From the NCBI GenBank assembly GCA_045536045.1, contig JAZSMU010000006.1:3535-67534 (forward strand): a stretch of 64,000 bases of DNA, written 5' to 3'. Below, piece by piece: positions 1-64,000 of this stretch. The notes under the pieces are model-generated. The model did not search any database, was not told where the DNA came from, and worked only from the letters and a program-made list of their open reading frames with translations. The translations under genes and the position numbers were made by a program. This DNA comes from Candidatus Gastranaerophilales bacterium. GTDB taxonomy: Bacteria; Cyanobacteriota; Vampirovibrionia; Gastranaerophilales; Gastranaerophilaceae. Each line of letters opens with the position of its first letter. Positions within the stretch are counted from its first letter, which is position 1.

Positions 1-480
1 ATTCCAGGTTCAACTTTACCAGACCCAGATGATAATCCAATTGTTGGTGGTGATGACACAACTACGCCTGACCCAGATGGTCCTAAAATTGAAGTTGATA
101 CTGATGATGATTTTTCAGGAAATGATGTAGATGACCCATCTCAAGGTGGTGTTGATACTCCACCTGTAACTGAACCAGAGGACACTACTCCTGTAACTCC
201 TCCAGCAACTGAACCTGAGGACACTACTCCAGTTACTCCACCTGTTACCGAGCCAGAAGAAACTGAGCCTGAAGAGCCTGTTACTCCACCTGTAACTGAG
301 CCTGAAGATACAACTCCAGTTACTCCTCCAGCAACAGAGCCTGAGGATACAACACCTGTAACTCCTCCAGCAACTGAGCCTGAAGAGCCTGTTACTCCTC
401 CTGCAACAGAACCAGAAGAAACTGAACCAGAAGAGCCTGTAACTCCTCCAATTATCAGAGATGAAGAAGACGAATTTTAA
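1..480 (+). CDS. 3' end of an ORF truncated by the window edge; Pro/Thr/Glu-rich repeat tail of a probable surface or secreted protein
   Basis: Frame 1 is open from nt 1 to TAA 478-480. My translation reads ...DTPPVTEPEDTTPVTPPATEPEDTTPVTPPVTEPEETEPEEPVTPP...IIRDEEDEF*. It is absent from the ORF track only because no start codon lies inside the window. Confidence 0.7.
   Translation: MPGSTLPDPDDNPIVGGDDTTTPDPDGPKIEVDTDDDFSGNDVDDPSQGGVDTPPVTEPEDTTPVTPPATEPEDTTPVTPPVTEPEETEPEEPVTPPVTEPEDTTPVTPPATEPEDTTPVTPPATEPEEPVTPPATEPEETEPEEPVTPPIIRDEEDEF
169..450 (+). repeat. In-frame tandem coding repeats; basic unit about 39 nt (13 aa, TEPEDTTPVTPPA), with shorter TEPEEPVTPPA / TEPEETEPEEPVTPP variants
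   Basis: Direct reading shows seven successive units. Copies differ mainly at synonymous positions (gaaccagag / gaacctgag / gagcctgaa). Confidence 0.85.
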
Positions 481-505
481 GCTAAATTTTAAATAATAAA
501 AATAG

Positions 506-535
506 TTTACAAAAATAAATATTTTGTAATATAAT
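506..535 (+). promoter_or_regulatory. Putative sigma70-type promoter TTTACA-18 nt-TATAAT for the response-regulator gene
   Basis: tttaca lies at 506-511 and tataat at 530-535. This is about 35 nt upstream of ATG 571, which has the SD AAAGGAAG. Confidence 0.4.
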
Positions 536-570
536 GATAAGTATATTTATTATCTAAAAGGAAGTTTTTA

Positions 571-1317
571 ATGACGGATGAATTAATTCAAGAAATGGAC
601 GATTCTAAACAACGTGTTTTGGTTGTTGATGACGAGGCTAGTATCAGAAGAATTCTTGAAACACGCCTTAAAATGGTAGGTTATGAAGTTGTTACTGCAG
701 CAGATGGCGAAGAAGCAGTTCAACAATACAATAAAACTAACCCAGACTTAGTTATTCTAGACGTTATGATGCCAAAAATGGATGGCTATGGCGTTACTAG
801 AGAAATTAGAAGAACATCTGATGTTCCAATTATTATATTAACAGCTCTAGGTGATGTTTCTGAAAGAATTACAGGTCTTGAGCTTGGTGCTGATGACTAT
901 GTTATTAAACCATTTAGCCCTAAAGAGCTTGAAGCTAGAGTTAAAGCAGTTTTAAGAAGAACAAATGCGAAAGATGTTGCAACTCCTGCTGGAAAACCTG
1001 CTAAAAATGTTATTACAACAGGTCAAATCAAAATTGATACTGCAAGACGTCAAGTTTATAGAAAAAATGAAAGAATACGCTTAACAGGTATGGAATTTAG
1101 CTTACTTGAACTTCTTGTAAATACTGCAGGTCAAGCATATTCAAGAAACGAAATTCTACAACACGTTTGGGCATACCCACCAGACCACAGAATTGATACT
1201 CGTGTAGTTGATGTTCATATTTCAAGATTACGTTCAAAACTTGAAGCAGACCCAGCTAACCCAGAGCTTATCTTAACTGCTCGTGGTATTGGATATATGT
1301 TTGCTCGCTTAAATTAA
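571..1317 (+). CDS. OmpR/PhoB-family response regulator, RpaB/Ycf27-like; orphan with no adjacent kinase
   Basis: Receiver motifs are present (VLVVDDE, ILDVMMPKMDG, IKP). The C-terminal winged helix is also present (RLTGMEFSLLELL, VDVHISRLRSKLE, GIGY). Confidence 0.92.
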   Translation: MTDELIQEMDDSKQRVLVVDDEASIRRILETRLKMVGYEVVTAADGEEAVQQYNKTNPDLVILDVMMPKMDGYGVTREIRRTSDVPIIILTALGDVSERITGLELGADDYVIKPFSPKELEARVKAVLRRTNAKDVATPAGKPAKNVITTGQIKIDTARRQVYRKNERIRLTGMEFSLLELLVNTAGQAYSRNEILQHVWAYPPDHRIDTRVVDVHISRLRSKLEADPANPELILTARGIGYMFARLN

Positions 1318-1318
1318 T

Positions 1319-1933
1319 ATGACTATTGATTTAATAAAAAGAATTATCGCCGATAATGGATTAAATGTCCTTGTTATCGGCGTTTTTCATGGAGATGAAC
1401 CACAGGGAAAATATTTTATAGATAGGTTTTTGGAAGAAGCTCAAAAATTGCCAAATAAAAACAACCTATATTATATTCCTTGTTTAAATCATTCTGGTGT
1501 TCGCAAAAATAAAAACGGAGTTGACTTAAACAGAAATTTTCCAACCAAAAATTGGGAATTAGGCGAAAGTAATTCAAATTATTTCGGTGGTTTTGAGCCT
1601 AATAGCGAAGAAGAAACACAATTTGTTGTAAATTTGATGAATGAAATCAAATTTGATGCAATAATTACAATTCATTCGCCTTTTAAAATTGTAAATTATG
1701 ATTGCAATTCTTCAAACACAGTTAAATTAGCAGAAAAAATTTCAGAAATAACAGGTTATCCAACTCAGCAAGATATTGGCTACCCAACGCCTGGAAGCTT
1801 TGGCACTTATGCTGGTGTTGAAAGATGTATTCCAACAATAACTATTGAAGTTGATGAAGAAATTGACCCTGCCCTGCTTTATCCAAAATTCAAAGAACTT
1901 TTTGATTATTTAGAAAATGAATTAGAATTTTAA
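1319..1933 (+). CDS. M14-family zinc carboxypeptidase-like protein, cytoplasmic MpaA / gamma-D-Glu-Dap amidase type
   Basis: HGDE (HxxE), DLNRNFP and TIHSP motifs are present. There is no signal peptide and the protein is only 204 aa. Confidence 0.7.
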   Translation: MTIDLIKRIIADNGLNVLVIGVFHGDEPQGKYFIDRFLEEAQKLPNKNNLYYIPCLNHSGVRKNKNGVDLNRNFPTKNWELGESNSNYFGGFEPNSEEETQFVVNLMNEIKFDAIITIHSPFKIVNYDCNSSNTVKLAEKISEITGYPTQQDIGYPTPGSFGTYAGVERCIPTITIEVDEEIDPALLYPKFKELFDYLENELEF

Positions 1934-2556
1934 TTTAAATCTTCCCTAAATGTTATTTTTTTATTTTCGTGGGTGGCTTTAACGATATAAACTTTGTGCC
2001 CTAAATATTCCATCATAGAAGAATCGTCAGTAAAATTTTCGCCTTTTAATTTTTCGTGTGCTTTAAGTATTTCTGAATATTTAAAGGCTTGAGGAGTTTG
2101 TGCGTGGAAAACAGTTTCTCTTTTTGGAGTTGAAACAATTTCGCCTTTGTCATTGCAGATTTTAATTGTATCAACTGCAGAAGCTCCAACTACAACTGCA
2201 CCAAACTCTACAACTTTTTCAATTGTTTCTTTAATTGTTTCCTCTTCAATAAATGGCCTTGCTCCATCATGAATTAAAACAAAATCTTTATATTCACACT
2301 TTAAAAGCCCATTATATACTGATTCTTGGCGTGTTTTGCCACCTGTTGCGTATTTAATTTTATTATTTTTAATAGTAATTTTTTCTTGAATTTCTAAAGA
2401 AGTTGGAATAATTATTTCATCAACAAGTGGTAAAAATTTTTCAATTGTTATTTCAATTATCTTTTTGCCGTTAATTTCTTCTAAAAGTTTATTAGAGCCA
2501 AAACGGTTTGATGTGCCACCTGCTGTAATTATTGCCGAAATTTTAAAAGTGTTCAT
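1930..2556 (-). CDS. ispD: 2-C-methyl-D-erythritol 4-phosphate cytidylyltransferase
   Basis: The N-terminal loop is AIITAGGTSNRFGSNK and the HDGARP motif is present. Length is about 208 aa. Confidence 0.9.
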   Translation of the reverse strand: MNTFKISAIITAGGTSNRFGSNKLLEEINGKKIIEITIEKFLPLVDEIIIPTSLEIQEKITIKNNKIKYATGGKTRQESVYNGLLKCEYKDFVLIHDGARPFIEEETIKETIEKVVEFGAVVVGASAVDTIKICNDKGEIVSTPKRETVFHAQTPQAFKYSEILKAHEKLKGENFTDDSSMMEYLGHKVYIVKATHENKKITFREDLN

Positions 2557-3436
2557 AGCTTTTATCCTCTAAGATTTCTTTATTATCAACAAAAACACCT
2601 TGTTTTTCAATAATTTCGCCAATTTTAACCAAATTAGCTCCTAAATTTTGCAAATTTTCAAAATCATTTTTAGAAAAAGCACCAACAAGGGCAAAATCTT
2701 CCCCTCCAAATAATGTTGTGTTGAAGTCGTCTGTTGCTTTTGGAATTGAAGTGTAGTTTATGGAAGCTCCAACCCTGCTTTCTTTAGTGATTTTATTTAA
2801 ACAATCATAAAGTCCGTCTGAAGAGTCCATTAGGGCATATTTTTCTTTGCAATTTGCAGATATAATTTCTGCAGTTTTTGAGTATAACTCTGGTTTTTTA
2901 TGGTATTTTGAAAATTCTCCAATGTATCCTTTGTTTAATTCTAAAAGCCCCAAATGGCTTCTTCCAAATATTCCTTTTACTGCAATAACATAGCCTATTT
3001 TGGCATTTTTTCTAGATGAGATTTTGCAGTTTTTTGCATTTCCTAAAATAGATATAGAAATTGCTATTTTTTCTCCTCTGGTTAAATCCCCACCTAAAAT
3101 TTTGAGTCCATATTCTTTGCTGATTTCATCTATTCCTTTATAAAAATCTAAAATAAATTCTTCATCTAATTTTCCAGACAAAGAAATTGTTGCCCCGTAT
3201 GGTTTTGCTCCAGAAGCTAAAATGTCTGAAATATTAACCAAAAGTGCTTTTTCCCCTACTTCAAATGGTGTCATATATTTAAGACTAAAATGAACATCTT
3301 CAATTAAAGTGTCTTGGCTTATGGTTAAGCCGAAATCTTCAATATAAGCACAATCGTCCCCAATTAATTCAGAGTTATTTAATGTGTTTTTTATGATATT
3401 TAAAAATTTTTCTTCTTTATTCATTAATGTTCTCAA
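2543..3436 (-). CDS. thiL: Thiamine-monophosphate kinase
   Basis: The GDDCAYI, ..ISDILASGA.. and DSSDGL motifs of the AIR-synthase-like ThiL fold are present. Confidence 0.85.
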   Translation of the reverse strand: MRTLMNKEEKFLNIIKNTLNNSELIGDDCAYIEDFGLTISQDTLIEDVHFSLKYMTPFEVGEKALLVNISDILASGAKPYGATISLSGKLDEEFILDFYKGIDEISKEYGLKILGGDLTRGEKIAISISILGNAKNCKISSRKNAKIGYVIAVKGIFGRSHLGLLELNKGYIGEFSKYHKKPELYSKTAEIISANCKEKYALMDSSDGLYDCLNKITKESRVGASINYTSIPKATDDFNTTLFGGEDFALVGAFSKNDFENLQNLGANLVKIGEIIEKQGVFVDNKEILEDKSYEHF

Positions 3437-3848
3437 TTAAGGCTTTCATACCTTCTATATAGCTATTAAGCCCAAGCCCTGCAACCGTTTTGAGTGCATA
3501 ATAAGATACAAATGAGTGTTTTCTAAATTCTTCTCTTTGATTAATATCTGAAATATGAACCTCAACAGTTGGAATATTAACTGCCTTGAGTGCATCTAAA
3601 ATCGCTATGCTTGTGTGAGTGTATGCAGCAGGATTTATTAAAATTCCTTGAAAATTATTTAATGCACTTTGGATTTTATCTACAATTTCGCCTTCGTGGT
3701 TAGATTGATAAAATTCAATTTCGCAAACTTGTTCAAAATTTTTTCTTATTTCTTCTTCAATTCTTTTAAGAGTAAGTACGCCATAAATTTCTGGCTCTCT
3801 AACCCCTAGCATATTTAAATTTGGACCATTTATAACTAAAATTTTCAT
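3417..3848 (-). CDS. aroQ: Type II 3-dehydroquinate dehydratase
   Basis: Contains MKILVINGPNLNMLGVREPEIYG...NPAAYTHTSIA...EVHISDI. Length is 143 aa. Confidence 0.95.
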   Translation of the reverse strand: MKILVINGPNLNMLGVREPEIYGVLTLKRIEEEIRKNFEQVCEIEFYQSNHEGEIVDKIQSALNNFQGILINPAAYTHTSIAILDALKAVNIPTVEVHISDINQREEFRKHSFVSYYALKTVAGLGLNSYIEGMKALIENINE

Positions 3849-3857
3849 ATTTTCTCC

Positions 3858-4898
3858 TTAATATAAAATTTTACCTTGAACAAGGATATCATCATCAATT
3901 TTTGTAGTTTTTTCATTTTTAATTTTTATTGCAAGATTTATGTCGTTTTTTTGAATTTTATCTGCATAGGAAATGCCATCTCCAATTATTTTTGGAGCTA
4001 TAAATTGATACATATAATCAATTTCTTTAGCTTTTAAAAGCTCTGAATTTAGCCCACAACCAGCTTCAACAAGAATTGATGGAATTCCCATTGAATAAAG
4101 AGTTTTCATTAGTTTGTCATAATTTTCAAAAAGAATTTTTTCAATATAATCTGGCAATTTTCTCTCTGAATTTGTTGAATAAATTATTCTTGCTCCGTCT
4201 TTTTCAAAGACTTTAAAATCAAGTGGAATTTTGCCATTTTTATCTAAAATTATTCTAGTAATTTTCCTTTTATCCCCCTTAAAAGAGGAATTATCTGCTA
4301 AAATTGTTCCAGAAGCAGACATAATGGCATAGTGAGAATCTCTTATTTTGCGAACAAATTTTCTAGATTTTTCTCCTGTTATCCATTTTGAGCTTTTATT
4401 TATTGTTGCAATTTTTCCATCTAAAGTTGTCGCAATTTTTGTTGAAATATATGGTTTTCTCTCTTCAATATTTTTTAGAAAAACCTTATTTAAGTCTTTT
4501 GCTTCATTTTCTAAAATTCCAACAACAACCTCAACTCCTGCCTTTCTAAGCCTTTCAATTCCAGCCCCAGCAACTTTTGGATTTGGGTCTTTTATTGCAA
4601 TGATAACCTTTTTAATTCCTTTTTCAATAATTAAATCTGCACAAGGTGGAGTTTTGCCAAAGTGTGAGCAAGGCTCTAGGTTTACATAGAGGGTGGTATT
4701 TTCAAAACTTCCTTTGTATTTTTTAATACAATTGACTTCTGCGTGTGCTTCGCCGTATTTTTTGTGATAGCCTGTTGATAAAATATTTCCATTAGAATCA
4801 ACCAAAATCGCCCCCACAAGAGGATTAAGGTATGTATTCAGTTTTGCCTTTTTAGCTAAAGAAAGGCATTTTTTCATTATTTCATTATGGCTATTCAT
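3858..4898 (-). CDS. ribD: Bifunctional riboflavin deaminase/reductase
   Basis: The CMP/dCMP-deaminase zinc motifs HAE...PCSHFGKTPPC are followed by a C-terminal RibD reductase domain. Confidence 0.93.
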   Translation of the reverse strand: MNSHNEIMKKCLSLAKKAKLNTYLNPLVGAILVDSNGNILSTGYHKKYGEAHAEVNCIKKYKGSFENTTLYVNLEPCSHFGKTPPCADLIIEKGIKKVIIAIKDPNPKVAGAGIERLRKAGVEVVVGILENEAKDLNKVFLKNIEERKPYISTKIATTLDGKIATINKSSKWITGEKSRKFVRKIRDSHYAIMSASGTILADNSSFKGDKRKITRIILDKNGKIPLDFKVFEKDGARIIYSTNSERKLPDYIEKILFENYDKLMKTLYSMGIPSILVEAGCGLNSELLKAKEIDYMYQFIAPKIIGDGISYADKIQKNDINLAIKIKNEKTTKIDDDILVQGKILY

Positions 4899-4899
4899 A

Positions 4900-6048
4900 T
4901 TAATAATCTGAGTATGTAAAATTATCTGTTAAAAGTGCTGAAAGTTTTCCGAAAGATTTTGCAATATTTGAGCTTGAATTGATTTCAGATACTGCATATC
5001 CTTTGTTTATTGCTCCAATTATTGCAGAATAATTGTTTGGAATTTTGAAATAAACTTTTTGATTAAGAGTTTTTTCAACATCATCAATTTTTATTTCGTC
5101 ATTTTCCATAACCCTGTTTGCAATAATTTTAATTTTGTCTTGATGATAATTTAGCTTTTTAAAGACATCAAAACATCTTTGAGTGTTTCTAATTGCTGGC
5201 ATATTAACTATCATTGGGTGCAAAATTATATCTGAATTATTGAGTGCAGTGATTGTTCTTTCGTCAAAGCTTGAAGTTGTGTCAATTATAATGTATGAGA
5301 AAATTTCTTTTAATACATTTAAAAGATTTGTAATGTCTTCGCTTGTAACATCTTGTGCCTCAATCAAATCTTGAGGGTCTGAAAGAATGTAAAGCTCAGT
5401 GTCTTTGTATTTTTCAAAAGTTGATAAAATGTCATCATGATTAATTTTTTCTAAATTTTTGATAACATAGCTTGCGTTAAAAGTTGGTGCAAGTTCTAAA
5501 AATGTTGTTATATCTCCTAATTGCAAATTTAAGTCAATTAGGGCAACTTTTTCTTTTGTTTGGTTGGCAATTTCATGTGCAACATTTGTTGCAATAACTG
5601 TTTTTCCAACCCCACCTTTGTTTGAAAAAACAGTTATAACCTTGCATTTTGTCATATCGTTAATGTTGCCCTTAATAAGGCTAACCATTTTTTGAACAAC
5701 TTTGACAAAATCTTTTTCAATTAGAGGTTTGATAAGAAAATCTCTAGCACCTGCTTGAAATGATTTAACTATCATTGAAGAGGCAGTGCTGTAGGAAGTT
5801 ACAATAATTTTTGTTTTTCTTAATTGATTTTGAATTTTTTTAATTTCATCAATATTTTTTTGAGAATTTTCAGAAATATCTGCAATAATAAACTCTGGCT
5901 TGTTGTCTAAAACAAAGTCATTAGCAGACCTAACATTTTTAAATGTGCCAATAATTTCAATATCTTCAACATTTTCAAGATATTTTGAAATAAGTTTTAG
6001 CGAAATTTCTTCTGGTTCAATTAAAACTGTTTTTATTTTTTCTGTCAT
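4900..6048 (-). CDS. Receiver-domain / MinD-ParA-type ATPase fusion (CpaE/TadZ-like architecture)
   Basis: The N-terminal ~120 aa are REC-like (FIIADIS, IIVTS, FLIKP). A deviant Walker A follows (VFSNKGGVGKTVIATN). Confidence 0.8.
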   Translation of the reverse strand: MTEKIKTVLIEPEEISLKLISKYLENVEDIEIIGTFKNVRSANDFVLDNKPEFIIADISENSQKNIDEIKKIQNQLRKTKIIVTSYSTASSMIVKSFQAGARDFLIKPLIEKDFVKVVQKMVSLIKGNINDMTKCKVITVFSNKGGVGKTVIATNVAHEIANQTKEKVALIDLNLQLGDITTFLELAPTFNASYVIKNLEKINHDDILSTFEKYKDTELYILSDPQDLIEAQDVTSEDITNLLNVLKEIFSYIIIDTTSSFDERTITALNNSDIILHPMIVNMPAIRNTQRCFDVFKKLNYHQDKIKIIANRVMENDEIKIDDVEKTLNQKVYFKIPNNYSAIIGAINKGYAVSEINSSSNIAKSFGKLSALLTDNFTYSDY

Positions 6049-6056
6049 AAAGCCCT

Positions 6057-7124
6057 CTAATTAAATATATTTAGCTGTCCTAAATCCGTTTTTATTCCTA
6101 AATGGTTATATGCAAGCGTGGTAACTTTTCTGCCTTGTGGTGTTCTTTGGAGTAGCCCTTTTTGCAAAAGATATGGCTCATATACATCTTCAATTGTCCT
6201 AATGTCTTCACCTAGTGCAACTGCAAGAGTTTGAATACCAACAGGTCCACCATTATAATTTTTAATAACGAGAGTTAATAGCTCTCTATCTGTTCTATCT
6301 AGCCCCAAATCGTCAATATTGAGGCTGTCTAGTGCTTCTTTTGCAATGCTTTCAGTAATCACTCCATTTGCTTTAACAATTGCCCAATCTGAGCATCTTT
6401 TAATTAGTCTGTTTGCAATTCTGGGCGTTGCACGAGAACGCAGGGCAATTTCTTCTGCTCCTTTTTCGTCAATATTGATTTTTAAAATTTCTGCACTTCT
6501 TTTGATTATTTTTTTAAGCTCATCAGTTGTATAAAATTCCAACCTATGAACAATTCCAAATCTATCTCTTAAAGGTCCTGATAGTGCTCCTGCCTTTGTT
6601 GTTGCACCAATTAGTGTAAATTTTTTAATTGGAACTCTCATTGTTTTAACACTTTGAGATTTTCCTGTATTAATATCAATGAAAAAATCTTCCATTGCTG
6701 GATATAGAATTTCTTCTGCAATTTTATTTAGCCTATGAATTTCGTCTATAAAAAGAATTTCGCCATCTTTCAGACTCATCAAAATTCCAATAATATCTCT
6801 TGGGCGTTCAAGTGCTGGAGCTGAAGTTATTTTAATATTTACTCCACTTTCATTTGCAATAATGTTTGCTAATGTGGTTTTTCCTAAGCCTGGTGGGCCA
6901 TATAGCAATAAGTGGTCTAAGGTAACATTTCTAACTTTGCTTGCCTCAATTGAAATTTTTAGTGTTTCTTTTAAATTTTCTTGACCAATATATTTATTAA
7001 AAGATTTTGGACGAATATTATTTTCAAAACTCTTATCAAATTCAACAGATTTTGGAGTTAAATCTGCTGATTTTTCAACAAGTTTAGTCTTTTTTTCTTT
7101 TGTATTATCGTCAGAAATTATCAT
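6057..7124 (-). CDS. ruvB: Holliday-junction branch-migration helicase RuvB
   Basis: Contains Walker [10 protein letters not shown] and Walker B FIDEIHRL. The RuvB C-terminal region is present (..[17 protein letters not shown]..). Confidence 0.96.
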
Positions 7125-7175
7125 AAGATAATTTTATCAGAAATTGCCCTTTTAAACAAAAAAATTAACAAAAAA

Positions 7176-8207
7176 TTATAGTTCAGAAATCTTTTTATAG
7201 AGCTCAATTTCTTCTTCTTTTAAAGTTTCGGGTAGAACAATTTTAATTTTTAAATTCAAATTGCCAACTTCATTATCTCTTTTAAGTCCTAAACCTTTGA
7301 GCCTTAATATTTTATCTGTGTTTGTTTTGGCAGGAATTGTTATATTAATTTTTCCACTCGGAGTTATAATTTCTTTTTTTGCACCTAAAACAGCTTCATC
7401 TGGCGTGATATTCAAAATTTTAACCAAGTTAAGCCCATCTAGCTCATAGTCCTTGTCTTTGATTTTAACTGTTAAATATAAATCTCCAACAAATCCTCTT
7501 TCGTCTTTTCTGCCTTCGCTTTTGAGTCTAATTTTTTGCCCCTCTTTAACATTTTTTGGAATTTGAACGGTTATTTTTTTAGGATTATTTATAAAGCCAA
7601 CTCCAGAACAATGCGAACAAAAAGTTCTTTTTGAACCTTTGCAATATGGGCAAATTTCCATATTCTGAATAGTTATTGTTTTGCTTTTGCCCTCAATAAT
7701 ATCTTCAATAGTGAGCTCTAGTGTGCTATACAAATCAAGATTTTTAGGTTTTTCTTGAGTTTTTCCTCTTTGACCTCCCATAAAATCAGAAGAAGAAAAG
7801 CCTTGATTAAAGTCATTAAAACCATAACTTGAGCTTTTTCCAGACACCATATCGCCAAAAATTGCACTAAAAAAGTCTGAAAAACCTCCAGAAGAAAAAC
7901 CACCCGAAGAAAAACCTGAATTGCCTTTTCCAAAGCCCGAAAAATTAAATCCCTCAAAGCCAGGAGGTGGTGTAAAACTTGCACCATCTTGCCAAGAAGA
8001 ACCCAACATATCATATCTTTGGCGTTTTTCTTTATCGGATAACACTTCATAAGCTTCATTTATATCTTTAAATTTTGCTGAAGCGTCTGGCGATTTATTT
8101 ACATCTGGATGATATTTTCTTGCAAGTTTTCTAAAGGCAGATTTAATTTCCTTGTCATCTGCTTTTTTATCAACTCCAAGAATTTTATAATAATCTTTGT
8201 ATTGCAT
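7176..8207 (-). CDS. DnaJ/CbpA-like co-chaperone paralogue with a reduced zinc finger
   Basis: A J domain (YYKILGV...YHPDVN) and a G/F-rich linker are present. Only two CxxC pairs are seen ([15 protein letters not shown]), followed by DnaJ C-terminal beta domains. Confidence 0.85.
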
Positions 8208-8246
8208 AATCTAATATTAATACTAAAAAAATATTTTTTTAAAAAA

Positions 8247-9320
8247 TTAATTTTTTGTTAATACTTCATCAATTGCATCATAAACTTCTTTTGCTGTTGT
8301 TTGTTTTGTGCAATTTTGGTGTTTGAATTTGCATTTTCTTTTATGGCATGGTGTGCAAACTTGGTCTTCTTTAGGGAATGTTAAAGCATTTGGAGTTGAA
8401 AATGTGTGTTTTGAAGTTGCACAAAATATTGTTGCAACTTGTGGTTTTTTGTCTTCATTTTGAACAGCCCAAGCAATGTGTGATGCTGAAGAATCTGGGC
8501 TTATAACAAGGTCTGCTCGTCTAATTAATTCAATATATTCTTCAAGGTTTGTTTTGCCTGCCATAACGCAAGCTTTGTCGCCCTCTATAATTTCTCCAAT
8601 TAATTCAAGGTCTGCCATAACTCCTGAAAACACAATATTGTAGTCATTTTTTAAATATTGATATAGCTTTTTCCATTCATTCTTGTCCCAATGTTTGTTA
8701 TCCCAAGTTGTTTTTGGTGCAAAAATAATTGTTTTTTTGTTTGAATCCAAATCTTTTAAAGCTTTTGTAATTTTTTCTTGAATTCTTTTGCTTGCAGGTG
8801 GCAAAAAGCTTTTTGGCTCATAGTTTTCATCTAAATATTCAAGCCCTGAATTTTGAATTAAATCTAAATATCTTTGAATAATTGAATAATTCCTATATGG
8901 TCTTTTCGCTTTTGGTTTAACAAAAACATTACCACCCAATGTTGCAAATTCTCTATAATCTGTGTAAACAACTCTGTTTTTAGCCCCACAAAATAGCATA
9001 ATAACAAGGCTTTTAAACATTCCATGTAAATCAAATGCCCAAGTGTAGTTGTTCTTTTTTAATTTTTTCCCAAATTCTAAAATTTCTTTAATTGTTTCAA
9101 GCTTTAACCAAGAAGATTGCCACTTTTTTAATGGAATTGTATAAACATTATCTATGTTTGGATTTCCAGCAAGCATTTTTGCGTTTTTTTCATCAACAAC
9201 CCAATCAATTCTTGCTTTATTATATGTTTTTCTGAGTAAGTCAGCACAAGGTAGCGTGTGGATTAAATCTCCAATCGCACCAAGTCTTACAATTAAAAAT
9301 CTCTCGTGTTTTTTATCCAT
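8247..9320 (-). CDS. Glycosyltransferase family 9 (LPS heptosyltransferase-like)
   Basis: The N-terminus is FLIVRLGAIGDLIHTLP...IDWVV and the C-terminal GT-B half contains ..DSSASHIA... Confidence 0.8.
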   Translation of the reverse strand: MDKKHERFLIVRLGAIGDLIHTLPCADLLRKTYNKARIDWVVDEKNAKMLAGNPNIDNVYTIPLKKWQSSWLKLETIKEILEFGKKLKKNNYTWAFDLHGMFKSLVIMLFCGAKNRVVYTDYREFATLGGNVFVKPKAKRPYRNYSIIQRYLDLIQNSGLEYLDENYEPKSFLPPASKRIQEKITKALKDLDSNKKTIIFAPKTTWDNKHWDKNEWKKLYQYLKNDYNIVFSGVMADLELIGEIIEGDKACVMAGKTNLEEYIELIRRADLVISPDSSASHIAWAVQNEDKKPQVATIFCATSKHTFSTPNALTFPKEDQVCTPCHKRKCKFKHQNCTKQTTAKEVYDAIDEVLTKN

Positions 9321-9337
9321 ACTTTGTTTGAAAAAGC

Positions 9338-9637
9338 TTAGATTTCTTCAGTGTCTTCTAGGCTTTTTTTCTTAATGTTATGAACAACAGCGTCCACTAA
9401 CATTTCATAAGATTTATTTTCTTTAATCTTTTCAGAAAATTCTTGAACCAATGTTTCACGCACCATATCTTCAATGCGTTGAGCATCTTTCATGATGTCT
9501 TTTTCTTCTTCAGGAATAAGAAAATCTATATAACGAGATTTGATTTTTAAATCTTGCATGTGATTTTTGAAAGCCAATTTCAATTTTGGACTAACGTCTT
9601 TTAGCTTTTTAATTATTTTTAAATTGCTTAAATCCAT
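9338..9637 (-). CDS. Hypothetical 99-aa protein
   Basis: The ORF is tightly upstream of the GT9 gene on the same strand (17-nt gap). I recognised no motif. Confidence 0.5.
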   Translation of the reverse strand: MDLSNLKIIKKLKDVSPKLKLAFKNHMQDLKIKSRYIDFLIPEEEKDIMKDAQRIEDMVRETLVQEFSEKIKENKSYEMLVDAVVHNIKKKSLEDTEEI

Positions 9638-9793
9638 GTTTTTAACCTTCTGTCATGATTCACACTATATATAAGTTCCCTAAAAGAAAAAAATGACTTT
9701 TTAGGAGCGAATATTGCAAAAAATTTACAATTGCTAATAATATCTTATCAAATTTTGAAAAATTATCAAATAATTAACAAAATATAAATATTT

Positions 9794-9822
9794 TTGAATA
9801 TTCTAAAATCAAAATATATAAT
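9794..9822 (+). promoter_or_regulatory. Near-consensus sigma70 promoter TTGAAT-17 nt-TATAAT for grpE-dnaJ
   Basis: ttgaat lies at 9794-9799 and tataat at 9817-9822. The predicted TSS (~9829) is upstream of SD AAAGGGGA and ATG 9869. Confidence 0.55.
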
Positions 9823-9868
9823 TTAAATTAAACTGTTTTTGTGGTTAGATATATACAAAAGGGGATAT

Positions 9869-10444
9869 ATGATGGCAGATAATGAAAATAAAAACTCTTC
9901 AAATCCTTTTGAAGAAAATGTTGAAAATTCAGAAGTAGTTGATGAAACTCCTGAAGTTGAAGAAGCTGTTGAAGCTCAAGAAGACGAGCTTTCAAAAATA
10001 AAAGCTGAATTAGATGAAGTAAATAATAGATATTTAAGGACTTTGGCTGAATTTGATAATTATAGAAAACGCCAAGCACAAGAAAGAGAAAGCCTTTTAA
10101 AATATGGTGCTTCTGAAACTTTGAAAAAGCTCTTGCCTGTTTTGGATAACATTGAAAGAGCAAGAAAATCTTTTGAAACAACAGAAGATAAAGAAATGAT
10201 AATTGGTGGTTTTGAAGTTATAGTTAAAAATTTGCTAGATGTTCTAACTAAATGTGGATTAGAAAAAATTGAAGCAGTTGATAAAGAGTTTGACCCAAAT
10301 TTCCATGAAGCAGTTAGCCAAACTCCTACTGATGAAAAACCTGAAAACACTGTTGTTTCAGAGCTTCAAGCTGGATATAAAATGGGAGATGTTGTTCTTC
10401 GCCCAACCTATGTTACTGTTGCAGTTAAACCAAGTGAGGGTTAG
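9869..10444 (+). CDS. grpE: Nucleotide exchange factor GrpE
   Basis: Contains GrpE-like RTLAEFDNYRKR...LLPVLDNIERA...GYKMGDVVLRPTYVTV. I moved the start from TTG 9839 to ATG 9869, which has an SD 6 nt upstream. Confidence 0.93.
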   Translation: MMADNENKNSSNPFEENVENSEVVDETPEVEEAVEAQEDELSKIKAELDEVNNRYLRTLAEFDNYRKRQAQERESLLKYGASETLKKLLPVLDNIERARKSFETTEDKEMIIGGFEVIVKNLLDVLTKCGLEKIEAVDKEFDPNFHEAVSQTPTDEKPENTVVSELQAGYKMGDVVLRPTYVTVAVKPSEG

Positions 10445-11584
10445 ATGGACTATTATGAATTGCTGGGAGTAGAAAGAAACGCATCTGAAGATGAGATTAA
10501 AAAAGCTTTTAGACAAAAAGCTAGAAAACTTCATCCAGATGTTAATAAAGCACCAGACGCTGAAGAAAAATTTAAAGAATTAGGTAAGGCTTATGAAGTT
10601 TTATCTGACCAAAATAAAAGAGCAATGTATGACCAATATGGCGAAGATGGGCTAAATAATGCAGGTTATAGTCATGGTCCATTTGATTTTGGTTTTGGCG
10701 ATATTTCAGATATTTTTTCGCAATTTTTTGGTGGTGGCATGGAATTTTCTGGAGGATTTTCTTCCCGTCATTCTAACCCAAATGCTCCTCAAAGAGGCGA
10801 AGATTTAAGATTAGATATTGAAATTTCTTTTGAAGAAGCAGTTTTTGGAGTTGAAAAAGAAATCAAAATTGACCACCTTGAATATTGCGAAGAATGTGGC
10901 TCATCTGGTGTTGATAAAAATGCAAAAGAAACAGTTTGCCCAACTTGTGGAGGTAGGGGCAAAGTTCAACAAAGCACACAAACAATTTTAGGCTCATTTA
11001 CATCAGTTAGTGTTTGCCCAGCATGCCACGGAACAGGCGTTAATCCTTCTAGTTATTGTAGAAAATGCTCTGGAAGAGGCTTAGTTAAAAAAGAAAAAAC
11101 AATCAAAGTTAAAATCCCTAAAGGAGTTGACACTGGTTCAAAAATAAGACTAACTGGCGAAGGAAATTTTGGTAAAAACAAAGGACCTGCTGGCGATTTA
11201 TACATTGTTTTGCATGTAAAATCTTCAAAATATTTTACAAGAGATGGGTTCCATATTCTTTCAGATTTGCAGATTGAACATTCTCAAGCAGTTTTAGGTG
11301 ATAGTGTTATTATTAAAACTCTTGAAGGCGACAAAGAAATTAAAATTCCAGCTGGTATTCAAAGTGGCGAAAGCATTACACTTAAAGACTTTGGCGTTCC
11401 TGTTTTGGGAAGAAATGGTCAAAGAGGTAATCACTATGTTACAATTACTGTTGTAACGCCAGAAAAACTTTCAAAAGAAGAAAAAAGGCTATATGAAGAG
11501 TTATACAAGCTTCAAAAAAATAGGTTTGAGAATAGCGAAGAGAGTTTAATTGAGAAATTAAAAGGTCAATTTGCTCAAAGATAA
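10445..11584 (+). CDS. dnaJ: Canonical chaperone DnaJ
   Basis: A J domain with HPD, a G/F region and four CxxCxGxG motifs are present ([32 protein letters not shown]). Confidence 0.96.
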
Positions 11585-11593
11585 GGAAGATAA

Positions 11594-13039
11594 ATGTTTA
11601 AGAGATTTCTTTCAGTTTTAACAGTTTTGTTTGTGTGTGTAGGAAGTGCTATGGCAACAAATTTGCCAAATGACCTTTGGGATTATATTCAAAAATCTTT
11701 TCCAGATGCAAAACAAAGGTTTGATTCAGTTGTTGAATTAAAGAATGGAAATCTTTATATTCCACTTGCACCAGCTATTTTAGAACAAGTTGAAAATATT
11801 GAAATTGAGTGGACATATCCTAAAACTACAACTCTAAAATCAAAACCTGAAGTTGTTGTTTTTAACAATAACTATGTTTTATTAAAGGCATTTAAAACTA
11901 AAGAAGGCAATTGGTCTTTGACTCAAAATGAAAATCTTCCATTCAAAGTTCGTTTGGGTATCATGCCTCAAGATATGCTTGTTCCTATTGGGCTTCAAGT
12001 TCCTGAAAGTTTAAAAGTTGTTTTGGGTGATTTAGTTGTTCCTAATAAGAGTGATGTTTCAATTGAATTAGATGAAAGTGATTTATCCTCTGATAAAGAT
12101 AAAAAAACTGCCCAAAGAAGAAATATGGTTAGAAGTGTTAAGCCAATTCCTGAGTTAAAGAACAAAAAAATGTTTGTTTCAAACTATGATTCAAAATTTA
12201 TCTCTGTATATGACCTAGACAAATCAGACGCTTTGTATGAATTAAAATTAAATGGCTTGCCATATAAAATAATTTCTTCAAATTCTTCAAAATTTGCACT
12301 TGTAGCTTATTTTGGTGGCAAAGATGTTGAAGTTATTGACCTTAAAAATGAGAGAATTGTTTCAACAATTTCGTTTAATTCAATTCCAAAAGATATTGTT
12401 TTAGATGAAGAGAAAAACCTTGCCTATATTGCACTTCCAAATTCAAACTTAATTAGTGTTGTTGATATGAATAGTGCAAAATTGGTTAAAGAAATTAAAG
12501 TTTCTCAAGCTCCAGACAAACTTTTCTTGTCTGATAATGGCGAATTTTTGGTTTTCATTGACAACAAAGGGCAAAAATTATACAAACTTGAATTTGGCGA
12601 AGAATATGTTTCTCGTTATATTGCAGACTTAATTAATCCAAGCAAAGTTGTAATTTATGGAAATTCTGTTTTTGTAACATCAAGAACAGAAAATAAAATT
12701 ACAAAATATTCTTTAGAAAATGGCGAAAGAGAAGCTGAGGCTCTGCTTCATCAAAAGCCAATTGATGCTATTTTAAGTGGAGATAAAATTTTTATTCTTT
12801 GTGCAGCATCAAGTGTTTTAGATGTTTATGACATTTCTAAAAACAAAATTGTTCAAGAAATTAGACTTCCTCAAGGTGGATTTTATTCAAAAATAAACAA
12901 AATTTCAAATATGGAAAATGTCATTATTACGGGCATTAAGGTTGATAAATTTATATTTTTTGATTTAGCTAATGCAAAAATTATTAAAGAACAACCATTT
13001 TTGTTTGATGTAGGCAATGTTGTTGTGGTTGACAAATAA
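11594..13039 (+). CDS. Secreted beta-propeller repeat protein (YVTN/YncE-like C-terminal half)
   Basis: A signal peptide is present (MFKRFLSVLTVLFVCVGSAMA). The C-terminal half has repeated ~40-aa units of the type ..ISVYDL/..VEVIDL/..ISVVDM/..LDVYDI. Confidence 0.7.
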   Translation: MFKRFLSVLTVLFVCVGSAMATNLPNDLWDYIQKSFPDAKQRFDSVVELKNGNLYIPLAPAILEQVENIEIEWTYPKTTTLKSKPEVVVFNNNYVLLKAFKTKEGNWSLTQNENLPFKVRLGIMPQDMLVPIGLQVPESLKVVLGDLVVPNKSDVSIELDESDLSSDKDKKTAQRRNMVRSVKPIPELKNKKMFVSNYDSKFISVYDLDKSDALYELKLNGLPYKIISSNSSKFALVAYFGGKDVEVIDLKNERIVSTISFNSIPKDIVLDEEKNLAYIALPNSNLISVVDMNSAKLVKEIKVSQAPDKLFLSDNGEFLVFIDNKGQKLYKLEFGEEYVSRYIADLINPSKVVIYGNSVFVTSRTENKITKYSLENGEREAEALLHQKPIDAILSGDKIFILCAASSVLDVYDISKNKIVQEIRLPQGGFYSKINKISNMENVIITGIKVDKFIFFDLANAKIIKEQPFLFDVGNVVVVDK

Positions 13040-13638
13040 TGGAAGAAATTAGCATTTTACAATTTAGCGAACAAGCACAAGAAGTTCTAATTTCTCTTGA
13101 AGCAACTCAACATGAGTTTTGGAATATTGACAGAAAAACTGCAAATTATTTGTATAATTTTATTCTTAACAACAACATTAAAAACGCAATAGAAATCGGC
13201 ACTTCAAATGGTTATAGTGGAATTTGGCAAGCAAGTGCAATTAAAAAAAATGGTGGAAAATTTTCAACAATTGAATTTTGGGATAAAAGACAATCTGTTG
13301 CAATTGAGAATTTCAAAATTTGCAACTGCAATGATGTAATTACAACATATCTTGGTTCTGCATTTCCAATTCTTGAAGAAATCAATATTAAAGTTAATAA
13401 TGGCGAGCTTGAAAAATTTGATTACGCCTTTATTGATGCAAATAAAAAAGAATACATTGAATATTTCAAACTTTTAGACCCCATTTTGGTTTCTGGTGGA
13501 TACATTTTTGCCGATAATATGCTTTCTCACAAAGAAAAAGTTCAACCATTTTTAGATGCAATTTCATCTAATGAAAACTACGAAATTCTGCTAATGGAAA
13601 TGGGAACAGGTGTCCTTAAGGCTAGGAAGAAAAATTAA
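13039..13638 (+). CDS. Class I SAM-dependent O-methyltransferase (family 3, caffeoyl-CoA OMT-like)
   Basis: Contains EIGTSNGYSGIW (SAM motif I), FIDANKKEY and ADNML. The start overlaps the upstream stop (ATAATG). Confidence 0.8.
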   Translation: MEEISILQFSEQAQEVLISLEATQHEFWNIDRKTANYLYNFILNNNIKNAIEIGTSNGYSGIWQASAIKKNGGKFSTIEFWDKRQSVAIENFKICNCNDVITTYLGSAFPILEEINIKVNNGELEKFDYAFIDANKKEYIEYFKLLDPILVSGGYIFADNMLSHKEKVQPFLDAISSNENYEILLMEMGTGVLKARKKN

Positions 13639-13668
13639 TAATTGAGATAAGAATTATTTTGCTGTTCT

Positions 13669-13677
13669 TGCTATAAT
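13669..13677 (+). promoter_or_regulatory. Extended -10 element TGcTATAAT, 6 nt upstream of ATG 13684 (leaderless-mRNA geometry)
   Basis: The sequence ttGcTATAATacttctATG was read directly. There is no SD-like purine run before the ATG. Confidence 0.4.
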
Positions 13678-13683
13678 ACTTCT

Positions 13684-14517
13684 ATGAAGAATTTGATTTT
13701 AATATTCTTTTTTATAATTTTAGGCTTTGCACCCGTCTTTGCTAATGTGCAAATTGATAATGAAATTGCTAATATTGAGCTTACTTTGTATGGTTTTGAT
13801 TACAAGAAAGAATCTGAAGCTGATAGGCTTAATAGAATTGAAAAAACTATTTTTGGTAGTGTAAATTCTAAAATTTCTTCAGAACAAAGAATAGATAAAA
13901 TTAAGTCTGCACTTGGTTTAGAGGTTAAAAAAGAAACCGAAAAAACTATGGCAGAATTACAAAAAATTGAAGCAGATGAAATTGCAAAAAATGCTTCAAT
14001 AAATTATCCTGTTATAGATTCTTTAGAAGAAGAATTTTTGAAAAAACAACACAAACAAGAAAGTATTTATAAAAGAGTTGAAAGATTAGAAAAAACTGTT
14101 TTTGGTGCAGTTCAATCTGGAGATTTAGATGCCAGAGTTGAGAAACTTAAAGCCTCATCAACCTATACTGTTTCTGGTGGCAGTATAAATCCTCAATTTT
14201 TCAAAAAGAAAGATAAAGATTTCTACACTTCAAATTATGATGATTATTTAATTCAAATTGCAGGTCTTGAAACTTCTTTATTTGGCAAAACATTTTCTCA
14301 AGACCCATTAGAGCTTAGATTAAACCGTTTAGAGAGAAAAATTTTTCAAAGAGATTTTTCTTCAGATAGCGAATATTTGAGGCTTCAAAGGCTTCAGGCT
14401 GCAAGTTTGGCTAAAAAAACTTCCAAATATTACGATTCAAATAAGTTAAATAAATACTCATCTACAGGAATGCAATTTGCCTCATTTATCTTAATGTTGT
14501 TGGCATTTATTCTCTAA
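13684..14517 (+). CDS. Secreted, C-terminally membrane-anchored repeat protein of unknown function
   Basis: It has an N-terminal signal peptide and a C-terminal hydrophobic helix (FASFILMLLAFIL). At least four copies of h-x-R-[IL]-E-[KR]-x-[IV]-F-[GQ] occur (LNRIEKTIFG, VERLEKTVFG, IAGLETSLFG, LNRLERKIFQ). Confidence 0.75.
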   Translation: MKNLILIFFFIILGFAPVFANVQIDNEIANIELTLYGFDYKKESEADRLNRIEKTIFGSVNSKISSEQRIDKIKSALGLEVKKETEKTMAELQKIEADEIAKNASINYPVIDSLEEEFLKKQHKQESIYKRVERLEKTVFGAVQSGDLDARVEKLKASSTYTVSGGSINPQFFKKKDKDFYTSNYDDYLIQIAGLETSLFGKTFSQDPLELRLNRLERKIFQRDFSSDSEYLRLQRLQAASLAKKTSKYYDSNKLNKYSSTGMQFASFILMLLAFIL

Positions 14518-14558
14518 ATTTGGTAAAATCTACTTAAATATATTTCGGAGTTTATTTT

Positions 14559-16790
14559 ATGCAAAATTTAGAAAAAATGTTGTTTGATTCAGTTGAAGCA
14601 AATACGCCAGAAAAAATTAAAAATAATAATTTTTTTGATATAAAAAATGAAAATGAATTTGAGTTTTCCCTAACTAAAGAAATTATTGATGAGTATAACC
14701 TTTGGGATTGGTTCAAAAATTATAAAAAAGAAGCTCAAGTTTCAACAGCTGGTATTCGTGGTGCTCAAAATGTTTTATACCCACACGATACTCGTTTTCC
14801 AATAAACACACTTGGAATTACTTTGGCAACTTTGGCTAAAGCTCTTGTTTTATTAGAAAAATATCCAAATGACGACATCATTAAGCTTGTTGGAAGAGAG
14901 GTTCGCTATAACTCTCCTTTGTTTTTAGATATTATTTCAAGAATTCAAGCTGGAGTTGGTGTTAAAACTTTAATTCCTGTAAACAAAGAAACAATTCCAA
15001 TTTGGCTTGCTTCATTTTTAGCTTTTAAGTTGGATTTATTGGGTGGTGAATATATCACAAGCTCACATGGAATTAGCGTTAAAAATGCTACAAAAGACTT
15101 AAATAATCAAGGTTCTCAATTTTTGCCAGATGAGAGCATGGAATTTGTTAACAAAATGGAAGAAATTTTAAATTTTGCAGTTCAAAATGGCGAATATAAA
15201 ATCAAATTTTCTGCTGTTAATGACAAAAATTTAAACTTTGAAATTTTTGAAAAATTAGAAAATGGCATTAATCTTTATGTTGAATATTTAAAATCTGGCG
15301 TTGCAAGTGGTAACAATATTGCTTCAATTAAAAATTATTCAGACAAAATTATAATTGATTCTGTTGGTGGCTCTTGCTACAAAACACTTTCAAAAATATT
15401 AGATAAACTAAATATCTCAGAAAAATTTGTTTGGTTTAATACAAAAGAAGACCCATTTTTCCACTCAATTGGAAAAGACATTAAAAAAGATAAAGACGGG
15501 AATGATGTTTTCTATGATTGGAGTTTAGATATTGGAGTTATTTCAACTGATAAGGCTGGTAATAATTATTTTCCTGTAATTAAAACTCTAAACTATGAAG
15601 AAAAATTGAAAGATTATAAGGCAGGAACTGTTGTTTTAGTTACAGACCCAGACCACGATAGGCTTTCTGTTTTGCAAATTGATAAAAAAGAAGATGAAGA
15701 AAAAATTAAAGCACTTGGAATTGATACTTATCCATTATCAGAAGATAAAATCTTATCTATTTATAGTGCCAACCAAGCATTTTTAATGATTATGGATTTT
15801 TGGGCAAAATCACTTAAAGCTTCTGGTGAGTTTGATAAACATACAAGATTTATAGTTAAAACAACCCCATCTTCTCGTTCTTGGGATGAGTGGGCAAATG
15901 CGAACGGAATTAAGGTAATCAACACTCCTGTTGGCTTTAAAGAAATTGCAAATGTAATCAAAAAAATTGAAAAACAAATTGAAGATGGTGTTTCAGATAT
16001 TGAAATTACTGATATTTATGGTCAAACAATAAAGCTTGGCTCAAATCCTAGAATGATTTTTGGTGGAGAAGAATCTGGTGGAATGATTTTAGGTGCAGGC
16101 GAGCTTATAACTTCAATTTCTGAAAGAAAAGCTCTTGCTATGAGAGAAAAAAGTGCATCTGAAGCAATTATAATTTCATCAGCTTTAGTTGCAAATTTAG
16201 ATTATCCACTATGGCAAAATCTAAAAAATATTCATGAGGAAAATAAAATTATTTCAAAATTTGACGCAAGAGAAGATATTTCATACTATAACGAATCTGA
16301 GCCAAATATTGAAAAACTAAAAGAAGCTAAAAAGGCTGGAGAAGAATTAAGAACAAAAAATGACAATTTCTTCTTATCTTTAGCAATAGCTCTAGAAGGC
16401 AATAAAATCACGCTAGATAATGCTAAAGAAATTTTATCTTCAACATTTGTTGATTTAAGTTTTGATAATTTAAACAAAATTTTCTTTGTTGGAGATGGAA
16501 CCTATATGAATTTTGATAATAAATTTATTGAAATTCGTCCATCTGGAACAGATGCTAAAACAAAAGCTTATGCAGGTGGAGAAGATAGGGCAGAGCTTCA
16601 AAAATACTCCAAAACTTTGGGTAATTATTCAGGCGAAATGAATGAAGTTTATAAAAAATATTTAGACGATAGCTTTTTGCTTTTAGTTCGCACAATTGCA
16701 CAAGGAAAATATCAAATCTTTACAGACAAAAATAAAGATACAAGAGAATTTACCCCTGTATCTTTAGAATTTTTAAATAAAAACATATAA
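14559..16790 (+). CDS. Divergent, unusually long alpha-D-phosphohexomutase-family protein (PGM/PMM-like)
   Basis: All four family loops are recognisable: ITSSHGIS (canonical TASHNP), TDPDHDR (DGDGDR), GGEESGG and RPSGTDAKTKAY. The protein is 743 aa. Confidence 0.75.
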   Translation: MQNLEKMLFDSVEANTPEKIKNNNFFDIKNENEFEFSLTKEIIDEYNLWDWFKNYKKEAQVSTAGIRGAQNVLYPHDTRFPINTLGITLATLAKALVLLEKYPNDDIIKLVGREVRYNSPLFLDIISRIQAGVGVKTLIPVNKETIPIWLASFLAFKLDLLGGEYITSSHGISVKNATKDLNNQGSQFLPDESMEFVNKMEEILNFAVQNGEYKIKFSAVNDKNLNFEIFEKLENGINLYVEYLKSGVASGNNIASIKNYSDKIIIDSVGGSCYKTLSKILDKLNISEKFVWFNTKEDPFFHSIGKDIKKDKDGNDVFYDWSLDIGVISTDKAGNNYFPVIKTLNYEEKLKDYKAGTVVLVTDPDHDRLSVLQIDKKEDEEKIKALGIDTYPLSEDKILSIYSANQAFLMIMDFWAKSLKASGEFDKHTRFIVKTTPSSRSWDEWANANGIKVINTPVGFKEIANVIKKIEKQIEDGVSDIEITDIYGQTIKLGSNPRMIFGGEESGGMILGAGELITSISERKALAMREKSASEAIIISSALVANLDYPLWQNLKNIHEENKIISKFDAREDISYYNESEPNIEKLKEAKKAGEELRTKNDNFFLSLAIALEGNKITLDNAKEILSSTFVDLSFDNLNKIFFVGDGTYMNFDNKFIEIRPSGTDAKTKAYAGGEDRAELQKYSKTLGNYSGEMNEVYKKYLDDSFLLLVRTIAQGKYQIFTDKNKDTREFTPVSLEFLNKNI

Positions 16791-16791
16791 A

Positions 16792-17115
16792 TTACATATG
16801 TTTTTGGATATTTGAAACTATGGTTGATTTAGGCATTAAGCCAACCATAATTTCTTTTGCTTCTCCACCTTTGAAAACCAAAAGGCTTGGAAGACCAGAA
16901 ATTTGATATTCTCTAGCAATTTTAAGGTTTTCATCTGTGTTAACTTTAACAACCTTAACATCTTCGCCCATTTCAGTTGCGATTTCATCTAAAACAGGAC
17001 CTAGTTTTCTGCATGGTCCACACCATGGCGCCCAAAAATCAACCAATACAACACCTTGTGCGTTTAAAACTTCTGCTTCAAATGAAAGCTCATTTACATC
17101 TTTAGCACTGCTCAT
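16792..17115 (-). CDS. trxA: Thioredoxin
   Basis: WCGPC active site. I moved the start to ATG 17115 (MSSAKDV...), which has AGGAG 6 nt upstream. The longer track ORF to 17214 has no support. Confidence 0.93.
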   Translation of the reverse strand: MSSAKDVNELSFEAEVLNAQGVVLVDFWAPWCGPCRKLGPVLDEIATEMGEDVKVVKVNTDENLKIAREYQISGLPSLLVFKGGEAKEIMVGLMPKSTIVSNIQKHM

Positions 17116-17148
17116 TATAATCTCCTCATTAGCTAACATTATTTGTAT

Positions 17149-17154
17149 TATAAT
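17149..17154 (+). promoter_or_regulatory. -10 box TATAAT, 7 nt upstream of the nth ATG (leaderless geometry)
   Basis: Reads tataat-tttaact-ATG(17162) with no SD. The -35 is poor. Confidence 0.3.
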
Positions 17155-17161
17155 TTTAACT

Positions 17162-17812
17162 ATGGATTTTGACAAGTTGGTTAAAAGTTTAATAAAAGAT
17201 TTTAAAACGGGCAAAGTTCAAAGAACTGAATTTGTCCTTTTTATGGAAGAAGTTGAAAGTCCTTTTATTGCTCTAATTTCAACAATACTAAGCCTTAGAA
17301 CAAACGACAAAACAACAATTGGGGCAACAAAAAGAATGCTTGAATTGGGTAAAACTCCAGAAGATTTTGCAAAATTAGATGTTGAAACTTTGGCTGGTGC
17401 AATTTATCCTGTTGGTTTTTATAAAAATAAGGCTGAGCAAATAATTGAGTTGTCCAAAATTTTGGTTGAAAAATACAATTCAATTGTTCCAGATGAAATT
17501 GAGGAATTGACTAAATTCAAAGGAGTTGGAAGAAAAACAGCAAATCTTGTTCTTGCAAAAGGGTTTAATAAACCAGCAATTTGTGTTGATGTTCATGTTC
17601 ATAGAATTTGCAACAGATTAGGAATTTTAAAAACAAATTTGCCAGATGACACAGAAATGGAGCTTAGGAAAATTTTGCCCAAAAAATATTGGCTTGATTT
17701 TAACACTCTTTTAGTAACGCACGGGCAAAATATTTGCACACCACGTAATCCAAAATGCGAAAAGTGTTCAATTTCAAACCTTTGTGCTTCAAATTCAAGC
17801 AAAAACGCTTAA
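17162..17812 (+). CDS. nth: Endonuclease III (DNA glycosylase/AP lyase)
   Basis: An HhH-GPD element (FKGVGRKTANLVL) and a 4Fe-4S loop (CTPRNPKCEKCSISNLC) are present. The start is set at ATG 17162, because the track ORF's first 75 codons are antisense to trxA. Confidence 0.9.
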   Translation: MDFDKLVKSLIKDFKTGKVQRTEFVLFMEEVESPFIALISTILSLRTNDKTTIGATKRMLELGKTPEDFAKLDVETLAGAIYPVGFYKNKAEQIIELSKILVEKYNSIVPDEIEELTKFKGVGRKTANLVLAKGFNKPAICVDVHVHRICNRLGILKTNLPDDTEMELRKILPKKYWLDFNTLLVTHGQNICTPRNPKCEKCSISNLCASNSSKNA

Positions 17813-17850
17813 TTTGTTGTATAATATTTTTGATTTTAGTGAGGTAAATT

Positions 17851-19506
17851 ATGAGAAGCGACAATGTTAAAGAGGGGATAAATAAAGCTCCACATAGGTC
17901 ATTATTATATGCAACTGGGGTTAGCCCAAAAAATATTAAAAAGCCATTTATTGGAATTGCTAGCTCTTTTTCAGACCTTGTTCCTGGTCATTCTGGAATG
18001 AGAGATTTGGAACGTGCCATTGAAAAAGGGATTCACTCTGGTGGTGGGCAAAGTTTCATTTTCGGAACTCCAGCTGTGTGCGACGGTATTGCAATGGGTC
18101 ATGAGGGCATGAAATATTCGCTTCCAAGCCGTGATTTAATTGCAGATTGTGTTGAAACTGTTGCTATGGCACATCAACTAGATGGTCTTGTTCTTTTAAC
18201 AAACTGCGACAAAATTACTCCAGGAATGTTAATTGCTGCCTTAAGATTAAATATCCCAACAATTGTTGTAACAGCAGGTCCTAGCCTAGATGGTTATTGT
18301 AAAGGAGATGATTTAACATTTATCAGAGGTTCTTTTGAAGCAATTGGCAAATTAAGGGCAGGAGAAATTACTGAAGAAAAATTATATGAATATGAACAAA
18401 ATTGTTGCCCAACTTGTGGCTCTTGCCAAGGTTTATACACAGCAAACACTATGGCAGTTTTAACAGAAACAATGGGAATGAGCCTAATAGGTTGTGCTGC
18501 AGCAAGTGCTGTTAGTGCTAAAAAACGCAGAATTGCCTTTGAATCTGGCTTAAGAATTGTTGATTTAGTTAAAGAAAACATCTTGCCAAAGGATATAATC
18601 ACAAAAGATGCAATAAGAAACGCAATTGTTATGGATTTAGCTTTAGGTGGAAGCACAAACTCAATTCTTCATCTTCTTGCAATAGCTTCAACTGCAGAAG
18701 TTGATATAACTCTTGATGATTTTGAAGAATTAAGCAAAAAAATTCCTCAAATAATAAAACTTGACCCATCTGCACTACTCACCATGACAGATTTTGAAAA
18801 AGCAGGTGGTGTTGCTGGGGCTATGAAAACAATCTATGGTGCAACTCCAGAATTTAAAGATTTAAACACGCTATCAGGTGTTACAATTTCAGAAATTGCA
18901 AAATCTTCTTATGTCAATAATGAAGTAATTCATACTTTAGACAACCCAATTACAAAATCTGCAGGACTTGCAATTTTGTATGGTAACTTGGCTCCAGAAG
19001 GTGCAGCACTTAAAACAAGTGGTGTTCATCCAGATTGCTTCAAATTTAAAGGCAAGGCAATTTGCTTTAATAGCGAAGAAGCCGCAATGAAAGGCATTGA
19101 AGATGACACAGTTAAAGCAGGTCATGTTGTTGTTATTCGCTATGAAGGTCCAAAAGGTGGACCAGGAATGAGAGAAATGCTTGCTCCAACTTCACTTTTA
19201 ATGGGTAAAGGCTTAGGAAAAGATGTTGCTCTTATTACAGACGGCAGATTTTCTGGTGGAACAAGAGGCTTATGTATTGGGCACATTTGCCCAGAAGCTC
19301 CTCATGGTGGCTTAATTGGGCTTGTTGAAGATGGAGATGAAATTGAAATTGATGTTGATAACAGGTCTTTAAATCTTTTGGTTTCAGAAGATGTTATAGC
19401 ACAAAGAAGAGCAAATTTTGTTCCATTTGAGAAAAAAGCACCAAAAGGCTATCTTGCAAAATATGCAAAAGCTGTTTCAAGTGCCAATAAAGGAGCAACA
19501 ACATAA
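17851..19506 (+). CDS. ilvD: Dihydroxy-acid dehydratase
   Basis: Full-length IlvD/Edd family match by eye (..NCDKITPGM.., ..CPTCGSCQG.., ..[12 protein letters not shown]..). Confidence 0.96.
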
Positions 19507-20460
19507 ATGAAAGGCTTAGTTTTTGATGAAACTTTGAAGTTGGTTAATAATTTAGAAAAACCGAGCCCTAATAAGGGCGAGGTTTTGATTAAAACTTCAC
19601 TCGTAGGAATATGCAACACTGACTATGAAATTACCAAAGGCTATATGGGTTATAAAGGCGTTTTGGGTCATGAATTTGTTGGTGTCGTTGTTGAAGGCGA
19701 CTCCAATTGGGTTGGCAAAAGAGTTGTCGGAGAAATCAACTTGGGTTGCAACAATTGTGCTTATTGTGCTAAAGATTTGCAAAGGCATTGCCCAAACAGA
19801 GGCACTCTTGGAATTTGGCAAAAAGATGGCTGTTTTCAAGAATATTTTACATTACCAACAGAAAATTTGCTTGAAGTTCCAAATAATGTTTCAGATGAAG
19901 AAATTGTGTTTATTGAACCGGTTGCAGCTGCAATGGAAATAATTGAGCAAGTTCATATTAAGCCGTTTGAGAAAGTTGCACTTTTAGGAGATGGCAAACT
20001 TGGTTTATCTGTTGCACTTGTTTTAAATGCATATAACATTGATTTTGTTCATATTGGAAAACACGAAGAAAAACTTGAAATTTCAAAAAATATGGGCTCA
20101 AAAACCATGCTTTTGGATGAAGTGAAAAATATGAGTGCTCAATTTGACTATGTAATTGAGGCAACAGGTTCTGTTGGTGGTTTTGAAACTTCTTTATCTT
20201 TAGTTAAACCAAGAGGAACTCTAATTTTAAAAAGCACAATTGCAGCAAAAGAAGGGCTAAATCTTGCAAGTGTTGTTGTAAATGAAATTACAATTGTTGG
20301 CTCAAGGTGTGGGCAATTTGCTCCTGCAATGAGGCTTTTTGAAAATAAAAAAATTGATGTTAAGCCGTTAATTTCAAAAATTTTGCCATTTGATGAAGCA
20401 CTTAAAGGCTTTGAGCTTAACGGGGATAAACAAAATATAAAAATTCTTTTAAAATTTTAA
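19507..20460 (+). CDS. Zinc-dependent medium-chain alcohol/polyol dehydrogenase family protein
   Basis: Contains GICNTDYE...GHEFVGVV, the structural-zinc motif CNNCAYCAKDLQRHC and the Rossmann motif LLGDGKLG. Confidence 0.85.
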   Translation: MKGLVFDETLKLVNNLEKPSPNKGEVLIKTSLVGICNTDYEITKGYMGYKGVLGHEFVGVVVEGDSNWVGKRVVGEINLGCNNCAYCAKDLQRHCPNRGTLGIWQKDGCFQEYFTLPTENLLEVPNNVSDEEIVFIEPVAAAMEIIEQVHIKPFEKVALLGDGKLGLSVALVLNAYNIDFVHIGKHEEKLEISKNMGSKTMLLDEVKNMSAQFDYVIEATGSVGGFETSLSLVKPRGTLILKSTIAAKEGLNLASVVVNEITIVGSRCGQFAPAMRLFENKKIDVKPLISKILPFDEALKGFELNGDKQNIKILLKF

Positions 20461-20462
20461 TT

Positions 20463-20486
20463 AAGGCACCAAATGGTGCCTTTTAA
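20463..20486 (+). terminator. Rho-independent terminator hairpin between convergent genes
   Basis: The hairpin aaggcacc-aaat-ggtgcctt is followed by tt(aa)tt. Confidence 0.6.
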
Positions 20487-21155
20487 TTATCTAATATTTA
20501 AAAATTTATGAACTTGAGGAATTAAGCGAATATTTTTATATTCTTTAAAATATTTATAAAATATTTCTTCTGGCTGAAATCCAGCAGACATAGGCATTTT
20601 TGGCTGAAGAATTATAGTTAAATTGTATTTTTTTGCAATTTCAATTGTTTTTTCAATTTCCTCATCTTTAATATTTTCATCAAAAACAATTTTAATGAAC
20701 GCAATTTTTTTGCTTGCAATACGCGCAAATTCATCATTTTGGCTAAATTGATTTTCTTGCCCTGTTGAGCTTTGAAGTTTGATATCCATAGCTACAATAT
20801 CAACTAAATCAATAATCTCTTCCAATTTTTGAGGGAGTGTTCCGTTTGTTTCAAGATAAATTGTTTTTTCAACTTTTGGCAAAAGCTCTTTTAAAAATTC
20901 AAAATGTAATAATGGTTCTCCACCTGTTAGAGCAACGGTTTTGCCTTTAAAATTTTCAATTTCTTTTAAAAGTTTTTCAACACTCCAAACCGTTGAAATT
21001 TCTTTAGAATGATTTGTGTCGCAATAATCACAATTTAAATTACAACCTGAAAATCTTATAAACAGTTGGTCTTCGCCAATATTTATTCCCTCTCCTTGCA
21101 AAGATTCAAAAATTTCAATTATGTTTGCACTATTCAAATAATTCACCTCTGACAT
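20487..21155 (-). CDS. queE: 7-carboxy-7-deazaguanine synthase (radical SAM)
   Basis: Contains IFESLQGEG and the CNLNCDYCDT cluster motif. I prefer the start at ATG 21155 (MSEVNY...); the alternatives are 21164 and 21203. All three overlap the upstream DnaJ-like gene's 3' end. Confidence 0.88.
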   Translation of the reverse strand: MSEVNYLNSANIIEIFESLQGEGINIGEDQLFIRFSGCNLNCDYCDTNHSKEISTVWSVEKLLKEIENFKGKTVALTGGEPLLHFEFLKELLPKVEKTIYLETNGTLPQKLEEIIDLVDIVAMDIKLQSSTGQENQFSQNDEFARIASKKIAFIKIVFDENIKDEEIEKTIEIAKKYNLTIILQPKMPMSAGFQPEEIFYKYFKEYKNIRLIPQVHKFLNIR

Positions 21156-22113
21156 CACTTTCATCCAAATTTTTAACTTCTTTATATGCTCTAATTTCCT
21201 CAATTGTTGGTTTTTGTGGTGTTACGATTTTAATTTCAACAATCAATTCTTCTCTTTTGCCTGTTTTTTTGTTCAACAAGCCACCACCTGTAATTCTAAA
21301 TTTGTCGTGAGAATTTGTTTGAGGTGGAATTTTCATTGTAACATTGCCATCCATTGTTGGAATTAATATTTCGCTTCCTAAAAATGCTTCCCAAGGTGTT
21401 ATTGGAAGTTCTAATTTTGCTCTGTTATTTTCAATTTTGAAAACATTTTTTGAAGCAACTTTTATTGTTAAAATTAAATCTCCTGATTCAGCTCCAAATT
21501 TTCCTAATTTTCCTTCATTTTTAATTTTTAAAGTGCTATTTTGTTTTGGATTTTTTGGAATTTTAACAGTAACTTTTTTGTGAATTGTAATTTCGCCAAG
21601 CCCATCGCAATTTGTGCATTTTGTTCCATTTGCAAATTTTTTGCCTAAGCATTTTGGGCATTTTTCGCTATGAACAATATTAATTTTTTTAATAACTCCA
21701 TCTACTGCCTCTTTTGGCGTGATTTCAATTGTCATATAAATATTTTCGCCTTTTGTTGGGCGTGGCTTAGATTCTTTTTCTTCAAAAAATTTATTAACAA
21801 AATCTCCAAAATTTTCTTTTTTCTTTTTGGGTGCTTCTTTGTATTCTTTTTTCTCTTCCTTAAACTCTTTTTTAACTTCTTTTTCTTCTTTTGAATTAGG
21901 CATAATGCCATTTAAAGTGTCGTATTTTAGTTTTTTAACTTCGTCAGATAGGGTGTCAAATGCTTCGTTTATTTCTTTAAAAATTTTTTCTGCGTTTTCA
22001 ATTTTGCTTATGTCGGGGTGGTATTTTTTGACAAGTTTTTTGTATGAAGATTTTATTTCTTCAATGGTTGCATTTTCTTCAACTTCTAAAATTTGATAAT
22101 AATTTCTTGCCAT
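21130..22113 (-). CDS. DnaJ-like co-chaperone paralogue with a reduced zinc finger and a Lys/Glu-rich linker
   Basis: A J domain is present (YYQILEV...YHPDIS). Only two CxxC pairs are seen (CPKCLGKK, CTNCDGLG), followed by a DnaJ C-terminal domain. Confidence 0.85.
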   Translation of the reverse strand: MARNYYQILEVEENATIEEIKSSYKKLVKKYHPDISKIENAEKIFKEINEAFDTLSDEVKKLKYDTLNGIMPNSKEEKEVKKEFKEEKKEYKEAPKKKKENFGDFVNKFFEEKESKPRPTKGENIYMTIEITPKEAVDGVIKKINIVHSEKCPKCLGKKFANGTKCTNCDGLGEITIHKKVTVKIPKNPKQNSTLKIKNEGKLGKFGAESGDLILTIKVASKNVFKIENNRAKLELPITPWEAFLGSEILIPTMDGNVTMKIPPQTNSHDKFRITGGGLLNKKTGKREELIVEIKIVTPQKPTIEEIRAYKEVKNLDESDVRGELFE

Positions 22114-22134
22114 TCTTTAATTTTACTTAAATAT

Positions 22135-22164
22135 AAAAAAAATCCAACATTTTTTGTGTTGGAT
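22135..22164 (-). terminator. Rho-independent terminator downstream of the GlgC-like gene
   Basis: The stem atccaaca/tgttggat (22142-22149 / 22157-22164) is followed on the minus strand by a run of 8 T. Confidence 0.7.
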
Positions 22165-22188
22165 TTTTAAAATTTATTAATTTTTTAT

Positions 22189-23868
22189 TTATAAAACAAG
22201 TATATTGCCTTTCATTTCATCAACGCCATATTTGTCTTTGAAAATTTCAAGTCTATCTCCTGCACCTCTAGACATTTTTACAACACCTGTTTCAATTTCT
22301 GTGTTGTTTTTGAAATCTTGTAAAACAAAATTTGGAACGCCATAGTATTTATTTAACCAAGGGAATGCTTCGTTTTCTTTTGTTTCTTTAGCAACATCTT
22401 GAATCATTTTTACATATGCTTCAGCTGAACCAATGTCATCCCAAACAGCTAATTTTCCACCTTTTGCTTCCAATGGAACTGTGTAAACTTTCATTGGGTT
22501 GCCATTTTCATCAACCAATTTTCCAGCATTACATAGCTCAACAATTTTTGGAATAACATGTTTTCCTAAAAATCCTGCACCTTTTTCTTCAAGATTAATA
22601 TCTTTAAGAACCTTAACTGCTTCTTTGCTCATAAAATACATACCTGGATTTGCCATATAATTTCCATTTATTTCGGCTTTTTGAACTTCCATCCAGTCAG
22701 CTTTTTCTTCTATTGAAGCATTTGAAGGAATTTTATTTGTATATTTTGGTTTTTCAATAAATTTTTTGATTTGTTGGTTGCCATTTTCATCAACTTCTGT
22801 TCCAATTAAACCAAATGATTTTGCTCTTTCTGGATTAACTGGGTAGTATGGAATAACAAGTGCTGCATTTGGAAGAGTTTTTAGTGCTTTATATGCTCTT
22901 GTTATATCTGCGTTTGTGAAAATATCTGCGTTTAAAATAATCGCATCTTTGTCATCTGAAATAATATCTCTTTTTAGAGCTTCAGCAAACGCACCACCGT
23001 CTGTATCGTATTTTCTAACGTGTTTAACTTCTTTGTCTTCGTCAATACTGTGTGCTTGGCTTAGATATGCATATTTATCTTTTCCAGTGATAATACCTGC
23101 AGAAGCTGCCATATTCAATGTTGTTCCAATGATACGGTAGCTATTTTTTGTTGGCAAACTGCAAGATGGTTTGTTTTCGCTGTTTCCATTTATAAATGCG
23201 TTAACATTATAAAATCTTTCCCCAAAACCACCAGCTGGAATTAATAAGTTTGGTTGGTTTGCTTCAACAATGTCTTTATAATCGCCAACAGGTGCTTGTG
23301 TGTATAATTTGTTGTATGAGTAATTTTTAACTGCTTCTAGTGTTTTTGATTCTTTGTTTAGAGTTGATACATAAACATTTCCTGTAAAAGATAGCCCTTT
23401 AAAGCTTGTTTTTTGATTTTTAGGTTCTTCATCAGAGAACATAATATATTCAAAAGAGCCATCATCAGCAGTGATTTTGCTACCTTTTAGCATCATAATT
23501 TTTGTGTCTTCGTCTTCAATTACAATGTGGTGGTCAAATTTTCCTTTTGCATAAGAAAGGTTTGGGCATTTTGCTCCAACTTTTTCATAGCCTCTGAAGA
23601 TTTCTTTTGTGTCGTTTTCCATAACTTTGACATATTTTTTATCGCCTACATTGAAAACTTCAACGCTTAAGCCATCGCCGAATAGTTTTTTATCTTTTTC
23701 TTCTGTTATAAATCTGCCATCAATTTTTACATCTTCATTAATCCCAAAAAGGTTATCAACGTGGATTCCATTGTTTCTGATATGCTTTTGAGCTTCTCTG
23801 TTGAATGGGGATACACCTTTAAAAGTAGTGTTTCTTACTGGGGAATAATTAATTGGTGTTATTTGCAT
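22189..23868 (-). CDS. GlgC-like sugar-1-phosphate nucleotidyltransferase core with a ~200-aa N-terminal extension
   Basis: Contains LIPAGGFGERF...KPSCSLP..YRIIGTTLNMAASAGI, FGLIG...FIEKP, NPGMYF and VWDDIGSAEAY. The start is set at ATG 23868 with GGAG 6 nt upstream; the track uses TTG 23880. Confidence 0.7.
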   Translation of the reverse strand: MQITPINYSPVRNTTFKGVSPFNREAQKHIRNNGIHVDNLFGINEDVKIDGRFITEEKDKKLFGDGLSVEVFNVGDKKYVKVMENDTKEIFRGYEKVGAKCPNLSYAKGKFDHHIVIEDEDTKIMMLKGSKITADDGSFEYIMFSDEEPKNQKTSFKGLSFTGNVYVSTLNKESKTLEAVKNYSYNKLYTQAPVGDYKDIVEANQPNLLIPAGGFGERFYNVNAFINGNSENKPSCSLPTKNSYRIIGTTLNMAASAGIITGKDKYAYLSQAHSIDEDKEVKHVRKYDTDGGAFAEALKRDIISDDKDAIILNADIFTNADITRAYKALKTLPNAALVIPYYPVNPERAKSFGLIGTEVDENGNQQIKKFIEKPKYTNKIPSNASIEEKADWMEVQKAEINGNYMANPGMYFMSKEAVKVLKDINLEEKGAGFLGKHVIPKIVELCNAGKLVDENGNPMKVYTVPLEAKGGKLAVWDDIGSAEAYVKMIQDVAKETKENEAFPWLNKYYGVPNFVLQDFKNNTEIETGVVKMSRGAGDRLEIFKDKYGVDEMKGNILVL

Positions 23869-24029
23869 TTCTTTCTCCAAAATTTTAACTTATGCTAAGA
23901 CAAATCTTCTGAATAATAAAATTTGCCATATTCGTCAAAAATATTTGTTAAGATTTGTAAAATTATTTCATATCTTTGAATGCAGGCAATAAATATAGTT
24001 TTTATAATTATAGGTATTAAGGCGATTTA

Positions 24030-24926
24030 ATGATAGAACTAGATTTAAATTTATCATATTTAGCACAGCATTTTCAGATTGCTCCTACTAAGCTTGCTCA
24101 ATACAAGAACAAGTCTATTCAAGAAATTCTTGAAGAAGAGGTAAAGGCAGGCAATCTGCAAGCTTTGCAGTTTGCGTCTTCAATATCTGACCCTAGCCAA
24201 TTAGCAAAATTATTTAGCCTTGCAAATTATTGCAACAGATACCTAATAATTAAAGGACTTGATGATGATATTTTGGGTAAAATTTTAGAAAAATTACCTA
24301 CTCAAGATTTATTGTCTGGTATTCATTATTTCAATATGGATAAATTATTTGAAATGCTTGAAGAGTTGCCTCCTGAAGAGCTTTTGAATGTTGTTTTCCA
24401 AAAATTTGGATTAGCAAACATTGTTCAGCTTATGAATGTTGATGAGCTAGATGCTTTCTTTGAAAGCCCTAATGTTGAAAGAGCTGATATTCAAAAAACT
24501 TTCAAACAATTTGATAAAGAATTATTAGATAAAATTATGTTCCAAAGTCTTGGAATGGATACTAGGGAAAAATCTAGAAAAGAAATTTTTGAGCATATTG
24601 CTTCAATGGATGATACTCAATTTAATCAATTTATTTTGGGCATGAAGAAGAACCATAAGCAAGCTTTGGTGTTTGGTATGTGCCAAAACGATAAAAAACT
24701 TATGCTTGAGCTTGACCCAAAAGCAATTGCAAGACCATTAATGGCTTTAGAAAAGGGCGAAATAATTAAATGCATGGAAGTTTTAGACCCTAAATTTGTT
24801 ATTCCAATGATTCAAGAATTACCAGAAGAATTGGTGCAAGTTGTTGCAGCACAAATTGACCCAATGCAATTTGCAGATATTTTGATTAAAAATTGCCCAG
24901 ATATTTTAAGTAAAATTAAAATTTAG
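24030..24926 (+). CDS. Hypothetical helical-repeat protein with MgtE-N / FliG-like 'ELP-EE' repeats
   Basis: The repeated segments are LEKLPTQDLL, LEELPPEELLNVVFQ and IQELPEELVQVVAAQIDP. Confidence 0.5.
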   Translation: MIELDLNLSYLAQHFQIAPTKLAQYKNKSIQEILEEEVKAGNLQALQFASSISDPSQLAKLFSLANYCNRYLIIKGLDDDILGKILEKLPTQDLLSGIHYFNMDKLFEMLEELPPEELLNVVFQKFGLANIVQLMNVDELDAFFESPNVERADIQKTFKQFDKELLDKIMFQSLGMDTREKSRKEIFEHIASMDDTQFNQFILGMKKNHKQALVFGMCQNDKKLMLELDPKAIARPLMALEKGEIIKCMEVLDPKFVIPMIQELPEELVQVVAAQIDPMQFADILIKNCPDILSKIKI

Positions 24927-26169
24927 GTAGCCACAATTCATCATTTATGTCATCAATTCTTTTTGTTGCTGGTGGTTCTTTAGCTTGAATTTCTTCAATT
25001 GACTCGGTTTTGTTTTCTTTTTTTTCTGTGTCTAGTTCAAGCCAAGTGCGAACAACATCTGCTAAATATGTAAAGCTTTCTTTTGTGCCACAAGCTTCAG
25101 CTGGATAATTTTTACCATAAATTAAAAATGGAACCATTTCTCTTGTATGGTCTGTTCCTTTGTGAGTTGGGTCGCAACCGTGGTCTGCTGTTATAATCAA
25201 AATTGTGTCATCAGAAATTGCTTTTATAATTTTTGGCAAAAATGTGTCAATTTCTTCAATTGCATTTTTATAGCCTAGAGTGTCTCTTCTGTGTCCAAAA
25301 AGCATATCTGTGTCAACTAAATTTGTGAAAATTAAGTTTGCGTCATCATTTTTAATTGTCTTAAGGGTAAGTTTTAGCCCTTCCATATTTGAGCCTGTTG
25401 TTTGATATCTTGTAACTCCTTTCCCAACAAAAATATCTTTAATTTTGCCAACACCAAAAACTTCGCCACCTGCTTTTTCAATTTCATCTAACAAAGTATC
25501 TTTAGGAGGCTCAAGGCTATAGTCATGTCTTAAAGCCCCAACTCTTGTTGGTTTTCCGTCTATAATTTGATATGGTCTTGCAATTACCCTTGAAACACCA
25601 TAGCCGTTATTTAAGATTTCTCTTGCAATTTTGCACCATTCATATAAAGTTTCAACAGGAATAACATCAATATCAACTGCAATTTGGAAAACGCTATCTG
25701 CTGATGTGTAGATAATTGGATATTTTGTTTTTTGATGTTCTTCGTTTAAGTCTTCAATAATTTTTGTTCCAGAAGCTGGAATATTTCCTAAAATACCCTT
25801 ACAGCCTGTTTTTTCAATAAATTCGTTAATCAATTCATCAGGAAAATTGATATAAGTTTTAAATGGCTCATCTAAGACAAGCCCTGCAATTTCCCAGTGT
25901 CCTGTCGTTGTGTCTTTTCCTTTGCTTTTCATTTTGGCAATGCCGTAGCTTGCTTTTGGCTTTTTAACTTTTTTTACACCTTCAAGGTCTTTAATATTTC
26001 CAAAGCCTAATTTTTCAAGATTTGGGATGTTTAAACCAACTGTTTTTGCAATGTTTCCAACGGTATCTGCTGTTAGCTCATCACCATAATCTGGAGCATC
26101 GGGAAGTGCTCCTATTCCCATAGAGTCAATAACAATAATAACTGCTTTTTTGTCTTTATTCATTCTCAA
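24916..26169 (-). CDS. deoB: Phosphopentomutase
   Basis: Contains AVIIVIDSMGIGALPDAPDYGD...TADHGCDPT...HTREMVP. Confidence 0.93.
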   Translation of the reverse strand: MRMNKDKKAVIIVIDSMGIGALPDAPDYGDELTADTVGNIAKTVGLNIPNLEKLGFGNIKDLEGVKKVKKPKASYGIAKMKSKGKDTTTGHWEIAGLVLDEPFKTYINFPDELINEFIEKTGCKGILGNIPASGTKIIEDLNEEHQKTKYPIIYTSADSVFQIAVDIDVIPVETLYEWCKIAREILNNGYGVSRVIARPYQIIDGKPTRVGALRHDYSLEPPKDTLLDEIEKAGGEVFGVGKIKDIFVGKGVTRYQTTGSNMEGLKLTLKTIKNDDANLIFTNLVDTDMLFGHRRDTLGYKNAIEEIDTFLPKIIKAISDDTILIITADHGCDPTHKGTDHTREMVPFLIYGKNYPAEACGTKESFTYLADVVRTWLELDTEKKENKTESIEEIQAKEPPATKRIDDINDELWLPKF

Positions 26170-27470
26170 TCACCTCAACATAATCGTCTAAATATTTCAT
26201 ATGCCACTCTTGAATAAGCTCACCTTTTGCTAAAATTGCTCTTCCTGGTGGGTATGGCATAATTGTTGCACCAGAAATTCTATGCAATGCATTTTCTTTT
26301 TTAACAAAAGTTGTTTCAAGCTTAAAGCTATTTTTTGGGCTTATTTTAACAATTGGAGTTGGCTCAACTTCAAATTCATTTTCTTCTTCAAATGTTTCAA
26401 TTTTGGCATTCTTTAGGGCATTTGCTAATTTTTGTAGTTTTTTATTATCTGTTCCCACTCCAGTTAAATATAAAATAGAATTTTCTTCTTCAATCTCATC
26501 TTCTATATTAAATTTTTCATTAATAATTTTTGCTAAAGTTTTGGAGTTTATTCCTTGTTTTTTTACAACAATTTTTGTGAAATCACGATTTGTGTGGGAT
26601 AAAAATTCAACTCCATGTTTTTCTAATTTTTTTTCAAATTTTTCAATATTTTTAATTAAATTATCAAGCATTTTTCTGCCAGATTTAGAGTCTAGCCTTA
26701 AAACAGTTTCTTCTGCAATAGCTATCATAGGGTAGCTTGGAGATGTTGTTTGAATAAGGTTTAGTGCATTTTGGAATTTTTCAGGGTCAAAATCCGTGCT
26801 TTGTCCAATATGAAATAGGGCAATTGAATTTGGTGCACCTGCGTTTTTATGAAGCGAATTAACTGAAAAATCTGCGCCTAATTGAATTGCAGGCACGCCT
26901 AATTTATCTGAAAAATTCATTAAACTTCCATGCGCTTCATCAACAATTAAATAAACACCATATTGCTTGCAAATTCTTGAAATTTCTTCAATATTTGAAT
27001 GAACTCCCTCGTAGGTTGGGCTTGTGATTATTAAAGCCTTGTAATTATTCATTTTGAGGGCATTTTCAATATTTTCTGGAGACATTTCTTTGTATATTCT
27101 AAAACTTTCATTATAGTTTGGAATAATCCAATCTGGAATTGCACCAGTTAATGTTAAACCATTTAAGACGGATTTATGTGCATTTCTTCCAACTAAAACT
27201 CTATCTCCAGCTTCTAATATCGCTAACATAATTGCAATAATTCCAGAAGTTGAGCCATTTAAAAGAATGTAAGATTCTTTGCTTTTGTATATTTTTGAAA
27301 TTCTGCTTTGAGCTCTTCTAATTACTCCTTTTGGATTTTGAAGGTTATCAAGCCCATCTAGCTCGGAAAAATCATATTTAAACCAAGAAGAAAATTCTTT
27401 TAAAAACGGACTTTTTTGAGAATGAGATGGTGTTGTAAAATATGTTTTCTTTTTTATTTTTTTTAACAAT

Positions 27471-27484
<14 letters not shown>
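26156..27484 (-). CDS. PLP-dependent Orn/Lys/Arg decarboxylase-family protein
   Basis: A fold-type I major domain is present, with DEAHG and SVNSLHKNAGAP (PLP lysine). Confidence 0.8.
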
Positions 27485-29502
<2,018 letters not shown>

Positions 29503-29504
29503 AA

Positions 29505-30212
29505 ATGAAAAAAATCTTATTATTAATTATGGCGTTTTTAATTTCTGGCTCTGCCTTTGCTGGAGTTAGCAAAAATTCAATTGAAAATGGCTACATAACA
29601 GTTAATGCATCTGCGTCAAACAAAGTTGTTCCAAACATTGCAAGTGTTATTTTTTATGTTGAAACACAAAATAAAAGCCAACAAATTGCCGTTGATGAAA
29701 ATAAAAAAATCGTTGTAAAAGTTTTGGAAACAATTAAGAAAAATACAGATGAAAAAACAGATACAATTAAAACTTTAAATTATTCAGTTAATCCAACATA
29801 CATATATTCAGGCTCTAAAAAGACTTTTGACAAATATGTTGCACTAAATACAATTCAAGTTGAAATTAAAAATCCTAAAAATATTTCACTTTTAATTGAT
29901 GAAACATTAAAAGCTGGTGCAACAAGAGTTTCTGGGCTAAATTACTCATTAGATTATGAAAATTTTGATTATTCTGAATTAATTAATGATGCCGTAAAAT
30001 CTGCTAAAAAGAGAGCAGACGCAACAGCTTCAGCTCTTGGGGTTAAAATTGTTGGAATTAAAAATGTAACTACATCATGCTCTGCTGACCAAAATGCTAG
30101 ATACCTTTATATGAGTGCAAAATCAGCAAATTCTGATAGTGCTTCTTCATACACTGAAGAAGGTTTGGTTAAAGTTGATGCAAATGTTAATATTGAATTT
30201 TGGGTGAAATAA
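29505..30212 (+). CDS. Periplasmic SIMPL/DUF541-like protein
   Basis: A signal peptide is followed by the typical layout ITVNASASNKVVPNIASVIFYVET...TYIY.... Confidence 0.65.
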   Translation: MKKILLLIMAFLISGSAFAGVSKNSIENGYITVNASASNKVVPNIASVIFYVETQNKSQQIAVDENKKIVVKVLETIKKNTDEKTDTIKTLNYSVNPTYIYSGSKKTFDKYVALNTIQVEIKNPKNISLLIDETLKAGATRVSGLNYSLDYENFDYSELINDAVKSAKKRADATASALGVKIVGIKNVTTSCSADQNARYLYMSAKSANSDSASSYTEEGLVKVDANVNIEFWVK

Positions 30213-30234
30213 CCAAAAATTATATTTTTAAAAT

Positions 30235-30257
30235 GCCTCAGAAATGAGGCTTTTTTT
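30235..30257 (+). terminator. Rho-independent terminator
   Basis: The hairpin gcctca-gaaa-tgaggc is followed by TTTTTTT. Confidence 0.75.
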
Positions 30258-30264
30258 ATTCTTA

Positions 30265-32070
30265 TTATTCTTCTTCGTTTTTAAATTGCATTTCGTAAAG
30301 ATGTTTATATGCACCATTTTCAATATTTAAAAGTTCTTCGTGGGTGCCGACTTCTGCAATTTCTCCATCATTAATAACAACAATTTTATCTGCATTTTTA
30401 ATTGTTGATAGCCTGTGTGCAATAACAAAAACTGTTTTATTTTGCATTAAATTTTCTAATGCCTTTTGAACAATTGCCTCAGATTTATTGTCTAGTGCTG
30501 ATGTTGCCTCATCTAAAATAAGAATTGGAGCATTTTTAATCATTGCTCTTGCAATTGCAACTCTTTGCCTTTGTCCACCAGATAATGATACACCTCGTTC
30601 AGACAATTTAGTATCAATTCCTAAATTATGCTCTGCTAAAACTTCTTCAAGATGGGCTAGTTTAATAACATTATCCAACTCTTCTTCTGTGGCATTTTGC
30701 TTGCCCATCAAGATATTTTCTTTAATTGAGCCAGAGAATAAGAAGTTATCTTGGAAAACTTCTGCGATATTTCCTCTCAGGCTTTCAAGAGTGTAATCTT
30801 TAATGTTAATGTCGTCAATTAAAATTTCGCCTTTTAAAACATCATAAAATCTAGGAATTAAATTTACAACTGTAGATTTTCCACCACCAGAATTTCCAAC
30901 AAGAGCAATTGTTTCGCCTTTTTTTGCTTCTAGGTTAATTCCTTTTAAAACAGGCTTATCTTTTTCGTATTCAAAATAAACATCATTGAATTTTACGCTA
31001 TTTTCAACGCTATTTAGAGTTTTTGCGTTTTCTTTATTTTTAATTTCTGGAACTAGGTCAAATAATTCAAAAACACGGCTCATACAAACAAATACTGCTT
31101 GTAAATTGGTTAAAGTATTTCCTAAATCTTTTGTAGGTTTATAAAGTAATAAAAGTGAAGTTATAAAGCTTGCAAAAGAACCCGTTGTAAGCTCTCCACT
31201 AACAATTAGAGCGTTTCCATATAGCATAACAAAAGCAATGCCAATTGAGGCAATTAGATACATTATAGGGGACATCCAGCCTGTTCTTTTGATTAATGAA
31301 ATATTTAAATCAAAATTTTCTTTAATTTGTGTGTTAAATTTGTTGATTAAATTATTTTGTAAGCCGTAGCCTGTCATAATTTTGTTGCCATGAAAAGTTT
31401 CATTTATGTTTGTGTTGATGTCGCCACCAACAACAGCTGTTGCGTTTGAAACTTGTTTAATTTTCTTTTTAATAAGGGCTAATGGCAAAAATGCACATCC
31501 TAAAATAACAACGCCAACAATGGCTAATTTCCAAGAACTATATAATAAAACTGCAATTAAGCCAATTGAGCTTGTTGCTGCAGTAATTAGAGTTTTAATG
31601 CTATAGATAAAAGCCTTAGAGGCTGCTTCTGGGTCTCCTAGAAAACGCATTAAAACTATTCCAGAGCTATTCATATCATAAAATTTTGAATCAAGAGTTG
31701 TTAATTTTTTAAATAAGTCTATTTTAACTGAATTTGAAATTGTTTGGCTTATCCATTCAATTAAATATGTGTTCAAATATTTTAAAATACCTTGAACAAC
31801 TGCAAAAAGAACAATACCTATTGGGATAATTGATGCTAAAAATGTTCTTGTCAGCGTGAAATCTCCAAATTTCATTTCGTTTCCATTAACAACAACATCA
31901 ATGTAAGGTTTTAGTGCTAGTGCTGTAACGCCATCTAAAAGCCCTAGCGGAATTGCTAGAGAAAACGCAATTATAATTCTAAAAATTAGTGGTTTAATAT
32001 ATGGAAAAATTCTTTTAATTAAAAAAGCATAATCAAAAGAAGTCTTTGCCTGTGTTTGTGATAATTCCAT
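30265..32070 (-). CDS. ABC exporter, fused permease/ATPase (MsbA-like lipid flippase family)
   Basis: An N-terminal 6-TM domain is followed by Walker A GNSGGGKST, signature LSGGQRQR and Walker B ILILDEATS. Confidence 0.9.
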   Translation of the reverse strand: MELSQTQAKTSFDYAFLIKRIFPYIKPLIFRIIIAFSLAIPLGLLDGVTALALKPYIDVVVNGNEMKFGDFTLTRTFLASIIPIGIVLFAVVQGILKYLNTYLIEWISQTISNSVKIDLFKKLTTLDSKFYDMNSSGIVLMRFLGDPEAASKAFIYSIKTLITAATSSIGLIAVLLYSSWKLAIVGVVILGCAFLPLALIKKKIKQVSNATAVVGGDINTNINETFHGNKIMTGYGLQNNLINKFNTQIKENFDLNISLIKRTGWMSPIMYLIASIGIAFVMLYGNALIVSGELTTGSFASFITSLLLLYKPTKDLGNTLTNLQAVFVCMSRVFELFDLVPEIKNKENAKTLNSVENSVKFNDVYFEYEKDKPVLKGINLEAKKGETIALVGNSGGGKSTVVNLIPRFYDVLKGEILIDDINIKDYTLESLRGNIAEVFQDNFLFSGSIKENILMGKQNATEEELDNVIKLAHLEEVLAEHNLGIDTKLSERGVSLSGGQRQRVAIARAMIKNAPILILDEATSALDNKSEAIVQKALENLMQNKTVFVIAHRLSTIKNADKIVVINDGEIAEVGTHEELLNIENGAYKHLYEMQFKNEEE

Positions 32071-32088
32071 TTCAACTCCTTGTTATCT

Positions 32089-32625
32089 TTATTTATTGTC
32101 GCATAAAAATAAAAATAAGGCAGATAATGTTTGTGCTCCAATTGTGTTGCCTAGTTTTTCTTCATTTTTAAGCCAAGTTGGAATATTTTTAATATCAATT
32201 TTTATTCTTTCTTGAATGACACCATTGTCGCTTATGGGTTTCATCATTTCTGTTTCATTTTCAATTTTTGCAAGTAAAACAGAAGACATTTCGTCTGTTA
32301 AGCCAGCTGAGCTTGTTAATTTTTCTGTTAAAATTTCAATTTCATCTGCAACAAGCCCAGTTTCTTCTAAAAGCTCTCTTTTGGCACTTTCAATAATGTT
32401 TTCATTTTCATAAATATCACCAACAAGCCCTGCAGGAAGCTCTATATTAAAACCTTTATGCCCTTCTGAAGTTAGTGGTGGGCGTTTGGTTTTTAGAAAT
32501 AGTATTTCTTTATTTTTTATAACAGGAATAATAATTACAATTGAGCCTGCGTTTCCCCTGTGAGCATAAACCCAGCCATTATTTTCTCTCAATTCCAGAT
32601 ATTTCGTTTTGTGTAAAATTTTCAT
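32089..32625 (-). CDS. NUDIX hydrolase (ADP-ribose pyrophosphatase-like)
   Basis: The Nudix box is GLVGDIYENENIIESAKRELLEETG. Confidence 0.85.
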   Translation of the reverse strand: MKILHKTKYLELRENNGWVYAHRGNAGSIVIIIPVIKNKEILFLKTKRPPLTSEGHKGFNIELPAGLVGDIYENENIIESAKRELLEETGLVADEIEILTEKLTSSAGLTDEMSSVLLAKIENETEMMKPISDNGVIQERIKIDIKNIPTWLKNEEKLGNTIGAQTLSALFLFLCDNK

Positions 32626-32666
32626 AAATTAATAATATAATTTAATTCTTCATAAGGCAAATTATT

Positions 32667-32690
32667 AAAAAAAAGAGGGCAATGCCCTCT
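32667..32690 (-). terminator. Strong rho-independent terminator ending the 209-aa gene
   Basis: On the minus strand the sequence reads aagagggcattgccctcttTTTTTTTT. Confidence 0.8.
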
Positions 32691-32694
32691 TGGA

Positions 32695-33324
32695 TTACAA
32701 ATTAAACAAACTCATTAGAACAGACTTTGTTATATCTCCTAATTCTTCCGATAAATTTGCATAAGAATTTCTTGAATTATTTGAATACGAACCATTGTTA
32801 CTCCTTGTGGTATTTCCTGAAGTGTTTTCTAAAAATTGAAGTTGATAATCATTCAAAAAATTCAAATAATCATATCTTCTATCTAGTTCCTCATCAATAA
32901 GCTCAGATTCTTTTGCCTTAATATCCTCACTCAGTGCTGCAACGGATTTTGCCCTTTTGTCTTCTAGTGAATTAAGTTTGTCTAGAAAAATTGAATTATC
33001 TAAGCTTCCAAATCTTGATGCAATATCGTTTTGTAGATTTTTAATCATTGGAGTATAGATTTCATCAATTTTTGCTATTCCACTTTTTGTGTATGCGTCA
33101 ATTTGCTCATTTAGAGAATTTAATGTTTTTTCAGAAAATACATTAATATCATCAATATTTTCTGCAAACTCTCTTTCGGCATATTCATACGCTAATTTTT
33201 CCCAAGGAGACATTGTGTAGTTGCTAGCAATATTGCCATTCTCGTCTACTACACTATGAATTTTCGGTGCTCCATTTAGGCTAATTGTTCTGCTCCATGA
33301 GTTGTTTTTGCTTGTTTTAGACAT
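32695..33324 (-). CDS. Hypothetical 209-aa protein, predicted coiled-coil with an Asn/Ser-rich tail
   Basis: A strong SD (AAAGGAGG) precedes the ATG. Heptad-like helical segments are followed by ..TSGNTTRSNNGSYSNNSRNSY... Confidence 0.7.
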   Translation of the reverse strand: MSKTSKNNSWSRTISLNGAPKIHSVVDENGNIASNYTMSPWEKLAYEYAEREFAENIDDINVFSEKTLNSLNEQIDAYTKSGIAKIDEIYTPMIKNLQNDIASRFGSLDNSIFLDKLNSLEDKRAKSVAALSEDIKAKESELIDEELDRRYDYLNFLNDYQLQFLENTSGNTTRSNNGSYSNNSRNSYANLSEELGDITKSVLMSLFNL

Positions 33325-33444
33325 TTTTCCTCCTTTTTTTATTATTAACTAGAGGCGAAATGCCAAAAATTGGTGTTGCACTTTTATATTATCAAAATTT
33401 GAGAAAAAGTATATTGGTAAAAATACCTAATTTAGCTCAAAATA

Positions 33445-35733
33445 TTATATTTTTTTAATTCCTGAAATTGTTGGGTCTAAAAGCCTTTTGCCTACTTGAG
33501 AAAATTCAATTTGCAAAAGAGTTTTATTTGAATACTCAACAACTTGAATAATTGTTCCTTGACCATATTTTTCATGAATAACTTTTTCGCCTTCAGAATA
33601 ACTTACATTGTTGTTATCTTCTGTTGTTGAATAGTCTTCAATGTAGCCGTTTGTGTATCTAATTGTTTCATCATCTAGTGGGCTATCTAGGTCAAATTGC
33701 TCAATTTCTTCTTCAGAAATTAGCTCTTCTTCTTTTACTTCGGCTATTTCTTCAATAATTTCTTCTGTTTCTTTTTCTGTTTTTTCTTCAATTTCATTTA
33801 AAATGTTAAATTCGTCTTCTTCTTTATCAAAAAGCTCTGGAGAAACATTATTTTGAGCTTCAGCTTCAACTGTTTCGTCTTTTGCTTCTTCTTCGTTTAA
33901 CATTTCATCAAATGCAATTTCAACAGATTCATTAACTAAATCTTCCATTTCAGAATCAGAAAAATCAGCTTCATTTTCTTTAACTTCTTCAACAGTTTCA
34001 TTTTTTTCAACTGTTTCAGGAGTGTCTACATTTGCATTTTCAAGATTAATTTCATCTAGAGTGTTTAAAAAGTCATCTGAAAATGTTTCTTTTTCTTCTT
34101 CAACAATTTCTTCAATTTTTTCTATTTCAGTTTTTTCTTCAACTTCTTCTTGGTTATCAAAAAAGTCTAATTCATCTTCTGAAATTATATTTTCAATATT
34201 GAAATCATCCTCAATAGTTTCAATTACAACATTTTGAGTTTGTTCGTTTTCTTGTTTCTTTTCTTCTTGAATTTCTTCAACAACTTCTCTATGAATTTCA
34301 ACAATTTCTTCCCTTGTAATTTTTTCTGGTTTAAGTTGAATTGTTGTTTGTGGGTCTGCATTTTTGTTATACAAAAAGCCATCTACAATGTTTTCAATTT
34401 CTTTTGCTTTTTGTTCTCTAAGGCTTTCAATTTTTTCTTTTACTCTTTTGTTTTTAATAACATCACCCTCAAGAGTAACTTTTGCCTCAAATTTGTCGCT
34501 ATTATCAATTTCTAATATTTCATCTTCAATTTTTATGTTTTTAACTATAAAGCCAAAATTGTTTGTGTCATCCCCAAGTAGTAAAACATTTCTTTTTGAA
34601 AGTGATGAAATAATTTCTTCAAAATATCCAAAATCCTTTTTAGGGTTGAGGCTAGGTGTTAAAATATAATTGTAGCTATTTTCGCAAACTAAAGGCATTT
34701 TGCTAAATGTATGAGAAATTGCAGGAATTAATTTGAATTGTCTTTTTGGATTAATTGCATATTTGATTAATTCTGCATCATAATTTACTTCATTTACTCT
34801 TAAGAATACGAAAGTTTCTGTTTTAATACTTTTTAAAACAAATTCAATAAATTCTTTTTGCCATAAATTTTTAATATTAGACATATCAACAACAGTGGTT
34901 CTTGATGTATTCATAATATCTAGTGCAGATTTGAAATCTGATTTTCTATTAGCAAAAATTTCATCTTGTTGATATTTGATAAGTCTGTTTTTTAGAAGCA
35001 ACAATTCTCTAATTGGAGTTACTTTAAATTGTTTTGCAATAACTTTTATGAAGTGGTTAAAAGGAATGAAACCATCTTTTGTAAGTTTTGCATAATTTTT
35101 AACTTCATTAAAAATTTCATCAACAATGGCTTGAGTTTCAACTCTTGCACCGATTAAGATTTTTTCCCAAATTCTGTCAATCACAAAGCTGTTTAATGGA
35201 AGTTTAAAATCAATTTTTGCTTTAATTTTTTGGCTCGCAGGTATTTCAATACCGCCTGTAAAATCAAAAACAACAACTTTTTTGTGAGAATTTAATCTTC
35301 TTGCTAAGTGTGTTGTTAAATAATTATATTCATTGATTTTGTCGCAGAAAATTACGGCATTATTTTCAAAGAAATTAACATTTAATTCAAAATTTCTGCA
35401 ATTTTTGGCATCTTCGCCAATTGTAATTGTTTTTTTATTTTGGTTAACAAAGTTTAAAATTTCTCTTTGGTTCGCAAATAAAACTTCTGCGTGCTTGTTT
35501 GGCAATTGTCTTGTGTATTCAACAATTTCGCCAAGAGCATTTATTGTGTGCATTAATTTAATTTTTGCAATATTTTTTTCGTGGTCAAATTTGTCGTCTG
35601 TTATTTCAACAACTTGCCCAAGATAGCACATTTTGCCATCTCTAACCAACATAAAGTCTGCCAAGCTAATGTTTTCAAACTCTGGCGTGTATAAAACTTT
35701 TATGAAATCGTTTAGTATTTGGATAATTTGCAT
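33445..35733 (-). CDS. 762-aa protein: HerA-like barrel/ATPase-shaped N-terminal region without a Walker A, polyacidic linker, UvrD/PcrA-like C-terminal Tudor motif
   Basis: The N-terminus reads ..FMLVRDGKMCYLGQVVEIT.. then ..NAVIFCDKINEYNYLTTHLARRL..KKVVVFDFTGG.., with no GxxxxGK[ST] anywhere. Residues ~470-710 are Glu/Asp-rich. The C-terminus is GEKVIHEKYGQGTIIQVVEYSNKTLLQIEFSQVGKRLL. Confidence 0.8.
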   Translation of the reverse strand: MQIIQILNDFIKVLYTPEFENISLADFMLVRDGKMCYLGQVVEITDDKFDHEKNIAKIKLMHTINALGEIVEYTRQLPNKHAEVLFANQREILNFVNQNKKTITIGEDAKNCRNFELNVNFFENNAVIFCDKINEYNYLTTHLARRLNSHKKVVVFDFTGGIEIPASQKIKAKIDFKLPLNSFVIDRIWEKILIGARVETQAIVDEIFNEVKNYAKLTKDGFIPFNHFIKVIAKQFKVTPIRELLLLKNRLIKYQQDEIFANRKSDFKSALDIMNTSRTTVVDMSNIKNLWQKEFIEFVLKSIKTETFVFLRVNEVNYDAELIKYAINPKRQFKLIPAISHTFSKMPLVCENSYNYILTPSLNPKKDFGYFEEIISSLSKRNVLLLGDDTNNFGFIVKNIKIEDEILEIDNSDKFEAKVTLEGDVIKNKRVKEKIESLREQKAKEIENIVDGFLYNKNADPQTTIQLKPEKITREEIVEIHREVVEEIQEEKKQENEQTQNVVIETIEDDFNIENIISEDELDFFDNQEEVEEKTEIEKIEEIVEEEKETFSDDFLNTLDEINLENANVDTPETVEKNETVEEVKENEADFSDSEMEDLVNESVEIAFDEMLNEEEAKDETVEAEAQNNVSPELFDKEEDEFNILNEIEEKTEKETEEIIEEIAEVKEEELISEEEIEQFDLDSPLDDETIRYTNGYIEDYSTTEDNNNVSYSEGEKVIHEKYGQGTIIQVVEYSNKTLLQIEFSQVGKRLLDPTISGIKKI
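33604..34326 (-). other. Low-complexity GAA/GAG-rich segment encoding the ~240-aa polyacidic linker of the 762-aa protein
   Basis: Seen by direct translation. It also explains the Ser/Phe-rich shadow ORFs on the plus strand. Confidence 0.85.
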
Positions 35734-35765
35734 ATGCTTTTTGAAGTCTCAACCGTAATGAGTTC

Positions 35766-35793
35766 ATTATAACAAAAGCAAAATAAATGTAAA
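35766..35793 (-). promoter_or_regulatory. Strong promoter TTTACA-16 nt-(TGt)TATAAT for the 762-aa gene
   Basis: The minus strand reads tttaca tttattttgcttttgt tataat, which includes an extended -10 TG. It lies directly after the TOPRIM gene's stop. Confidence 0.55.
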
Positions 35794-35794
35794 A

Positions 35795-36766
35795 TTATAT
35801 CTTAAGGACGCTTAATATATTTTTATTTAATTTTTCAAAACTATATGTTTTTTTGCTTGTTTCAACATATTTTTCAATTAAATGTGCAAATTCTGCTTTT
35901 TTAAAATCGCCCAAACCTCTTGTTCTATATATTTCAGATAATGATTTTGTATTTTTTTCAACAAATTCAGCTTTTTTAATTTTTTCTTTTAATTCATATT
36001 TAAAATTTTCATTCAAAGCGTCAATTATAAGCTCTAGTGGAATTATATCTTCAAATTCTCCAATTTTAATTAAGCAAAGCTTGTCTTCTTTTCTTAATTT
36101 TTCTTCTAATATTTTTTTAATTTCTTCTGCATCATTATCTAAAAGAATTTTTATTGGAAGCTTAATTTCTTCTAAAAGTTTTAAATATTTTTTCCCAACT
36201 TGGTTTTTGCCACCTGCTTGCATTACAAAAGCACCATTTTCAAAAAAATCTACATCAAGACACTTAGACAATTTTGGAAGCAAGATTTCTTCCGTTATCC
36301 CTTCTGCTAAAATAATTTCTTCAACTGGGTAAAAGCTTTGTGCTTCTTTTCTTAAAATGTTATTTTTGCTATTTTTGTTTTGGTTTTTTAAGATGAGAAA
36401 CTTAATGGCAGGATAAGTATTTTCATCTTCAATTGTTTTTAAAAGGGCATTAAAATTTATTGTATTTTTTAAATATTTTTCGCTTTCTTTATTTTGCAAA
36501 AAGCATTTTTTCTCAATATCATTAATGAAACTTTTAATATAGTTATCATCTTGCATATCGCAAGTTGAGTTATTGATAATTTTGCTTACCAATTCTATTC
36601 TATCTTCAAGAGTTAAATTTTCTTTTTCTTTGCTGTTTTCAAAAATACAATATTTATTTAAAATATCCTTAAAAACTCTTGAATATTTTTCTTCTGTTGA
36701 TTTAAATCTTAAAAGCCTTTCGGTTGATATAATAAGGTATTTAATTGGTATTTTTTTAAATTTCAT
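35795..36766 (-). CDS. Stand-alone OLD-family-type TOPRIM domain protein (no ATPase domain)
   Basis: Contains ..VEEIILAEGITEEILLPKL.. (TOPRIM Glu), ..MQAGGKNQVGKKYLKLLEEIKLPIKILLDNDAEE.. (DxD) and a helical N-terminal ~145 aa with no recognisable motif. Confidence 0.7.
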   Translation of the reverse strand: MKFKKIPIKYLIISTERLLRFKSTEEKYSRVFKDILNKYCIFENSKEKENLTLEDRIELVSKIINNSTCDMQDDNYIKSFINDIEKKCFLQNKESEKYLKNTINFNALLKTIEDENTYPAIKFLILKNQNKNSKNNILRKEAQSFYPVEEIILAEGITEEILLPKLSKCLDVDFFENGAFVMQAGGKNQVGKKYLKLLEEIKLPIKILLDNDAEEIKKILEEKLRKEDKLCLIKIGEFEDIIPLELIIDALNENFKYELKEKIKKAEFVEKNTKSLSEIYRTRGLGDFKKAEFAHLIEKYVETSKKTYSFEKLNKNILSVLKI

Positions 36767-36775
36767 ATTAAATAA

Positions 36776-36804
36776 ATTGTAAATTAAAATGAGATTTATG
36801 GCAA
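36776..36804 (-). promoter_or_regulatory. Promoter TTGCCA-17 nt-TACAAT, 9 nt upstream of the TOPRIM gene ATG
   Basis: The minus strand reads ttgcca taaatctcattttaatt tacaat ttatttaat ATG. There is no SD. Confidence 0.5.
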
Positions 36805-36848
36805 TTTTTTAACCTTTCTGGTTTTTAAATTAATAAGTAGGGAAATTT

Positions 36849-38186
36849 ATGATTAATAGCGTATCTTTAGGTAATATTTCAAATACTAAAAATACAACAC
36901 CTCTTCAAATTAAAAAGCAAGAGGCGACACCTACTTTTGGAAAATTATTCTCACTTAGAAGCTCAAAAAACATTTCAAATGTTTATCAACAAAACCCTAT
37001 TAGAACAAAGCTAACTCAAAATGAACAATATCTATATACGGAAATTGTTAAGGCTGTTTCTAATGCTCAAAATGAAGACAAAAGTGTTCATAATGAGAAA
37101 TATTCTCAAGCTCAAAAATTGAACATTCTTTTGATGAATGGAAAACTTTTAAATTCATCTTCAAATGACGGAACAACAACTTTAGAAAATTTATATAAAA
37201 TTTTATCAACAGAAAGAATTAAAGGTTTTTCAAATGTAAAACTTTTAAATCAAACAATTGACGCTATTTTTGACCCTACTATCATCACTCAAAAATTTGG
37301 AGATATCCCTACTCCTGTTAAGTCAGTTTTAAGTGCCGAACCAGCCATTGTTCAATCAACAGACACAAAATTAAAATCAATTAATGTTGATGAAGTTGGC
37401 AGTGGAACTTGTGCTGCAACAAGCATTGAATACAATATGGCAAATAAAATGCCTGCAGAATTTGCAAGATGGGCAAATGAATTATCAAGCCCTAAATTTT
37501 CTGTTTCGCAAAATGTTAAATCTTCAGCACTATCTAAAAACCCATTAGAAACTTTGGAATTATTCAAATATTTCAAATTCCAGCCAAACAAAATTAATTT
37601 TGATAGCTACAATTTTGAGCTAAGACCAGATAATAATGCAATTTTAAGAGCATATGTTCAAAATGAATACTATGATTCTGGAGAACGTTCTGTAATTGAT
37701 GTTTTAATGCAATCAACAATTATGAATATGGGCTCTCGTGGAACATATAATTCCTTAAATGACGCAAGACACTCTGATGATGTTGCAGAGGGGCTTCAAG
37801 AACATGAAAAAACATTTATGGAATCTATTATTGCAAACAAAGAAAAACTTACTCTAACATATATGACAATTGCGTCTGATAACGAAACAATTCAATCTAG
37901 AAGATGTTCAAACTCTAAAATTGAAAAACACTTAAAAGACGCATTAGCTATGGGTGAAGATGTAATTATTGGTTATAGAGATACATATCAAGGAAATGTT
38001 TTCTGGCATGAAATTACAATTTCTGGAATGAAAAAAGATAAATTAGGTAGAACAATTTTCTTATGTAATGACACAGACGACAACAAAAACCAATTGTTTG
38101 AATGGAAGGCCTCTGATTTAATTCCAAAAATTCATCATGCAACTTATCCAGCTCAACTTGTTGAAAACGAATATGCCTTAATTTAA
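36849..38186 (+). CDS. Hypothetical 445-aa protein; possible papain-like cysteine peptidase fold in the C-terminal part
   Basis: Candidate triad residues are ..VGSGTCAATSIEYN.. (Cys188), ..GNVFWHEITISG.. (His387) and ..FLCNDTDD... There is no signal peptide. Confidence 0.7.
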   Translation: MINSVSLGNISNTKNTTPLQIKKQEATPTFGKLFSLRSSKNISNVYQQNPIRTKLTQNEQYLYTEIVKAVSNAQNEDKSVHNEKYSQAQKLNILLMNGKLLNSSSNDGTTTLENLYKILSTERIKGFSNVKLLNQTIDAIFDPTIITQKFGDIPTPVKSVLSAEPAIVQSTDTKLKSINVDEVGSGTCAATSIEYNMANKMPAEFARWANELSSPKFSVSQNVKSSALSKNPLETLELFKYFKFQPNKINFDSYNFELRPDNNAILRAYVQNEYYDSGERSVIDVLMQSTIMNMGSRGTYNSLNDARHSDDVAEGLQEHEKTFMESIIANKEKLTLTYMTIASDNETIQSRRCSNSKIEKHLKDALAMGEDVIIGYRDTYQGNVFWHEITISGMKKDKLGRTIFLCNDTDDNKNQLFEWKASDLIPKIHHATYPAQLVENEYALI

Positions 38187-38205
38187 TGACAGAATCCTTT
38201 ATTTT

Positions 38206-38214
38206 TGCTAATAT
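38206..38214 (+). promoter_or_regulatory. Extended -10 element TGcTAATAT, 6 nt upstream of ATG 38221 (leaderless geometry)
   Basis: Reads tTGcTAATATagcattATG with no SD. Confidence 0.4.
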
Positions 38215-38220
38215 AGCATT

Positions 38221-38988
38221 ATGATTATAGATTCTCATGCGCATATAGATTTTTTTGAAAATCCAGATGAAATAATTAAAAGGTCTTTTGAGGCTGGGGT
38301 TGGAAATATAATAATTCCATCATCTGACCCTCGTGATTTTTCTCGCATTATTGATATTTGCAACAGGTATCCATCAATTTATTGGACACCTGGCGTGCAC
38401 CCAACCGAAGTTGAAAACTTTAGCGAAAATACACTAAAAGAAATTGCAAAATACGTGAAAGAAGACAAAAATGTTGTTGGACTTGGCGAAATTGGGCTAG
38501 ATTATCATTATTCAAAAGAAAACAAAGAAGAGCAAATTAGAGTGTTTAAGCTTCATTTAGAGCTTGCTGAAGCTTTAGGCTTGCCTGTTGTAATTCATGA
38601 TAGAGAAGCTCATAAAGACACAATGGATATTCTTGCTTCATATAAACTTAAAAAAGTTGTTATGCATTGCTATTCTGGTTCATTAGAGCTTGCCAAAGAA
38701 GCATATAATAGGGGCTACTATTTCGGCATAGGTGGTGTTGTTACATTTAAAAACGCAAAGACATTAAAAGAAGTTGTTGAATGGCTTCCACTGAATAGAA
38801 TTATGCTTGAAACAGATTGTCCATATCTAACTCCACATCCATTTAGAGGGGAGCAAAATGAGCCATCTTATTTAAAATTTGTAATAGCCGAAATTGCAAA
38901 TTTAAAAGATTTACCAAAAGAAATTATAGAAGAAGAAACTACAAAAAATTCATTAGAGTTTTTTAATATAAAGGAGAATAATGGCTAA
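38221..38988 (+). CDS. TatD-family metal-dependent hydrolase/DNase
   Basis: Contains MIIDSHAHIDF, GEIGLDYHY, VIHDREAH and ETDCPYLTP. Confidence 0.92.
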   Translation: MIIDSHAHIDFFENPDEIIKRSFEAGVGNIIIPSSDPRDFSRIIDICNRYPSIYWTPGVHPTEVENFSENTLKEIAKYVKEDKNVVGLGEIGLDYHYSKENKEEQIRVFKLHLELAEALGLPVVIHDREAHKDTMDILASYKLKKVVMHCYSGSLELAKEAYNRGYYFGIGGVVTFKNAKTLKEVVEWLPLNRIMLETDCPYLTPHPFRGEQNEPSYLKFVIAEIANLKDLPKEIIEEETTKNSLEFFNIKENNG

Positions 38989-39232
38989 TCAATTTCCACA
39001 ACCAAATTTCAAAGTTAAAACTTCTGTTTTAGTTTTTGGCAAAGGCTGGGCAGCACCTTTGGTTCTTTATTTTGAAAATCCTGAAGAAAAATACAAAGAA
39101 CTTCAAGAGCTAATTTCAGCACCAACTACTAAAGTCGTTGAGCTTCTTGCACAAGGACCTGTTAAAAAAGTTACTTTGTCTTCTTCTCAAATTGTTGGAG
39201 TTGCACTTCAAGAGGAGCAACACATAGTTTAA
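38981..39232 (+). CDS. Hypothetical 83-aa protein
   Basis: AAGGAG lies 6 nt upstream of the ATG. The ORF overlaps the tatD-like stop by 8 nt, and its own stop overlaps the tlyA ATG (TAATG). Confidence 0.6.
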   Translation: MANQFPQPNFKVKTSVLVFGKGWAAPLVLYFENPEEKYKELQELISAPTTKVVELLAQGPVKKVTLSSSQIVGVALQEEQHIV

Positions 39233-40014
39233 TGAAAAAACGTCTTGACTTGATTTTGTTTGAATTAGGATATTTTGAAACAAGAAGTAAGGCTTCTGCT
39301 AATATTCTTGCTGGAAATGTTCAAATTAATGACAAAGTTGTTGATAAGGCTGGAGAATTATTCAAAGAAGAAGATTTTGAAAAATTAGAAAATCCTCTAA
39401 GGGTCAAAATAAAGTCTATGCCTTATGTTTCAAGAGGTGGGCTTAAATTAAAAGGTGCAATTGATAGTTTTAATATTTCTCTTAAAGACAAAATTGGGCT
39501 AGATGTTGGTGCTTCAACTGGTGGCTTTACAGATTGTATGTTAAAAGAGGGTGCTAAAAAGGTTTGGGCAATTGATGTTGGCTATAATCAGCTTGATTGG
39601 AGCTTAAAAAACAACGAAAAAGTTATTTCAAAAGAAAAAGTGAACGCTAAAAATTGTTCATTTGAAGATGTTTTTGGCATTTCAAAAGAAAATTTTGAAG
39701 AAGAATTACCAAATTTTCTTTCAATGGATTTGTCTTTTATTTCAATTAAAAAAGTTTTAGAAAATGTTTTAAATTTTTTAGCTAATGAAGCTGAGCTTGT
39801 TTTATTAATTAAGCCACAATTTGAAGCAGGAAGAAGCGAAATTGAAGAAGGTGGCGTTGTCAGGGATGAAAAAGTTCGCCAAAAAATTGTTGAAGATATT
39901 AAAGAATATTCATCTTCATTAGGGCTTGAAGTTGTTGGTGTTATTGATTCTCCAATTATTGGAGCAAAATCTGGAAACTCCGAGTATCTTATTTATTTAA
40001 AGAAACACATTTAG
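39232..40014 (+). CDS. tlyA: TlyA-family rRNA 2'-O-methyltransferase (S4 + FtsJ domains)
   Basis: Contains KKRLDLILFELGYFETRSKA (S4-like) and LDVGASTGGFTD (SAM motif). Confidence 0.9.
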   Translation: MKKRLDLILFELGYFETRSKASANILAGNVQINDKVVDKAGELFKEEDFEKLENPLRVKIKSMPYVSRGGLKLKGAIDSFNISLKDKIGLDVGASTGGFTDCMLKEGAKKVWAIDVGYNQLDWSLKNNEKVISKEKVNAKNCSFEDVFGISKENFEEELPNFLSMDLSFISIKKVLENVLNFLANEAELVLLIKPQFEAGRSEIEEGGVVRDEKVRQKIVEDIKEYSSSLGLEVVGVIDSPIIGAKSGNSEYLIYLKKHI

Positions 40015-40756
40015 AAAAATCTTCAAATTTTTGATTTTTTCCAGACACAGTTTCTAAATATTTTTTCATAAATTCAAAGCAAACTTCAGCAGTTTTAAGG
40101 TTGATGACATCATCATATTGCGTTTTTTGGTCAATTTCTGAATTTGCTATTTCATTTAAAAAGTCTGCAATTTTTTTAGGGAATTTTGTTAATTTGCCAC
40201 TTATATTTTCTGAACATTCAAGACAAAACATTGCTTTTTCTTTTTGAGAATAATAATAGTATTCTAAATCTATTGAGCCACATTTTGCACAAGTTTTAAA
40301 ATCAATTCCCCAGCCCATTTTCTTAATTAATGAAATTTGAAATTTAATAACATTCAAAAGAATATCTTTTTTTTCATTGGAATTTGCAATATTTTCAAGA
40401 CTTTTATAGAAAATATTATAAATTTCTTCGCTATCATTATCAGAATCTGAGCCAAAAATTGAAATTACATCTGCTAAATATAAAGAATAGCTTAGTTTGT
40501 CAAAATCTTGACGAATTTTAGAAAATGTATTTATGGATTCAGCTTGTGTGATTTTGTCAAAATTTCTTCCTTTGTGAAGTTGTAGTTTGTTTGCAATTAA
40601 AACTTGAGAACGGCCACCTAGCTTGCTTTTTGTTTTTTTAGCACCTTTTGCAATACACTTAATCAGCCCATGTGTTTTAGAATAGGCTAAAAGAATGTTA
40701 TCTCCTTCTCCTAATGGGTAGCTTTTTATATTAATTGCATTTGTTGTGTATTGCAA
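39989..40756 (-). CDS. recO: DNA repair protein RecO
   Basis: An N-terminal OB fold (..INIKSYPLGEGDNILLAYSKTHGLI..) is followed by a C-terminal Cys4 motif (CAKCGS...CLEC). Confidence 0.88.
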   Translation of the reverse strand: MQYTTNAINIKSYPLGEGDNILLAYSKTHGLIKCIAKGAKKTKSKLGGRSQVLIANKLQLHKGRNFDKITQAESINTFSKIRQDFDKLSYSLYLADVISIFGSDSDNDSEEIYNIFYKSLENIANSNEKKDILLNVIKFQISLIKKMGWGIDFKTCAKCGSIDLEYYYYSQKEKAMFCLECSENISGKLTKFPKKIADFLNEIANSEIDQKTQYDDVINLKTAEVCFEFMKKYLETVSGKNQKFEDFSKCVSLNK

Positions 40757-42138
40757 TTTTCCACTCCCTTAAATTCAGCTAAAAAGCTATCTGTGTTTGA
40801 AAAATCTGCTTTTATTTCTGAATTTGTGTTTTCAAATAGCTTTTTATAGAAGCTATTTCTGTTTTCATCTTGAGTTAAAATATAGATTTTTTCAGGATTT
40901 TTAATTTCTGATGTTGTTTTTAAAATATTGACAAAATCCATTTCTGTTTCTTTTGGTGGATTAATTAAAACCCAGATTTCAGAGTTAGCAAGCTCGTATA
41001 TTGCATTGTTAATATCTAAAACATTGGTATTTTTAGGCTCTTTTATACTAGGGAGCATATAATTTCCACATTTATTACAAACACAGCTTAAAATTTGCTT
41101 ATCTGAGTAATTGACAAATTTTTCGCCACATTCCCTACATTCTAATTCTCTAGTTAGCCCAGATAATGGATAAAAATTTTCAGATATTTCGCAAGAGTTT
41201 AAAACATCAACAATTTTGCCATTAATTGAATTAGTTATAATTGTTAAATTTTGTGCTTTTTCTTTAATTGGATTAACAATTTTTTCAATTGGTCCTAAAT
41301 CTTGCTCAACGATATTAATAAATGCTAAAAGCTCATTTAATTCTTTTGATAAGTTTTCATCCCTGTTAAGAGTTTTTCTAAAATCTCTAATGAATTTTTC
41401 ATCAATATCTGAATTTTTTTCGCCTAAGAATATGCAAATATTTTTGTTTGTATTTTTGGAATAATCAGCTTTTACTTCTTCTTGAACTTTTTCTATAAAT
41501 TCAGTTATAGCTTCCATTTTTTCTTCGTATTCTTCTTTAGATTCTTCTTCAATTTCATTTGTTTCAATTTGCTCAAGAATTATTTTTTCCTCTTCAACTT
41601 TGTTTATTTCTTGGCTTGGCTTTTCGTAAACCATTTCTGTCATATATTGAGCTGGTTTTTCTTCATAAACAACAGGTGTTTCTTCATAAGTAACAGGTTT
41701 TTCTTCATAAACGGTTGGTGTAGTTTCTTCAACTTTTGTTGTGTTTCCTTGAATAAAGCTTGAAAATAAGTCTTTTTGAACTTCCGTTTTTTCTTCATGT
41801 TGTTTGTATTCTGTTGCATAAGAAGAAAAAGAGTTTGAAGATGGAAAAATTTCATCTATAACAGATGTTACCTCTTCTTTTTTTGGTTCATCTTTTTTGT
41901 TGATAATATCTTCAATGGTTGAAGTTAATAAAAGTGCAGTTTGTTCTTCAAACATTGGGTTTTCATATACATAATCATAAACAGATTTTAGTTGTTTAAT
42001 ATATTCAAATTTGTGTCCAGAATGGAATTTTTCATGAAGTTTATATGCAGCAATTTTTAACAAATCGTTGTCTTCATTTGCTAATGCTGATTCTAATCTT
42101 TTTAAAATTAATGTTTCACTCTCTAAATTGTTATACAT
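40726..42138 (-). CDS. Hypothetical 470-aa protein with acidic heptad repeats and a Cys4 zinc-ribbon-like motif
   Basis: Contains YEEKPVT/YEETPVV/YEEKPAQ repeats and CRECGEKF...CVCNKCGNY. It sits between pilT and recO. Confidence 0.7.
   Translation of the reverse strand: MYNNLESETLILKRLESALANEDNDLLKIAAYKLHEKFHSGHKFEYIKQLKSVYDYVYENPMFEEQTALLLTSTIEDIINKKDEPKKEEVTSVIDEIFPSSNSFSSYATEYKQHEEKTEVQKDLFSSFIQGNTTKVEETTPTVYEEKPVTYEETPVVYEEKPAQYMTEMVYEKPSQEINKVEEEKIILEQIETNEIEEESKEEYEEKMEAITEFIEKVQEEVKADYSKNTNKNICIFLGEKNSDIDEKFIRDFRKTLNRDENLSKELNELLAFINIVEQDLGPIEKIVNPIKEKAQNLTIITNSINGKIVDVLNSCEISENFYPLSGLTRELECRECGEKFVNYSDKQILSCVCNKCGNYMLPSIKEPKNTNVLDINNAIYELANSEIWVLINPPKETEMDFVNILKTTSEIKNPEKIYILTQDENRNSFYKKLFENTNSEIKADFSNTDSFLAEFKGVENCNTQQMQLI
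41614..41721 (-). repeat. About four tandem 21-nt coding repeats (YEE[KT]Pxx)
   Basis: The plus strand shows the reiterated motif ttcttcataa(a/g)(c/t)aacaggt. Confidence 0.75.
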
Positions 42139-42146
42139 CTTAATTC

Positions 42147-43256
42147 CTATACATAATTTCCGGTAAATCCACCTGCTGTCCCTGTGTATGAGCCAGACAT
42201 CATTTGTGTTAATTCAATTTTTTCATCACTATAATCAAGAGCAACTTCTTTTGTAATTTTGTCTGCTTTGTATAGTGCATAAATGGCATTATTTAAAGTA
42301 GACATTCCATGAACATCTCCTCTTCTCATAAGCTCATAAATTTCATCATAGTTCTTTTTAACAATGTAATCTTTAATTGTTGGAGTAACTGACAAAATTT
42401 CTGCAACAGGGAGTCTGCCTTTTCCTTCTTTAATCGGTAATAATTTTTGAGAAATAACATATCTCAAACTATTTGCAAGCCTTTCAAGCATAAAGCCTCT
42501 AATTTGCTCATCAAATAAGTTTATTACCCTATCTATTGTATTAATTGCTGAGTTTGCGTGAATTGTTGTTAAAACTAAGTGCCCAGTTTCTGCAGCTGCA
42601 AGTGCTGCTTCCATTGTTTGCCTATCTCTAATTTCCCCAACAACAATAACATCTGGGTCTTGTCTTAAGGCATATTTGATACCTAAAGCATAGCTTTCAA
42701 CATCACTTCCTAATGCTTTTTGGGTAACAATACAAGATTTATCATTAAAAATAAATTCAATTGGGTCTTCAATTGTAATAATGTGTTTTGTTTTTTCTCT
42801 GTTGATTGTTTCAATTAGGGCTGCAATTGAAGTAGATTTACCACTACCTGTTGCACCTGTAAAGAAAACAATACCATTATTTAATTGGGTAATATCATTT
42901 AAAGATTCTGGCAAATCTAAGTCTTTAACTAAAAGTGGCTCAAAAGGAATTGTTCTTAAAACAATTTGTGGGTTGCCAAAATTTTTACTGTAGTTTACAC
43001 GGTATCTAGAAACTCCGTCTAAAACATAAGTAAAATCGTAGTTTTTGTAATTTGAATAACTTTGATAAAAATCTTTGGGTGCGATTATTTTAATAATGTC
43101 ATCAATATTTTTTTCTGTTAATGCATTCATTTTAACTCTAACAATACTGCCCATAATTCTTAGGGCTGGTGCTTTGCCTAAAGTTAAATGAATATCTGAA
43201 ACATTTTTAGTTGCAATTTTTCTAAGCAGGCCATTTATGTCAAAAGTGTCTGTCAT
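42147..43256 (-). CDS. pilT: Type IV pilus retraction ATPase PilT/PilU family
   Basis: Contains Walker A GATGSGKST, VGEIRD and TGHLVLTTIHAN. The start is set at ATG 43256 (MTDTFDI...) with AAGGAG upstream. Confidence 0.9.
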   Translation of the reverse strand: MTDTFDINGLLRKIATKNVSDIHLTLGKAPALRIMGSIVRVKMNALTEKNIDDIIKIIAPKDFYQSYSNYKNYDFTYVLDGVSRYRVNYSKNFGNPQIVLRTIPFEPLLVKDLDLPESLNDITQLNNGIVFFTGATGSGKSTSIAALIETINREKTKHIITIEDPIEFIFNDKSCIVTQKALGSDVESYALGIKYALRQDPDVIVVGEIRDRQTMEAALAAAETGHLVLTTIHANSAINTIDRVINLFDEQIRGFMLERLANSLRYVISQKLLPIKEGKGRLPVAEILSVTPTIKDYIVKKNYDEIYELMRRGDVHGMSTLNNAIYALYKADKITKEVALDYSDEKIELTQMMSGSYTGTAGGFTGNYV

Positions 43257-43348
43257 TTTATAGTTCTCCTTGTTTAATATTCTATATTTTTTTTGCAAAT
43301 TAAACAAAAATGTTACAAATGAGAAATATTCTTTTTGAAATTATCTTT

Positions 43349-43359
43349 TGTTATATAAT
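43349..43359 (+). promoter_or_regulatory. -10 region TGtTATATAAT, with TATAAT ending 6 nt upstream of ATG 43366 (leaderless geometry)
   Basis: Reads ttGttaTATAATgttcttATG. The track's TTG start at 43348 lies inside this element. Confidence 0.4.
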
Positions 43360-43365
43360 GTTCTT

Positions 43366-44556
43366 ATGGGAATCGGAGTTTTTATTTTAGTTGGAATAAT
43401 TTCATTTATTTTTGGAGCTTTAATTGCTTATTTTTTAATGTCTAAAAAAATGAATGAATTAAGAATTGAAAACATTAAGCTTTTTGAGGCAAATAACAGC
43501 TCTCAAGCTGTTCAAAAAAGTTCTGAAGAAATTATAAAACTTCTTCAAGCTGAATTTAAGTCAATTGCAAATCAGGCTTTAATTGATAATCAAAATCAAC
43601 TTACAGAACAAAACAAAATTTCATTAGAAGAAAGGCTAAAACCCCTTAATTTAACTCTTAAAGACTATCAAGAAAAAATTGAAAAATTTAATGTTGAAAA
43701 CGCAAAAGATACAACAAGCCTAAAGGGGGAAATTTCTAAACTTATTGAAAATACCAAAGAGGCACATGAAGTTACTAGAAATTTAACAAATGCCTTAACA
43801 CTATCTCAAAACAAAAAAGGTGCATTTGGAGAGGGTGCTCTTGAGGTTATTTTAAATTGTTGTGGACTAGAAGAAAATGTTCATTATACAAAACATTTTT
43901 CTTCAAATTCAATAGATGCTTCAGGAGAAAACAAAAGAGTTTACCCAGACTTTGTTGTTTATCTTCCAGAAAACAAAAACATAGTCATAGATTCTAAAAT
44001 GAATTTTAAAAGCTATTTAGATTATCAAAATGCAGAAACTCAGGCAGAAAAAGAAGCTTCTTTAAAGAATTTCAAAACAGATATTAAAAATACAATTAAA
44101 GATTTATCTAAGAAGAATTATCAAAATGGCGAAGGTTTAAATTGCCCAGATTTTATCTTTATGTATGTTCCAATTGAAAATTCTCTTGCATTAATTTATG
44201 AAGATGCTGCTCTTGTAAATTTTGCTTACGAAAGCAATATTATTTTAATTGGTAATGTTTCTTTAATGACAACGCTTAGACTTGTTAAACTTCTTTTAGC
44301 TGAAGAAAAGCAAAAAGAAAGTGTTATGGAAATTGTTAAAGTTGGAGCATCGTTATTTGAAAAATTTTCTGCATTTTGTGCAGATTTGCAATCTATCCAA
44401 AAGAAAATTGGGCAAGTTGATTCTGAATTTAAAACAACAATTGGAAGATTTCAAAGAGGAGAGGATAGCCTCTTTAGGTCTGTTGAAAAATTAAAATCTA
44501 TGGGAATTATTACAACAAAAGAAATTCCTGCTGAATTTTTAGAAGTTAAGGAGTAG
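43366..44556 (+). CDS. rmuC: DNA recombination protein RmuC
   Basis: An N-terminal TM helix and a coiled coil are followed by the RmuC nuclease-like core (..YPDFVVYLPENKNIVIDSK..). The start may be ATG 43366 or TTG 43348. Confidence 0.88.
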   Translation: MGIGVFILVGIISFIFGALIAYFLMSKKMNELRIENIKLFEANNSSQAVQKSSEEIIKLLQAEFKSIANQALIDNQNQLTEQNKISLEERLKPLNLTLKDYQEKIEKFNVENAKDTTSLKGEISKLIENTKEAHEVTRNLTNALTLSQNKKGAFGEGALEVILNCCGLEENVHYTKHFSSNSIDASGENKRVYPDFVVYLPENKNIVIDSKMNFKSYLDYQNAETQAEKEASLKNFKTDIKNTIKDLSKKNYQNGEGLNCPDFIFMYVPIENSLALIYEDAALVNFAYESNIILIGNVSLMTTLRLVKLLLAEEKQKESVMEIVKVGASLFEKFSAFCADLQSIQKKIGQVDSEFKTTIGRFQRGEDSLFRSVEKLKSMGIITTKEIPAEFLEVKE

Positions 44557-44559
44557 AAA

Positions 44560-44955
44560 ATGAAGTTTTTACACTCAATGATAAGAGTTAAAGATATTGA
44601 TGCCTCTTTAAAATTTTATGTTGATTTTATGGGTTTAAAAGTTTCTAAAATATCTGAGCTTGAAGATTGCAAACTTTATTTTTTAGAAGATGAATTTGGA
44701 AATAGAGCTCTTGAGCTTACTGCGAATTTTGAAACTCCTGAAAAATATGAGCTTGGCGAATGTTTTGGGCATTTGGCTTTTGGTGTTAAAAATTTGGACG
44801 AATTTGCACAAAAAATGGAAAAATTTGGCTACACTTGGCTATGGGAGCCGTTTATTTTAAATAGAGTCAATGAGCCAAACAAAAAAACAAAAATTGCCTT
44901 TATTAAAGACCCAGACGGAGTTGAAATTGAATTAATAGAGAAGCCTAATGCCTGA
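44560..44955 (+). CDS. gloA: Lactoylglutathione lyase / VOC-family glyoxalase I
   Basis: Contains MKFLHSMIRVKDIDASLKFY...GHLAF...DPDGVEIELI. Confidence 0.85.
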   Translation: MKFLHSMIRVKDIDASLKFYVDFMGLKVSKISELEDCKLYFLEDEFGNRALELTANFETPEKYELGECFGHLAFGVKNLDEFAQKMEKFGYTWLWEPFILNRVNEPNKKTKIAFIKDPDGVEIELIEKPNA

Positions 44956-45730
44956 TTTAGTTAAATTATTTGAACCAAGAAATCTTATCGCTTTCATGCT
45001 TGTTTTAACTAGATTAACAGGCTTATTTGCTTCAGCTCCATTTTTTTCTACATTTAGAGTTCCTAACCAAATAAAGCTACTATTTGCTGCTTTTGTTGCT
45101 TTTATAATGTTTCCATTATTGAGTGCTAAATCTGGCTTTATTCTTCCAAAAACTGTGCCCCAGCTTTCAATTTTTATGATAATTGAGTTTGGTGTGGGAT
45201 ATTTGATAGGTTTTTTGGCAAACCTCGTGTTTGACGGAATTAAAATGGCTGGAAACATAATAAGTATTCAAATGGCAATTTCTATGGCAGATATTTTAGA
45301 CCCATCTACAAATGAAAGAAATCCTGTTATTTCAACAACATACAACTACATGGGTATTTTGGTTTTCTTTGCAATTGGGGCTCACATTTGGCTTTTTGAA
45401 GCTTTGTATTTGAGTTTTAATTCTATCCCAATTGGAACTTCTGCATTTTTAACTGCAGACCTTGTAAATAATATTGCTCAAATGATTTCTTCAATTTTTC
45501 ATATTGCTTTTGCCCTAATTATGCCAATTTTTGCAGTTCTTTTGGTGTCAGATTTGCTTTTAGGTTTAATGGCAAAAATGATGCCTCAAATGAATGTCTT
45601 TATGGTGTCTTTACCATTTAAAATTTATTGTGGGCTTGTTTTAATGTGTTTCTTTATTTTAGGTTCAGTTAAATATATGCAAGATATTATTACCGAAACC
45701 TTTAATGCCGTTAAGAATTTATTCTTCTAA
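44948..45730 (+). CDS. fliR: Flagellar export-gate protein FliR
   Basis: The polytopic membrane protein has the typical FliR N-terminus (..FMLVLTRLTGLFASAPFFS..). It overlaps the gloA stop by 8 nt. Confidence 0.88.
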   Translation: MPDLVKLFEPRNLIAFMLVLTRLTGLFASAPFFSTFRVPNQIKLLFAAFVAFIMFPLLSAKSGFILPKTVPQLSIFMIIEFGVGYLIGFLANLVFDGIKMAGNIISIQMAISMADILDPSTNERNPVISTTYNYMGILVFFAIGAHIWLFEALYLSFNSIPIGTSAFLTADLVNNIAQMISSIFHIAFALIMPIFAVLLVSDLLLGLMAKMMPQMNVFMVSLPFKIYCGLVLMCFFILGSVKYMQDIITETFNAVKNLFF

Positions 45731-46002
45731 AGGTCAATTGAATCATAGTAAAGCATTCTTTTATATGTTTCGTATTCATTATAGCCTTCGTCTTTTTTTC
45801 TTTCTTCGGCTCTTCTTTCTTCTGTTGGATTAGCACATTCTTCTTTAATTTCAAGGAATTTACCTCCATCTCTTTTGAAATGAAAATTAACTTTAAACGC
45901 GTCTAAAACTCCACAAGCATCATTTTGGTAATTGCCGTAATGAATAGCGAACGCCGAAGGCGTGAGCGTTATGAAAATAATTAAAAATGCAAAAAATTTC
46001 AT
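45727..46002 (-). CDS. Small secreted hypothetical protein (91 aa)
   Basis: A signal peptide is present (MKFFAFLIIFITLTPSAFA). The ORF is convergent with fliR, overlapping it by 4 nt. Confidence 0.6.
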   Translation of the reverse strand: MKFFAFLIIFITLTPSAFAIHYGNYQNDACGVLDAFKVNFHFKRDGGKFLEIKEECANPTEERRAEERKKDEGYNEYETYKRMLYYDSIDL

Positions 46003-46032
46003 ACTTAAATCTTATCACAAAACTTAACTTTA

Positions 46033-46061
46033 TTGATTATTTTTCTTTTCTGTTTGATAAT
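46033..46061 (+). promoter_or_regulatory. Promoter TTGATT-17 nt-GATAAT, ending 6 nt upstream of the lpxB ATG (leaderless geometry)
   Basis: ttgatt lies at 46033-46038 and gataat at 46056-46061, followed by ttaagc tATG at 46068. There is no SD. Confidence 0.45.
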
Positions 46062-46067
46062 TAAGCT

Positions 46068-47177
46068 ATGGGAAAGAAACTTTTTATTGTTACAGGAGAA
46101 CACTCAGGAGATATGCACGCTGCAAATGTTGCACGTGAATTATTTCAGATTAATCCAGATGTTCAAATAGAGGGAATTGGGGGCGAACATCTTAAAAATG
46201 CTGGCGTTAAAATATTTTCGCCTGTTGAGAAAATGTCTGCCGTTGGAATTAGCTTAAAAATAATTCTTGACCATTTTAAGTTAGGTAAAAAACTTGTTGA
46301 TTACTTAGAAAATGAATATAAACCAGATTTGGTTCTTTTGGTAGATTATGGTGCTTTCAATTTGGCATTATCAAAAGAGCTTAAAAAGCGTGGAATTAAG
46401 ACATTTTATTTTATTCCACCACAAGTTTGGGCTTCAAGAAAATGGCGACTTCGCACAATTAAAAAGAATATAGATAAAGTGCTCACAATTTTCCCATTTG
46501 AAGAAGATTTCTATTCTCAGTATAAAATTGATAATGTTTATGTCGGACATCCTTTGCTTGGCAATTTGCCAGACCCTGTTGATAAAAAAGAATTTTTTGA
46601 AAAACATAATCTAGACCCAAATAAAAAACTAATTGCAGTTTTTCCTGGTTCTAGAATGTTTGAAATAAAATATTTGCTTAATGTTTTTGTTGGGGCAGTT
46701 AAAATTCTTGAAGAAAAGCTAAATAATGTTCAGTTTGTTTTTTCTCATGCAACAAACTTGAAAGAAAGCGCCTTTAGTGTTCCATACAAAACAATTACAG
46801 GAGAAAATCAACAGTTATTGTCTGCTGCTGATTGTGCAATTTTAGCAAGCGGGACTGTTGCTCTTGAATCTGCAATTTATGAAACGCCTATGATTATTGC
46901 ATACAGAGGTCCAATTCTTTTCTATTTAATTTATTTACTTGTTCGTCAAATTAAAAAAGCTTGCTTGGTAAATATAATCAGCAAAAAAGATATTGTGCCT
47001 GAATATTTAATGTTTGATTGCGAGGCAAACAAAATTGCAAAAGGTGTTGAAAACATTATGGAAAATCCTCAAATTCAAATTAATCAATTGCAGGATTTTA
47101 AAGAAACATTGTCTAACAAAAAATGCACTTTTGAAGTTGCAAAAATTATAAATAAGGAGTTTGAAGAAAATGGCTAA
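46068..47177 (+). CDS. lpxB: Lipid-A-disaccharide synthase
   Basis: Contains KLFIVTGEHSGDMHAANVAREL...PQVWASRKWR... Confidence 0.92.
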   Translation: MGKKLFIVTGEHSGDMHAANVARELFQINPDVQIEGIGGEHLKNAGVKIFSPVEKMSAVGISLKIILDHFKLGKKLVDYLENEYKPDLVLLVDYGAFNLALSKELKKRGIKTFYFIPPQVWASRKWRLRTIKKNIDKVLTIFPFEEDFYSQYKIDNVYVGHPLLGNLPDPVDKKEFFEKHNLDPNKKLIAVFPGSRMFEIKYLLNVFVGAVKILEEKLNNVQFVFSHATNLKESAFSVPYKTITGENQQLLSAADCAILASGTVALESAIYETPMIIAYRGPILFYLIYLLVRQIKKACLVNIISKKDIVPEYLMFDCEANKIAKGVENIMENPQIQINQLQDFKETLSNKKCTFEVAKIINKEFEENG

Positions 47178-47763
47178 TTTTATTACATTAACAAGAATAT
47201 TTCTAGGATTTATAGCAATTGCCCTATTATTTTACCCAACAGAGGCTAATTATTGGGCAGCAATTATTTTAACAATTTTAGTTATTTGGGGAGATGGGCT
47301 TGATGGTTTTGTTGCAAGAAAATTTAACCTAACTTCAAAACTAGGTGCTGTTTTAGATATTATGGGCGACAGAATTGTTGAAAATATATACTGGATTGCT
47401 TTTTCATCTTTAGGTTGGATAAATGTTATAATTCCTATAATTTTTGTTTCTCGTGGAATTATCGTAGATTCAATTCGTTCATTAGCTTTAGCTGAAGGCT
47501 ACACTGCATTTGGCGAAAAAACAATGATGCAAAATAAAATTGCAAAATTTATTGTTGCAAGCAATTTCTGCAGATTTACATATGCCGTTTTAAAAGCAGT
47601 TGCTTTTGTTTTGTTGATTGCAGGAAATCCAAATGCTCCAATTGACCCAACAATTAAAGCAAACATCTTTAATGCTGCTTTAATTTGTGCATATTTTGCA
47701 GCTTTCTACTGTGTTCTTCGTGGACTTCCTGTTATTTTGGAATCTAAAAGGTTTTTAAAATAA
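47161..47763 (+). CDS. CDP-alcohol phosphatidyltransferase family protein
   Basis: The signature is DGLDGFVARKFNLTSKLGAVLDIMGDR (DGx2ARx8Gx3Dx3D). Confidence 0.88.
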   Translation: MKKMANFITLTRIFLGFIAIALLFYPTEANYWAAIILTILVIWGDGLDGFVARKFNLTSKLGAVLDIMGDRIVENIYWIAFSSLGWINVIIPIIFVSRGIIVDSIRSLALAEGYTAFGEKTMMQNKIAKFIVASNFCRFTYAVLKAVAFVLLIAGNPNAPIDPTIKANIFNAALICAYFAAFYCVLRGLPVILESKRFLK

Positions 47764-48230
47764 TGACAAATTTTATAAATATTGTTCTTCATGAGCCTGA
47801 AATTCCACAAAATACAGGAAATATTGCACGTCTTTGTGCTTGCACGGGAGCAAGATTAATTCTTGTTGGAAAGCTTGGTTTTTCAATGACAAGCAAGTAT
47901 GTTAAGCACTCTGGGCTTGATTATTGGGACAAGGTTGATATTGTTCGCTATGTTGATTATAACGAATTTTTAAATTCTATTGATAGTGGAAACATTTATT
48001 ATTTAACAACAAAAGGCAAAAAGAGTTTGTTTGAAGCCAAATTTAAAGCTGGCGATTACCTTGTTTTTGGCTCTGAATCAAAAGGTTTGCCTTCTTGGAT
48101 AATGGATTTAGATAGAGAAAGCCACCTCAGACTTCCAATGAGGGAGGAAACTAGAAGTCTTAATCTTGCAAACACAGTTGCAATTACCACATATGAGGCA
48201 ATTCGCCAAATTGAGCCTGAACTTAAATAG
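47763..48230 (+). CDS. trmL: tRNA (cytidine/uridine-2'-O)-methyltransferase TrmL (SpoU family)
   Basis: Contains IVLHEPEIPQNTGNIARLC...LVFGSESKGLP...SLNLANTVAI. Length is 155 aa. Confidence 0.9.
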   Translation: MTNFINIVLHEPEIPQNTGNIARLCACTGARLILVGKLGFSMTSKYVKHSGLDYWDKVDIVRYVDYNEFLNSIDSGNIYYLTTKGKKSLFEAKFKAGDYLVFGSESKGLPSWIMDLDRESHLRLPMREETRSLNLANTVAITTYEAIRQIEPELK

Positions 48231-48287
48231 CAAAAAAAATATTTTCATGTTTTGTAAATATATAAATCTCGTGAGGTTAAAACATTT

Positions 48288-50252
48288 ATGAAAATCAACG
48301 GTATCAATTCTTCTTTTGCTTTTAAAAGGGCATTAAAACCTGAAGAAATTGCAGACTATACTGATGTTATGGAGAGAGCAAGAGAAAAGCTTGGCACAGA
48401 TGGCAAAAACATTCTTTATGTTCCAGATGTTTCTCTGCCACAAAAAAATCTTACAGGCATGGGCAACTTTGGCGACCCTAGAAGTATTGAATTTTTTGAT
48501 ATGATGAAAATATATCTAGGAATTGACACTGTTTTAACCACACCTCAAGGTGCATATTATGTTGACCCTGTTGGAAAGTCTTATCAAAAGGCAAATATAG
48601 ACAATTGCAATGAATTTAACCCATATGTTTCGTCATCATTTTTACTTGGAGACCATGTAATAAACCCAGAACTTTTAACTCACGAAGAATACGGTTCATT
48701 AATTTCAACCGGCGAATTTAAACATACATTTATAGATAAAAATGAATCGCCAGATGCTAAAGAAGTTGTTAATTTTAAAAACATTTTAGCTCCTTTTGAT
48801 TCTTCAAAAGTTGAAAAACTTTTATTAGAAGCTTTTGAAAGAATTACGCCGGAGAATGTTCTTGTTCCACAATTAAATAAATTTGCAAAAGTTGAAGGCG
48901 ACAATGTTGTTAAAAGAATAATTTTTGAAAAATTAGCTCAAAAAAATGCTACATATGATTGGGAAACATGGCCTGATGAGGATAAATATTTATTCTCAGA
49001 TTCAAAAGGCAAAACAGATTCATTACCTCATAACAAAGAAAGAATTGAAGAGCTAACAAAAAAATATAACAAAGACATTAAATTTACTTTGTTTAAGCAA
49101 TTCTTTGCACATAAAAGCTTAGAAGAAGCGAAAACAAAATTAAATGATAGAGGAATTAAACTTATTGGTGATGTTCCAATTGCTTTTACTCCAGATGAAG
49201 TTTGGGCAAATCAACAATATTTTGATACAACAAGCTTTATTGGACATCCTGGTTGGAAAACTTACCCTATCAATTTTGAGAAAATGTATGAAGACGCATC
49301 TGGCAAAAATCCATATTCTTTTAAAATGATAGAAAAAAGAATAGAGCAAAAATTAAAACACTATGACGGCTTAAGAATTGATGCTGCTTGGGTTTATATT
49401 CAACCACATTTAACCGACAGAGCAGGTATTGTTAAAACTCTTCCAACTGCAAATAGCCAATTTATTGGAAAAGATAACTATATTGGTTCAAGAATTATTG
49501 ATTTAATTGAAAAAACAGCAAAAAAAGTAAAAGGTGATGATTATGACCTTTCTAATATTATTTATGAAACAGAAATAGGTCTTGGACCTAAGTTTTCTGC
49601 ATTTGATAGCAAAGGTGAAGCTATTGACCCATTGAAAAATAGGCTTCAAATTTATACTACACGATATAAAAATGCAGACGGAACTTGGGGTTCTTATAAT
49701 GCTTTAACCAACCATAAGAAATTAAAACCAAATGAATTTATTTTAACGGCAACAACTCACGATAATGCTCCTTTAGAAAATTTGGCAAAAGGTAAAATAT
49801 TGCAAGGTGGTGCTGTAATTCCTGCACAAGTTATTGAAGACCAAAAAACACAGCTTCAAAACCAATTTAAAACACAAGAACCTATAACAACTCCAAATGA
49901 ATTTAAAGACGCAAAACAAGCAGAAGTTTCTCTTGCAAACAATCAGATGAGAACATTCTTTGATTTATTTGGTTGGGGCTTTAATGAAGATATAGACGAA
50001 GGCTCAATTGTAAAAAAATATTACGAAACAAGAATTGGCGAAAATTTTGATTCTGCGTATATAAAAGCCCTAGAAGATGGCAAAGGTTTTAATCCAATGA
50101 ATGCACTAAGACAAGCTTTTGTTTCAAAAGGACTAGATACAAAAGAGCCAGAACTATTTGAAGAAATTGTTTATTATGATAAAGTTTTAAGGCAAAAATC
50201 TAATAAACCAACACTTCCAACAAAAGGTTCATTTTTTAATCGCAAAGCGTAA
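48288..50252 (+). CDS. Divergent, long GH77-like 4-alpha-glucanotransferase
   Basis: Contains TGMGNFGDPRSIEFFDMM, LIGDVPIAFTPDEVWAN, DGLRIDAAW and ATTHDNAPLENL. Length is 654 aa. Confidence 0.7.
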   Translation: MKINGINSSFAFKRALKPEEIADYTDVMERAREKLGTDGKNILYVPDVSLPQKNLTGMGNFGDPRSIEFFDMMKIYLGIDTVLTTPQGAYYVDPVGKSYQKANIDNCNEFNPYVSSSFLLGDHVINPELLTHEEYGSLISTGEFKHTFIDKNESPDAKEVVNFKNILAPFDSSKVEKLLLEAFERITPENVLVPQLNKFAKVEGDNVVKRIIFEKLAQKNATYDWETWPDEDKYLFSDSKGKTDSLPHNKERIEELTKKYNKDIKFTLFKQFFAHKSLEEAKTKLNDRGIKLIGDVPIAFTPDEVWANQQYFDTTSFIGHPGWKTYPINFEKMYEDASGKNPYSFKMIEKRIEQKLKHYDGLRIDAAWVYIQPHLTDRAGIVKTLPTANSQFIGKDNYIGSRIIDLIEKTAKKVKGDDYDLSNIIYETEIGLGPKFSAFDSKGEAIDPLKNRLQIYTTRYKNADGTWGSYNALTNHKKLKPNEFILTATTHDNAPLENLAKGKILQGGAVIPAQVIEDQKTQLQNQFKTQEPITTPNEFKDAKQAEVSLANNQMRTFFDLFGWGFNEDIDEGSIVKKYYETRIGENFDSAYIKALEDGKGFNPMNALRQAFVSKGLDTKEPELFEEIVYYDKVLRQKSNKPTLPTKGSFFNRKA

Positions 50253-50313
50253 AAAATAAATCTAGCCCAAAAATCTTTTTTATGAAATAATCATTTCATA
50301 AGAGGGTTTAGAT

Positions 50314-51198
50314 ATGGAACAATTTAGAATTACGCAAATTACAAAAATGTTGGCAAAATCATTATTGCCTACAAGGGATATTAATTCCAATAAGGGAACT
50401 TTTGGCAATGTATTAAATATTGCTGGTTCAAACCAATATCCAGGGGCTTCATATTTAAGCTCAATTAGTGCTTTAAAAGTTGGGGCTGGAAAGGTTATTT
50501 TGGCAACAAATACAAACACAATTCCAATTGTTGCCTCAAAAACACCTGATGTAACTTTTTTAGATTTAGGCGAAAGTAATCAAGGTGGAATCCCTAAAGA
50601 TGCAATTAAATATATTCAACTTGTTTCAAATCCAGATGTTTTTTCAATTGGTTGTGGCTTGGGTGTTAGTGCTCCTGTTGAAAATTTTGTTATAGATTTT
50701 ATTAATAAATATATAAATTCTCAAACACCAGTAATTATTGACGCAGACGCTATCAATATTCTTTCAAGATGTAAAAAGCCGGTTGTTCCACTAAATTCTG
50801 TTATAACTCCTCATCCAAGAGAATTATCAAGACTTTTAGATGTTGATGTTGAAGAAATTCAATCAGACAGAGTTAAATGGGCTTGGAGAGCTAGCAAAAA
50901 ATTTGACTGCATTGTTATTTTAAAAGGACATAATTCAGTTATAAGTGTTCCAAATGGCGAAGTTTTTGTTAATACAACAGGAAACTCAGCTCTTGCAAAA
51001 GCTGGCACAGGAGATGTTTTAACAGGTATCATTGCTGGTCTTTGTGCTCAAGGGTTAAAGCTTGAAGACGCTTGCACATTAGGTGTTTATCTTCATGGAT
51101 TATCTGGTGATATTGCAGCAAAAAGCTACACACAATATGGTGTTTTAGCTTCAAATTTAATCAACTTTATTCCTTTTGCAATTAAAGAAATTTTATAA
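50314..51198 (+). CDS. nnrD: ADP/ATP-dependent NAD(P)H-hydrate dehydratase (YjeF C-terminal type)
   Basis: Contains ..KGTFGNVLNIAGS..., ..LKGHNSVI.. and ..GTGDVLTGIIAGL... Confidence 0.88.
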   Translation: MEQFRITQITKMLAKSLLPTRDINSNKGTFGNVLNIAGSNQYPGASYLSSISALKVGAGKVILATNTNTIPIVASKTPDVTFLDLGESNQGGIPKDAIKYIQLVSNPDVFSIGCGLGVSAPVENFVIDFINKYINSQTPVIIDADAINILSRCKKPVVPLNSVITPHPRELSRLLDVDVEEIQSDRVKWAWRASKKFDCIVILKGHNSVISVPNGEVFVNTTGNSALAKAGTGDVLTGIIAGLCAQGLKLEDACTLGVYLHGLSGDIAAKSYTQYGVLASNLINFIPFAIKEIL

Positions 51199-51474
51199 TT
51201 AGCGAATGCCAATAAATGTTGGAATATAGTTGAATAATTCTTCAACTGTTGATGTGAATACATCTAACATCCAAGGCATAGTGATAATTAAAATTAAAAT
51301 TCCAGCAAATATCTTTGGAACAAATGTAAGAGTTTGCTCTTGAATTTGTGTAACAGATTGAATGATGCTAATTATAAGCCCAACAACAATTGTTGTAATT
51401 AAAACTGGAGCACACATTTCAAGCACTAATATTAAAAATTTTTGAAATACATTTAAAAAAGCTGCTTCATCCAT
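51199..51474 (-). CDS. fliQ: Flagellar export-gate protein FliQ
   Basis: This 91-aa two-TM protein contains ..IIQSVTQIQEQTLTFVPKI... Confidence 0.9.
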   Translation of the reverse strand: MDEAAFLNVFQKFLILVLEMCAPVLITTIVVGLIISIIQSVTQIQEQTLTFVPKIFAGILILIITMPWMLDVFTSTVEELFNYIPTFIGIR

Positions 51475-51482
51475 AATACACC

Positions 51483-52235
51483 CTAAGTTATAAAGCCTTC
51501 AATTAGCGATTTTGTAATCAGATACCAGCCATCTACCAAAACAAACATAATAAGTTTAAATGGCATAGCAATAGTGGTTGGTGGTAAGAAAATCATACCC
51601 ATTGAAACCAAAATACTTGCTATTACAATATCAATAACCAAAAATGGAAGATAAATAATGAAGCCGATTTTAAATGCTGTTTTCAATTCGCTTAAAACAA
51701 ATGCAGGAATTAAAACATAAGTTGGAACATCTTTAATTTCTTTTGGTTTTGGTATTTTTGAAATTTTAACAAACAGTGCAAGCTCATTTTCTTGTGTTTG
51801 TTTAAACATAAAATCTCTAAGTGGCTCCATAGATTTATTCAAGGCTGCCTCTTGAGTTATTTGACCTTTCATATATGGTTGATATGCAGTGTCGTTTATT
51901 TTAGTAAATGTTGGACTCATAACAAAAAATGCCAAAATTAAAGAAAGCCCAATAATGACTTGGTTTGGAGGTAAGTTTTGAGTTCCTAAGGCTTGGCGTG
52001 TTAGAGCAAAAACTATGACAATTCTAATAAACGCAGTTGTCATGATTAAAATACTTGGTGCAAGCGTAAGAATTGTTAAAAGAATTAAAATTTGCACGCC
52101 TTGAGAAAATTCTTGAGTGCTTGTTGCACTTTTAAAACCAACATTCAAAGTTGGCAAGCTAACAGCTCCATAGCTTTGAAGTGTTGATACTAAGTAAATT
52201 CCAAAAAGTGTGAATAATTTTAATAGATTTTTCAC
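51483..52235 (-). CDS. fliP: Flagellar export-gate protein FliP
   Basis: A signal peptide precedes FliP-typical ..ILTLAPSILIMTTAFIRIVIVFALTRQALGTQNLPPNQV... Confidence 0.93.
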   Translation of the reverse strand: MKNLLKLFTLFGIYLVSTLQSYGAVSLPTLNVGFKSATSTQEFSQGVQILILLTILTLAPSILIMTTAFIRIVIVFALTRQALGTQNLPPNQVIIGLSLILAFFVMSPTFTKINDTAYQPYMKGQITQEAALNKSMEPLRDFMFKQTQENELALFVKISKIPKPKEIKDVPTYVLIPAFVLSELKTAFKIGFIIYLPFLVIDIVIASILVSMGMIFLPPTTIAMPFKLIMFVLVDGWYLITKSLIEGFIT

Positions 52236-52288
52236 TTAAACTCCCCCATCTGTTTATATTTTATTATAAAAATCAAAAAAAGTATATA

Positions 52289-53806
52289 TTAATTTTCTTT
52301 TAAATTATTGATTTTAATAAAATCCCAAGGAAGTTTGCTATTATCATCTAATTCATCTTCAAAAGGAAATTCAATTGCTTCATCATATTTCTTTAAATTA
52401 TATTTTTTAGCAAAATTTTTCCAACAAGATTTAAAAGCACCCAATTTTGCACCCTCTTTATGAACGCAAATTAAGTATTCTGCAAGGCTTTTTGGGTATC
52501 TTGAAATTAAAGACTGAACTCCATCCCATTCAACGCTTATTGGATTTAGTTTAATTCCTAAAATATGCAGATGTTTTTTAATGTAATTAATTTTTTTCTC
52601 TAAGCTTTTTTTGTTTTCTCTTTTAATTAATTCATATGGCGTGTGAGGCTTTGGAATTAGGGTATTAAGGCTAACTGATAAATCTAGAGTTTTGTGTTTT
52701 TTCTTTAGCTTTTTAAGTAGCTCAATTATCTCTTTGATGTCATTTTCATCTTCATTGGGAAGCCCAACCATCATATAAACTTTTAATCCCTTAAGCCCAT
52801 ATTTTGTTGCACATTCAAATGTTGCCTCAATTTCTTCATTTGTTAAATCTTTATTAATCGCTTTTCTTAATTTTTCGCTTCCAGCTTCAATTGCAATAGT
52901 TGCACTTTTTGCCTTGCATTCTACAAGAGTTTCAATTGTTTCTTTGGTAACTAAATCTGCCCTTAAAGAAGAGATTGAAATTTCAATTGGGCTTATTTTA
53001 TTTTTTTCTCTAATAAATGCCATAATGTCATCAAAATCTTTATGACCTGCAACATAAGCTCCTAAAAGTGCAATTTTATTAGTGTGTTTTAGTGCAAATT
53101 CAATTTTTTCTTTAAGTTTTTCTAAATTTCCCTCTCTAAAAGGTAAATTGTGCCAGCTTGCAAGGCAGAATTTACACATTTTTGGGCAACCTCTCTCAAC
53201 CTCAATAATGTAAGTGTTTGAAAAATAACTTTTATCAGACAAAATTGGTGTTGCAGTTGGTTCTTTAATCTCTTCAATATGCCTTTCAATTGTTTTTTCT
53301 TTTCCAAATTGAGGGACCCAAATTCCTTTAATATCTTTAATTGCTTCTAGTTTTTCTTTTTTTGTTTTTTCTTTGTTTTCAACTATTTTTCTAACAACTT
53401 CTGGAATATTTGAATCTCCAACATTAAAGAAATCAAAAAATTCTTCAAAAGGAATTGGGTTTGAAGTTGAAACAGGACCACCAACAAAAATTATTGGATG
53501 CTCTTCGCTTCTATCTTTTGCAAGGAGTGGAATTTTTAATTTTTCAAGCATTTTCATTATCTGAAAAATATCCATTTCAAAAGAAAATGAAAAACCAATA
53601 ATATCAACTTTTTGAATTGGAGTAATTGTGCTTTTGGAATTTGAATAATATCTTTCAGCAAAAACATCTTCCATTTCATCTAATGTTTTAAAAATTGAAA
53701 GATAGCCAATTGAGCTCATTGCAAAGTTTTCAATAGCTGGAAAAGCAAAAATTGCATTCAATTTTGGGTCTTTTTTTATTTTGCTTTCGTATAAAAACTT
53801 TTCCAA
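52289..53806 (-). CDS. Radical SAM protein with an N-terminal B12-binding-like domain (uncharacterised family)
   Basis: Contains the CPKMCKFC cluster motif in ..VERGCPKMCKFCLASW.. and a conserved C-terminal ..LPWDFI... Confidence 0.8.
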   Translation of the reverse strand: MEKFLYESKIKKDPKLNAIFAFPAIENFAMSSIGYLSIFKTLDEMEDVFAERYYSNSKSTITPIQKVDIIGFSFSFEMDIFQIMKMLEKLKIPLLAKDRSEEHPIIFVGGPVSTSNPIPFEEFFDFFNVGDSNIPEVVRKIVENKEKTKKEKLEAIKDIKGIWVPQFGKEKTIERHIEEIKEPTATPILSDKSYFSNTYIIEVERGCPKMCKFCLASWHNLPFREGNLEKLKEKIEFALKHTNKIALLGAYVAGHKDFDDIMAFIREKNKISPIEISISSLRADLVTKETIETLVECKAKSATIAIEAGSEKLRKAINKDLTNEEIEATFECATKYGLKGLKVYMMVGLPNEDENDIKEIIELLKKLKKKHKTLDLSVSLNTLIPKPHTPYELIKRENKKSLEKKINYIKKHLHILGIKLNPISVEWDGVQSLISRYPKSLAEYLICVHKEGAKLGAFKSCWKNFAKKYNLKKYDEAIEFPFEDELDDNSKLPWDFIKINNLKEN

Positions 53807-53807
53807 A

Positions 53808-54830
53808 CTATTTTTCCTCTTTGTTGATGGTTTTTATGTATAACTCATCAATTAATACAATGAATACACTTGCAATTGCTGGTGCTAAAATTACACCCCA
53901 AAGCCCTAAGAATTTTGCACCAATTAAAAGAGATAAGATTATCATTAATGGGTGCATATTCATAAATTTACCTAAAACAAATGGGCGAACTGCTTGGTTT
54001 TGAACAACTTGGGCTATCATACAAACAAGCAAAACTAAAATAATGTAGCCAATTCCGCCTGAGGCTGCAGTTGCTAATGTTAAGCCAATTGCAATCGCTG
54101 GACCAATTGCAGGAATAATATCGCAAGCAAAAGTTATAAAGCCTAAGGTTAATGCGTGTGGGTGCCCAACAAGTGCCAGTCCTAATGCTGTAACAACACC
54201 AACAAACACCATAGTTATAAGTTGGGCAAAAACATAGCCACCAACTTTTGTCATAATTGTTGATAAAATTTCTTTTGCTTTATCCTTTAAGTCTTTAGGG
54301 AAGAATTTAATAAATTGTTTTTCAAGATTTTCCCAATCTGTGCAAATGTAGAATGTTATAAGTGTTATGGCAATTAAGCTTGTTGTTGAAGTTGCCAAAA
54401 TTTTTGTAAATTCTAAAGTTTTTTCTAAAAGAACACTAGATGTTTTATTTACAAAATCTGATATCATATCAGGATGAATTAAGCTTGCTGGAGAGAATCC
54501 CCAAATGTTAAAGCTGAGGAAATTCTTAATATTTTCAATATATTCAGGAAGATTATTAAACATTAAATAAAATTGTTTAAGAGCAAAAACTGCAAGTGGA
54601 ATAAATACTAAAATTGTTCCTAAGAAAATTGCAAGAAGCATAATTGTTGTTGCAAGTGCTCTTGGTATTTTTTTGCTCATTTTATCTATAACAGGAATTA
54701 AGACACAAGATATAACAAAAGAGGCAAACAGCATTAGTGCTATATCTGACGCTTTAACTAGGAAAAAAATAACAATTCCTGCCATGAGTAGGAAGACAAT
54801 ATTTTTAGTTGTAAAAAAATCTTTCAACAT
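53808..54830 (-). CDS. AI-2E family (PerM/UPF0118) transporter
   Basis: This ~8-TM protein has the typical ..IPAIGPAIA.. segment. Confidence 0.8.
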   Translation of the reverse strand: MLKDFFTTKNIVFLLMAGIVIFFLVKASDIALMLFASFVISCVLIPVIDKMSKKIPRALATTIMLLAIFLGTILVFIPLAVFALKQFYLMFNNLPEYIENIKNFLSFNIWGFSPASLIHPDMISDFVNKTSSVLLEKTLEFTKILATSTTSLIAITLITFYICTDWENLEKQFIKFFPKDLKDKAKEILSTIMTKVGGYVFAQLITMVFVGVVTALGLALVGHPHALTLGFITFACDIIPAIGPAIAIGLTLATAASGGIGYIILVLLVCMIAQVVQNQAVRPFVLGKFMNMHPLMIILSLLIGAKFLGLWGVILAPAIASVFIVLIDELYIKTINKEEK

Positions 54831-54890
54831 AAATCACCTCATTTGTGCTAGACTTATTATACAACATAAACAAGTCGGAGTATATAAGTT

Positions 54891-56195
54891 ATGCAGACAG
54901 TTAATCAAAATCTTAAACCTTTGACATTAAAAAGAAATAATAATAACAACTTAGAAATCGGTGGATGTGATTTAGTTCAATTGGCTAAAGAATATGGCAC
55001 ACCATTATATGTTATGTGCGAAGAAACTTTAAGACAAATTGCAAAAGAATATAAATCTGCTTTTAAATATGAAAAATTTAAACCTACATATGCTTCAAAA
55101 GCTCTTTTAAATATTAAAATTGCAGAAATTTTGACTTCAGAAGATTTTGGTTTTGATGCTGTTTCAATGGGCGAAATTTACACGATTTATAAATCTGGTT
55201 GCGATATGGACAAGGTTACTTTTAATGGCAACAACAAAACAAAAGAAGAAATTGAGCTTGCTGTTAAATTAGGCGTTGGGCATTTTAGTGTTGATAATTT
55301 TTATGAAATTAAAATTTTGTCTGATGAATTAAAAAAATATAATAAAACCCAAAAGGTTTTACTAAGAATTACGCCTGGAATTGAATGCCACACGCACGAA
55401 TATATTCAAACAGGGCAACTTGACTCAAAATTTGGCTTCAATTTATCTCAAATTGATTCTGCAGTTGAAGAAATTTTAAAATATGAAAATATTGTGCTTG
55501 TTGGGCTTCATGCACATATTGGCTCACAAATTTTTGAAACTAAAGTTTATGAAGATGAGGCTAAAATTTTAATTTCAGAAATTGCAAGAATAAATAAAAA
55601 ATATAATTTAAAATTATCTGAAATTAATATGGGTGGTGGTTTGGGTGTTACATACACTAAAGAAGATAATCCACCTAGTGTTTATGAAATTGCTGAAGTT
55701 ATTATTTCTTCAATTGAAAAATATGCTAAAGAATATGGGGTTGAATTACCAACCTTATATATTGAGCCTGGTCGTTCAATTGTTTGCACTGCAGGAGCTA
55801 CACTGTATTCTCTAGGCTCTTCTAAGCAAGTTCCAAATGCAACAAAATATTTCGCAATTGATGGCGGTATGGCAGATAATCCACGCCCTGCAATGTATAA
55901 TGCTCAATATATTGCAGAAATTGCAAATGCAAAAGAAAATGCAAAAGAAGAAAAAGTTACAATTTCTGGAAAATATTGCGAATCTGGGGATATTTTAATT
56001 AAAGATATTATGCTTCCAAATCCTCAAAGTGAGGACATTTTATGCGTTTATAATACGGGTGCTTATAACTATTCAATGGCAAGTAATTATAATCGCAATT
56101 TAAAACCTGCAATGGTGCTTGTAAATCGTGGAAAATCTGCTATTATAGTAGAAAGACAAACACTTGAGCAACTCATTGAAAATGATGTTAGGTAG
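54891..56195 (+). CDS. lysA: Diaminopimelate decarboxylase
   Basis: Contains YASKAL (PLP Lys), HAHIGSQ, MGGGLGV, EPGRSIV and CESGD. Confidence 0.94.
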   Translation: MQTVNQNLKPLTLKRNNNNNLEIGGCDLVQLAKEYGTPLYVMCEETLRQIAKEYKSAFKYEKFKPTYASKALLNIKIAEILTSEDFGFDAVSMGEIYTIYKSGCDMDKVTFNGNNKTKEEIELAVKLGVGHFSVDNFYEIKILSDELKKYNKTQKVLLRITPGIECHTHEYIQTGQLDSKFGFNLSQIDSAVEEILKYENIVLVGLHAHIGSQIFETKVYEDEAKILISEIARINKKYNLKLSEINMGGGLGVTYTKEDNPPSVYEIAEVIISSIEKYAKEYGVELPTLYIEPGRSIVCTAGATLYSLGSSKQVPNATKYFAIDGGMADNPRPAMYNAQYIAEIANAKENAKEEKVTISGKYCESGDILIKDIMLPNPQSEDILCVYNTGAYNYSMASNYNRNLKPAMVLVNRGKSAIIVERQTLEQLIENDVR

Positions 56196-56207
56196 TAAAC
56201 AGGCAAA

Positions 56208-57041
56208 ATGGATAAATTAGTTAAAAATATTTTCTCAAATATGACATTTTCAGGGCTTGATATTGCTTTGGTTTCAATGCAATTAATTGTCATTTTTATT
56301 GCATTTTTCTATGTTTATAAAAAATTTATCAAAGGAACAAACTCTGAAAATCTTGTTCGTGGAATTATTGTTCTAATTGTTGTTTGGCTAGTTTCAGAAA
56401 TTTTTATTAAAATTAATCTTCAAGTTTTTGGTTGGTTTTTAAGAGTGGTTTTAAGTGTTGTTACGCTTGGTTTAATTGTTATTTTCCAACCTGAATTGAG
56501 AAAATTTTTAGACTACATTGGACAAGGCGATTTATTTAAAAGACTTTTCTTGTCAAAAAATGAAAAACATATTGAATCTAAAAAAGAAGTTGTTTTAAAA
56601 GAATTAATTGACACTATTAAATATCTATCAAAATTTAAAATTGGTGGCTTAATTGTTATTCAAAATGATGCAATAACAAACATTTCTGATGTTGGTGTTA
56701 AAGTTAATGCAAATGTTTCTCAAGAATTATTATTAACAATTTTCCATCCAAACACACCACTTCATGACGGTGCTGTTATTATTTATGAAGATAAAATTTT
56801 ATCAGCAGGGGTGCTTCTTCCTCTAACAGAAGACCCTAAACTTAGCTGGAGATACGGAACACGCCACAGAGCAGCAATTGGTGTTACTGAAAACTTGAAT
56901 TGCTCTTGTATTGTTGTTTCTGAAGAAACAGGTGATGTTTCAATTGCAGTTGGTGGAGTTTTGAAAAAATCTGAAGATTTGGGACAATTAAAAGTTCAAC
57001 TAGAGCAAGTTTTGGGAATTTCTGACAAAAAAGATGTATAA
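56208..57041 (+). CDS. cdaA: Diadenylate cyclase CdaA (c-di-AMP synthase)
   Basis: Three N-terminal TM helices are followed by DAC motifs (TPLHDGAVII, GTRHRAA, VVSEETG). Confidence 0.93.
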   Translation: MDKLVKNIFSNMTFSGLDIALVSMQLIVIFIAFFYVYKKFIKGTNSENLVRGIIVLIVVWLVSEIFIKINLQVFGWFLRVVLSVVTLGLIVIFQPELRKFLDYIGQGDLFKRLFLSKNEKHIESKKEVVLKELIDTIKYLSKFKIGGLIVIQNDAITNISDVGVKVNANVSQELLLTIFHPNTPLHDGAVIIYEDKILSAGVLLPLTEDPKLSWRYGTRHRAAIGVTENLNCSCIVVSEETGDVSIAVGGVLKKSEDLGQLKVQLEQVLGISDKKDV

Positions 57042-57068
57042 TATTAACTAGCAAAGATGAGTTAAGAA

Positions 57069-58136
57069 TTGGCAAACGAAAAAACAGAACAGGCGACACC
57101 GAGGAGGCGAAGCAAAGAGAGAGACAAGGGGAATGTATCTAAAAGCCAAGATTTTGTGGCTTCAATTACTCTTGCAATTGGTGTTGGCGTTTTATATGTT
57201 ATGACAATAGACATTATTGAAACACTCAAAGCCTATTTTCATGATACTTTTGCTAATTTAAACCCACAAAGTCTGCCTGTTGATGATTATTTGCAAGTTT
57301 TTATTCCACCTTTGGTTGTGAGTGCTAAAATTTTAGCTCCATTCTTCTTTTTTATTGCCCTTGCTGCTATTGCAACAAGGAAAATTGAAGTTGGAAATCT
57401 TTTTGCGAAAGAAGTTTTGAAACCAAAATTTGATAAATTAAATCCAGCAAACGCACTTAAAGCCCTTTGGCAAAAAATCAATATTTTTTCTCCAAGAACG
57501 CTTGTAGAATTTGTTAAATCTATTGTTAAGCTTATTGTAGTTGGTGTTGTTGGTTTTAATGTAATTATTAAAAGAAAAGATGAGCTTTTATCTCTTTTGG
57601 GAATAGATTTAAACACTTCTTTATCTGTTCTTGGTTCTGTTACAATGGAAATCCTTGTTTCTGTTTGTATAATCATGCTTTTGATTGGAATTTTAGACAA
57701 AAAATTTCAAACTTATCAGTATGAAAAGTCTATTAAAATGACTAAACAAGAAGTTAAAGATGAGTGGAAAAATATGGAAGGGGACCCTGTTATTAAAGGG
57801 AAAATCCGTTCTATTCAAATGAAGTTTGCTCAGCAAAGAATGATGGGTGGAGTTAAGCAAGCAGATGTTGTTGTAACAAATCCGACACATTACGCAGTTG
57901 CCCTAAAATACGACCAACAAGAAACACCTGTTCCTATGGTTGTGGCGAAAGGTGTTGATTTTATTGCTTTTAAGATAAGAGAGATAGCGAAAGCAAACAA
58001 TATTCCAATAGTGGAAAATAGACCTTTAGCACGAAGCCTGTACAAATTAGTTCCAATTGATGGTATAATACCACCAGAGCTATATGTCGCAGTTGCAGAG
58101 GTATTAAGTTTCGTTTTCAAAAACAGACAAAAATAA
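57069..58136 (+). CDS. flhB: Flagellar export-gate protein FlhB
   Basis: Contains the N-terminal EKTEQATPRRRSKERDKGNVSKS and the autocleavage motif VTNPTHYAV. The start is TTG. Confidence 0.93.
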   Translation: MANEKTEQATPRRRSKERDKGNVSKSQDFVASITLAIGVGVLYVMTIDIIETLKAYFHDTFANLNPQSLPVDDYLQVFIPPLVVSAKILAPFFFFIALAAIATRKIEVGNLFAKEVLKPKFDKLNPANALKALWQKINIFSPRTLVEFVKSIVKLIVVGVVGFNVIIKRKDELLSLLGIDLNTSLSVLGSVTMEILVSVCIIMLLIGILDKKFQTYQYEKSIKMTKQEVKDEWKNMEGDPVIKGKIRSIQMKFAQQRMMGGVKQADVVVTNPTHYAVALKYDQQETPVPMVVAKGVDFIAFKIREIAKANNIPIVENRPLARSLYKLVPIDGIIPPELYVAVAEVLSFVFKNRQK

Positions 58137-58156
58137 TGGGGATTACATAGAGGTAA

Positions 58157-60253
58157 ATGCAAAAACTTGCAGAAATCTTGAAGAATAATGACATAATTTT
58201 GGCAATCGGTTTGGTTGTCGTTGTTCTTATGATGATTATTCCAATCCCAGCCCAATTTTTAGACCTTTTATTAACGATTAATATTGCTCTTTCGGTTTTG
58301 GTTCTTTTAGTTTGTTTATATACAAAAGAGCCTCTTGAATATTCCTCATTCCCAACCATTATTCTTGTTACAACCCTATTTAGATTGGGCTTAAATGTTA
58401 CTTCAACAAGGCTTATTTTGCTCTATGCTGATGCTGGGGAAGTTATCAACTCATTTGGCTCATTTGTTGTTGGTGGAAACTATATTGTTGGATGTATAGT
58501 TTTTATCATTCTCGTAATCATCAACTTTATGGTAATTACAGATGTTGCAGGCAGAGTTGCAGAAGTTAGTGCGCGTTTTACATTAGATTCAATGCCTGGT
58601 AAACAACTTTCTATTGATGCAGATTTAAATGCTGGCTTGATTGATGAAAAAGAAGCAAAAGCTAGAAGAAAGAAGCTTGAAAGAGAAGCTGATTTCTATG
58701 GAACTATGGATGGTGCTTCTAAGTTTGTTAAGGGTGATGCTATGGCAGGGCTTATTATTACTGCCATAAATATTGCTGGTGGGTTGATTATTGGTATTGC
58801 ACAACTTAAAATGAGCCCACAAGATGCGATTTCAACATATACAATTCTTACTGTTGGAGATGGTCTTGTTTCTCAAATTCCAGCCTTAATTATCTCAACT
58901 GCAACAGGTTTAATTATTTCAAGAAGCTCAGGTTCTGACAATTCCCTATCTCAAGACATCGGTCTTGAAATGTTTTCAGACCCAAAAGTTATGTTCTTGG
59001 TTGGTGGTTTAATTTTTGCTATGGGCTTAGTTCCTGGTATGCCAACTTTGCCGTTTACTTGTGTTTCTTTGGCACTCGTTGCCTATGGTTGGTTTAAAAG
59101 AAAAGCTGATAAAAAAGAAGTTGAAATTCAAGAAGAAAAGAAAATTGAAGAAGAAAAAACTCAGGCAGTTGCCAAAAAACGCAAAAAAGCTACAAGAGAA
59201 AGTGTTCTTGAGCTTCTTAATATTGAAACTCTTGAAATTGAAATTGGCTACAGATTAGTTAGCCTTTTAGATGTTGAAAAAGGTGGGGATTTGCTAGATA
59301 GAATTGGTCAAATTCGCCGTCAAACAGCACTAGATTTGGGTATTGTTCTTCCATCAATTAGAGTTCGTGATAATCTTCAATTAGCACCTAATAATTATCA
59401 ATTTAAATTAAAAGGTGTTCCATTAGAAACTGGCGAAGTTTATCCAGAGAGATTTTTGGCTATGAATTCTGCTGGTGGCGAAGATAATCCAAATATTACA
59501 GGTATTAAAACTTTTGAGCCTGCTTTCCATCTTCCTGCCCTTTGGATTGAAGAAAAAGACAAAGAGTATGCAGAAATGGTTGGCTACACTGTTGTTTCTC
59601 CATCTGCTATGATTTCTACTCACTTAACAGAAATTATTAAGAAAAACGCACACGATATTTTATCAAGAAATGATATTGCACAACTTATTGAAAATCTAAA
59701 AAAAGTTGTTTCAGAAGATTATGTTAATGACCTTATGAAAGAGCTTACAACTGCTGAGGTTCAAATGGTTATTCAAAATCTTTTAAGAGAAAGAGTTTCA
59801 GTTCGCGACCTTAAAACTATTTTAGAAACAATGAGTGTTCAAATTAAAGTAAACAGGAACACAAATTACTTGACCGAACAATGTCGTTTGGCTCTTGCAC
59901 GCAACATTGTAAATCAAAATATTTCAGACACTGGCGAATTATTAGTTATAACATTATCTCAAGATGTTGAACAACAAATTGCTCAAGGTATTGCACCAGA
60001 TGGCGAAAGTGTTACTCTTGACCCAACATTTAGTTACGAGCTTATGAATTCATTAAATAATGAATTAGAACGTGCTATTCAAGAAACAGGATGTCAACCT
60101 GTAATCTTGTGTACTTCGCCTATTAGAATGATTTTTAAACGATTAATTGAAAGAAAGTATCCATTAATTACAATAATGTCGTATAATGAAGTTACAAATA
60201 ATGTTAAGGCTAGGTCTGTTGGAACAGTTAAAGTTGCACAACCTATGAGCTAA
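58157..60253 (+). CDS. flhA: Flagellar export-gate protein FlhA
   Basis: Contains ..FPTIILVTTLFRLGLNVTSTRLIL.. and ..FVKGDAMAGLII... The protein is 698 aa, with the FlhA cytoplasmic domain. Confidence 0.96.
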   Translation: MQKLAEILKNNDIILAIGLVVVVLMMIIPIPAQFLDLLLTINIALSVLVLLVCLYTKEPLEYSSFPTIILVTTLFRLGLNVTSTRLILLYADAGEVINSFGSFVVGGNYIVGCIVFIILVIINFMVITDVAGRVAEVSARFTLDSMPGKQLSIDADLNAGLIDEKEAKARRKKLEREADFYGTMDGASKFVKGDAMAGLIITAINIAGGLIIGIAQLKMSPQDAISTYTILTVGDGLVSQIPALIISTATGLIISRSSGSDNSLSQDIGLEMFSDPKVMFLVGGLIFAMGLVPGMPTLPFTCVSLALVAYGWFKRKADKKEVEIQEEKKIEEEKTQAVAKKRKKATRESVLELLNIETLEIEIGYRLVSLLDVEKGGDLLDRIGQIRRQTALDLGIVLPSIRVRDNLQLAPNNYQFKLKGVPLETGEVYPERFLAMNSAGGEDNPNITGIKTFEPAFHLPALWIEEKDKEYAEMVGYTVVSPSAMISTHLTEIIKKNAHDILSRNDIAQLIENLKKVVSEDYVNDLMKELTTAEVQMVIQNLLRERVSVRDLKTILETMSVQIKVNRNTNYLTEQCRLALARNIVNQNISDTGELLVITLSQDVEQQIAQGIAPDGESVTLDPTFSYELMNSLNNELERAIQETGCQPVILCTSPIRMIFKRLIERKYPLITIMSYNEVTNNVKARSVGTVKVAQPMS

Positions 60254-60256
60254 AAG

Positions 60257-60871
60257 GTGAATATGGAAGCAATCATAAAAGACGGAAAAGATTACAGAAT
60301 AATACCTACAACAATTGAACATTCTACCACTTTAGATGTTTTATCTGTTGAAAACAATGTGCTAGAAGCTAAGCTAAATTTTTTAAGCGAAGCTGAGATT
60401 TCTTCTTATAAAGAGGGTGAAGAAACTGAAGTTTTTGGCTCAACTGATGAAGGTTTAGTTTACTTTAGGGCAAAAATTATCTCTGTAAGTGGTAATGTTA
60501 TTAAACTTGCAATACCAACAGATTTTGCAAAAGTTCAAAGAAGAGAATATTCTAGAATTGAATTTGGAACAAATGCTAAGTTATTAGATGAAAATTTAAA
60601 CATTAAAACTGTTGATATTTCAGCTGGTGGTATCAAATTTATTTCAGAAAAAAATCTTGTTATAGGCAAAGACTATGACTTCTCTTTTGTTTTAGATAAT
60701 AATAAAGAAATTGAATGTAAAATTCAGCCAATGCGTTCATATCAAGCAAACGACATTAATGGTTTTGTTGTTTGCGCAAGATTCACTGATATTAAAAGTT
60801 CTGACAAAGTTGCAATTGTTCAATACTCTTTCAGAAAAATTATGGAATTGGAGAATAGTTTGAATGATTGA
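60257..60871 (+). CDS. PilZ-domain protein (YcgR-like size and position)
   Basis: The PilZ motifs are RREYSR (RxxxR) and DISAGG (DxSxxG). The start is GTG 60257 or ATG 60263. The gene begins 3 nt after the flhA stop. Confidence 0.85.
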   Translation: MNMEAIIKDGKDYRIIPTTIEHSTTLDVLSVENNVLEAKLNFLSEAEISSYKEGEETEVFGSTDEGLVYFRAKIISVSGNVIKLAIPTDFAKVQRREYSRIEFGTNAKLLDENLNIKTVDISAGGIKFISEKNLVIGKDYDFSFVLDNNKEIECKIQPMRSYQANDINGFVVCARFTDIKSSDKVAIVQYSFRKIMELENSLND

Positions 60872-61265
60872 TAAATCACCTTACAGAAAAAAATTAGCAA
60901 AATTGTTTGCTTCATGTGCGATTTTAACTTCTTTTGGAATCGCAGTTGCAAACAATCTAATTGTAAGTGGTTTAGTTTTGGATGTTAATCTAATTATATT
61001 TATGATTAAAAGTTCTATTTTGCCTGCAGTTACGCTTGGCTACATAGGATTTCTAATTGGCAGAATTTTAGATAATAAATCTGTTAGAGCAAGGGCAGAC
61101 AGAGGTGGTGTTGCATTTACAAGACAAGATATTAAAGAAGCTTACGCAATTGATAGTATCTTTTCTTCTACAGCACCAACAGAAGAAGCTCCACAGCTAA
61201 CTTCAATGTTTTTAGATTCTCAAGCTTCCAGCCTTGATTCAGGAGAAATTAAAAGTGAAATTTAA
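60864..61265 (+). CDS. Hypothetical 133-aa membrane protein (two or three TM helices plus a cytoplasmic tail)
   Basis: Hydrophobic segments are ..LFASCAILTSFGIAVANNLIVSGLVL.. and ..ILPAVTLGYIGFLIGRIL... The ORF overlaps the pilZ stop by 8 nt. Confidence 0.6.
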   Translation: MIDKSPYRKKLAKLFASCAILTSFGIAVANNLIVSGLVLDVNLIIFMIKSSILPAVTLGYIGFLIGRILDNKSVRARADRGGVAFTRQDIKEAYAIDSIFSSTAPTEEAPQLTSMFLDSQASSLDSGEIKSEI

Positions 61266-62853
61266 TTTTCAAAAATGGAAAAATGAAAAACGATTAACAA
61301 TGTTCTTTACAATATCCACACTTGTGGTTTTGTTTTTAGTATTAATTACAACTTATTGCTTGTTCTTTAATTATGCAAAAGTTGTTTCTGAAGACGACAA
61401 GAAGAATATTGAATTTTATAATACAAGTATGGCAACCGTTTTGCAGGCTTCCTATTTGAAAAAATCTAATTTTAATAACTTGACTTCTTCTTTGCAAAAA
61501 AAGAAATTATTGCGTTATGCCTATATTTTAGACACCAAACTTGGAAAAGTGGTTTGGTCTTTAGATGAAAATATTATTAAATTAGGATTATCAAAAGAGG
61601 AAATTTTGCCTCTAATACTTGACTTTCAAGTTGATAAGTCTGATATAAATGAAGCAAATGTTCCTGTTGGGACTAGTCAAACATTATATCTAGGCTTTGC
61701 AAAAGATGAAGGAAGCACGGAAGAAATTGATTCCCTTATGCTTTCTATGTATCTTTCTTTTGTATTATTCGCAATGCTTTCATTTGCGTCTAGTATGTAT
61801 TTAGGAAAACTTATTCAAGAACCATTAGATAAATTAACAACAGGTATTCAAAAATTTGGTGAAGGCGACTTTGAATATCGTGTTAAGAAAACTCAATTTT
61901 TAGAGCTTAATCAAATTGTTGATTCATACAACAAAATGGCTTCTGAATTAGACACTTTGTATAACGACTTAGAATCAAAGGTTGTTGAAAGAACTGAAGC
62001 ACTTGAGGCTGCCAATAAGGAACTTAAAGAAACTCAAAGTATTATGGTTCATGCTGAAAAAATGCGTTCTTTGGGTGAATTGGTTGCAGGTATTGCACAT
62101 GAAATTAATAACCCAATTAACTTTATCTATGGCAACATGGTCCATTTTGAAAACTATGTAAATGATATTTTTGACCTTTTTGATAAATATGAACAACTTA
62201 AGTCAAAAGTTTCTGAAATTGATTTCAAAGAAATTGAAGAATATAAAGAAGAAATTGATATTGAATTTTTAAGAACAGATATTAAAGACTTAATTGTTAG
62301 CTGTAGAGATGGTGCAGACAGGGCAAAAAATATTATTGCAGACCTTAAAAACTTCTCTAGACTTGACGAAACAACTCTTACAGAATTTGATATTCCAAAA
62401 GAAATTGATACAACTTTAAATATTCTTTATAATAAGTTTAAACATAAAGTTGAAATTGTTAAAAATTACCCAGATGACCTTCCAAAAATTGAAGCTTATG
62501 GCAGACAGCTAAACCAAGTGTTTATGAATATATTAGATAATGCAATTTATGCAATCAAAGAAAAAGGCACTATTACAATTTCTTCTTATGTAAATCCAGA
62601 TAAAGAAACTATTTCAATTGAAATTGAAGACACAGGTGTTGGTATTAAAGAAGAAGACATTAAAAAAGTATTTGACCCATTCTGGACGACAAAACCTGTT
62701 GGTCAAGGAACAGGGCTTGGAATGTCTATTGCATATAAAGTAATTTCTTCACACAACGGTTATGCAGAAGTTTCAAGCAAATTAAATGTAGGAACAAAAT
62801 TCAGAATTGTTCTTCCAATAAGCCAAAACAAAGGAAAAGAAAATGAAGTATAA
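61255..62853 (+). CDS. Membrane sensor histidine kinase (HAMP + HisKA + HATPase_c)
   Basis: Contains H-box AHEINNP, N-box NILDNAIYA, G1 EDTGVGI and G2 GQGTGLGMS. The start is probably GTG 61255 (AGGAG 9 nt upstream); the track uses TTG 61234. Confidence 0.9.
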   Translation: MKFNFQKWKNEKRLTMFFTISTLVVLFLVLITTYCLFFNYAKVVSEDDKKNIEFYNTSMATVLQASYLKKSNFNNLTSSLQKKKLLRYAYILDTKLGKVVWSLDENIIKLGLSKEEILPLILDFQVDKSDINEANVPVGTSQTLYLGFAKDEGSTEEIDSLMLSMYLSFVLFAMLSFASSMYLGKLIQEPLDKLTTGIQKFGEGDFEYRVKKTQFLELNQIVDSYNKMASELDTLYNDLESKVVERTEALEAANKELKETQSIMVHAEKMRSLGELVAGIAHEINNPINFIYGNMVHFENYVNDIFDLFDKYEQLKSKVSEIDFKEIEEYKEEIDIEFLRTDIKDLIVSCRDGADRAKNIIADLKNFSRLDETTLTEFDIPKEIDTTLNILYNKFKHKVEIVKNYPDDLPKIEAYGRQLNQVFMNILDNAIYAIKEKGTITISSYVNPDKETISIEIEDTGVGIKEEDIKKVFDPFWTTKPVGQGTGLGMSIAYKVISSHNGYAEVSSKLNVGTKFRIVLPISQNKGKENEV

Positions 62854-63844
62854 AGTATTATTAGTTGATGATGAACGCAATAACTTAGAGTTTATGTACA
62901 GAACCCTAAGAAGGGAATATGACATTACCCAATGTGATGACCCACTTACTGCACTTGAAATTTTAAAAGGTCCAGATAAATATGCCTTAATTTTTTCTGA
63001 CCACAAAATGCCAAATATGGATGGCGTTGAATTTCTTAAAAGAACTGCAGAATATGCTCCAAATGCCGTTAAAGTTTTGGTTACTGCGTATAGCGATTCA
63101 AAAATTCTTATTGAAGCTATAAATGATGCTAAAATATACAGATACATTAAAAAGCCATATAGCCCAGAAGAATTGGTGCATGTTGCGCAAACTTGTAGAG
63201 AATATTATCAATTAAAAGTTGATAATGAAAATTTGGTTTACGATTTAAAAGAATTATTTGGTGGAACAATTAAAGCAATTACAGAAGCGCTAGACGCTAA
63301 AGATTCTTACACATCTGGAAGAAGCAGACGTGTTGCGTATTATTCATCAAAACTTGCTCAATATATTGGGCTATCTAACGCAGAGGCTGGAAGAATTGAG
63401 CTTGCTGGTCTTTTGCACGATATTGGAATGATTAGTGTTGCCGAAGATATTTTAAATAAAGTTGATGAATTAACCCAAGATGAAGAAGAACAAATTAGAA
63501 AGCACGTTTTCCATAGCATTAAAATCTTAGAAGACATCAAACAATTATCCGAAGTTATTGAAATAATTAAGTATCACCATGAGTGGTATGATGGAACTGG
63601 CTATCCATATGGAGTTAAAGGAGATGAAATTCCTGTTGGCTCAAGAATTATTGCAATTGCAGATGCTTTTGATGGCATTTTATCAAATAGACCATATAAA
63701 CCAGCGTCTTCTCTTGAAGAGGCTTTGGCTGAGCTTGAAGAAATTAAAGGAACTCAGCTTGACCCACATTTGGTTGATATATTTAAATATATTTTGCCAG
63801 ATATTAGAGAAGCTTTAGTTGAAACTGAGGGGGCTCAAAAATAA
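62843..63844 (+). CDS. Response regulator with an HD-GYP output domain (RpfG-like c-di-GMP phosphodiesterase)
   Basis: The receiver motifs are LLVDDE, FSDHKMPNMDG and IKKP. The output domain has LHDIGM and HHEWYDGTGYPYG. Confidence 0.92.
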   Translation: MKYKVLLVDDERNNLEFMYRTLRREYDITQCDDPLTALEILKGPDKYALIFSDHKMPNMDGVEFLKRTAEYAPNAVKVLVTAYSDSKILIEAINDAKIYRYIKKPYSPEELVHVAQTCREYYQLKVDNENLVYDLKELFGGTIKAITEALDAKDSYTSGRSRRVAYYSSKLAQYIGLSNAEAGRIELAGLLHDIGMISVAEDILNKVDELTQDEEEQIRKHVFHSIKILEDIKQLSEVIEIIKYHHEWYDGTGYPYGVKGDEIPVGSRIIAIADAFDGILSNRPYKPASSLEEALAELEEIKGTQLDPHLVDIFKYILPDIREALVETEGAQK

Positions 63845-63863
63845 TAATATTGATTTAACAAAT

Positions 63864-63896
63864 AAAAAAAACTCCAAGAATTTTCTTGGAGTTTTT
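63864..63896. terminator. Bidirectional rho-independent terminator between convergent genes
   Basis: The stem actccaaga/tcttggagt (63871-63879 / 63884-63892) is flanked by a 7-A run upstream and TTTT downstream. Confidence 0.8.
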
Positions 63897-63916
63897 AGTT
63901 TATATTGCTTATTAAA

Positions 63917-64000
63917 TTAACCTTTAATTTGGCTCATAACTTCATCAGCAAAGTTGTCATTTCTTTTTTCAAGACCTTCGCCAAGTTCATATCTGTCAAA
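63917..64000 (-). CDS. 3' end of a minus-strand ORF truncated by the window edge; product unknown
   Basis: The reverse-complement translation is FDRYELGEGLEKRNDNFADEVMSQIKG*, open to the window edge and followed by the terminator. Confidence 0.5.
   Translation of the reverse strand, partial: FDRYELGEGLEKRNDNFADEVMSQIKG

What the first reader, a model, noticed from the sequence alone, without database searches (positions are those of the whole stretch)
32695..36766. Candidate uncharacterised module: stand-alone OLD-type TOPRIM protein, P-loop-less HerA-like/acidic/Tudor protein and a coiled-coil protein
Three co-directional minus-strand genes lie between a divergent promoter region (36767-36848) and a strong terminator (32667-32690).
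- Gene 1 (35795-36766) reads as an OLD-family TOPRIM nuclease module (AEGITEE ... LLDNDAE) but has no ATPase.
- Gene 2 (33445-35733) has a HerA-like layout without any Walker A, a ~240-aa polyacidic linker and a UvrD/PcrA-like Tudor tail.
- Gene 3 (32695-33324) is a coiled-coil protein with an Asn/Ser-rich tail.

Nuclease plus (pseudo)ATPase plus small partner is the grammar of many anti-phage systems (OLD/Gabija, PARIS, HerA-coupled systems). I do not know of any named system with this combination.

Caveats: genes 1 and 2 each appear to have their own promoter, there is no integrase or island signature, and the flanks are housekeeping genes.
Basis: partly seen in the sequence, partly recalled or inferred. 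Interest (0 to 1): 0.7.

Follow-up and report, generated by a model that had tools for sequence, protein, structure and literature searches.

The report
Three neighbouring genes, not one module
Elsewhere the nuclease gene keeps a different, unnoticed partner and the dead HerA-like gene stands alone, so this is not a three-gene defence system.

Summary
All three minus-strand ORFs exist at the stated coordinates.

- **Gene 1** (323 aa) is a stand-alone OLD-type TOPRIM nuclease with intact catalytic residues and no ATPase.
- **Gene 2** (762 aa) has three parts: a HerA-fold domain lacking Walker A (TM 0.74 to HerA 4d2i), a ~310-aa polyacidic linker, and a PcrA/UvrD Tudor domain.
- **Gene 3** is a small clade-restricted protein. 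A crude test gave no coiled-coil signal.

The module reading fails on synteny. The host is a Gastranaerophilales bacterium.
- Of 65 species genomes carrying gene 2, only the 3 closest have gene 1 within 10 kb. In those the whole housekeeping neighbourhood is collinear with the window.
- Elsewhere gene 2 lies beside tuf (EF-Tu) in 43 of 65 loci.
- Gene 1 keeps a different partner. The divergently transcribed 445-aa orphan gene at 36849-38186 is adjacent in 50 of 57 informative loci, although the outer flanks differ.
- No PADLOC system matches, and no phage or plasmid carries either whole protein.

Best reading: two independent lineage-wide units, a TOPRIM–orphan gene pair and a probably RNA polymerase- or UvrB-tethered dead HerA ring, were juxtaposed in one clade. 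Their functions are inferred, not shown.

The parts
35795..36766 (-). Gene 1: stand-alone OLD-type TOPRIM nuclease, 323 aa. Novel helical N-domain (aa 1-145), TOPRIM, and an OLD-like helical C-domain. No ATPase.
36131..36319 (-). TOPRIM core of gene 1 (aa 150-212). It holds invariant E155, E159, G185-G186-K187 and D210/D212. The invariant GEFED motif (236-240) follows.
   Evidence: Pfam PF20469; invariant columns; alignment to Xcc OLD C-terminal region
36776..36804 (-). Promoter-like site for gene 1 (TTGCCA-17-TACAAT). The A-rich AAAAATTGCC -35 region recurs in the same intergenic position in many distant lineages.
36849..38186 (+). Divergent 445-aa orphan gene ('up445'), the conserved partner of gene 1. 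Invariant C188, H387, N407-D408-T409-D410 and P426-K427-I428-H429-H430. No known family.
34543..35733 (-). Gene 2 N-terminal domain (aa 1-397): N-terminal beta-barrel plus HerA/FtsK-type core. Walker A is lost, and the Walker B Asp (D283) is kept without the catalytic Glu.
33598..34533 (-). Gene 2 polyacidic linker (aa 401-712; 35% D+E, 9% K+R). Low complexity with only weak short repeats.
33478..33591 (-). Gene 2 C-terminal PcrA/UvrD-type Tudor domain (aa 715-752).
35766..35793 (-). Promoter-like site (TTTACA-16-TG-TATAAT, 11 of 12 matches) in the gene 1-gene 2 gap. It suggests gene 2 is transcribed on its own.
32695..33324 (-). Gene 3: 209-aa soluble protein with a strong Shine-Dalgarno site and an N/S/T-rich tail. 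Found only next to gene 2 in the closest clade.
32673..32691 (-). Intrinsic-terminator-like hairpin (8-bp stem, 5 G-C pairs) plus T-run after gene 3.

Best explanation
The region is a clade-specific juxtaposition of independent, vertically inherited chromosomal genes of a gut Gastranaerophilales (Melainabacteria) bacterium. It is not a three-gene system.

**Unit A: up445 (36849-38186, +) and gene 1, a divergent gene pair.**
- Gene 1 is an ATPase-less OLD-type TOPRIM enzyme. Its acidic metal-binding residues are invariant, so it is most likely an active Mg/Mn-dependent nuclease (inferred).
- With no ATPase, it is probably controlled or targeted by its novel N-terminal domain or by up445 (inferred).
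- up445 is an orphan soluble protein. Its invariant Cys...His...Asp pattern suggests a papain-like hydrolase (inferred only).

**Unit B: gene 2, a Melainabacteria-wide single gene.**
- It has a HerA-fold domain that cannot bind or hydrolyse ATP in the usual way. This domain is probably a ring-forming scaffold (inferred).
- A ~90-930-aa polyacidic tether joins it to a PcrA/UvrD-type Tudor domain.
- In PcrA/UvrD that Tudor domain binds the RNA polymerase beta subunit, and in UvrD also UvrB (my own knowledge).
- The most likely role is therefore a transcription- or repair-associated scaffold with acidic, nucleic-acid-mimicking arms (inferred).

**Gene 3** is a young, clade-restricted neighbour of gene 2.
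For: **Gene 1 and gene 2 are rarely linked.**
- Gene 2 is present in 65 species-level genomes, all Gastranaerophilales/Melainabacteria. Gene 1 lies within 10 kb in only 3 of them. Those are the closest relatives, and their whole neighbourhood is collinear with the window.
- Elsewhere gene 2 lies next to tuf in 43 of 65 loci, with varied downstream genes.

**Gene 1 keeps up445.**
- In 57 gene 1 loci with at least 1.6 kb upstream, 50 have an up445 homologue directly upstream and divergent, usually about 100 bp away.
- The outer flanks fall into about ten different types.
- The exceptions form two clades on the gene 1 tree.
- Adjacent locus tags in SIG30 (03585 and 03590) confirm the pair, while gene 2 is on another contig.

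**Each unit looks self-contained.**
- Separate promoter-like sites, and a conserved gene 1 -35 motif across lineages.
- The gene 2 three-part architecture is kept in 234 of 250 family members. The family has 289 clusters at 50% identity with E<=1e-30.

**Nothing points to defence or mobility.**
- No PADLOC system: gene 1 hits only the TOPRIM part of GajA/Old models, and gene 2 has none. Gene 3 and up445 give only weak hits to unrelated models (E >= 0.013 and 0.06).
- No plasmid relatives. The only phage match is a TOPRIM-only hit in a Microcystis phage.
- No tRNA in the window.
Against: **Some re-association of gene 1 and gene 2.**
- Besides the window clade, gene 2 is directly upstream and divergent in L121, 3.4 kb away in L082 and 5.5 kb away in L089.
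- That is 3 of 81 loci, against under 1 expected for random placement in my rough estimate, which assumes a genome of about 2 Mb.
- Both genes seem to co-occur in the same genomes, so a functional link in trans cannot be excluded.

**Limits of the functional claims.**
- Nuclease activity, ring formation, RNA polymerase/UvrB binding and up445 chemistry are all untested inference.

**Limits of the sampling.**
- The synteny samples were found by short peptide patterns and are not a complete census.
Confidence: 0.75

Rival explanations
1. Genes 1 and 2 (with or without gene 3) form a real nuclease-plus-HerA-like system, analogous to HerA-NurA, HerA-Sir2 or HerA-DUF4297. The dead HerA ring would act as platform or sensor for the TOPRIM nuclease. 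Because both genes are fixed in the lineage they need not stay adjacent.
For: - HerA rings are known platforms for nucleases, and these complexes are the top structural matches of gene 2.
- Both genes are lineage-wide and co-occur in the same genomes.
- Proximity has arisen in at least two or three arrangements: tandem in the window clade, divergent in L121, and within 3-6 kb in L082 and L089.
Against: - Gene 1 is absent from within 10 kb of gene 2 in 62 of 65 gene 2 genomes, and gene 2 is absent from the up-to-8-kb flanks of gene 1 in 78 of 81 gene 1 loci.
- Each gene has a different, far more stable neighbour: up445 for gene 1 and tuf for gene 2.
- The two genes have separate promoter-like sites.
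- The ring lacks the ATPase motor that known HerA-effector systems depend on.
- No PADLOC match beyond the TOPRIM domain.
Confidence: 0.12
2. The region, or at least the up445-gene 1 pair, is an anti-phage or anti-plasmid defence system of a new OLD class. It would have become fixed in the chromosome of gut Melainabacteria, with up445 replacing the missing ATPase as sensor or regulator.
For: - Gene 1 shares its TOPRIM and helical C-domain with class 2 OLD/GajA nucleases.
- OLD nucleases with a separately encoded partner exist (PARIS AriA/AriB; my own knowledge).
- The pair is conserved while its flanks are shuffled.
Against: - Distribution is lineage-wide and vertical rather than patchy. No mobile-element, integrase or tRNA context, and flanks are housekeeping genes.
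- up445 matches no PADLOC, Pfam, NCBIfam or PDB family convincingly (best E about 0.002, single members only) and has no Walker A.
- No plasmid relatives, and the only phage match is to the TOPRIM part of a Microcystis phage protein.
Confidence: 0.1
3. Gene 1 is a housekeeping RNA- or DNA-processing nuclease, comparable in logic to the TOPRIM RNase M5. Gene 2 is unrelated. The up445 adjacency reflects only a shared bidirectional promoter region.
For: - Core-gene-like distribution: more than 1,900 90%-identity clusters of uniform ~320 aa length.
- A conserved promoter.
- Soluble proteins without signal or membrane segments.
Against: - The sequence and fold are specifically OLD-like, not RNase M5-like. 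Small TOPRIM proteins 2i5r and 2fcj match only at E about 0.4-0.65.
- Conservation of the pair across at least ten flank types argues for more than promoter sharing.
Confidence: 0.15

Closest known systems
OLD-family nucleases, especially the class 2 OLD C-terminal region (Xanthomonas/Burkholderia, PDB 6njv/6nk8) and Gabija GajA
   Same: - TOPRIM with the EGxxE and DxD motifs, followed by a helical domain.
- The profile and the structure model both hit these structures first.
   Different: - No N-terminal ABC ATPase (0 of 120 with Walker A).
- A novel 145-aa helical N-domain with no structural match.
- No UvrD/GajB helicase partner. The conserved neighbour is an orphan 445-aa protein.
PARIS (AriA ATPase plus AriB TOPRIM), the class 4 OLD arrangement
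   Same: A TOPRIM nuclease encoded without its own ATPase, next to a conserved partner gene (logic only; my own knowledge of PARIS).
   Different: - No AriA or AriB model matched gene 1, and none was among the four families matched by the up445 family.
- up445 has no P-loop.
- The genes are divergent rather than in an operon, and lineage-wide rather than patchy.
HerA/FtsK-type hexameric ATPases and their nuclease or effector complexes (HerA-NurA, SIR2-HerA/Nezha, DUF4297-HerA)
   Same: - An N-terminal beta-barrel plus HerA-type core fold, TM 0.74 to 4d2i.
- Profile homology across the P-loop region.
   Different: - Walker A is absent in the whole family and the Walker B catalytic Glu is lost.
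- The domain is fused to a polyacidic linker and a Tudor domain.
- There is no conserved adjacent effector gene.
C-terminal Tudor domain of the PcrA/UvrD helicases
   Same: Pfam PF21196 above its cut-off and sequence matches to the UvrD C-terminal domains 7egs and 6yi2. This includes the GxxVxHxxxGxGxI core.
   Different: No helicase core. The Tudor domain is attached to a dead HerA-like domain through a long acidic tether.
Polyacidic-tail RNA polymerase accessory proteins such as the Firmicutes delta subunit (RpoE)
   Same: A structured domain plus a long acidic tail, with a presumed link to RNA polymerase (analogy from my own knowledge).
   Different: No sequence or fold relationship was tested or expected. 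The architecture and lineage are different.

Membership tests
OLD-family nuclease (classes 1-4) | TOPRIM domain with a catalytic Glu and a DxD motif | tested here: met
   PF20469 at E 1.5e-11. E155, E159, D210 and D212 are invariant.
OLD-family nuclease (classes 1-4) | N-terminal ABC-type ATPase domain in the same polypeptide | tested here: not met
   Only the TOPRIM part of the GajA/Old models is matched. No Walker A in 120 of 120 homologues. The N-domain has no structural match.
OLD-family nuclease (classes 1-4) | Helical domain after the TOPRIM, as in the class 2 C-terminal region | tested here: met
   Foldseek hits 6njx and 6nk8, E 5e-5 to 6e-4, TM 0.52-0.59 normalised to the target.
Gabija (class 2 OLD plus GajB) | Adjacent UvrD-like helicase gene | tested here: not met
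   Gene 2 carries only the Tudor tail of UvrD/PcrA and no helicase core. No GajB model hit.
PARIS (AriA/AriB) | AriB-type TOPRIM (DUF4435) with an adjacent AriA ATPase | tested here: not met
   No Ari model hit for gene 1, and none among the four PADLOC families matched by up445 family members. No P-loop in up445.
HerA/FtsK ATPase | N-terminal beta-barrel plus HerA-type core fold | tested here: met
   AF2 model pLDDT 91.6. Foldseek 4d2i_B at E 9e-16, TM 0.74. Profile hit to 4d2i at E 1e-6. PF01935 in 5 of 18 members.
HerA/FtsK ATPase | Walker A motif GxxxxGK[ST] | tested here: not met
   HerA's GSGKS aligns to DKINEYN. No family member among 250 has the motif at that position. The single regex hit is at residue 94, outside the P-loop site.
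HerA/FtsK ATPase | Walker B hhhhDE with a catalytic Glu | tested here: inconclusive
   The predicted strand 279-283 ends in invariant D283, followed by M/L and near-invariant S285. I assigned this as Walker B by position only. No residue-level structural alignment was available.
HerA-effector systems (HerA-NurA, SIR2-HerA, DUF4297-HerA) | Effector or nuclease gene conserved next to the HerA gene | tested here: not met
   Gene 1 lies within 10 kb of gene 2 in 3 of 65 genomes. The commonest neighbour is tuf, in 43 of 65.
PcrA/UvrD Tudor domain | Sequence match to PF21196 | tested here: met
   33.2 bits against a cut-off of 23.9. Kept in 234 of 250 family members, at the extreme C-terminus in 233.
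PcrA/UvrD Tudor domain | Binding to the RNA polymerase beta subunit or to UvrB | not testable with these tools
   This would need a complex prediction or biochemistry.
Anti-phage defence system (generic) | Patchy distribution, defence-island or mobile context, match to known defence models | tested here: not met
   Lineage-wide vertical genes in housekeeping contexts. PADLOC matches only the TOPRIM domain. No plasmid relatives and only one TOPRIM-only phage match. No tRNA in the window.

The most novel reading that the evidence does not exclude
The window holds two separate undescribed systems of non-photosynthetic cyanobacteria.

(a) A fifth kind of OLD arrangement. An ATPase-less OLD-type TOPRIM nuclease with a new N-domain is paired across a shared promoter region with an orphan Cys/His/Asp protein. 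The pair is fixed throughout gut Gastranaerophilales.

(b) A catalytically dead HerA ring carrying up to six long polyacidic arms, each ending in a PcrA/UvrD Tudor domain. It would act on RNA polymerase or UvrB as a new type of transcription or repair accessory factor.

A weaker variant is that the dead ring and the nuclease cooperate in trans.
Probability: 0.3. Interest if true: 0.65.

Novelty: new variant of a known kind. Interest (0 to 1): 0.42.

Why it matters
- **Method.** Adjacency in a single genome plus a defence-like set of domains is not enough to call a system. Comparative synteny dissolved this one and showed the real conserved partner lay just outside the flagged interval.
- **Biology.** Gut Melainabacteria are uncultured, and their lineage-specific core genes are largely unknown.
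  - A family-wide pseudo-ATPase of the HerA fold, fused to an acidic tether and an RNA polymerase/UvrB-type Tudor domain, has not been described as far as I know.
  - The same holds for a conserved ATPase-less OLD TOPRIM paired with an orphan protein.
  - Either could reveal new ways of regulating a nuclease or of modulating transcription and repair.

Tried and rejected
- **Known defence system:** rejected. PADLOC matches only the TOPRIM domain.
- **up445 as the missing ATPase of a split OLD:** rejected. It has no P-loop and no hit to GajA, Old or Ari models.
- **up445 related to the gene 2 HerA-like domain:** rejected by hhalign, probability 0.1%.
- **up445 family assignment:** led nowhere. 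Pfam, NCBIfam, PADLOC, PHROGs and the PDB profile search gave no convincing match: no PHROGs family at E<=0.1 and no PDB hit at E<=10; the best hits elsewhere were single members at E about 0.002-0.005. One member hits Peptidase_C39_2 at E 0.068. The papain-like idea therefore rests only on the invariant Cys...His...Asp pattern.
- **Gene 1 N-domain fold:** no PDB or viral match.
- **Diverged gene 3 homologues near gene 2 elsewhere:** an HMM finds none.
- **Mobile origin:** the only phage or plasmid match is a TOPRIM-only hit in a 448-aa Microcystis phage protein.
- **Twinfilin hit of the gene 2 profile** (E 0.0018): judged spurious, because the structure model shows a HerA fold throughout.
- **First genome scan** with the 18-sequence alignment failed for lack of a conserved stretch. 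I repeated it with 7 closer sequences.
- **Literature tools** failed on every attempt. Comparisons with published systems rest on my own knowledge and on PDB entry titles.

Full report
**1. Observation**

All three minus-strand ORFs are at the stated coordinates: gene 1 at 35795-36766 (323 aa), gene 2 at 33445-35733 (762 aa) and gene 3 at 32695-33324 (209 aa). The region's G+C content (0.25-0.30) is close to the window average of about 0.30. There is no tRNA gene in the window.

An intrinsic-terminator-like hairpin with a T-run follows gene 3 at 32691-32673. The best promoter-like matches on the minus strand lie in the gene 1-gene 2 gap (35793-35766, TTTACA-16-TG-TATAAT) and upstream of gene 1 (36804-36776). 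The total number of promoter-like hits does not exceed shuffled expectation. Gene 3 has a strong Shine-Dalgarno sequence.

**2. Gene 1**

- Pfam gives PF20469 OLD-like_TOPRIM at E 1.5e-11 for residues 150-212.
- PADLOC matches only the TOPRIM part of the GajA/Old models, at E about 1e-9.
- A 19-member family alignment shows these invariant residues: E155, G156, T158, E159, G185-G186-K187, D210, D212, G236-E237-F238-E239-D240 and K290. There is also a conserved N-terminal motif, L18-x-R20-F21...Y28...V31...D34.
- The profile hits the class 2 OLD C-terminal region (6njv, E 2.6e-4). The EGxxE and DxD motifs align.
- The AF2 model (pLDDT 94.6, pTM 0.88) matches 6njx, 6njv and 6nk8 (E 5e-5 to 6e-4). 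Full-length OLD and GajA match more weakly.
- The first 145 residues are a helical domain with no match in the PDB or in viral structures.
- None of 120 homologues has a Walker A motif, and all are about 320 aa.

Gene 1 is therefore an ATPase-less OLD-type TOPRIM protein whose active-site residues are under constraint.

**3. Gene 2**

- The C-terminus is a PcrA/UvrD Tudor domain (PF21196, E 4.6e-8). It also matches the UvrD C-terminal domains 7egs and 6yi2.
- The N-terminal 397 residues have no Pfam hit on their own. A family profile hits HerA 4d2i at E 1e-6, and HerA's Walker A 'ATGSGKSN' is aligned to 'CDKINEYN'.
- Five of 18 family members hit PF01935, the HerA central domain.
- The AF2 model (pLDDT 91.6) has HerA structures as its top 50 Foldseek hits. 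The best is 4d2i_B at E 9e-16, TM 0.74. SIR2-HerA, DUF4297-HerA and HerA-NurA complexes are among the others.
- No family member among 250 has a P-loop at the expected position.
- The predicted Walker B strand ends in invariant D283, but the next residue is M or L, followed by near-invariant S285. This assignment is by position only.
- The linker (residues 401-712) is 35% D+E and 9% K+R.
- Across the family the three-part architecture is kept in 234 of 250 members. Median linker length is 327 aa (range 86-934) and median D+E content is 33%.
- An exhaustive profile search finds 289 clusters at 50% identity with E<=1e-30. In the 150 listed hits the match starts at or within about 25 residues of the N-terminus in all but one.

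**4. Gene 3**

Gene 3 is a real conserved protein. Homologues are 48-57% identical, 207-229 aa long and share motifs. It is found only directly downstream of gene 2, in L001/L008, L009 and L011. It has no family match. The N/S/T-rich tail is present. A crude heptad test gives no coiled-coil signal above shuffles. That test is not a proper predictor.

**5. Organism and flanks**

All named homologues come from Gastranaerophilales/Melainabacteria metagenome-assembled genomes from gut or rumen. The flanking genes are housekeeping:
- an ABC transporter, then NUDIX, on the gene 3 side;
- up445, TatD, UPF0367, TlyA/FtsJ and RecO on the gene 1 side.

**6. The synteny test**

*Gene 2.* A scan of one genome per GTDB species found gene 2 in 65 genomes. 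tblastn of the flanks (10 kb where available) finds gene 1 in only three: L008, L009 and L010. These are the closest relatives (gene 2 N-domain at least 54% identical). Where the contig is long enough (L008, L009), the whole RecO-TlyA-UPF0367-TatD-up445-gene 1-gene 2-gene 3-NUDIX-ABC block is collinear with the window; the 6.4-kb L010 holds only the TatD-up445-gene 1-gene 2 part. In the remaining loci gene 2 has tuf (EF-Tu) divergently upstream in 43 of 65, with varied downstream genes.

*Gene 1.* A metagenome scan returned 80 gene 1 loci. Adding the earlier locus L007 gives the 81 analysed here. Gene 2 lies within 8 kb in three of them, each in a different arrangement:
- L121: directly upstream and divergent;
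- L082: 3.4 kb away;
- L089: 5.5 kb away.

*The unexpected partner.* A homologue of the window's divergent 445-aa ORF (36849-38186) lies directly upstream of gene 1 in 50 of 57 loci with enough upstream sequence. The intergenic gap is usually about 100 bp.
- Clustering of neighbours shows up445 next to gene 1 in 49 of 58 loci, while the outer flanks fall into about ten types.
- On a neighbour-joining tree of gene 1 the exceptions form just two clades, and the gene 1-gene 2 tandem is confined to the window's clade.
- Named genomes agree. In SIG30, up445 and gene 1 carry adjacent locus tags while gene 2 is on another contig. In the termite Gastranaerophilus the locus tags are 0466 for up445 and 0741 for gene 2.
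- The gene 1 promoter's A-rich -35 region (AAAAATTGCC or TTTGCTA) recurs in the same intergenic position in many lineages.

**7. up445**

The family has 1,543 clusters at 90% identity, all unnamed and without Pfam domains. Invariant residues include C188 (in SGTCxAxS), H387 (in GHEIT), N407-D408-T409-D410 and P426-K427-I428-H429-H430.
- There is no convincing match in Pfam, NCBIfam or PADLOC (best E about 0.002, single members only), no PHROGs family at E<=0.1 and no PDB hit at E<=10. One member hits Peptidase_C39_2 at E 0.068.
- It has no Walker A and no hydrophobic segment.
- It is unrelated to the gene 2 HerA-like domain.

The Cys...His...Asp order and spacing suggest a papain-like hydrolase, but this is inference only.

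**8. Interpretation**

The three flagged genes are not a conserved unit. The window's clade has brought together two things.
- **A conserved divergent pair, up445 plus the ATPase-less OLD TOPRIM.** Conserved acidic residues argue for an active metal-dependent nuclease. Its control must come from something other than an intrinsic ATPase. The constant neighbour up445 and the novel N-domain are the obvious candidates (inferred).
- **A Melainabacteria-wide stand-alone gene with its local companion, gene 3.** Gene 2 encodes a dead HerA-fold domain tethered by a polyacidic arm to a Tudor domain. That Tudor domain is of the type that, in PcrA/UvrD, binds the RNA polymerase beta subunit and UvrB (my own knowledge). 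The most likely role is a ring-shaped, ATP-independent scaffold acting at RNA polymerase or nucleotide-excision complexes (inferred).

Nothing points to a mobile or defence-island origin:
- no PADLOC system;
- no plasmid relatives, and only a TOPRIM-only match in a Microcystis phage protein of different architecture;
- no tRNA in the window, and no integrase among the genes identified around the region.

**9. What remains open**

The recurrence of gene 1-gene 2 proximity in a few lineages is slightly more than chance would give: 3 of 81 loci against under 1 expected in my rough estimate, which assumes a genome of about 2 Mb. Both genes co-occur genome-wide, so cooperation in trans cannot be excluded. 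I give that about 0.12.

The literature tools failed on every attempt. The statement that these architectures are undescribed therefore rests on the absence of any family model or name in Pfam, NCBIfam, PADLOC, PHROGs, the PDB and source annotations, and on my own knowledge.

**10. Verdict**

- **Observation:** confirmed, with two corrections. The linker is about 310 aa, and the gene 3 coiled coil is not supported.
- **Interpretation:** partly supported. The domain calls are right; the module and defence reading is not.
- **Novelty:** new variants of known kinds (OLD-type TOPRIM and HerA fold) in undescribed architectures and pairings.
- **Interest:** moderate.

Noticed in passing
window 36849-38186 (+): A 445-aa orphan protein is divergently transcribed from gene 1. 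It is adjacent to gene 1 homologues in 50 of 57 informative loci although the flanks differ. It has invariant C188, H387, N407-D408-T409-D410 and PKIHH426-430 and matches no known family. It may be a papain-like hydrolase, and it looks like the true partner of the TOPRIM gene.
   Followed up: partly
window 36767-36848, and the same intergenic position in L007 and L073-L152: An A-rich motif, AAAAATTGCC or AAAATTTGCTA, recurs in the up445/gene 1 intergenic region of many distant lineages. It overlaps the -35-like hexamer of the gene 1 promoter-like site. This suggests a conserved promoter or UP-like element.
   Followed up: partly
loci L012-L072 (gene 2 homologues in other Gastranaerophilales): Outside the window's clade, gene 2 homologues sit divergently next to tuf (EF-Tu) in 43 of 65 species genomes, often with a glycosyltransferase in between. 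Gene 2 was relocated in the window's lineage.
   Followed up: partly
L121 3003-6868; L082 622-7850: In two distant metagenomic lineages a diverged gene 2 homologue (26-28% identity) lies directly upstream and divergent from gene 1 (L121) or 3.4 kb from it (L082). In L121, up445 is absent from the position it usually occupies next to gene 1.
   Followed up: partly
L003 2565-3026: In the environmental Melainabacteria genome GWF2_32_7 the gene 2 homologue still hits PF01935. It is preceded by an unannotated 153-aa gene and has a Y1 transposase and a Mg-chelatase-like ATPase nearby. There is no gene 1 or gene 3.
   Followed up: no
L153 1745-3091 (Microcystis phage MaAM05, MW495066.1): A 448-aa hypothetical protein of a cyanophage carries a TOPRIM region 32% identical to gene 1 residues 147-303. 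It is the only phage or plasmid match.
   Followed up: partly
window 38981-39232 (+): A small UPF0367-family ORF overlaps the end of TatD by 8 bp and abuts TlyA/FtsJ. The TatD-UPF0367-TlyA trio is conserved in L001, L055 and L089.
   Followed up: no
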